Shown one piece after another: positions 1 to 32,000 of a DNA stretch of 32,000 nucleotides. The translations under genes and the position numbers were made by a program. Below the pieces are notes generated by a model. The model was not told the origin of the DNA and did not search any database. It worked only from the letters and a program-made list of their open reading frames with translations. Source of the DNA: Acaryochloris thomasi RCC1774 (GTDB taxonomy: Bacteria > Cyanobacteriota > Cyanobacteriia > Thermosynechococcales > Thermosynechococcaceae); NCBI RefSeq assembly GCF_003231495.1, contig NZ_PQWO01000022.1:1-32000 (forward strand). The letters are read 5' to 3'. Every line of letters starts with the position of its first letter. Position 1 is the first letter of the stretch.

Positions 1-520
1 TGGATGACGACGAGTCAACACTCGCATAAGCATAGGAGAACATACATCCCCTTATCGATAGAATATCCTTACCCGTTTAGGACTACCCAAAATATTAGTA
101 TCTTAAGATATATTTTTGTCTAATATTTATAAAAGTGTGTATTAAAGTTTTGAGGAAGTTCTAGATAGGCTTTGGAGTAAGTCCGAAATGCTTGAAATAA
201 GACTATTCTCTGTGAGAGTTAATATTCCATAGATATTGACTTTATGCCTTCTAAGTGTTGAGATGTGTAATGAATGTTTTCTACTCTTTGTAAATAGTGT
301 CTTTCTCTTGTTTAAGTTTTTTTCAAATATAAGTTGTGTCTCATGAGTTTTTTGACCCAATAATTTGAGTATTTAAATATGATGTTGAGGGCTTATTCTT
401 GATGACTAAAGCTATTTTCTCACTACTTGCCTAGTCTACTGAATATATCTGGTACAATCGGCCAGATTATGCACAATCACAAACACGGATTGGCTTTATA
501 GCCAAAATTGCGGTCGATCT
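1..520. other. AT-rich block without convincing coding potential, running off the left edge of the window
   Basis: Strongly AT-rich by eye, with long A/T runs and no GCGATCGC. The only tracked ORF (142-360, minus) starts at TTG and is K/S/L/T-rich low complexity. The block directly abuts the displaced mfd 3' fragment. Confidence 0.4.
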
Positions 521-521
521 A

Positions 522-879
522 TCATTTCTGTAGTCTGGCAAGTACTGAAGGTTCTGAATAAGCAACCGCTTCAGGCAAAGCTTCCTGCATCTTGCTAAGC
601 CAGTCAATCAGATTTTCAAGCTGTTGGTCTGCTTTCAACATACCCAAACCCCGCACCGTCACTTTCCCAGGGGTGTAGACGAAACGAGTCTGAAGATGAG
701 TGGGGAGTTTTTCTTGCAGTAGCTTCCAGCCCGGTTCTTCCATTGGGGTTTCTAAGATGACGTGCTGCTTACCTTCCGGTTTAATGCGAGAAAAACCCAG
801 AGATTTTGCAACTTGCTTCAGTTCCACGATGCGGATGAGTTATTGAGCAGACATGGGAATGGGACCGTAGCGATTGTCC
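522..879 (-). pseudogene. Displaced duplicate of the 3' end of mfd (about the last 105 codons) with an in-frame stop
   Basis: Translation reads [53 protein letters not shown]...[11 protein letters not shown]. This aligns with the C-terminus of the full mfd ORF ([24 protein letters not shown]...[11 protein letters not shown]). A TAA replaces a Gln codon, there is no upstream mfd body, and the tail after EAV differs. Confidence 0.85.
564..879. repeat. Direct repeat copy 1 (mfd 3' end), paired with 1601-1917
   Basis: Hand alignment at a constant offset of +1037 gives about 37 mismatches in about 307 aligned positions (~88% identity), plus one 1-nt indel near the 879/1917 end. Confidence 0.9.
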
Positions 880-923
880 TCTATTCATCAACGTAGCCTA
901 ACTCCCCTGTCGCGCCAAAGAAT

Positions 924-1526
924 TTAGAAGGGTTTTTGAAACAGGTCAGTAACGGGCAAAGTAAAGCCAGTGATGATATCCTCACCATCTAAGAAATCAC
1001 TCAGCTTGAGTAAGCGATCAGGTTCTTGGGCCGCACGATAGACCAACACATGATGCTGGTTGGGATTAATCACCCAAACGAGTCGAGAACCATTTTCAAA
1101 GAATTCGACCAACTTATTATCAATTTCTTCAACGGTGTTATTGGGCGAGAGAATTTCGATGGCAAGATCAGGCGCTCCATCTAAAAAGCCGGTCGGCAGC
1201 TCCTCTAGTTCCTGTAAGCGCTCTTTGACGAAGAAAGAAATATCAGGCGATCGCTTGTTACCATTTTTCATTATGAAGGCAGTGCTGGAATCAAATAAAG
1301 CCCCTAATTTCTGATCCCTGACGACCGAGAATAACGCGGAGCTTAAAATGATAGCAATATAGCCATGCCTCGCGCCTGAATTCCCCATATCAATTACTTC
1401 TCCGTCCACAAGTTCATAGCGGTGTCCATCTCGGCTCAGGGCCATGAACTCTTCATCGGTCCAGATTTTTTTCTCTGGAGCTTCAATCGATGAGTTCTCT
1501 GTCGATGATTGCGTCAGAGTAGACAT
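924..1526 (-). CDS. Uma2 family (DUF820) putative restriction-endonuclease-like protein
   Basis: 200 aa. N-terminal WTDEEFMAL...HRYELVDGEVIDMG and later RSPDISFF...APDLAIEILSP are the typical Uma2 pattern (PD-(D/E)xK-like D...E.L/K core). It lies between the two mfd 3' repeat copies. Confidence 0.85.
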   Translation of the reverse strand: MSTLTQSSTENSSIEAPEKKIWTDEEFMALSRDGHRYELVDGEVIDMGNSGARHGYIAIILSSALFSVVRDQKLGALFDSSTAFIMKNGNKRSPDISFFVKERLQELEELPTGFLDGAPDLAIEILSPNNTVEEIDNKLVEFFENGSRLVWVINPNQHHVLVYRAAQEPDRLLKLSDFLDGEDIITGFTLPVTDLFQKPF

Positions 1527-1591
1527 AGGTCAAACCTGCTCTAAGTTTGCAGTGACATATTGATACCTTAATACCATGATAGTCTCTGTTG

Positions 1592-4500
1592 CTATGCTGG
1601 AACCGCCTCAGGTAAAGCTCCCTGCATTTTACTAAGCCAGTCAATCAGATTCTCAAGCTGCTGGTCAGCCTTCAACATACCCAAACCGCGTACCGTAACC
1701 TTCCCAGGGGTGTAGACGAAACGAGTTTGAAGATGAGTGGGTAACTTCTCTTGCAATAGCTTCCAGCCCGGTTCTTCCATCGGGGTTTCTAGTATGACGT
1801 GCTGCTTGCCTTCCGGTTTGATGCGAGAAAAGCCCAGAGACTTAGCAACTTGCTTCAGCTCCACGATACGGATGAGCTGCTGAGCAGAGCTGGGAATGGC
1901 ACCATATCTATCTGTCCAATCCACCGCAAGCTGGGTGAGTTCTTTTTTATCTTTGGCAGCAGCAACCGCCCGATAAGCGCTCATCTTCTGGTCGAGATCT
2001 TGAATATAGTCCGCTGGGATAAAGGCCGTCAGCGATAGATCCACCTGTGTTTCGTCCACCGTCGGGATTTCTTGACCGCGAATCTCGTTGATGGATTCCT
2101 CTAGCATCTCCATGTATAAATCAAAGCCGATCGCATCCATCTGACCCGATTGTTCTGCACCGAGAAGATTGCCGACGCCGCGAATTTCCATATCTCGCAT
2201 GGCAAGTTGATAGCCGGAACCGAGCTGGGTGAATTCCTGGAGGGCGCGGAGGCGTTGACGGGCAGTGGCGGAGAGAGTACTTTGTTTAGGGTAAAACAGC
2301 CATGCATGGGCCTGAATTCCGGCGCGACCGACGCGACCGCGAAGCTGATAGAGCTGGGAGAGGCCAAACTTTTGCGAGTCTTCGATCAAGATGGTGTTGA
2401 CGCGGGGGATATCTAAACCCGATTCGATAATGGTGGTGCAGACTAAAATCTCGGCGTCGCCATTGCTGAAGGTAAGCATGGTGGCTTCGAGTTCGCCCTC
2501 TTGCATTTGACCATGTGCGATCGCAAGTCTCGCATTCGGCGCAAGCTCCCTCAACTTAGCGGCGACCTCTTCAATCCCCTCAACCCGAGGAACCACGTAA
2601 AATATTTGACCCCCACGATCGAGTTCCTGACGAATAGCACTGCCAATCACCTCAGTCCGATAGGGCGATAGATGCGTTTTAATCGGACGCCGAGAAGGTG
2701 GCGGAGTCGTAATCAAACTCATTTCCCGGACACCGGAGAGCGACATATAGAGCGTTCGCGGTATGGGCGTAGCGCTAAGGGTCAGCACATCCACCTCAGT
2801 TTTGAGAGACTTAATTTTTTCCTTTTGGTTGACGCCGAACCGCTGCTCTTCATCGATCACAAGCATCCCTAGATCTTTATAAGTGACGCTTTTACCGAGA
2901 AGCTGATGAGTGCCGACAACAATATCGAGTTCGCCGGTCTGGAGTCTTCTTTGGATATCCTTTCGTTCTTCGGCGGTGCGGAATCGGTTGAGGAGGCCAA
3001 TCTGGATCGGGTAGGGGGCAAACCGTTCCTTGATGGTGTGGTAGTGCTGCTGGGTGAGAATTGTTGTCGGCGCAAGAAAGGCCACCTGTTTGTGGGCCGT
3101 CACGGCTTTAAAGATGGCTCGTATAGCGACCTCTGTTTTGCCGAAGCCAACATCGCCGCAAACAAGGCGATCCATCGGGCGATCGCTTTCCATGTCGCGC
3201 TTCACGTCTTGAGCGGCCTTGAGCTGATCGGGGGTGGGTTGATAGGGAAACGAATCCTCCATTTCAGCCTGCCAGGGCTGATCGACCGGGAAGACATGGC
3301 CGTTTTGTTGGGCGCGCTGTGCGTAGAGCTTGAGCAGGTCCACCGCCAGCTTTTTGATCGACTTACGAACCTTGGTCTTAGTCTTCTCCCAAGCCTTGCC
3401 GGACATCTTGTGCAGCTTGGGTGGGTTCTCTTTGCTAGTCCGCAGTCGGGAGAGCGAATCAACCATGTCGGCAGCGACTCGCAACAGGCCGTCTTCATAC
3501 TGAATGACCAGATAGTCGCGAGTCTCGAAATTGATGGTGAGGCTTTCTAATTTTTGGAACTTGCCGATACCGTGGGTGCGGTGAACGACGTAATCCCCCG
3601 GCTCTAGCTTATTGGGGTCTACCTGCTTCGATGCCGCCCGCCGTCGCTTGCGGATGTAGGTGGGGGTGGCGAGGGTGTGCTGGCCGAAGAATTCTCGATC
3701 CGTGACCAACACCATCCGAAAGGTCGGCAGGATAAAGCCTTCGAGTTCTGCGAGGCCGGAGTATTTGACGGCTACGGGAGTGCGCTGATCCTGGAGTTTG
3801 TCGATGGCGGGATAGTCGCGAGGGTTGGGGACAAACTGGGCAGGGCAGTCATGTTCTTGCAGCAGCGCTACGGAGCGGGACGGTTGTGCCGAGACAAGCC
3901 AGATATTGAACTTGCGATCGCGTTCTCCCCTGATCGTCTCTGCCAACTTTCCAAACTGATGCGGAATAGCAGGTACAGGCCGACTGGATACATTTAAGCC
4001 TTGACCGTCTTCCGCAATTTCAGAGAGATGAAGTCGATCAAATAACTCAAGCTGCTCTCGCACCTGATCAAACTCTAGATGCAGCTTCGGCAAAGGATGC
4101 TTGGGTTGATTAATGCCTTGCCACTGCTCTTCGGCATGTTCAACCCAGCGATCGCAATGGGGCTGGCACTGATCGGGTTCATCAATGGCGATCAGCGTGT
4201 TGTCGGGCAGGTAGTCTAAAAGTGAAGCGGGGTTATCAAAGGCAATGCCGAGAAACCGCCGACTGCCTTCGAGTTCAACAGTTTCAAGCTGCTCCTGTTC
4301 TGCTTCCGTCAGATAGTGCTTAGCGTGGGCTAGCTTGTCATCAGTGAGAGCGGCCAGCGTCATTGGGCGGAAGCTGGTGGGGGTGAGACTCAGAGCTTTG
4401 ATATTGTCGAGCGATCGCTGATTGGCCGGATCAAACTCGCGCATTTTCTCTAGCTCGTCACCGAACCATTCCAGACGCACGGGTAGTTCTGAAGCAACCG

Positions 4501-5059
4501 GAAAAATATCGACAATATCGCCGCGACGGCTCCACTGCCCTTCGATTTCTACGAGGGAAACACGCTCATAGCCGAGGTTCGCAAGCTGGGTGCTGAGGTC
4601 GCCTAAATTGATTTCCGTTCCGACTTCCAGAGCAAGGCATTGCGGGGAGAAAACACTGGCGGGGGGCAGGTGGGGCTGAAGGGCGCGTTCGGTGGCGACA
4701 ATAGCGATATTGGAGCCTTCGAGCTTGGCAAGCTCGGCTAAGGCCTGGAGCTGTCCCCAGATCATTTCTGATTCGGAGTCGAAGGGTTCGTAGGGGGATG
4801 ATTCTGAGGTGGGATAAAAGTGAAGAGTGGCCCAGCCCATTGCTTCGAGTTGGGTAGCCCAGCGTCCGGCTTCTTCTAGCGTGGCGGTGACAATGAGTAG
4901 AGGCTGTTGGCGATGTTGGGCGATCGCAGAAGCTAGTAGTCCTTTCGGCAAACGGGGGAGGCCATTGAGGTCTAGGACTTGATTGCGATCAAGTTTGGTG
5001 AGGAGTTCTTGGGTGAGTTGCGATCGCCCCAGGGCGCGTACGATTGCCGAAAATGCCAT
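1592..5059 (-). CDS. mfd: Transcription-repair coupling factor Mfd (TRCF)
   Basis: 1155 aa, the usual Mfd size. Helicase motif I is [11 protein letters not shown] and motif II is [11 protein letters not shown] CarD/TRCF-type RNAP-interacting segment ([12 protein letters not shown]) precedes the helicase core. Confidence 0.95.
1601..1917. repeat. Direct repeat copy 2 (functional mfd 3' end), paired with 564-879
   Basis: See copy 1. This copy completes the intact mfd reading frame. Confidence 0.9.
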
Positions 5060-5146
5060 GAATTAATAGTTGAGCCTTTTGTCTGTAGGTGAGGAAGCGG
5101 TTTATGCTCCTCACTTATTGTAGAGAACAAGGCTTTGAAGGTTATG

Positions 5147-5332
5147 TCATTTTTGAACCCAGCTTGTCATATCGATGGGGGCGTCTGTTTCATAATCTGA
5201 AGGAGAACCAAACTCAGCTTCTATGTCTGCCTGCTCTCTGTCACTCACGTATGGTACGAGAAAGTGTTGGTCTTCTCGCAATGCCCCTTTGAGGCTAGCT
5301 TTCTGTGGATCTTTGGAGTCTTGTATTTCCAT
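5147..5332 (-). CDS. Small hypothetical acidic protein (61 aa from the ATG), apparently coupled to the upstream ParE-like gene
   Basis: Its ATG overlaps the toxin stop codon as TGATG. The product is MEIQDSKDPQKASLKGALREDQHFLVPYVSDREQADIEAEFGSPSDYETDAPIDMTSWVQK. I recognise no family. Confidence 0.4.
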   Translation of the reverse strand: MEIQDSKDPQKASLKGALREDQHFLVPYVSDREQADIEAEFGSPSDYETDAPIDMTSWVQK

Positions 5333-5673
5333 CAATCTTCTTCTCCTGATTCAGGCTGCGTACCAGTTACCTGTTGAGATGCGTGGCGGATGTGAAGAAT
5401 GCGAACAGCAGGCGTACTTTCGAGAACTGTGAAGATTACCCGATAGGAATTTCGACCTCGACCATAGAGCAATTGCCGAATCTCTTGACTGAAGTATTCG
5501 TTTTCTCGCGCTAACGGACATCGGTTAGGCATTGTTGATAGAGATTCGATAGCCTTGAGTAAGCCTGTATACCAACGTTTTGCGTTATCAGAGGAAGTGA
5601 ACTTAGAAATCTGGAGAAAAGCGTTATCGGCTTCGGCCTCTGCGATGCTGGAAAGTTCAATCTCGTAGTTCAT
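5332..5673 (-). CDS. Type II toxin, RelE/ParE superfamily
   Basis: 113 aa. The C-terminal SYRVIFTVLESTPAVRILHIRHASQ is the typical ParE/RelE beta-sheet signature. It shares a 4-nt ATGA overlap with the upstream small antitoxin gene. Confidence 0.8.
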   Translation of the reverse strand: MNYEIELSSIAEAEADNAFLQISKFTSSDNAKRWYTGLLKAIESLSTMPNRCPLARENEYFSQEIRQLLYGRGRNSYRVIFTVLESTPAVRILHIRHASQQVTGTQPESGEED

Positions 5674-5924
5674 GCATCTGTAGGCAAGTCATACTTGCGG
5701 CGTTGTTCTTCCGCAAAGTCTTGGAAGGGACGAGAGTGACCTGCCGTAAAGTCATTCAATCCCTGCTGGATGCCTGCAATCGCTTCCTCTATATCTTGTT
5801 GTTCCCATTCGAGAAGCTGCGTTAGCAATTCTGTTGCAAGCATGTTGATATCTTGCCCTTGATCTGCTGCCTTGGCCTGGAGCTGAGCCTCAATTTCTGG
5901 TCTGAGAGAAATGGTAAGCACCAT
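5670..5924 (-). CDS. Type II antitoxin, probably ribbon-helix-helix (ParD/CopG-like)
   Basis: 84 aa. The N-terminal MVLTISLRPEIEAQLQAKAADQGQDINMLATELL fits a strand-helix-helix layout. It sits immediately upstream of, and overlaps, the ParE-like gene. Confidence 0.7.
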   Translation of the reverse strand: MVLTISLRPEIEAQLQAKAADQGQDINMLATELLTQLLEWEQQDIEEAIAGIQQGLNDFTAGHSRPFQDFAEEQRRKYDLPTDA

Positions 5925-6072
5925 AAGGACACACTATAGAATTGAAAGAATTAACGGTACAGCCTCATTCTAACAAGCTATAAAAACTTGATACGGCATT
6001 AGCAGGATAAGCATTCCTTTCGATCTCAGCATTGCTCAAAGAATATAACCGTAGATTCAAGAGAGCAAGCTT

Positions 6073-6218
6073 CCAAGCATTGATAGTGCAGTGGCAAAGG
6101 TATCTTTTAAGTGGTGGCTCTCACGCCAAGATTGATTTGGTATATTATCTAGGGCTTCACAAAAGCAAGCCCTAGAAATTTGACAGAAGCCATTTATACG
6201 AACGCGCCAAGATTGATT
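6073..6218 (+). promoter_or_regulatory. Leader/promoter region of the three-gene operon, with a thrice-repeated motif and a perfect hairpin
   Basis: CCAAGCATTGAT lies at 6073-6084. CGCCAAGATTGATT occurs at 6124-6137 and again at 6205-6218, where it ends 2 nt before the ATG. A perfect 9-bp inverted repeat CTAGGGCTT(6149-6157)/AAGCCCTAG(6167-6175) has a 9-nt loop. TATATTAT at 6141-6148 is a possible -10 element. Confidence 0.45.
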
Positions 6219-6219
6219 C

Positions 6220-7314
6220 ATGAAAATTGAAGATGTATTGAGTCAGTTTCGCGGCAGAGTCTCATGGCCGACAATGCGGGCCATTCTCAAAAAAATTGAC
6301 TTACAAACATCTCAAGGCTGGGACCAGACAATTGCGAAGCTAAAAGAATATCAAAAATCCAATAGAGATGAAGCCTTGATTGCAGTTGACAATTTAAAGC
6401 GCATCTATCTCAATTACTTGCTAGCTGGAGAAAAAGCAGTAAAGCTATTTACTGTAGAAGAAAGTAAACTTAATAGATTGATGGTATTTCTACAGAAACA
6501 TTCGGTTAAAGAGAACGTGTTTCAGGAGACGTATCCATTCCCGCTTTCAGAGGAAAAACTCAAAAATCTGAATTCATCCCCCAAGCTGCTTGAAGTTAGA
6601 GAGATAGATGGAGATTTAGGTCTTGTCTTCTGTACAAAACGCTTTTTTACAGAACGTTCGACAATCAACTCTAAAGACTACAGTATAGAGGTAGAAAAAG
6701 CTTTAGATGATTTTGATGAAATCGTTGGAATCAGGCGGTACACTAGACAGTTTTTTGATATTGTTTTCCTGAGAAAAGAAAGTAATATGGCTGAAATAAG
6801 AATTGATATTGGTGGGGGGATGCTAGAGGAAGATCGCAGAAGATCTTTCCTAGAGATCGGAAAAAGCTTCAACAAATTAGCTCATGACTACATAGGAGTT
6901 GCAGACTTTCTGAAAACACCTTTAAACTTCTTCCCATTAATTGAAACTTTATATAATTCAGATGAGGGGAAAGTAGGTGAGATAGCTTTCACAACGGATG
7001 AAGGATCGACAAAGTTTGAGAGGATGAGGCGTGGTGCAAAGGATTTAAGACTAGAGACATATCACAAAGCTGGGAGAGCCGAGCTAGAAAAGTTTGACCA
7101 GAAAATAAATTTATACAAGATTGCTATTTTGTGGAAATTTTCGATTTCTGATGATATTGAAACAGAACCAGAACTTTTTCTTCCTGGAAACTCTTTCTTC
7201 CTTAATCAAGAGTACCCAGTACTTGAAGAAGCTATAATAAAGAAGTGTAGTGAGCTGGAAGATTATAATTTTGTCTTTAACAAAATAAAGCATTACTTAG
7301 ATGGCTGTGGTTAG
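6220..7314 (+). CDS. Hypothetical protein A of the AT-rich three-gene operon (364 aa, no recognised catalytic motif)
   Basis: Long uninterrupted ORF in an AT-rich context, where random stops should be common. There is no Walker A or other motif I recognise. The N-terminal SWPTMRAILKKIDLQTSQGWDQTIAKLKEY loosely resembles a SAP/HeH motif. The 3' end overlaps the next ORF by 14 nt. Confidence 0.75.
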   Translation: MKIEDVLSQFRGRVSWPTMRAILKKIDLQTSQGWDQTIAKLKEYQKSNRDEALIAVDNLKRIYLNYLLAGEKAVKLFTVEESKLNRLMVFLQKHSVKENVFQETYPFPLSEEKLKNLNSSPKLLEVREIDGDLGLVFCTKRFFTERSTINSKDYSIEVEKALDDFDEIVGIRRYTRQFFDIVFLRKESNMAEIRIDIGGGMLEEDRRRSFLEIGKSFNKLAHDYIGVADFLKTPLNFFPLIETLYNSDEGKVGEIAFTTDEGSTKFERMRRGAKDLRLETYHKAGRAELEKFDQKINLYKIAILWKFSISDDIETEPELFLPGNSFFLNQEYPVLEEAIIKKCSELEDYNFVFNKIKHYLDGCG

Positions 7315-7714
7315 CAAGCAATTGCTTATTAGTAAAATTTTTCGAGATTGGGGTGACTCACCTCAGTCAGAAATCTGTATTTCTATTCTGGAATATCTAA
7401 TCAAAAACAGAAATAATGTATTGAGTCATATAACTTTTGGGAGTTTAAAGAATATTGCAAAAAATGATTTTTGCGCTGCAGAAATTTTAGAGGCAACTCA
7501 GTATCTGTGTGGAGAGCGAGTCAAGCTGCTGGAACAGAAATTTGAACTTATTCAAGATGGGGAAAATTTTGATTTATCTAATGATGAAGTAATGACTGCA
7601 AGAAAATCTGGAATCCTTATTCATCCTGAGACTGGCGAAGAAATTCATGATTTTGAAGATCAGGTTTTTATCTATTTCGTACCTAGTTTTCTGTCCAGCC
7701 GAGTAACAGTTTAG
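7301..7714 (+). CDS. Hypothetical protein B of the three-gene operon (137 aa)
   Basis: Its ATG lies inside the last codons of gene A. Its TAG stop is followed immediately by the ATG of gene C (TAGATG). No family recognised. Confidence 0.65.
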   Translation: MAVVSKQLLISKIFRDWGDSPQSEICISILEYLIKNRNNVLSHITFGSLKNIAKNDFCAAEILEATQYLCGERVKLLEQKFELIQDGENFDLSNDEVMTARKSGILIHPETGEEIHDFEDQVFIYFVPSFLSSRVTV

Positions 7715-8374
7715 ATGTCGTCTGAAGAACAGCTAAGCTTAAAAAAATTTGATTCTTTGGTATCTCAGAATCCAAGCTTAATGAGAATGCTGGAAAGGAT
7801 ATCAGTGTCTACCTATGAAGATTTTGTAGATTTACTTTATGATGATTTGGATTGGATAGTTCAACAAATCCAAAGAAATCCAGAGCTGCGGCAGGATGAT
7901 GGTGAAGATCGTTTAACGATAGAAATTGTTCTGCTTCTAAATACTCAAGGATATAAGGCTTCCCACGATACTAAGGTGGGTGGGCATGTCGATCTGCTAG
8001 TTGAGAAAGATCGATTTATGTGGATTGGAGAAGCAAAGGTGCATAGTGGGTATGACTATTTATGGGAAGGTTTTCTTCAGCTAGCTACAAGATATTCAAT
8101 CGGTAGCTCTAACCAAAGTCATGGTGGGATGCTGATCTATATCAGGCGTAGTAATACTCGAAACGTAATGGAAAAGTGGAGACAAACTCTATCTCAGAAA
8201 AGCCTAGAAGACTTCTCCTCAGAAGATTGTACAAGGAATTCGCTAGCCTTTTTCTCATCACATAAGCATGAAAGATCTGGCCTGCCTCTTCGAGTGAGGC
8301 ACATGCCAGTGATGCTCTATTTTGAGCCTAAAGACAAAAGTGCCAGAAAAAGACAAAAGAACGCTTCAGCTTGA
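7715..8374 (+). CDS. PD-(D/E)xK (restriction-endonuclease-fold) nuclease-like protein C of the three-gene operon (219 aa)
   Basis: The motif order is GEDRLTIEIV (helix with E64/E70), then GGHVDLLV (D93, codon 7991-7993), then WIGEAKVH (E106-x-K108, 8030-8038), then LQLATRY. The 13-residue D-to-ExK spacing is classic for the fold. The C-terminal tail is basic (KDKSARKRQK). Confidence 0.75.
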   Translation: MSSEEQLSLKKFDSLVSQNPSLMRMLERISVSTYEDFVDLLYDDLDWIVQQIQRNPELRQDDGEDRLTIEIVLLLNTQGYKASHDTKVGGHVDLLVEKDRFMWIGEAKVHSGYDYLWEGFLQLATRYSIGSSNQSHGGMLIYIRRSNTRNVMEKWRQTLSQKSLEDFSSEDCTRNSLAFFSSHKHERSGLPLRVRHMPVMLYFEPKDKSARKRQKNASA

Positions 8375-8441
8375 AGATAGCTCTGTCGTTCATCTCGCTA
8401 GTCAGTCCACGCTATCTGAGCAACAAAATCGAGTTTTTGAA

Positions 8442-8482
8442 GGTGCGATCGCACTTTGCACCTTAAGCACCACCACCTTGAT
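8442..8482. repeat. Copy A of a ~40-bp direct repeat flanking the Gp49/HTH toxin-antitoxin cassette
   Basis: GGTGCGATCGCACTTTG-caccttaag-CACCACCACCTTGAT here, against GGTGCGATCGCACTTTG-gccccagg-CACCACCACCTTGAT at 9287-9326. The 17-nt and 15-nt cores are identical. Confidence 0.8.
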
Positions 8483-8510
8483 AAGGCTATTGAGCGATCA
8501 AGGTGGTGGT
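8469..8510. terminator. Long perfect hairpin between convergent operons, a possible bidirectional terminator
   Basis: ACCACCACCTTGAT (8469-8482) and ATCAAGGTGGTGGT (8497-8510) form a 14-bp perfect stem with a 14-nt loop. It lies between the stop of gene C (8374) and the stop of the minus-strand antitoxin (8524). There is no clear U-tract. Confidence 0.45.
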
Positions 8511-8523
8511 ACGAGTGAGCGTT

Positions 8524-8856
8524 CTAACCAAAAGCAACCTGATGGTAAGGCTCACCCTGTTGATGAGGACTAATCTCAATCGTGATCTTGTGATCCAAGC
8601 ACTTCAAAAAGTCTACAAGTTTATCCATCGAGAAGCGGCTGAAATGACCATTCATCAGATGAGAGACCTCAGCCTGCTTAATACCTAGCAAGTCAGCAAT
8701 TTCACGCTGCTTCAGATTCCGGGCCTTGAGAATTTGCACAACATGAAATCCAAGCATCCCTCGGGCCTGCAGCTCTTCGGCATCCTCAAAGCCAAGATCT
8801 GCAAACACATTGCCGCTGCTTTCTTCAAATTCAATCTTTGCTTTGCCCTTGCTCAT
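8524..8856 (-). CDS. XRE-family helix-turn-helix antitoxin, partner of the Gp49/HigB-like toxin
   Basis: 110 aa. SSGNVFADLGF, then NLKQREIADLLGIKQAEVSHLMNG (HTH), then FSMDKLVDFL are typical of antitoxins encoded downstream of DUF891/Gp49-type toxins. Confidence 0.8.
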   Translation of the reverse strand: MSKGKAKIEFEESSGNVFADLGFEDAEELQARGMLGFHVVQILKARNLKQREIADLLGIKQAEVSHLMNGHFSRFSMDKLVDFLKCLDHKITIEISPHQQGEPYHQVAFG

Positions 8857-9185
8857 ACCTTGCTAGCTCCACGGCTTCCTTATAGCGCTGTTTGATCAAA
8901 GCAACATCTTTGGGAGGCGTTGCAATACCTTGCTTTGACTTCTTCTGAAAAGCATGAAGAATATAAATCTCCTTGCCAATCTGTACGGCCTGCACACAAC
9001 GATAGGCTTCCTTGTTGTGCTTCAGTGCAATCTCGATGACACCACTCCCTACACCCTTGAAAGGCTTGGCATCTTTGGGTATTTCCCCAAACAAGCTGTA
9101 GCTCATCACCGATTAGCTTCTGTACCGCTCTAGGGAACCTAAGAATGTTTTTCGTGGAGCTTCCCATCCAAACAATAGGTTTCAG
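8831..9185 (-). pseudogene. Gp49/HigB-like (RelE/ParE superfamily) toxin gene, frameshifted and lacking a canonical start
   Basis: The N-terminal half (L)KPIVWMGSSTKNILRFPRAVQKLIGDELQLVWG is in one frame (ORF 8880-9167). The C-terminal half GEIPKDAKPFKGVGSGVIEIALKHNKEAYRCVQ...IYILHAFQKKSKQGIATPPKDVALIKQRYKEA is in another (ORF 8831-9109). The switch falls near the homopolymer at about 9080-9095. CTG occupies the position of the expected Met (9185-9183). Confidence 0.75.
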
Positions 9186-9256
9186 CGTGGGTGGTTTGCG
9201 GATATGAATGTCCTCGTATAGCGAAATACTTAAATAGTAAATTTCCTATAAATATC

Positions 9257-9283
9257 ATTATAGAATCATTGGGTGTGCGTCAA
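9257..9283 (-). promoter_or_regulatory. Candidate sigma70-type promoter for the degraded toxin/antitoxin operon
   Basis: On the minus strand, TTGACG (9283-9278), a 15-nt spacer and TATAAT (9262-9257) lie about 70 nt upstream of the toxin N-terminus. Confidence 0.4.
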
Positions 9284-9286
9284 CAG

Positions 9287-9326
9287 GGTGCGATCGCACT
9301 TTGGCCCCAGGCACCACCACCTTGAT
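9287..9326. repeat. Copy B of the ~40-bp direct repeat flanking the toxin-antitoxin cassette
   Basis: See copy A (8442-8482). Copy B lacks the second hairpin arm. Confidence 0.8.
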
Positions 9327-9422
9327 TGGGCACAGAGGCCGTAGGTTTCTAGATAAATCTCTTAGAGAAATTTGTCTGTATAGGGTGGGTTGTGCATCAA
9401 CATCAGCGATAGTCCTCTCTTT

Positions 9423-9728
9423 CTACCCAGCGATCGCAAGTTGATCAAAATCAATCGCCTCGATCTCCTCGTGAGTGTCAGCCTGCGAAGCTAGCCACAG
9501 ATCACGATTCTTCTGCATTCCTAGCCAGGTTTCTGCACTCAGACCCACAGCTTTCTCTAATCGAAGGGCCATATCAGCAGATACTGCCGTTTGCTGCGAG
9601 ACCACACGGGCAACGGTCGAATGAGAAACCCCTAGGCGCTTCGCAAAATCACGAGCGCTCAGGCCATAAGGCTCCATGTAGAACTCTTGCAGGATTTCTC
9701 CTGGATGAGCTGGGTCATGCATTCTCAT
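9423..9728 (-). CDS. higA: HigA-family antitoxin (XRE HTH)
   Basis: 101 aa. HPGEILQEFYMEPYGLSARDFAKRLGVSHSTVARVVSQQTAVSADMALRLEKAVGLSAETWLGMQ is the canonical HigA/VapI pattern. Confidence 0.85.
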   Translation of the reverse strand: MRMHDPAHPGEILQEFYMEPYGLSARDFAKRLGVSHSTVARVVSQQTAVSADMALRLEKAVGLSAETWLGMQKNRDLWLASQADTHEEIEAIDFDQLAIAG

Positions 9729-9829
9729 TAGTGATAGTTCTCATAATCCAAAATGTAGACATCGCCGTCAATAAATTCAAACGTTAATCGCCAGTTACCA
9801 CTGACCCAAAATGAGCTGACGAGTCGACC
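9728..9829 (-). pseudogene. 3' remnant (about 33 codons) of a HigB toxin gene; the 5' part is missing
   Basis: Translation GRLVSSFWVSGNWRLTFEFIDGDVYILDYENYH* matches the conserved HigB C-terminus (..FWS..VSGNWRLIFRFEDGD..DV.LVDYH). Its TAA overlaps the higA ATG (TAATG). Upstream sequence in this frame loses similarity and hits a stop. The region is overlapped out of frame by the LuxR ORF tail. Confidence 0.7.
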
Positions 9830-10512
9830 TGCCGTTGATCTGTCGCAAGTTGTACAACCATTTCTGTTCGCGAAGAAACGTCGAGCTTACGGAACATCCT
9901 TTTGAGTGCCTTTTTAACAGTATTTTCAGTAATCCAAAGTTCAGCGCCCACCTCCGCATTCGTTCGGCCCGACGCAACTAAATCTGCGATCTGTAGCTCA
10001 CGAGAAGTAAGGTGATTGCGCTTCAAAGACAGACCATTTTGCTTAGCTGTCCGTTTGCTCGTTGTCCAAACAGATAAATGTAAACAAACAGCGCTCACGT
10101 CCGCTAGGTCTTGTGCATCAAAAGCAGGCATCGACTTTTCTCGGGTACAGCCCACCACGCCGACCAGTTGCCCCTCGCTGACAATCGGGCCTGCCATCAC
10201 ATGCCAGTGATCGGGGCGAGGACAAATCAGCCGCCAAGCCTTGGGTGAAGTGACGAGTGCCTCATGGGCCGGGGCATGGCGCTCTACTAAGTAGCGAGCG
10301 ATAGGATTGCGTTCAACCGATAGCGCAACGTCTGCAATCTTTTTGAGGTTTTTGTTGCTGCTGCTAGCTGAGAGGATTTGATCAAAGAAGAATATTCCCG
10401 AGCGCTGGGCTGCAAAGTACTCGGCCAGTTTGGGAACGAGTTGCGATCGCAACTCGTACTCGTGCTCAACATGATTAATCGCCTGAAATAGGCTTTGTAA
10501 TGTGCTGTTCAT
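9784..10512 (-). CDS. LuxR-family transcriptional regulator (C-terminal HTH; N-terminal sensory domain unassigned)
   Basis: LTSRELQIADLVASGRTNAEVGAELWITENTVKKALKRMFRKLDVSSRTEM is a LuxR/FixJ-type HTH. The last ~19 residues extend into higB-derived DNA. Confidence 0.8.
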   Translation of the reverse strand: MNSTLQSLFQAINHVEHEYELRSQLVPKLAEYFAAQRSGIFFFDQILSASSSNKNLKKIADVALSVERNPIARYLVERHAPAHEALVTSPKAWRLICPRPDHWHVMAGPIVSEGQLVGVVGCTREKSMPAFDAQDLADVSAVCLHLSVWTTSKRTAKQNGLSLKRNHLTSRELQIADLVASGRTNAEVGAELWITENTVKKALKRMFRKLDVSSRTEMVVQLATDQRQVDSSAHFGSVVTGD

Positions 10513-10634
10513 AATTCTAGAGAGTAGCTACCCTCAAAAAAAAGGTACCCGATCGAGGTCTAGTCGTCATCGGATGTTCTCTCTATCGTAGACGGTATAG
10601 ATTTCCACCGAAACGATTGACTGGAGAAATTGGA

Positions 10635-11306
10635 ATGAATGATTCACAAAAGCACATCATCGGTTTAGTCTTTTATCCGGGGATGACAGCCCTCGACGTG
10701 ATTGGCCCGCAAACCGTATTCACTGGGTTGCCGGGAGTCCAGGTTCATCGCATCTGGAAAACGTTGGACCCTATCTCGACAGATGATGGGATGGTGATTG
10801 TGCCAGACACGACCTTTGCAGATTGTCCGGCTTTGGATGTTGTTTGTATCGGAGGCGGACGTGGGCAGGGCGCAGTGACAGACGATCCAGAATTGCTCAA
10901 TTTTCTTCAACAACAGGGACGGACTGCCAAGTTCGTTACCTCTGTGTGCGGCGGGTCTGAGTTTTTGGCGAAGGCAGGACTGCTGCAAGGCTATCGCGCA
11001 GCAACACACTGGGCAGCACGGGAACAGCTTGCAGGCTTAGGCATTGACGTTGGAACTGAGCGCGTCGTCATTGATCGCAATCGCATGACAGGGGGCGGCG
11101 TCACAGCAGGCATTGATTTTGGTCTGGTGGTCGCATCAAAACTATGTGGAGAGGAAGCAGCCAAAATTGCTCAACTCATGATGGAGTATGATCCGGCCCC
11201 TCCCTTCGACGCGGGTTCTCCAGAGAAAGCAGGTACAGAGCTGGTTGAGAAAGCAATGGCACAAGTAGCTGGCGTTTTCAATCCCCCCATCAAGCAGGGA
11301 GTATGA
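10635..11306 (+). CDS. DJ-1/PfpI family protein (class I glutamine amidotransferase-like fold)
   Basis: The nucleophile-elbow motif is VTSVCGGSEFLAKAGLLQGYRAATHW. I prefer the ATG at 10635, preceded by GGAG, over the tracked TTG at 10617. Confidence 0.8.
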   Translation: MNDSQKHIIGLVFYPGMTALDVIGPQTVFTGLPGVQVHRIWKTLDPISTDDGMVIVPDTTFADCPALDVVCIGGGRGQGAVTDDPELLNFLQQQGRTAKFVTSVCGGSEFLAKAGLLQGYRAATHWAAREQLAGLGIDVGTERVVIDRNRMTGGGVTAGIDFGLVVASKLCGEEAAKIAQLMMEYDPAPPFDAGSPEKAGTELVEKAMAQVAGVFNPPIKQGV

Positions 11307-11307
11307 A

Positions 11308-11736
11308 ATGACCATCAATCTAGACGTTGAACGCGATAATACTTACGCCAAAAATTGGGTAAATATCGGCTTTTATGCGGTTTCGATTCTCTTTAACGTC
11401 TGCCTGATGGCTCAGGTATTAACGGTCGGCGTTGCCTACTTCTCCGATCCTGCTTGGTGGACTGTTCATAAGTGGCTCGTGCGGGGCTACGGCGGATTGT
11501 CATTGGTCTTACTGGGAGGAGCGTTCATGACGCCATCTTCAGCCAGGATTCGATCGCTTGCCGCCAGCCTACCCGTGCTGATGGGATTCCAGTTTTTCAG
11601 TCTCCATGTCAAGACTCCGCTGCATTTAGAGATCTTCCATCCTCTGATTGGATTTGCGTTGTTCTATGTTTCCTCAAGTCTTGTACACAATGTATCGCGT
11701 CGCTTATTTCCGACTGGCAATCCAAGCGTGCATTAG
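11308..11736 (+). CDS. Hypothetical integral membrane protein
   Basis: 142 aa with about four hydrophobic segments. It starts 2 nt after the DJ-1 stop, so the two are probably co-transcribed. Confidence 0.6.
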   Translation: MTINLDVERDNTYAKNWVNIGFYAVSILFNVCLMAQVLTVGVAYFSDPAWWTVHKWLVRGYGGLSLVLLGGAFMTPSSARIRSLAASLPVLMGFQFFSLHVKTPLHLEIFHPLIGFALFYVSSSLVHNVSRRLFPTGNPSVH

Positions 11737-11757
11737 CGATGAAACAATCGCTTTCAC

Positions 11758-12459
11758 TCAGATTGCTCGTTGAGCATACCAAGCATAAATATGGAGAGCT
11801 TGAAAAAATAAAATCGGCGTGTTGAAGCCATTGGACATCATGGTTGACTCAATTTCTGGGAGCGGTCGGAGCGCGACCTCTTGGCGGTAAAGCGTAGGAA
11901 GCTGTTCAATTTGTTCGATAGGCATCCCAGAAAACTTCAGCAGTCGGAGCCACGTTTCAAGTAGCTGATCGTACTGGACCGTAGACTGATCGGATGCAAG
12001 GGTAGCGTTAACGAAGTATCCACCTGGACGCAGCCGTGAGGCAATCTGACCAAAGAAACGACTAATGTCCTCTTGCAGCAGTAGAAAGTGGGAAACGAAC
12101 AGGCAAGTTGCCGCATCGAATAAATCCATTGGGGGTAAAGAATCAAGATAGCCTTCGTGAAACGTGATGCGGGAGGCGATGTCGCTTTCTTCAGCTTTTT
12201 GCCTGCAAATCTCTAACATGGGGGCCGCAGGTTCTACTGCTGTAAACTGCCACTGCGGAAAGGCTTGAGCAAGAGAGAGCAGCTCTAACCCTGTCCCTGC
12301 ACCCACACAGAGAATTCTGGCATCAGCAGGCAGCCCAGCAAGTACGGCGTGCATGAGAAAGTGCAGTGTTTCGTGAATAGGGGCGAATTTAGCATTCCCC
12401 TGATCGTAGGAAGCAGCGCGTTCTTGATCGAAAACAATCGATGTCTTTTGATTTTGCAT
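11758..12459 (-). CDS. Class I SAM-dependent methyltransferase
   Basis: Motif I is ILCVGAGTGLELL, followed by an acidic residue (AVEP) and motif-II-like DAATCLFV. Confidence 0.8.
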   Translation of the reverse strand: MQNQKTSIVFDQERAASYDQGNAKFAPIHETLHFLMHAVLAGLPADARILCVGAGTGLELLSLAQAFPQWQFTAVEPAAPMLEICRQKAEESDIASRITFHEGYLDSLPPMDLFDAATCLFVSHFLLLQEDISRFFGQIASRLRPGGYFVNATLASDQSTVQYDQLLETWLRLLKFSGMPIEQIEQLPTLYRQEVALRPLPEIESTMMSNGFNTPILFFQALHIYAWYAQRAI

Positions 12460-12614
12460 GATGAAATCTACTGTTGAAGCCCAAAAAGTGTGGTGTAGCT
12501 CGGATCGATAGTTGAGGTACTAATCCAAGCGATAGTCTTAAACTAACCCAACTTCAAGCTCAGATTAATTCTAATATTGATATAGTATTGATACCAAAAA
12601 TGCATTAATACAGC

Positions 12615-13532
12615 ATGGAAATACAGGATTTTCGCTGCTTTGTTGTTCTGTCTGAAGAGCTAAACTTTCGGCGGGCAGCAGAGAAGCTAAATATGTCACA
12701 GCCTCCTTTAACGCGCTTGGTGAAGCGGCTTGAGCAGGACGTCGGCGTTGCGTTGTTCAATCGTACGACTCGCACGGTTGAGCTGACTGAGGCAGGCCAA
12801 TATTTTTTGCAGGAAGCCAGAGCGTTCCTACTCCATGCAGATGAAACCGCCCGACGGATTCGCCATGCAACAGCAAACGCTTCAAATCATTTGAAAATTG
12901 GCTATGTTCCTATCGCGCTGCACACCGTGATGTCGCCCTTTCTAAACCGTTGTCGAAGTCAGTTTCCACAGGTCGAATTAGATTTGCGCGAGCGATCAAC
13001 CGATAGGATTATCGATCAGCTCCATAGTGCAGAGATAGATATTGGGTTTCTCTACATGCCAGCGTATTCCACCTTGCTTGAGTTCAAACGTGTTTACCGA
13101 GAGCCGATGGCATTAGTTGTACCTGCTGATCATGCGATGGCAGATCGGTCTTCAGCAAGCTTAAGAGAATTCGCGAATGATATCTTCGTTCTGCATCCTC
13201 GTGATGAAAATCCGGCGATGCATGACGAGATTTTACGCTGTTGCACGATAGCAGGATTTTCGCCCCGAACGCTCAAGCAAGCTCATGACCAAACCTGTAT
13301 GGCTTTATTGTTAGCAGGACAGGGCATTCATTTTGTAGCTTCGGGCCTAGACTGCCTTGGCTCTAAAGGGCTACATCGGATTGCGATTAGTGACACAGCA
13401 CCTGCGCTAGAACTTGCGATCGCATGGCGAAAAGAAGATCCCTCTGCTGTCGTAAAGTCACTGGTCAGCAACCTCTCAACAGTATGTTCGCAGCTTAGAA
13501 GGCTGTCGTCGGAGGGACAATCGCTTCATTAA
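12615..13532 (+). CDS. LysR-family transcriptional regulator
   Basis: The N-terminal HTH is FRRAAEKLNMSQPPLTRLVKRLEQDVGVALFNRTTR. At 305 aa it is the typical size. It is divergent from the methyltransferase gene. Confidence 0.9.
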   Translation: MEIQDFRCFVVLSEELNFRRAAEKLNMSQPPLTRLVKRLEQDVGVALFNRTTRTVELTEAGQYFLQEARAFLLHADETARRIRHATANASNHLKIGYVPIALHTVMSPFLNRCRSQFPQVELDLRERSTDRIIDQLHSAEIDIGFLYMPAYSTLLEFKRVYREPMALVVPADHAMADRSSASLREFANDIFVLHPRDENPAMHDEILRCCTIAGFSPRTLKQAHDQTCMALLLAGQGIHFVASGLDCLGSKGLHRIAISDTAPALELAIAWRKEDPSAVVKSLVSNLSTVCSQLRRLSSEGQSLH

Positions 13533-13709
13533 CATCGATATCAGTTGGGTTTAGCGGGGTGAGCCGCTGAGATCTAGAACTTGACTATGCTCAAGCTTAG
13601 TGAGGAGTTATTTAGTGAGTTGCGATCGCATCAGGGCACACAGGAAAGAAGAGTCGCTCTAACAGAGGTTTCAAGCATTCTTTAATAAGGGGATTCTTGA
13701 TAACTTCGG

Positions 13710-14594
13710 CTATAAATCCGATGCAGCCTTTACCTTATCCTGTGTGCGAGTTTCAAAGTCTTCGGCATCATGGCGCTCATGTAACTGTTCTTCCAAAGCG
13801 CCCCAGGTGCGGTTGACCATGCGCCCCCGCTTCACGGCTGGGCGTTCTGCTATTTCTTCGGCCCAACGAACCACATGGGTGTAAGACGAGGCATCAAGAA
13901 ATTCCGCTGCGCTGTACAGGACATTGCGAACAACGCCGCCATACCAAGGCCAGATTGCAATATCGGCAATCGTGTATTGATCACCCGCCATAAATTGATG
14001 CGTTTCTAAATGCCGATTCATCACGTCAAGCTGGCGTTTCGTCTCCATTGTGAAACGGTCGATGCAATATTCAATTTTGGTCGGTGCATAGCTGTAGAAG
14101 TGACCAAACCCGCCGCCCAAATAGGGGGCTGAACCCATTTGCCAGAACAACCACGACAAACATTCCGTCCGGGTTTGATGATCTGTGGGGATGAGCTGAC
14201 CAAATTTTTCAGCTAAGTAGAGCAGGATGGAACCCGATTCAAACACACGCGTCGGTGTAGGGGTTGATTGATCCAACAGTGCCGGGATTTTTGAATTGGG
14301 ATTGACCTCAACGAAACCGCTGCCGAACTGATCGCCGTCGCCAATTTTAATTAGATAGGCGTCGTATTCGGCCCCCGTCTCACCCAACGCCAATAGCTCT
14401 TCCAGCATGATCGTGACTTTTTGACCGTTGGGGGTTGCCATCGAATAGAGCTGCAGGGGATGTTTTCCCACCGGTAAGTCTTTGTCATGGGTTGGCCCCG
14501 CAATGGGGCGATTGATGCTGGCCCACGCTCCACCATTTTCAGCGTTCCACTGCCAAACTTTGGGCGGTGTGTAGTTGTCTTGACTGCTCATCAT
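13710..14594 (-). CDS. yghU: Nu-class glutathione S-transferase, YghU-like
   Basis: Near-collinear similarity to E. coli YghU as I remember it: PPKVWQW...INRPIAGPTHDKDLPVGKHPLQLYSMATPNGQKVTIMLEELLALG...GDGDQFGSGFVEVNPNSKIPAL...FESGSILLYLAEKFG...GGGFGHFYSYAP.KIEY.I.RF. Confidence 0.85.
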   Translation of the reverse strand: MMSSQDNYTPPKVWQWNAENGGAWASINRPIAGPTHDKDLPVGKHPLQLYSMATPNGQKVTIMLEELLALGETGAEYDAYLIKIGDGDQFGSGFVEVNPNSKIPALLDQSTPTPTRVFESGSILLYLAEKFGQLIPTDHQTRTECLSWLFWQMGSAPYLGGGFGHFYSYAPTKIEYCIDRFTMETKRQLDVMNRHLETHQFMAGDQYTIADIAIWPWYGGVVRNVLYSAAEFLDASSYTHVVRWAEEIAERPAVKRGRMVNRTWGALEEQLHERHDAEDFETRTQDKVKAASDL

Positions 14595-14646
14595 CAGGCT
14601 CCTTGGTGGGGCAATTAAAAATTGGGATGGTTCTTAAAAGATATCG

Positions 14647-15726
14647 CTATCGACCGGCTTCGGCTGTTGCCAAGGGCTTAAATCGCATAATCTTAAACTC
14701 GCCTTTATTCGCGGCTTCACCTCCATTCAGAACTGGGGAGCGATGGAGTTCGTTGACGGTGAAGTAGATATCGCCATCGGCACCCACGGCAAACCCATCG
14801 GGCCAGGAAAGTGTGTCGTCTTGATGGAGAATGCGATAGTTGCCATCGACTCCGGTTACGCCAATCGCATCTTCTGTAATGGAGGTTATATAGACATTAC
14901 CTGCGGTATCAACCGTTGAGCCATCGGAGATGGTTTTGTCACCATACCGTTCAACCTTTTGCGCCAGCGCTGTTTGGCTAAGGCGGGTATCGCGTAAATC
15001 TTTGGCCTGGATACGGTAGAGACTGGTGGATGACATGGGGCCAAAATAGACCCACTCATTATTGGCATCAATAGTGATCGGATTCACGCCGATACGAGCA
15101 GGCGCATCGCCAAAAATGACGGTTTCGCCATCAATGACCATATCGATGTCTTCTGGGGTCGTAGATTCTGAACCATCGAGGACGCGACGGGCTCGGCCTG
15201 TTTCGATATCCACAACGATGATAGCTCCGGCGCTGTCGGCAATATAAATGGCGTTGTGATCGCGATCGACGGCTAGGTCATTGAGAAAGCTGTCAGGGGT
15301 CGTGACGGGGGCAGCGAGATACATAATTTTGTGCAGTTGCTCTTTCCGAGTGTCCCAGGCGATGAGTCGTCCCGCTTGGCTTTTGGCCTGTCCATCAAGC
15401 ATCCAGAGAATGCCGTTGCGATCGACCTGCAGACCCAGTACGTCGTTCAAACCTGGCCCGTCTCCGGTGGGTGCGCCGGACCAGGCTGGCGTTGGATAGG
15501 GTTGGGTGGAACCATCTTTCATTACTTCTAGTACATGATGGGTGGGTTCACCGTAGAAGCCATGCACGCTGATAAAGATGCGCCCGTTAGATGCGATCGC
15601 AAGATTTCCAGGTGGAGTATCTGCATCAAAAGCAACAACCGTTTCGAGCTGTGCAGAAGCAGAGAATGCGGTACTGAAGACCATTGCAGCAGCAACCAGC
15701 GTAGTACGGCCAGCACTCTTGAGCAT
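14647..15726 (-). CDS. Secreted beta-propeller protein, probably major royal jelly/yellow family
   Basis: A signal-peptide-like N-terminus (MLKSAGRTTLVAAAMVFSTAFSASAQ) suggests the Met at 15726 as the start. FLNDLAVDRDHNAIYIADSAGAIIVVDIETGRARRVL resembles bacterial MRJP-family motifs. Confidence 0.55.
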   Translation of the reverse strand: MLKSAGRTTLVAAAMVFSTAFSASAQLETVVAFDADTPPGNLAIASNGRIFISVHGFYGEPTHHVLEVMKDGSTQPYPTPAWSGAPTGDGPGLNDVLGLQVDRNGILWMLDGQAKSQAGRLIAWDTRKEQLHKIMYLAAPVTTPDSFLNDLAVDRDHNAIYIADSAGAIIVVDIETGRARRVLDGSESTTPEDIDMVIDGETVIFGDAPARIGVNPITIDANNEWVYFGPMSSTSLYRIQAKDLRDTRLSQTALAQKVERYGDKTISDGSTVDTAGNVYITSITEDAIGVTGVDGNYRILHQDDTLSWPDGFAVGADGDIYFTVNELHRSPVLNGGEAANKGEFKIMRFKPLATAEAGR

Positions 15727-15900
15727 TGCTGAAATTCCGTGGGGTCGTTTGCAGCGCATGAAATTAACCATATGAAGATCGTTGTGGATTGCTGTGCCCT
15801 CAACACGTTAGGGCATCATGCGTTTGATTCTAATCCAGCCATTCTCTTTGGAGAAACCTTTGATGCGATCGCAACTTTCAAAATCACTTTCGATGTCATG

Positions 15901-17337
15901 TCACAGAGCAGATGAACGACTCAACATTATTTGCGACCCGATCACGATAATTAGGGTCGACAAGGCCACTACTGGAACTACGGGTAAAAAGCCAAACGCC
16001 AACGCCTCTGGAATCCACTGCAGTTGAAAGCCAATCACAAGGGCCTCACCCACGCAGATCGACAGAATGCAGCTCAGGGCAGAGGCTCTCGGGAAGTACA
16101 GTGCCGCAATCACGGTGGGGAACAGTACCGCTAGACCTGTGAATGCTTGGGTTGCGATCGCAGCTATTGTATCCGGCGGGTTAAAAGCAATCGCCAACCC
16201 AATGATGGCTAAGATCACGATCAAGATCCGCCCCACAAAGGTTTGCTCCTGTAGCGAAGCATTCGGGCGCAGAGACGACACATAGATGTCGCGGGTGATC
16301 ATCGAGCTGAGGGCCAGCAGTTGCGAATCTAGCGTGGACATAAAAGCTGCGATCGCACCCACCATCACCAGCGCCGCCAGCCAATCTGGCGTATATTCTG
16401 CCAGCATCATCGGAAAGATCTGATCGGCAGCTTTTCCCGTCAGTTCTGGGAAAGGAATGTGGCCCCACATACCAATGGAGACGGGGCATATAAACAGTGT
16501 CACCGTCACCAGCGGATACAAAATTGCAGAGGTCTGCAGCGCCTTAGGCGTCTTCGGTGTATAAAACCGCATAAAAATCTGCGGAAACATCGGCACGCTC
16601 AAAAACCACAGACACATAAAGCTAAACCATTTGCGGGGCGTGAAGAACTGATCAACGCCCTGACGCGAGAGGAGTTCAGGCTTCAAGTCGTATGCAGCCT
16701 GATTTGCAGCCGCAAAACCGCCCAGATGATGGGCAATCGTCCCCAAAGCAACAAACATGAGGACAAACATCAAACAGCCCTGCAGTACATCAGTGAAAGC
16801 TACGCTTCTCATGCCGCCGACAAACACGTAGGCAACAATGACCGCCGTTAAACCCGTTGCGCCCACGAAGTAAGGGATCTGTCCATTCGTAACGCTCTCT
16901 AGTAGATAGCCCGCGCCGATGGGCTGCAGCGTCAGATAGGGCAAAGTGAAGATCACCATCACCGCCAAAAACACCCGCTTCAAGACCGGACTGCGGAAGC
17001 GCTCGCCGATCAGTTCTGCCGGTGTGATAAATCCGTGGGTTTGCCCCAGATGCCAAACCTTATCACCAATTAAGAAGAATGCGATCGCAACCAGCGCCGT
17101 CCCAAACGCCATCATCGGGTAGAAGCTAAGCCCCACCCGATAGCCTTCGCCCGAAAACCCCAAAAAGGTAAAAGCGCTGAAGTTGGTGGCAATCAGAGTC
17201 ATAAACAGAACCCAAGGGCTCACATTTCGGCCCGCCAAGAAGTAATCATCCGGCGTATCTTGTCGTTGACGATAGCCCACTAGACCCGTCAAAAGAGTGA
17301 CCAACAGATAGACACCCAAGATCAAATAAGGCATCAT
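15901..17337 (-). CDS. Sodium:solute symporter family (SSF) transporter
   Basis: 478 aa and highly hydrophobic, with about 12-13 TM segments. The N-terminal DYFLAGRNVSPWVLFMTLIATNFSAFTFLG is typical of SSF. Substrate unknown. Confidence 0.85.
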   Translation of the reverse strand: MMPYLILGVYLLVTLLTGLVGYRQRQDTPDDYFLAGRNVSPWVLFMTLIATNFSAFTFLGFSGEGYRVGLSFYPMMAFGTALVAIAFFLIGDKVWHLGQTHGFITPAELIGERFRSPVLKRVFLAVMVIFTLPYLTLQPIGAGYLLESVTNGQIPYFVGATGLTAVIVAYVFVGGMRSVAFTDVLQGCLMFVLMFVALGTIAHHLGGFAAANQAAYDLKPELLSRQGVDQFFTPRKWFSFMCLWFLSVPMFPQIFMRFYTPKTPKALQTSAILYPLVTVTLFICPVSIGMWGHIPFPELTGKAADQIFPMMLAEYTPDWLAALVMVGAIAAFMSTLDSQLLALSSMITRDIYVSSLRPNASLQEQTFVGRILIVILAIIGLAIAFNPPDTIAAIATQAFTGLAVLFPTVIAALYFPRASALSCILSICVGEALVIGFQLQWIPEALAFGFLPVVPVVALSTLIIVIGSQIMLSRSSAL

Positions 17338-17567
17338 CTTGCCCCTCCCTTAGGGCTGGGTACCTTCCAAAACGTGCGAGAGAATATCAGCAGCATGAGG
17401 GATAGCAGCACCTGCAGCCCCCCAAAATAAAAGACCCAGACTGGGAGATGTAGCACCCAAAAAGATCCACTCTGATGCCACCACCAGACGTCAAGGGATA
17501 GCAAAAACAGAACGGTAAAACCAAAGAACCAAACAGATGGCATCTCTAGAACTCTGTTCCGACTCAT
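17334..17567 (-). CDS. Small two-TM membrane protein coupled to the symporter (DUF3311-like)
   Basis: ATGA overlap with the symporter start. The hydrophobic Trp-rich core is WFFGFTVLFLLSLDVWWWH...LPVWVFYFGGLQVLLSLMLLIF. The start is uncertain (Met at 17567 or 17543, or the tracked TTG at 17645). Confidence 0.55.
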   Translation of the reverse strand: MSRNRVLEMPSVWFFGFTVLFLLSLDVWWWHQSGSFWVLHLPVWVFYFGGLQVLLSLMLLIFSRTFWKVPSPKGGAR

Positions 17568-17883
17568 TGCACACCTCAATCGTGGATTGATTAGCACTCT
17601 ATCTCCTTTCCAGGCGGCACTGAGCGATCGATTCATTACCCGCAAAATTTTAAGCTCGACCTTCCCTCAGAGCGAGTTTAGTTGTGCAGCGCATTTCTAC
17701 AAAATTCGGAGCCGGAAATTCTTGAAATCGTCGAGTCAGCATTCAGAAATACTGGCTTAGCATCCACCACTTCTCATAGCTCCTGCAAGGGCTTTAGGCC
17801 TCTCTCATCAGATGTTTAGACTTGCCTCAGTAGAATTTAGGGCTGGCTCAACATAATCAAAGAGCCATCAACGCCAAAAAGAG

Positions 17884-17912
17884 TTGACAGAGTATTTCTT
17901 CATTGATACAGT
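17884..17912 (+). promoter_or_regulatory. Candidate sigma70-type promoter
   Basis: TTGACA (17884-17889), a 17-nt spacer and TACAGT (17907-17912), followed by AGAGGA and the ATG at 17957. Confidence 0.4.
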
Positions 17913-17956
17913 ACATACGTACTAGCCCAGCCGAGATCTACAGCAGAGGAATAGTA

Positions 17957-18385
17957 ATGCACGCTAGAATCGCCCAGCCACAGACGCCTCAAGACTATGT
18001 GCTGACGAAGATCAACCATATCTATGATCGCAATCGCAAATTGCGCCTAGCGAAGCGTCATCAGGTGATTCTGCGACATCGCCGACGCTTGGTTCGGGCC
18101 AGAGCAAAGTTCAAGCAAGAACTCGATAGAGCGCTACACCCTAAAACGCAGCAGGGCTTAGGGGTCGCGGTCAGTCTCGACGAACGTTACCTAACACAGC
18201 CGGGCTTTATCGCCTATTTTGAGTTTGAAGGTCACTGCTGGATGCTGGCTCTTCAGCAGAAGTCCTGGCATAGCGAGTGGTTCTTCAAACGCGAAGATCA
18301 GTCCTCCGTGACCCGATGCAGCTCACGTACCCTTGAAGCCGCACTCTGCTATGCCCTCGGTCAGTCTCGTCATCAAGCTGCTTAG
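17957..18385 (+). CDS. Hypothetical protein with an Arg/Lys-rich N-terminal half
   Basis: ORF with the ATG at 17957 preceded by AGAGGA. The tracked TTG start (17903) would lie inside the predicted promoter. No family recognised. Confidence 0.45.
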   Translation: MHARIAQPQTPQDYVLTKINHIYDRNRKLRLAKRHQVILRHRRRLVRARAKFKQELDRALHPKTQQGLGVAVSLDERYLTQPGFIAYFEFEGHCWMLALQQKSWHSEWFFKREDQSSVTRCSSRTLEAALCYALGQSRHQAA

Positions 18386-18453
18386 GTTTCCTCGCCAGCA
18401 CCGATAAATTCCTTTAATTTGAAGACAGTGTTGTCTATACAAAGGATGGGCCT

Positions 18454-18948
18454 GTGCCTACAGCTCGCATTGAACCCGGTCCCGGCCAAGAATCTGTCTG
18501 GGACTATCCGCGGCCACCGCGCCTAGAAGATTCTGATAAGCATATTCAGATCAAATTTAACGGCGTCATGATTGCCGATACCCAGCGGGCAAAGCGGGTT
18601 TTAGAAACCAGTCACCCCCCGGTCTACTACATCCCATTAGAGGACATGCAGCAAGAGTATCTGCAGCAGACGAGTCGTTCAACCTTCTGTGAATGGAAGG
18701 GATCGGCATCTTACTACACGCTTGCGGTAGGCGATCAGGTTGCTGAAAACGCCGCTTGGTTCTATCCCAATCCCACAGAGAGATTTGCTTCAATCCAAAA
18801 CTATGTGGCAGTCTACCCGAGCCGCATGGAAGCTTGTTATGTCGATGGTGAAACCGTACAGTCTCAACCCGGAGACTTCTATGGTGGCTGGATTACCGAA
18901 GATATTGTCGGTCCATTCAAAGGCGGAATGGGGACGTGGGGTTGGTAG
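18454..18948 (+). CDS. DUF427 domain protein
   Basis: SVWDYPRPPRLE...FNGVMIADTQRAKRVLETSHPPVYYIPLEDM...STFCEWKGSASYY...AWFYPNP matches the DUF427 pattern. GTG start. Confidence 0.75.
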   Translation: MPTARIEPGPGQESVWDYPRPPRLEDSDKHIQIKFNGVMIADTQRAKRVLETSHPPVYYIPLEDMQQEYLQQTSRSTFCEWKGSASYYTLAVGDQVAENAAWFYPNPTERFASIQNYVAVYPSRMEACYVDGETVQSQPGDFYGGWITEDIVGPFKGGMGTWGW

Positions 18949-18965
18949 CGCTTGTTTGCAACCCT

Positions 18966-19355
18966 TTAGCAGATCGTCTGCTTGTCGCCTGTGGTGATGG
19001 CGTGGGCAGATGCGATCGCATCCACAATATGTTCGTGGCCACGCACCTCGATCCGCTCTCCTAGCTCATACTTAGAGTTTTTAGTCTGTGCAAAGACCCG
19101 TCCTTCTGTATCAGAAGCGTAGCTCTCAACCAGGGAGGTAAGGATTCTCATTCCAGTCGGATACTTGGGATGACGACTGATGACGCCGCTAATCACGACG
19201 TGCTCAGTGACCCTAAGTTCAATCCAGTTATCAAGCTTGGGTACACTAAGTAAGTCCTGCTCAATAGGCTGTAGGGGCTGATCGAAAAAGGCAGTTGTTT
19301 CGTTCATCGCATTGCTCAAACTAAGGTGGAATTGCTCTAGCATTGATGCTTGCAC
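18966..19355 (-). CDS. Hypothetical protein
   Basis: 129-aa ORF with host-like composition. GTG start, with an alternative ATG at 19343. No family recognised. Confidence 0.4.
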   Translation of the reverse strand: MQASMLEQFHLSLSNAMNETTAFFDQPLQPIEQDLLSVPKLDNWIELRVTEHVVISGVISRHPKYPTGMRILTSLVESYASDTEGRVFAQTKNSKYELGERIEVRGHEHIVDAIASAHAITTGDKQTIC

Positions 19356-19439
19356 CAGCAGTCAATGCTGTTCATAGACTACCCATAGCTTTTACTTGAA
19401 CAGTCAGTGAAATCACGGAATCCCTTATTGAAAGGGACT

Positions 19440-21071
19440 CTAGGGGTCATTGGCTCCATCATTACCTTTGAGGGAAGACTCTCTCGAGCTTGCTTCAACG
19501 ATCGTCACAGGGATGGGGCTAGACTCAAGGACAGCTTGAGACACAGACCCCACAATCAGATTCTCCCAGGCTTGATGCCCTCGTTTGCCGATCACGATAT
19601 CGCTCACCCTGTATTGCTGGGCCGTGTGTACAATCACGTCTGGAATCGGTCCGTCGAGGATATGAAATCGATGTCGAACATCTAGTAACAATCGCTGGCT
19701 GAGGCTCTGGAGAGCTTTGAGGTCATCGGTCTCGTGGGCCTGAGCGATATGGAGAACCATCACTTCACCATCGCTACGTCGGGCCAGTTCTGCTGCCTTA
19801 GCTAAGACTTGGGGAGCCAGAGGTGAAGTATCCACAGCTGCCATCAGAAGCGGACGCGTCTGGACCGCAACCTTTGTCGGATCGACAGGGTCTTTTGAGA
19901 GAAGTTTGGGGGCAAAGGTGGGAATAGCCCAGGCTCCGAATGGGGCTGTTGTGAGGATAGAAAGGGCTGCGATCGCAAGTATCACTTCCCCACCCTCAAT
20001 GCCTTGACTCAAAGGGACTGCTCCAATGGCCGCCTGCACCGTTGCCTTGGCCGAATTCCCCGGCAGCAGGAATAGCTTTTCCCGCAGCGTCCAGTTACTG
20101 CCCCACGTTGAGAGGAACCAGCCAATAGAGCGTCCTAGCAGCAAGCCAACCACAAGTATTAATAGCCCTGGCAACAGAGTATTTTCCAACGCCCGAATCT
20201 GAATGCTGGCCCCTAAAAGAACAAATAGGAGGATTTCAGCAATGCTCCATAGATTGTTGAATTCCAGGCGTAGGCGTCTTGCAAGGGGCGGGTCCAGCTC
20301 AATCAAGAAAAATCCGAGGGCCATCGCTGCTAAGTACCCTGAAAAGTAGGGCAGCTTTTGAGCCGCTAGCACCATCAGCAATGCTGTACTGGCGGTAATT
20401 AAGAGATCATGAACGGCGGTCTGGCTCCAGTTTTGACGGACCAAGATCACAATCATCAGACGAGCGGCCAAGTACCCCAGCGCGATCCCTAAGACAATCT
20501 GACCTAGTACCTGCACCGGCAGCAGCCAAGCTGAGCTAGCCGCGCTCCCTGTAATCACGGTCAGCAGCAGACTAAACACCAGCAGCACCAGCACATCAGA
20601 GAGGGCGCTCCCCGTCAAAATCGCATCGGGAATTCCTTTGGCAACCCCAAAACCGAGGCTCTTGAGCCGCAGCATCCCTGGCACAATCACGGCAGGGGAT
20701 TCGGCCCCCACAACACAGCCCAGCAAGAGGCCTGTGACCCAGTCAAACTGAAACAGCACCATTGCCAGCGTCATCACAACAGTGGCTTCTGCGATCACCG
20801 GCAGCAATCCCAATCGGAGAGCGACGGTGCCCTGCTGCTGTAGTTTTTTGCGGTCTAATCCTAAACCCGCCCGCATCAAGATCACCATTACGGCAACGGT
20901 GCGTAGATCGTCAGCGCTATCAAGGACGCTGGAATCGAGGACGTTGGCTAACTCTGGTCCGAGGCCAATACCAGCTAGAATCATGCCGATTAAAGGAGGC
21001 GCTCCGATTCGGCGGGCGAGTTGCCCTGCGAAAAATCCTGCTAGGAGAATCCAGATGGCGCTGCCTAGCAT
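19440..21071 (-). CDS. Cation:proton antiporter (CPA family) fused to a C-terminal universal stress protein (USP) domain
   Basis: About 400 aa of TM segments typical of Na+/H+ exchangers (LIGMILAGIGLGP...). The soluble tail is MAAVDTSPLAPQVLAKAAELARRSDGEVMVLHI...DIVIGKRGH...LIVGSVSQAVLESSPIPVTIV, which is USP-like. Confidence 0.8.
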   Translation of the reverse strand: MLGSAIWILLAGFFAGQLARRIGAPPLIGMILAGIGLGPELANVLDSSVLDSADDLRTVAVMVILMRAGLGLDRKKLQQQGTVALRLGLLPVIAEATVVMTLAMVLFQFDWVTGLLLGCVVGAESPAVIVPGMLRLKSLGFGVAKGIPDAILTGSALSDVLVLLVFSLLLTVITGSAASSAWLLPVQVLGQIVLGIALGYLAARLMIVILVRQNWSQTAVHDLLITASTALLMVLAAQKLPYFSGYLAAMALGFFLIELDPPLARRLRLEFNNLWSIAEILLFVLLGASIQIRALENTLLPGLLILVVGLLLGRSIGWFLSTWGSNWTLREKLFLLPGNSAKATVQAAIGAVPLSQGIEGGEVILAIAALSILTTAPFGAWAIPTFAPKLLSKDPVDPTKVAVQTRPLLMAAVDTSPLAPQVLAKAAELARRSDGEVMVLHIAQAHETDDLKALQSLSQRLLLDVRHRFHILDGPIPDVIVHTAQQYRVSDIVIGKRGHQAWENLIVGSVSQAVLESSPIPVTIVEASSRESSLKGNDGANDP

Positions 21072-21195
21072 AAAGAATTAATCAGGGTCACAAGATAGGT
21101 GAAAGCGTTTGGACAGGTCACATACACCACTAGGCTGTATCGGTATATTGGATAGTATCAATAGTAACCGTTTGTCCTTTTGGAGAAAGTAGCCG

Positions 21196-21767
21196 ATGCT
21201 GATTACCTCCAAACCGAATCAAAAACTAACGCTAGAGACCTACCTTACCTATGAAGATGGCACCGATGTTCTGTATGAGTTAGTCGATGGAGCACTCATT
21301 TCAATGGGGTTAGGTAGTGGTCAGCATGGGGTCATCATCAAGTTGTTAGAGCGTCATTTTGATGCTGAAATTGAGCGATCGCAAAAAAACTGGGTCGCAC
21401 TCTCTCAGGGAACCCTTGGTCTTCAATCCCCCGAGGAGGGCGGTGGGACACCTCACGGATTCCTGATGTGGCTGTTATCACGAAGGAGCAGTGGCGAGAG
21501 CTGCAGCAACGAGAGGCAGTTATTCGACTCAATGAATCACCTCCAGTCTTAGTGGTCGAAGTTGTGAGTGAATCAACCAAACGCACAGACTATCGAGCCA
21601 AGCGCGCTGAGTACAGCGTCCTAAACATTTCTGAGTACTGGATTGTTGACCCTTTAGTAAAAACGGTGACGGTCCTGACGTTGGCAGACGGATGGTATGA
21701 GGAACAGGTCTTCGTCAAGTCTGAGGCTATTATCTCAGATACTACCGACGCTTGCCCTTACGCCTGA
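21196..21767 (+). pseudogene. Uma2 family endonuclease gene interrupted by a frameshift
   Basis: The N-terminal part LTLETYLTYEDGTDVLYELVDGALISMG...HGVII is in frame 1 (ORF 21196-21552). SRIPDVAVITKEQW...PPVLVVEVVSESTKRTDYRAKRAEY...ISEYWIVDP is in the next frame (ORF 21468-21767). The total is 190 codons, which is Uma2-sized. The shift is probably at the C5 run 21428-21432. Confidence 0.75.
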
Positions 21768-21869
21768 AAGTGTTCTACAAGACGTAAGCCGGTGAACGTA
21801 GCGATACTGACTTTCTGTAGAGGAAAAATTTTTGGTTTAGGATCATCTCATTAGCAACTCTTTTCCTTG

Positions 21870-22958
21870 ATGGCATCCCCTCTCGTCGTATACTTCAACA
21901 CAACATGGGACTATACAGCACACCAACCTCTGCAAGAACTGATTGATACTGGTATTGCTACCTCGATCTATGAGTATGATCCGGCGTTCAAGGGGCAGCA
22001 GCTATATTTTTGCTATCGCTGTGGATACCCGTGCTACAGGAATCCCACAGAGGGGGTTTCTGTAAATCCGAATAAACGTCCTTTCTTTGCTCACTACAGT
22101 ATTCCCAATCATCCTCCTTGTAAGCTGCGCACCAGCCAGGGAGAAGGACAAAGCTACTCCTCGGAAGTAATTAAGGGCAAAGCGGTCGAAGATCAATGTC
22201 TGACAATTATTGATAGCTGGTGTTCTCTACCTGAAGAGCAAGAGCTAGCAGAGAATGAAAGCAGTCAATATTCGGGAACGGTGGAAGATGAGTTTGGTCC
22301 TCCAGCTTGCAAACCTATTGTCCGCTACCTGGGTCTACAGGAGCTAACTGAGCGAAGAATTTATTCAGTACAATACATCGCTTGGCATCTTCACCTCTTC
22401 ATTGATCGGGACATTCAGCTACCGGAGTGCTTGCATTCAAACCTGTTCCAAGATGCATTCATTCATGCATCCGCTGTATTCAGTTTGGAGACTGGAACAC
22501 CAGGCTTGTATTGGGGACGTGTAAGGAGTTTGATGTGGATTGGGGAATTTTTATACATCGCCTTTGGCTATGACACTCACTGCTTCTACCTTGCTATTTC
22601 AAAAGAGAATGTCAAAGCGAGAGGCTGGAGCGTCGACTATTTGCAAGGCAGATATATTGTTGCGGCAGGTCAGCTAGCAGAGTCACTACTGCTTCAGGAC
22701 AGAGAAGAGCAGTTTTATTCTTCAAGAGTCTGCCGAGTTGTGGAAGCTCAGGAGTGGGGCGCATCTGGAATTGTCAGCAGGAAAGAAGAGCGATTTCTAC
22801 CCTCTATTGACGTTGAATGGGTTGATCCAGCTATTTTCCCTAACAAAACTCCTATCACAAATGAAGATGTTGCCAGAAGCCGAGAGAAACGACTGAAAAC
22901 GTTTGACGTGATGATTAAGCTCGTTGAGAAGATATTCAAGCCCCCAAGCAGTTTTTAA
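21870..22958 (+). CDS. Hypothetical protein with a CoiA-like N-terminal zinc-ribbon motif
   Basis: FCYRCGYPCYRNPTEGVSVNPNKRPFFAHYSIPNHPPC follows the pattern F-C-x2-C-G...P-(H/F)-F-A-H-x6-C seen at the N-terminus of competence protein CoiA. I do not recognise the rest of the protein. The 3' end overlaps the radA stop by 4 nt. Confidence 0.55.
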   Translation: MASPLVVYFNTTWDYTAHQPLQELIDTGIATSIYEYDPAFKGQQLYFCYRCGYPCYRNPTEGVSVNPNKRPFFAHYSIPNHPPCKLRTSQGEGQSYSSEVIKGKAVEDQCLTIIDSWCSLPEEQELAENESSQYSGTVEDEFGPPACKPIVRYLGLQELTERRIYSVQYIAWHLHLFIDRDIQLPECLHSNLFQDAFIHASAVFSLETGTPGLYWGRVRSLMWIGEFLYIAFGYDTHCFYLAISKENVKARGWSVDYLQGRYIVAAGQLAESLLLQDREEQFYSSRVCRVVEAQEWGASGIVSRKEERFLPSIDVEWVDPAIFPNKTPITNEDVARSREKRLKTFDVMIKLVEKIFKPPSSF

Positions 22959-24430
22959 CTTTTCTGTTCTACTTGAGAGCCAGACTTCAGCGCCGCCACG
23001 ATCGCATCGGCCACTCGAGACACAGGAATAATCTCAATATCAAGATCGGGAAACGATTGTCCTTTGGGAACAATCGCTTTCTTAAAGCCCAGCTTCAGCG
23101 CTTCCTTAAGGCGCAGCTCCATTTGCGAGACCGATCGCACCTGCCCCCCCAAACCCACTTCACCAATGATCACCGTCAGCGGATCGACAAGCCGATCTCT
23201 AAAGCTGGCTGCAACCGCGATCGCAACCCCTAAATCCGCTGCAGGCTCCGCCACATTCAACCCCCCGGAAGAAGCCACATAAGCGTCAAGCTTCGAGAGC
23301 GGAATGCCCAAACGCTTCTCTAGCACCGCCAAAATCTGCAGCAGCCGGTTATATTCCAAACCCGTCGTGGATCGGCGCGGAGAACTGTAGCTCGTCGGGC
23401 TTACCAATGCCTGCAGTTCCACCACAATCGGGCGCGTCCCTTCGCAGGCCACAATCGTAGCGGTGCCCGGAGCTACTTCATCACGATCGCCCAAAAATAA
23501 TTCTGATGGGTTAGGGACTTCCCGCAATCCCCGATCCATCATCTCGAAAACGCCGAGTTCATGGGTGGCTCCAAAGCGATTTTTAACCGATCTCAGCAGC
23601 CGATGGTTGGCGAACCGTTCGCCTTCGAAGTATAAAACCGTATCGACGAGGTGTTCGAGCACTTTTGGACCTGCGATCGCACCTTCCTTAGTCACATGCC
23701 CCACAATAAACAGCATGATATTTTCCTGCTTCGCCAACCGCATCAGGGCCGAAGTACATTCCCGCACCTGCGCCACAGACCCCGGAGAAGAAGTCAGAGA
23801 CGAAAAATAAAGCGCCTGGATACTGTCAATTACGGCAACCTGAGGCTTCAGAGAATCAAGCTCTTGCAAAATCGTTTCCAGATCCGTCTCAGGCAGCAAG
23901 TAAAGGTCAGGGTTCTCAGCAGCAGACTCACCAGCCCCTGAAGAATCATGGTTCAGCACCCCTGCTGGCTGGACGCCAAGGCGCTGAGCACGGAGCTTCA
24001 CCTGCTGCCCCGACTCCTCAGCGCAGACATAGAGAACACACTGACGCTGACTCAGTTGATTCACAATTTGCAAAAGCAGCGTTGATTTTCCAATACCCGG
24101 ATCGCCCCCAATCAGCACCAGGGAACCCGGCACAATTCCACCCCCCAGAACCCGATCAAGTTCTAGATAGCCTGAACTAAATCGCTGCGTTGGATTATCA
24201 GCAATTTGAGCCAGCGTTAAAGCCGATACCGCCTGCGGTGGAGCTGGAGCACGTCGCTTTTTTGAAGAGCGCTGATTAACCAAACGCGCACCGTCTGTCG
24301 TTGAAGTTATGGGTTCAACGACCTGCTCTACAAGCGTATTCCAGGCATGGCAGGCCGGACATTTACCAAAGTATTGGGGCGAAGATGCACCACATTCTTG
24401 ACAAACATATTGCGATCTTGATTTAGCCAT
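22955..24430 (-). CDS. radA: DNA repair protein RadA/Sms
   Basis: The N-terminal zinc finger is YVCQECGASSPQYFGKCPACHAWNT, Walker A is GGDPGIGKSTLLLQ, and the KNRFG motif is SVKNRFGATHE. A Lon-protease-like C-terminal domain is present. Confidence 0.95.
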   Translation of the reverse strand: MAKSRSQYVCQECGASSPQYFGKCPACHAWNTLVEQVVEPITSTTDGARLVNQRSSKKRRAPAPPQAVSALTLAQIADNPTQRFSSGYLELDRVLGGGIVPGSLVLIGGDPGIGKSTLLLQIVNQLSQRQCVLYVCAEESGQQVKLRAQRLGVQPAGVLNHDSSGAGESAAENPDLYLLPETDLETILQELDSLKPQVAVIDSIQALYFSSLTSSPGSVAQVRECTSALMRLAKQENIMLFIVGHVTKEGAIAGPKVLEHLVDTVLYFEGERFANHRLLRSVKNRFGATHELGVFEMMDRGLREVPNPSELFLGDRDEVAPGTATIVACEGTRPIVVELQALVSPTSYSSPRRSTTGLEYNRLLQILAVLEKRLGIPLSKLDAYVASSGGLNVAEPAADLGVAIAVAASFRDRLVDPLTVIIGEVGLGGQVRSVSQMELRLKEALKLGFKKAIVPKGQSFPDLDIEIIPVSRVADAIVAALKSGSQVEQKS

Positions 24431-24504
24431 ACACTTCGTAATAAAAAACGAAATCTTAAATATTCCTGAAACGATTATGCCTAAAGGAGTTTATCGTTTT
24501 CAAC

Positions 24505-24518
24505 TGACATTAATGTCA
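24505..24518. promoter_or_regulatory. Perfect 14-bp palindrome in the radA-rpaB divergent intergenic region, a candidate operator
   Basis: TGACATTAATGTCA is its own reverse complement. It lies 75 nt from the radA start and 72 nt from the rpaB start. Confidence 0.3.
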
Positions 24519-24589
24519 TGGTAACTTAGGGTAAGCGATCAAAAATTTAACCTTTTGACAGAACTTGAGATGAAGGAGTATTAAAAAAA

Positions 24590-25321
24590 TTGGACTCGAA
24601 TAAAGAAAGAATACTCGTTGTTGACGATGAAGCCAGCATCCGCCGGATTCTCGAAACTCGACTGTCTATGATTGGCTATGATGTCGTGACCGCCGCCGAT
24701 GGTGAAGAAGCCATCGAAACCTTTCATGACGCCATCCCCGATCTAGTGGTGCTAGACGTGATGATGCCGAAGCTAGACGGCTATGGGGTCTGTCAAGAGC
24801 TGCGTAAAGAATCTGATATCCCGATCATCATGCTGACGGCACTGGGTGATGTCGCCGATCGGATTACAGGTCTGGAGCTAGGGGCCGATGATTATGTGGT
24901 TAAGCCTTTCTCTCCCAAAGAGCTAGAAGCTCGCATTCGCTCCGTGCTCCGTCGCGTGGGCAAAAACGGTGCGCCAGGAATCCCCAGCTCCGGTGTGATC
25001 GGGGTTGCCAACCTCCGCATTGATACCAACAAGCGCCAGGTTTACAAGGGCGATGAGCGCATTCGTTTAACTGGCATGGAGTTCAGCCTCTTAGAACTGT
25101 TGGTCAGTCGATCCGGCGAAGCCTTCTCTCGCTCCGAAATCCTGCAGGAAGTTTGGGGCTATACTCCTGAGCGTCATGTGGACACGCGGGTAGTGGATGT
25201 TCACATTTCACGACTGAGGGCCAAACTCGAAGAAGATCCGAGCAATCCAGAACTAATTCTCACCGCTCGGGGAACGGGCTATCTATTCCAGCGGATTATC
25301 GAAGCAGGCGAAGTGGGCTAA
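24590..25321 (+). CDS. rpaB: OmpR-family response regulator RpaB (Ycf27/Rre26 orthologue)
   Basis: KERILVVDDEASIRRILETRLSMIGYDVVTAADGEEA...DLVVLDVMMPKLDGYGVCQELRKESDIPIIMLTALGDVADRITGLELGADDYVVKPFSPKELEARIRSVLRRV is nearly identical to cyanobacterial RpaB as I remember it. TTG start. Confidence 0.9.
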   Translation: MDSNKERILVVDDEASIRRILETRLSMIGYDVVTAADGEEAIETFHDAIPDLVVLDVMMPKLDGYGVCQELRKESDIPIIMLTALGDVADRITGLELGADDYVVKPFSPKELEARIRSVLRRVGKNGAPGIPSSGVIGVANLRIDTNKRQVYKGDERIRLTGMEFSLLELLVSRSGEAFSRSEILQEVWGYTPERHVDTRVVDVHISRLRAKLEEDPSNPELILTARGTGYLFQRIIEAGEVG

Positions 25322-25393
25322 CCTCTATCACTCTAGGCAAGATCTAAATTTTGCGGTGCGATATCCTGGGGCAAGCAGCGTTCAGTTAGGCAT

Positions 25394-26308
25394 TTGTTTT
25401 TTAGCGTCGTTATTCCTACCTATAACCGTCTGCCCATTCTGCAGAAGTGTTTGAAGGCACTTGCTCAGCAAGATCTCGCTCCTGAGCACAGCTATGAAGT
25501 CGTGGTCGTAGATGACGGGTCAACGGATGACACCGTTGTCTGGCTCCGACAAGAAATGCCTGATATTCAGCTCTACGAACAGGCCCATAAAGGACCGGCT
25601 GCCGCTCGCAATCTTGGGGTTCAGAAGGCCGACGGCGACACTATTATTTTTATCGACAGTGATTTGGTGGTCACTGAAGCTTTCTTGTCAGCCCATGCCC
25701 TTGCTTTGACGACAGCTCAAGCAAGACTGAGACATGAGCGGATTTTTACCTACGGTCGGGTTATCAATACCTGCAACTTTGACGAGCCGACGACCGAGCC
25801 TTATACGCTGACTGATTTTTCTGCGGCCTACTTTGCGACGGGGAATGTTGCTATTGCCCGTCACTGGCTAGAAAAAGCGGGCCTTTTCGACGAACAGTTT
25901 CAGCAGTATGGCTGGGAGGATTTAGAGCTGGGCGTCCGGCTCAAAAAGTTAGACCTCAAGCTGATCAAAGTTCCTGAAGCCGTTGGCTACCACTGGCATC
26001 CACCCTTTTCGCTACAGGAAATTCCAAAGCTGATTGACCGAGAAATGCAGTCAGGCCGGATGGGGCTATTGTTTTACCAAAAGCATCCCACTTTGAACGT
26101 GCGGATGATGATTCAAATGACCTGGATTCACCAACTCCTGTGGGGAAGTTTGACCTTAGGGGGCAGATTAAACGAAAAAACCCTAGGACCGCTGCTCCAG
26201 TGGCTCATCGATCGCGGGAAATCTCAAATGGCCTTGGAAGTGGCGCGCATTTTCTTAAACTGGTACAACCTCAAAGGGCTCTACGCCGCAAAGGCCAAGC
26301 TAGAGTAG
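25394..26308 (+). CDS. Family 2 glycosyltransferase
   Basis: FSVVIPTYNR, VVVDDGSTDDT and FIDSDL (DxD) motifs. TTG start. Confidence 0.85.
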   Translation: MFFSVVIPTYNRLPILQKCLKALAQQDLAPEHSYEVVVVDDGSTDDTVVWLRQEMPDIQLYEQAHKGPAAARNLGVQKADGDTIIFIDSDLVVTEAFLSAHALALTTAQARLRHERIFTYGRVINTCNFDEPTTEPYTLTDFSAAYFATGNVAIARHWLEKAGLFDEQFQQYGWEDLELGVRLKKLDLKLIKVPEAVGYHWHPPFSLQEIPKLIDREMQSGRMGLLFYQKHPTLNVRMMIQMTWIHQLLWGSLTLGGRLNEKTLGPLLQWLIDRGKSQMALEVARIFLNWYNLKGLYAAKAKLE

Positions 26309-26361
26309 ATTTTATCGTGATAGCATATGGGCCTTGCCGAATATACGTTTTCAAGAGAATA

Positions 26362-26928
26362 ATGGAGATCACGTTTAAGCCTGCACCTCTGCGTTCAGCC
26401 CAGAGCTGGCTTCTATCTGGGAAAATATTAAGGACGCCGAGTGGTCAGCAGATTGATCTTTCGCAGTTGATTGGGGGGCACTTCACCGATCTACCCTCCA
26501 AAAGATTCTGGATTTCGGAGTTTCAGTTATCGACCGAATCAGACAAAGTTTCGATCAAGTGCAACGACGTGAAAACGGGCATTCAGCGCCACAACTATTA
26601 CACATTGGTTTTTGAGGTTGTTGAGTGTCTTAAGCTCCATAACCCAAATGTAAGAATCAGACGAGGCACCAGCCGCCTGTTCAACATCATGTTTGCAGCT
26701 ATTGGCCTCATTCCCTTGGGCTTTGGCCTCAGCTTTATCATTAGTGCATTACAGAATGGTAACGATGGGTTTGGGATCGGCTTCGGCGTCTTTTTCCTGT
26801 TGCTCGCGGCTTTTATTGTCTGGTGCGCCTCACCGTGGCAAAAGCCACCTGTTTCTACACCTACTGAGCTTCAAGAATGGCTCCGCAGCTGGGTTGGGGG
26901 GCGACCAGACGGTCTGCCTCCGGGCTGA
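26362..26928 (+). CDS. Hypothetical membrane protein (two C-terminal TM segments)
   Basis: I prefer the ATG at 26362 (MEITFKPAPL...). The tracked start at 26140 would overlap the glycosyltransferase by about 170 nt in another frame. TM segments are FNIMFAAIGLIPLGFGLSFIISAL and FGIGFGVFFLLLAAFIVWCA. Confidence 0.5.
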   Translation: MEITFKPAPLRSAQSWLLSGKILRTPSGQQIDLSQLIGGHFTDLPSKRFWISEFQLSTESDKVSIKCNDVKTGIQRHNYYTLVFEVVECLKLHNPNVRIRRGTSRLFNIMFAAIGLIPLGFGLSFIISALQNGNDGFGIGFGVFFLLLAAFIVWCASPWQKPPVSTPTELQEWLRSWVGGRPDGLPPG

Positions 26929-27024
26929 GTCATAAATACAAACTCTCGTGTGCATCCTATATGCAGAAGCATGGGCGGCTTGTCTAATGATCAAAGCAGT
27001 CTCTTGCATCGGTGCCGTTGAGAG

Positions 27025-28422
27025 TTGGAAACCACCGTGTTTGACCACATACACACCACAAACGATGTTGTTGCTGGACGCTACCGTATTGTTAGCTCCC
27101 TCGGCCAAGGCAGTTCTGGAACGACCTATGAAGCAGAGGACGTGCAAACCTATCAGAGAGTCGCTCTCAAAGTCATGTCTTTTCGGGGAATGCAGGGCTG
27201 GAAGCAGTTAGAACTATTTGAGCGTGAAGCTCAAGTTCTTTCCCATCTTGAGCATCCGGGAATTCCGCAGTATCTGGACTACTTCCAGGTTGATAGTGAC
27301 CGCGATCGCCTCTTTTATCTCGTACAGGCTTTAGCACCGGGTCGATCGTTGGCTGCGTTAGTCGAGAGAGGTTGGCAGTCAACAGAGGCTGAGACGAAAC
27401 GGATTGCCTCTGAGGTGCTAAATATCTTGATCTATCTACATGGCCTGACGCCACCCATCATTCATCGAGATATCAAGCCCCATAATATTATTCGTGGTCA
27501 AGATGGCTGCATTTATTTAGTGGACTTTGGCTCAGTACAGGCCGTGCTAAGTCATGCGACGGCCCACGGCAGTACGATTGTGGGTACCTACGGCTATATG
27601 GCACCCGAACAATTTCGTAGTCAAGCCTATGGTGCAACTGATCTACATGGGCTAGGGGCAACACTAATTTTTCTGCTGACCGGCTGTCACCCAGGAGACT
27701 TACCGCAAAAGCGTCTCAAGCTTATGTTTCGAGACAATTTGCAGATTGAGATCAAACCTCACTTTGCCAGTTGGCTTGAACAAATGACTGAGCCCATTGC
27801 TGAGGAGCGATTTATCACAGCACAGAGAGCCCTCGCAGCCCTCAAAAGTGTTCACCTTGAAAAAAAATCTCACGATACCTCCAGCGCTGTAGAGCCGTCT
27901 GATAAACCTCCAGGTAGTCGCATTCAACTTAAAAGGACTCAAACAAAATTTGCTCTTAATATTCCACCCATTGGTCTGCAAACAGAAACTTTTTTTATTG
28001 GAGCGACAATATCTGTACTGCTTTGGAATGTTCTTGTGCTGCTCAAAGCCAACAGTGCTCCACCGGGTGGGGGAATGAATTCGTCTATTTTGATCTTATG
28101 TGCAGTTCTGCTCTCGGTCTTGGGGCTAAGGTTCTCGGCAGTGGCAATCTTCGAGCTGACGGGGCGCACTCGTGTCGAGATGAACGAGCAACAGTTTCGA
28201 ATTAAATGGCAGACCCTATGGTCCGGAAGACAAGTGTTGGGCAAGGTTTCCAATCTAAGCAAAGCTGTACTGCAAGCTTCATACACCAGAGGGTGGCGTC
28301 AGGTTGATGCCTGTGTCTTGCCAGCAACGCCCCTGCCTCACAAGTTCGGTGAGATGCTTACGAATCCAGAGAAGAAGTGGATTGTTCAGGAACTCAATGC
28401 TTTTTTAGAGGAGCATCACTAG
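27025..28422 (+). CDS. Ser/Thr protein kinase with a C-terminal membrane-spanning region
   Basis: The Hanks kinase motifs are GQGSSGTTYEA...VALKV, HRDIKPHNII, VDFGS and GYMAPEQ. Two hydrophobic segments lie around aa 325-385, followed by an unassigned ~80-aa tail. Confidence 0.9.
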   Translation: METTVFDHIHTTNDVVAGRYRIVSSLGQGSSGTTYEAEDVQTYQRVALKVMSFRGMQGWKQLELFEREAQVLSHLEHPGIPQYLDYFQVDSDRDRLFYLVQALAPGRSLAALVERGWQSTEAETKRIASEVLNILIYLHGLTPPIIHRDIKPHNIIRGQDGCIYLVDFGSVQAVLSHATAHGSTIVGTYGYMAPEQFRSQAYGATDLHGLGATLIFLLTGCHPGDLPQKRLKLMFRDNLQIEIKPHFASWLEQMTEPIAEERFITAQRALAALKSVHLEKKSHDTSSAVEPSDKPPGSRIQLKRTQTKFALNIPPIGLQTETFFIGATISVLLWNVLVLLKANSAPPGGGMNSSILILCAVLLSVLGLRFSAVAIFELTGRTRVEMNEQQFRIKWQTLWSGRQVLGKVSNLSKAVLQASYTRGWRQVDACVLPATPLPHKFGEMLTNPEKKWIVQELNAFLEEHH

Positions 28423-28450
28423 CTTGCATTCCTGAAGTTAGCCTAAAGAT

Positions 28451-28475
28451 AGGCTGCTGCCATAAGCAGCAGCCT
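28451..28475. terminator. Hairpin between convergent genes, a probable bidirectional terminator
   Basis: AGGCTGCTGC (28451-28460), loop CATAA, GCAGCAGCCT (28466-28475). This 10-bp perfect GC-rich stem lies between the kinase stop (28422) and the PEP-CTERM gene stop (28497). Confidence 0.6.
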
Positions 28476-28496
28476 TCATCAAAGCATTGTCTGTTA

Positions 28497-29237
28497 CTAG
28501 GCTTCTTGTGTAGCGGCCTTCTGAGACCGTCGCGCCCTGCGCTTCAGAAAAGCTCCAGCGCCGAGCAGCAAAGCGGAACCTAAGATGGTTGTTGGCTCCG
28601 GTACTGCTGCTGTGGCTAGCAAAGCCTGTGAGTTTCCATCTGTGGGATCGATTCCAAAGGAAGAGTCAGCAATCGTAGCATTTCCGACGGTTTCCCAGCC
28701 TGAGAACTCACCCGTTTCAAAGCTACCGTTTGTGCCTAAATTCAGGTTATCCACCAACAAAGCGGAATCAACAACCGTGTCGCCGACATCTACGACACCG
28801 AGGCCCAGCGTGTAGTCCCCATCTGCAGGCAGAATGAAAGAGAAGGCATTGAAGCCTGTTTCGCTATTAAAGCTAACATTGTTTCCCAGCAACGGAAAAC
28901 GCGAGTTGGTGTCTGCAAGGGTTGAGTTGCCATCGGGGAAAAGTGAAATGAAAGCAAAGTCGTTGAAGGACGAAGGCGTGCTTTCGTTCGTAAGGAAGTT
29001 CCAGTCAAATGTTAAGGTTTGTCCGGTAGTCCCTGAAAAAGTCTGTTTAATAGCGGAGCCTTCGGTTGCATCACCATTCCCCAGACCATCGATCGTTCCT
29101 GAAGTGAGTCCCAAAAAAGATTCAATATCGGTGTCTGAGACAGCTTGAGCGGTGGCCGATGTTGCGGCTAAACCGATCAGTGATAGGGTTGCGATCGCAA
29201 CTTTAAAGCTCATAAAACTCACACCAAGATTAGCCAT
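28497..29237 (-). CDS. PEP-CTERM sorting-domain secreted protein
   Basis: The C-terminal VPEPTTILGSALLLGAGAFLKRRARRS is a canonical PEP-CTERM anchor. There is an N-terminal signal peptide (...IATLSLIGLAATSATAQA). The start is at Met 29237 or 29213. Confidence 0.85.
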   Translation of the reverse strand: MANLGVSFMSFKVAIATLSLIGLAATSATAQAVSDTDIESFLGLTSGTIDGLGNGDATEGSAIKQTFSGTTGQTLTFDWNFLTNESTPSSFNDFAFISLFPDGNSTLADTNSRFPLLGNNVSFNSETGFNAFSFILPADGDYTLGLGVVDVGDTVVDSALLVDNLNLGTNGSFETGEFSGWETVGNATIADSSFGIDPTDGNSQALLATAAVPEPTTILGSALLLGAGAFLKRRARRSQKAATQEA

Positions 29238-29438
29238 TATAAATTTCAACTCTGAACGCAACAAACACTCAAGTACATCACCGATGCACCACTAAAAATG
29301 CAGGTCTATGACCAACAACAAAACATGCTTACTTCAGCCTGAATTTTACAGAACAGCAGTGCCGCAGTTATGTATTTTTAGATACAAGCAAGATTGTCTT
29401 AAGATTGCTTTTGCGCATCCTTCTGGCTTTTTGAGAGC

Positions 29439-29957
29439 CTAACGACACCCTAGACTTTCTCTGGTATCCATACCTGTTGAAGGATTGACACCATCCGCCG
29501 TTTCACAGAGCATTGTGACCTGCATCCGATCAATCAGGGCATCAGTGAAATCGGCCCCTGTAATATCCGTGTTGTAGAAAATACTGGAGGTGAGCAAGGC
29601 ATTTACAAACAGAGCATTGCTCAAATCAGCATCATTGAAAATGACGCGATCGCCAAACGCCTCCGACAGATCTGCACCACTCAAATTTGCCCGCTGGAAG
29701 ACGGCCTGGGTCAAAATCGTAGCCGACAGATTCGCTCCATGAAAATCAGCATTCCGCATATCGGCCCCAGCAAAAGAAGTGCCCGAAACATCCTTATTCG
29801 AGAAATCGGTCGCCTTTAAATCGGCCAGCGTATAGTTGACGTTGCGTTCATTTGCCGCCCATCCAGGCTGGGGCTGGAGCCAGCCAAAGCTAACTAACCC
29901 TACTAAAAGTACGGTCCAAACGAGAGGTGTCAATCGAAACTTACGCTGGGGAATCAT
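29439..29957 (-). CDS. Pentapeptide-repeat protein with signal peptide (thylakoid-lumen-type)
   Basis: Tandem A(D/N)LxG-type pentapeptides (GADMRNADFHGANLSATILTQAVFQRANLSGADLSEA...). The N-terminal hydrophobic leader ends in GWA. Confidence 0.85.
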   Translation of the reverse strand: MIPQRKFRLTPLVWTVLLVGLVSFGWLQPQPGWAANERNVNYTLADLKATDFSNKDVSGTSFAGADMRNADFHGANLSATILTQAVFQRANLSGADLSEAFGDRVIFNDADLSNALFVNALLTSSIFYNTDITGADFTDALIDRMQVTMLCETADGVNPSTGMDTRESLGCR

Positions 29958-30077
29958 CTATCACTGCCGGAGTTGCTTCCTTCGTAACTTACCATTCTGA
30001 AGGAATGGGTATAGCCGTTCTTGAGAGAGAACCAGAGGAATAGAGAGGCATGAGATTTATAATTGGTGCTGAATGGC

Positions 30078-30827
30078 TCACCAGGGAAGAGGGGTACCGT
30101 CCCAGGAGAAAAACTGGCCGCTATTATCGATGTCTAAGCTGTCTAATACAGTCAGCAGTTGCGTAACGGTGCGATCGATAGAAAATAGTTTCTCGGGAGG
30201 TACGCTGCGCTGAAAAGGTTCTGATAGCTTGGTATCCGTTGTTCCTGGATGGAGCGTCACGATAATGGTGTGGGGACTCCGGCGTCGGTATTCAATCGCC
30301 GCCGTTCGCATAAACATATTGAGAGCCGCCTTCGAGGCTCGATACCCATACCAGCCCCCCAAACGGTTATCGCCAATGCTGCCAATTTTGGCCGAAATCG
30401 TGGCAAAGGTGCTGCGATCGCGATGCTTCAGCAACGGCAGCAAATGCTTTGCCAGCAGGGCTGCTCCAATGCTGTTGACTTGAAAATAGCGCGTTAACTT
30501 TTCTGCATTAAGCTGTCTAAGCCCCTTCTCTGGCGCTAGCTCTCCCTCATGAAGAATGCCCACACAGTTAATAACCCAGTGCAGATAGGTGCTCTCCATC
30601 TGAATTTGTTCGCAGCACTGGGCAATTTGTTCTTCCTGGGTGATGTCAACGGACAGGCAGTGTATCCTCGGCTCCTGCTCTGCCAGCGTCAGCAGTCCTG
30701 CAGCGGACGCGGGTGATCGATAGGTCGCATAGATCTTTGTAATCTGTGGCTTTTGCAGCAGATGGTGGACAAAGCCTAGACCAATACCCTGGCTAGCACC
30801 GACCACTAAAGCATTGGACTCACTCAT
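30078..30827 (-). CDS. Short-chain dehydrogenase/reductase (SDR) family oxidoreductase
   Basis: The cofactor motif is VVGASQGIGLG and the catalytic motif is YRASKAAL (YxxxK). It shares a 4-nt overlap with the upstream membrane-protein gene. Confidence 0.85.
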   Translation of the reverse strand: MSESNALVVGASQGIGLGFVHHLLQKPQITKIYATYRSPASAAGLLTLAEQEPRIHCLSVDITQEEQIAQCCEQIQMESTYLHWVINCVGILHEGELAPEKGLRQLNAEKLTRYFQVNSIGAALLAKHLLPLLKHRDRSTFATISAKIGSIGDNRLGGWYGYRASKAALNMFMRTAAIEYRRRSPHTIIVTLHPGTTDTKLSEPFQRSVPPEKLFSIDRTVTQLLTVLDSLDIDNSGQFFSWDGTPLPW

Positions 30828-31561
30828 ACTAGAGGCGGACTCGTGAGCGGAAGCTGGCTGTTGGCATCAGGGCAGGTTTGCTGTTCAAAATCACAGCGAT
30901 AGATATGAGGCTTCTGCCAGCTCAGTGGAATTTCTAATAGATCACGGGTGCCCGTCAGCCCCTGCCCGAGGAAGAGCAGTGTGGCAAAGCAATTGAGGGC
31001 AATATGAATCCGTCGCCATGTTTGAGAGCGATCGCGGTAAATCTCTGGCACAATTGCCAGCGAGATAATCATCAATACAGTGGCTGCAATGCCGTAATAG
31101 AAGTGCGATATGAACCACTCATTATCGCGGCGAAAAATACCGTCCTGAGCGCCCAAAATAATGATACCTAGACTACTGAGCGTGGCAAAGATAGCTCGCC
31201 AGTACCAGGGCTTAGCACGGTACAAAAGCACCAGCGTGGCAATAGTTGCAGCAAACATCAAGCCAATAAAAGCAACTTTGAACGGCTCCTTTGTCCAGAG
31301 CGTTTGATTAATGATATTGCTGCTGATCGGGTGAGCCATGCCGATCAGAGAGAGGCCCGTCACTAGACCCGTGAGCCAGCGGCCAAGCTGAAGATGCTCT
31401 GGACCGACGACCGGAGCAATCTTGCTTTTGCCCCCCGCAGCAGACTGCAAGCGACGCGTTCGCGTGAGCCAAGCTCGATTCAGAACCATCCCAATCAGCG
31501 GGAAAACTACGGCCACAGCAAGGGCTGGATGCAGCAGCAGAATTATGTCGTCTATCGCCAT
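30824..31561 (-). CDS. Integral membrane protein (DUF4079-like)
   Basis: 245 aa with about six TM segments. The N-terminal LLLHPALAVAVVFPLIGMVLNRAW and the multiple His residues are reminiscent of the cyanobacterial/plant DUF4079 family. Confidence 0.55.
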   Translation of the reverse strand: MAIDDIILLLHPALAVAVVFPLIGMVLNRAWLTRTRRLQSAAGGKSKIAPVVGPEHLQLGRWLTGLVTGLSLIGMAHPISSNIINQTLWTKEPFKVAFIGLMFAATIATLVLLYRAKPWYWRAIFATLSSLGIIILGAQDGIFRRDNEWFISHFYYGIAATVLMIISLAIVPEIYRDRSQTWRRIHIALNCFATLLFLGQGLTGTRDLLEIPLSWQKPHIYRCDFEQQTCPDANSQLPLTSPPLV

Positions 31562-31712
31562 CGATTTTTCAGTCTCCTTGCCCGTTGCAATATAGCCATA
31601 CTAAAGGCATTCTCCCCTTGCCTGCCTGGACTCGCAAGTCTAGCGGCGTCTAGGCAACCTCAACTTCAGCGGGCAACCGTCGATCGATTGATTTCAGCGG
31701 TCTCTAGTCCCA

Positions 31713-32000
31713 CTAATTTTGGAAAGGCGCATAGCCAAAAGTGACGTTGAATTCACGGCACCAGACGACGGCAGATTTAAAGGTCGAGGGATCAACATCA
31801 GCGGGAATTTCGTACACCTGCATTCCGTTAACCTTTTGGAGATCTCCTAGATTGACATAGTCTGTTTCGGCATAGCTTTCGGGAACCTCGGATCGATGGA
31901 GAAGTACAAATAGATCAGGCCCCTCATGGGACTGGAATGCGTCATCAAAGACAAGATAATTTTTACCCTCGTTGGTCACAATGTGAGCCTTCCCCTCTGC
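31713..32000 (-). CDS. DM13 domain protein (partial; the N-terminus lies beyond the window edge)
   Basis: The C-terminal FQSHEGPDLFVLLH...LGDLQKVNGMQVYEIPADVDPSTFKSAVVWCREFNVTFGYAP matches the DM13 pattern. The ORF is open to the window edge. Confidence 0.65.
   Translation of the reverse strand, partial: AEGKAHIVTNEGKNYLVFDDAFQSHEGPDLFVLLHRSEVPESYAETDYVNLGDLQKVNGMQVYEIPADVDPSTFKSAVVWCREFNVTFGYAPFQN

Follow-up and report, generated by a model that had tools for sequence, protein, structure and literature searches.

The closest described parallels to the locus reported here come from several directions. Lambda RexAB is a prophage-borne system in which a DNA-associated sensor triggers an effector, the membrane channel RexB. 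RexA is reported to share the fold of RdgC and to bind DNA non-specifically (PMC11077077). RdgC itself is a recombination-associated DNA-binding protein that forms a ring and has two domains, a base/dimerisation domain and a centre domain; it is encoded by a solitary housekeeping gene, judging from its neighbourhood in E. coli. Nucleases with the PD-(D/E)xK fold and motif occur in Shedu, Hachiman (HamA), Lamassu, Gabija and type II/IV restriction. Finally, Rst_3HP ('hp + hp + hp', Rousset et al. 2022) is a validated three-gene system from the gpA-gpQ slot of P2-like phages. This slot is a hotspot of anti-phage systems, and in P2 it holds old and tin (PMC9122126).

We analysed a 32,000-nucleotide stretch of the genome of Acaryochloris thomasi RCC1774 (the window), in which three adjoining genes, here called A, B and C, had been predicted to form an undescribed defence-type system. 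Like RexAB, this trio is carried by prophages, and the structure modelled for A resembles the RdgC-type fold; in the logic that we propose, a DNA-associated sensor would likewise trigger an effector. Unlike RexAB, the trio has no membrane channel (apolar stretches of at least 8 residues are absent from all three proteins), and it has two components that RexAB does not, a predicted soluble PD-(D/E)xK nuclease as effector and an extra small acidic protein. A is similar in size to RdgC, but it has an extra N-terminal helical region and sits in a nuclease operon. C has its nuclease fold and motif in common with Shedu, HamA, Lamassu, Gabija and type II/IV restriction, whereas the trio lacks the ATPase, helicase, methyltransferase or SMC partner of systems with PD-(D/E)xK effectors, and the RdgC-like and small acidic partners of C were not found in those systems.

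Searches against named systems agree with the original prediction that the locus fits none of those with PD-(D/E)xK effectors. No model in Pfam, NCBIfam or PADLOC covers the trio, and no named system in PADLOC-DB v2.0.0 was matched significantly (including Shedu, Hachiman, Gabija, Lamassu, Kiwa, RM, PD-T4/T7/Lambda, Rst and the PDC candidates). Profile searches of A, B and C against PDB sequences returned nothing significant. Rst_3HP shares with the trio the number of genes, the lack of predicted domains in its proteins and the P2-like gpA-gpQ hotspot, but these proteins have 333/359/227 aa as against 364/137/219 aa, and identity with the validated system was rejected after comparison of all nine pairs with the pFR109 proteins (hhalign 0.1-0.6%; hmmsearch mostly below 1 bit, at most 8 bits). 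The systems recently named from the P4 hotspot (Crouga, Bandua, Aernus, Toga, Reve and Hailong) were also rejected, as their compositions do not match. We found no description of the trio, and no report of phage protection by it, in the searchable literature (RdgC/RexA terms, PHROG identifiers and accessions), and all public sources list A, B and C as 'hypothetical'. The word 'undescribed' holds in so far as the system is unnamed, but three PHROG families, classed under unknown function, already exist for its proteins and the E. coli homologue of B has been flagged computationally (see below).

Layout of the locus in the window

All three genes are on the plus strand: A at 6220-7314 (364 aa), B at 7301-7714 (137 aa) and C at 7715-8374 (219 aa). 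The sequence confirms these coordinates as originally given, together with the 14-nt overlap of A and B and the TAGATG junction, in which the TAG stop codon of B (7712-7714) is followed directly by the ATG of C (from 7715). B and C are thus in the same frame with one TAG between them; readthrough or fusion was considered and set aside as a general feature, as other loci have spacers of 2-15 nt or overlaps in another frame. The atypical composition of the stretch was also borne out, with a dip in GC content to 0.357 over 6.5-8.0 kb and values of ~0.50 on each side.

Upstream of A lies a putative regulatory leader (5925-6219, plus strand). Within this leader, the 14-nt sequence CGCCAAGATTGATT is directly repeated without mismatch at 6124-6137 and 6205-6218, the second copy stopping one base short of the A start codon, and a 9-bp stem-loop (CTAGGGCTT...AAGCCCTAG) is present at about 6150-6176. 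A sigma-70 consensus scan of 5925-6219 identified no plus-strand promoter.

The trio is flanked by a ParE toxin (5335-5673, minus strand) with a small partner upstream, by a Gp49/HigB-like toxin with an HTH_37 antitoxin (8527-9109, minus strand) and by a lone HTH_3 protein (9426-9728, minus strand). The toxin-antitoxin (TA) surroundings noted earlier are therefore real for this copy, but they are specific to the window and not a general trait of the family. Between the convergent C and HTH_37 genes, two adjoining stem-loops (8440-8512, plus strand) have a fold energy of -59.9 kcal/mol (z = -5.6 compared with shuffled sequences). The 14-bp stem of one spans 8469-8510, with arms of 14 nt (8469-8482 and 8497-8510) that pair perfectly, and the hairpin 3' of C has no T-run. 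These stem-loops may act as a bidirectional terminator. The strong hairpin after C is thus present as predicted, but a ~46-nt direct repeat makes up its left half and recurs at 9287-9331, so that the two copies bracket the neighbouring TA cassette. Because of this shared repeat, the hairpin is not clearly the trio's own terminator, and its assignment as a dedicated terminator of the operon is weakened.

Modelled structures of A and C and the small acidic protein B

C belongs to the PD-(D/E)xK nucleases, as judged from its modelled fold (AlphaFold2; pLDDT 90, pTM 0.84) and an invariant motif, and would be predicted to cleave nucleic acid in a metal-dependent manner. The model has the core order alpha-beta-beta-beta-alpha-beta (H64-77, E81-83, E94-98, E101-109, H113-127 and E136-143), preceded by a helical N-terminal region and followed by a C-terminal tail that is basic and conserved (P205-x-D207-K208-S209). 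D93 is placed just before strand 94-98 (beta-2), E106-x-K108 lies within strand 101-109 (beta-3), E64/D65 are at the start of helix 64-77 (alpha-1), and Q122/R126/Y127 are on alpha-2. Across 30 homologues of C, D93, E106 and K108 are invariant, in line with their earlier designation as catalytic residues, as are E64/D65. In Foldseek searches, the top structural match is AF1548 (probability 0.97), followed by weak matches to cap-snatching endonucleases, Cdn1, Bax1, R.BspD6I, Can2, AddAB and DdmD. No single E-value is below 1e-3; the fold assignment is based on the consistency of many weak structural matches together with the motif. Core order, motif and matches agree with the restriction-endonuclease-like fold first recognised from the sequence.

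C also matches phrog_9664 (7e-72). In PADLOC, the candidate model PDC-S54 is weakly matched by 8 of the 30 family members and by two enterobacterial and Vibrio copies (best E 1e-4). Weak matches to REase_II, HamA and HEAT_CxxC_PDDEXK are limited to single members. Elsewhere, the domain of C occurs in a fusion with HEAT repeats, encoded immediately behind a NACHT gene. We propose that C would be the DNA-cleaving effector of the trio.

A had been described as a protein without a recognisable fold, and in this respect the structure model changes the picture. AlphaFold2 predicts a soluble protein with a four-helix N-terminal region followed by beta-rich domains (pLDDT 92.3, pTM 0.89), and the best Foldseek match in the PDB, and the only significant one, is E. 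coli RdgC (2owl; E 8.6e-5, probability 1.0). A library of viral structures yields five RdgC-like phage proteins with probability of at least 0.99, so that in two independent libraries the significant structural matches of A are to RdgC or RdgC-like proteins only. The structural alignments run full length (about 320-360 columns; ~359 for 2owl) with TM 0.35-0.41 and an rmsd of about 11 Å, and this combination of low TM and high rmsd would be compatible with differing domain orientations. Lambda RexA (8twq) ranks 36th among the PDB matches (E 0.68, probability 0.10), and CENP-N is also found among the lower-ranked ones. The modelled structure of A resembles RdgC at the level of fold only, and the link to RexA is made only through the shared RdgC-like fold.

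No relationship to these proteins is detectable in sequence. Pfam RdgC has no match in A at E <= 1 and matches none of 78 diverse family members, and the hhalign probability is 0.5% when A, as a profile, is compared with RdgC of E. coli, and 7% with a RexA-like protein from PMC9122126. On these values, we rejected sequence-level homology to either. Pfam, PADLOC and NCBIfam have no match to A, which does match phrog_12777 (6e-68). The A family comprises 728 representatives at 50% identity with a uniform length of 340-400 aa. By analogy with proteins of this fold, we propose A as a possible DNA-binding sensor or scaffold.

The structural matches of A also bear on a different role, that of an accessory of recombination, replication or repair in which the RdgC-like A modulates RecA or DNA transactions, together with C, to the benefit of the element. 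Apart from RdgC, its best structural matches are phage proteins annotated as 'recombination associated protein' or 'exonuclease', recombination modules of phages often contain PD-(D/E)xK nucleases, and at one locus (L019) YqaJ and DUF932 genes are nearby. The lack of a sequence relationship between A and RdgC speaks against such a role and, with the genomic positions described in the next section, we regard it as highly improbable.

B is acidic (pI 4.8 in the window, 4.2-4.8 in other copies) and lies between A and C in all loci examined. It matches phrog_11490 (1e-24), and no fold could be assigned to it. In an alignment of 20 B homologues, no consistent family was found, including DNA-binding or known antitoxin families; matches to PADLOC WH_III-A (E 7e-4) and to MotA_activ were each seen in 1 of the 20 and are attributed to chance. 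We propose, as a guess, that B could be an adaptor or an inhibitor of C. Table S10 of DefensePredictor, a published machine-learning screen, gives the E. coli homologue WP_001041173.1 a mean log-odds of 6.28 (the strict cutoff is 4), labels it 'Putative novel defense gene' and enters it without a defence homologue. DefensePredictor support for the trio is a computational prediction made on B: the accessible part of the supplements shows B alone, contains no peptide strings of the E. coli trio and gives no sign of cloning.

A small acidic protein that is always directly upstream of a nuclease and translationally coupled to it could also be an antitoxin. The trio would then be an addiction module of TA type, with C as toxin, B as antitoxin and A as regulator or accessory; the cassette would persist since its loss would kill the cell and so stabilise the carrier element, and any phage protection would be secondary. 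The window copy and that of locus L016 adjoin classical TA modules and, in locus L013, C alone is broken by IS-like insertions with A and B intact, as expected of a costly component. On the other hand, B belongs to no DNA-binding or known antitoxin family, A is the largest protein, is well conserved and is never lost, which is unusual for a two-part TA system, and the cassette is exchanged in phage hotspots like defence cargo. We consider an addiction module unlikely; it also overlaps with the defence reading that we prefer, as many TA systems are abortive-infection defences.

Conservation of the trio and its genomic context

A, B and C are inherited and selected as a single unit. The order A-B-C was found in every complete locus examined (about 60). 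It is present, with tight or overlapping junctions, in all 15 loci from GTDB genomes, in the five trio-carrying phage or prophage loci from phage and E. coli collections (five of five), in 37 of 37 non-truncated viral contigs from IMG/VR, and in distant homologues in which A retains about 25-31% identity. The pairwise-identity matrices of the three proteins correlate with r = 0.94-0.96, a value that none of 2000 permutations reached. Among six pairs of syntenic copies, dN/dS is 0.08-0.38 across A, B and C (0.15-0.32 for B), and this purifying selection identifies all three as real genes. The expectation that homologues would co-occur as a trio was thus confirmed by gene order and correlation alike. 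That the three are chance neighbours or decaying remnants has the absence of annotation as its sole support. Strict synteny across Cyanobacteria, Proteobacteria and several phage types, purifying selection and the confident models of A and C all oppose it, and synteny, co-evolution and selection effectively refute this reading, to which we give next to no probability.

Hosts of the A family are Cyanobacteria and Proteobacteria, with single homologues in metagenome bins of Desulfobacterales and Thiodiazotropha. Enterobacterial versions of the trio occur on at least 1000 contigs for the Stx-phage type and on roughly 300-700 for the KP12 type.

The trio is found in the cargo slots of unrelated temperate phages. 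P2-like phages of Klebsiella and E. coli carry it, and in the P2-like phage KP12 it occupies the gpA-gpQ slot. Near-identical phages, with 98% identity in gpA, have other cargo there, either a Hypoth_Ymh protein or a hypothetical protein together with a reverse transcriptase. E. coli prophages and 13 of 39 viral contigs have the trio beside lambdoid Q, at a distance of 19-49 nt and on the other strand, also where Q shares no more than 65-90% identity with the probe. The far flank of these Q-adjacent copies is variable (stx1A, a methyltransferase or an endolysin), and in Stx1a-converting phages the trio is 575 nt from stx1A. Its immediate neighbour is the integrase in a PM2-like Vibrio prophage of 14.8 kb and in two other viral contigs. 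For the P4 satellite hotspot, six of eight randomly chosen loci of unknown genes are reported to be defensive (PMC13586616).

These positions weigh against the recombination or repair accessory introduced above. The trio lies outside the replication/recombination operon of Stx/lambdoid and P2-like phages, in variable cargo slots; its strand is opposite to that of lambdoid Q, it is missing from phages with 98% identical replication genes, and many chromosomal copies have no phage genes nearby.

Chromosomal copies in Cyanobacteria are mostly found among ordinary housekeeping genes. TA modules, NACHT, HNH or AAA genes are near the trio in some loci and housekeeping genes in others. When 145 neighbouring ORFs were scanned with PADLOC, no clear defence-island signal emerged; generic Ser/Thr-kinase models dominated, and the ORFs that they matched are orthologues of one another from related genomes of Calothrix and Rivularia.

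The trio is also plasmid-borne in Calothrix PCC 7716 and Pseudomonas HS-18. Together with the lack of a methyltransferase in the cassette, these copies would suit a target other than phages, through plasmid elimination, methylase-less (type IV-like) restriction or counter-defence by prophages against host or rival systems, and a DNA-clamp-like A next to a nuclease may recall systems acting on the topology or ends of foreign DNA. No data point specifically to plasmids or modified DNA, however, no anti-defence family is matched, and the strongest contextual signal comes from hotspots known for anti-phage cargo; we judge such a target to be very unlikely.

Proposed mechanism and significance

We conclude that the trio is a self-contained mobile cassette of temperate phages, plasmids and chromosomal islets that probably serves, as its most likely function, in defence against phages and other mobile elements (superinfection exclusion). 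The core of the original prediction, a horizontally mobile three-gene cassette of defence type with a PD-(D/E)xK effector, is supported by synteny, the fold of C, the phage cargo slots and the DefensePredictor result for B.

For this preferred reading, we suggest the following scheme, in which the roles of A, B and C as sensor, adaptor and effector are an inference. A dimer of A would bind DNA, or a DNA structure arising from phage replication or recombination, and serve as sensor or scaffold. The acidic B could bridge A to C or keep C inactive. Upon sensing, C would be released or activated and could cut the DNA of the invader or that of the host, the latter leading to abortive infection. Such a scheme would resemble Rex, with a soluble nuclease replacing the RexB membrane channel.

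A more far-reaching reading, which we offer tentatively and regard as doubtful, is that the trio may be the first member of a class of Rex-like immunity in which a DNA clamp of RdgC/RexA fold, through a small acidic partner, licenses a dedicated PD-(D/E)xK nuclease in place of a membrane channel. Equally tentatively, the clamp in such a class might recognise a DNA structure made by the phage, for instance replication or recombination intermediates or free ends. To our knowledge, what RexA-type sensors detect has been an open question since the classic rII/Rex work. If the Rex-like reading is true, the A family would provide a soluble and tractable model for RexA-type sensing, and pathogenic E. 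coli would carry a widespread prophage weapon beside their stx genes. A nuclease that works with a protein of RdgC/RexA-like fold would broaden the Rex paradigm and give soluble access to its sensing step.

The three PHROG families (12777, 11490 and 9664) and three RefSeq families of 'hypothetical protein' represent an annotation gap and could be annotated as one system. If defensive, the trio would add one more unnamed system to the bacterial immune repertoire, and not a rare one, with 728 clusters of A. Its carriage on Stx1a and P2-like prophages could shape superinfection and competition between prophages, and bears on phage therapy.

A three-gene unit conserved across hosts

Genes A (6220-7314, 364 aa), B (7301-7714, 137 aa) and C (7715-8374, 219 aa) follow one another on the plus strand, exactly where the original prediction had placed the three ORFs. 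The 14-nt overlap of A and B and the TAGATG junction of B and C, where the TAG stop abuts the ATG start directly, can both be read in the sequence as claimed. In Acaryochloris thomasi RCC1774 these are loci C1752_08257 to C1752_08259, all annotated as hypothetical. B and C (7301-8374) share a reading frame with a single TAG codon between them, and a readthrough design was considered; the shared frame looks incidental, since other loci have spacers of 2-15 nt or overlaps at this point.

GC is low over the trio (0.357 vs ~0.50 in the flanks), and the embedding among toxin-antitoxin-type modules noted earlier was borne out. The flanks encode a ParE toxin with a small partner upstream of it, an HTH_37 antitoxin paired with a Gp49/HigB-like toxin, and a lone HTH_3 protein. 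One alternative is that the trio is itself an addiction or toxin-antitoxin module. A strong hairpin does lie 3' of C (z = -5.6), but the way it was read needs correction: it extends only the first copy of a ~46-nt direct repeat (8442-8487 and 9287-9331; GGTGCGATCGCACTTTG..GCACCACCACCTTGAT..GGC, with the palindrome GCGATCGC inside). The two copies bracket the Gp49/HigB-like and HTH_37 genes (8527-9109, minus strand), which suggests that this pair was inserted as a cassette. Upstream of A, the leader holds two perfect copies of a 14-nt direct repeat, CGCCAAGATTGATT, at 6124-6137 and 6205-6218, the second stopping one base short of the start codon, with a 9-bp stem-loop between them (about 6150-6176). 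The repeat and stem-loop may serve as operators or otherwise in regulation; a scan of the leader for a consensus promoter was negative.

The trio is a conserved, co-inherited three-gene unit. A word-indexed homologue search recovered 78 A, 40 C and only 3 B proteins, the last number being a limit of that search: at all 15 genome loci recovered with A, a B and then a C homologue lie immediately downstream, with C cut by the contig end at one locus (L001) and interrupted by insertions at another (L013). The layout of roughly 350/130/215 aa is kept on the non-cyanobacterial contigs that carry the most distant A homologues, in all five examined phage or prophage loci with the trio, and in 37/37 IMG/VR viral contigs that were recovered with C and are not truncated. 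Everywhere the genes are tightly spaced or overlap. Across 21 loci, the matrices of pairwise identity for the three proteins correlate at r = 0.94-0.96, a value reached by none of 2000 permutations, and dN/dS is 0.08-0.38 for each gene. By exhaustive profile search the A family comprises 728 representatives at 50% identity; 446 of these have E <= 1e-30, and nearly all of them are 340-400 aa long and match end to end.

The layout also holds in a divergent proteobacterial trio that can be recognized by profile comparison only (A 99.85%, B 96.7%). Immediately after this trio (L026; 401/129/220 aa) comes an opposite-strand gene of the H-NS family (8703-9050), and an RRXRR/HNH protein and an RHS toxin locus are close by, a setting characteristic of foreign DNA and of conflict systems.

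In Pseudanabaena sp. Salubria-1 (L013; 7767-9048, 9238-10002 and 10693-11779), A and B are intact and C is split by IS-like insertions into three pieces. Terminal inverted repeats of 37 nt are present in one insertion and perfect 25-nt inverted repeats in another, and each carries a transposase-sized ORF. This disruption of C alone, an anecdote, would agree with C being the costly component.

Predicted folds of the three proteins

The fold of the AlphaFold2 model of C (pLDDT 90) and an invariant motif agree with the original assignment to the PD-(D/E)xK nucleases. Its elements run helix, three strands, helix, strand. The first helix carries E64/D65 and the helix after the strands Q122/R126/Y127; D93 precedes the second strand, and E106-x-K108 belongs to the third. 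None of these residues varies among 30 C homologues. Single Foldseek matches are weak, the best being AF1548 (probability 0.97, E 0.018), and many of the others are PD-(D/E)xK proteins (cap-snatching endonucleases, Cdn1, Bax1, R.BspD6I, Can2, AddAB and DdmD). There is also a weak match to the PADLOC candidate PDC-S54 in 8 of 30 C-family members and in two enterobacterial and Vibrio copies. We accept C as a predicted PD-(D/E)xK nuclease on the basis of fold and motif.

C was seen without A and B in one other architecture only: in Coleofasciculus, a gene immediately following a NACHT gene joins C to HEAT repeats (L024, 7246-8858; also L025), and one C homologue (P0099) is a 369-aa HEAT and C fusion. 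The Coleofasciculus fusion begins within the end of the NACHT gene in a different frame, and the pair may represent a frameshifted NACHT-HEAT-nuclease (NLR-like) protein.

Protein A had been described as lacking a recognizable fold, and this no longer stands. Its model is very confident (pLDDT 92.3, pTM 0.89), and Foldseek gives a single significant PDB match, to E. coli RdgC over about 359 aligned columns (E 8.6e-5, probability 1.0, TM 0.35-0.41), with lambda RexA and CENP-N, the human counterpart of Chl4, further down the list. A paper on the RexA structure reports a fold common to RdgC, RexA and two kinetochore proteins, Iml3 and Chl4, and non-specific DNA binding by RexA and RdgC (PMC11077077). 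No Pfam match was found in A or in 78 diverse A members, and comparison of the A profile with E. coli RdgC by hhalign (0.5%) revealed no sequence relationship. Given this and the low TM-scores, we assign A a predicted RdgC/RexA-like fold and do not place it in the RdgC family. In a viral library, five matches to A reach a probability of at least 0.99, including a 'Recombination associated protein' and an 'Exonuclease'; the trio could on another reading be a recombination accessory of its mobile element. Conservation across the whole A family is concentrated in one basic motif, K-M-R-R ... D-L-R-x-E-x-Y-H-x-x-G, that includes R270, R277, H282 and G285, and D196 and Y245 are also conserved. Such residues would suit contact with phosphate or DNA.

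Protein B is small, soluble and always acidic (pI 4.2-4.8), and a search for a reproducible family match found none.

Phage cargo slots and mobility

The trio sits in phage cargo and defense slots. In Klebsiella phage KP12, whose gene order is P2-like and whose gpA shares 31% identity with P2 gpA, it occupies the slot bounded by gpA (replication) and gpQ (portal), a hotspot for anti-phage systems that in P2 itself holds old and tin (PMC9122126). Two phages with gpA 98% identical to that of KP12 carry other genes in this slot, a hypothetical protein with a reverse transcriptase in 4LV2017 and a Hypoth_Ymh-domain protein in vB_EcoM-813R9. This exchange is the swap pattern described for defense cargo. 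A role in phage housekeeping is countered most strongly by such placement in variable slots and by absence from near-identical phages. At their main defense loci, 19% of P2 elements have unknown genes only, and at the P4 satellite hotspot 6 of 8 randomly chosen unknown loci were defensive (PMC13586616).

The KP12 record (OM835953.1) is labelled Vequintavirinae, 'clone KP12_3, partial sequence'. Its order of cI, cox-like, gpA and then gpQ-P / O-N-M-L is, with the gpA homology, P2-like (Peduoviridae), and the sequence is probably a co-purified prophage with mislabelled taxonomy.

Seven Stx1a-converting phages carry the trio between Q and stx1A, both of which are on the other strand, and it starts 575 nt from stx1A (L027, 12479-16108; L039). 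Among 5426 complete E. coli genomes, 23 have this version. The trio again adjoins Q in an APEC lambdoid prophage, where stx genes are absent from the region examined. Among 39 IMG/VR contigs, 13 have the trio 19-49 nt from Q, tail to tail; in five of these Q is only 65-90% identical to the probe, and the far flank varies (stx1A, a methyltransferase or an endolysin). In a 14.8-kb PM2-like Vibrio prophage (L029) the trio abuts the integrase, and two more viral contigs have it beside a P2-type integrase. A MazF/PemK-like toxin gene lies at the opposite end of the Vibrio prophage (14076-14495), so both ends of this very small virus hold accessory conflict genes. Moraxella phage Mcat13 (KR093637.1) has a complete trio at 7938-10065 (352/153/210 aa), none of whose genes is annotated in the GenBank record.

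Homologues of A also occur on two plasmids, and a system directed against plasmids or other targets is a further alternative. Chromosomal copies in Cyanobacteria have neighbors that differ locus by locus and are often housekeeping genes, and one copy lies inside an integrase/IS/NACHT element; no clear defense-island signal was found around the chromosomal copies. Given these differing surroundings, the cassette moves on its own.

Novelty and proposed function

The original description of the trio as undescribed stands in part. Pfam, NCBIfam (June 2026) and PADLOC-DB v2.0.0 contain no model for A, B or C, in a check that also covered 78 divergent A members and the copies from enterobacteria and Vibrio. 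The E. coli copies are hypothetical proteins in RefSeq, and so are nearly all names read from their sequence clusters, a stray 'PTS sugar transporter' being the exception. Searches of the literature by fold name, PHROG identifier and accession did not find a description of the trio. On the other side, each of the three proteins falls into a PHROG family without an assigned function (phrog_12777, phrog_11490 and phrog_9664; E 1e-24 to 7e-72), and a B homologue has been flagged computationally. The uncharacterized-cluster table of the DefensePredictor paper lists this E. coli protein, WP_001041173.1, with a mean log-odds of 6.28 (strict cutoff 4) as a 'Putative novel defense gene' without a defense homologue, and the accessible portion of that paper gives no sign that it was cloned. 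Direct comparison with 3HP, the validated three-gene system of the P2 hotspot, revealed no relationship, and the systems newly named in PMC13586616 differ from the trio in composition.

In the mechanism we propose, A, probably as a dimer, would bind DNA or a DNA structure made by a phage, and the acidic B would link A to C or hold C inactive; sensing would then free or activate C to cut DNA. This logic is like that of lambda RexAB, with the predicted nuclease C replacing the RexB channel. The trio differs in lacking a membrane partner and any sequence link to Rex, and therefore is not a Rex system by membership.

With the fold of A, the hairpin and the word 'undescribed' corrected, the central reading of a three-gene defense-type system holds and is better supported. 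We consider it reasonably probable that the trio functions in defense as a prophage-borne, nuclease-based operon, and have considerably less confidence in the specific roles of A, B and C as sensor, adaptor and effector. Its protein families are unnamed, and a component with an RdgC/RexA-like fold is unusual.
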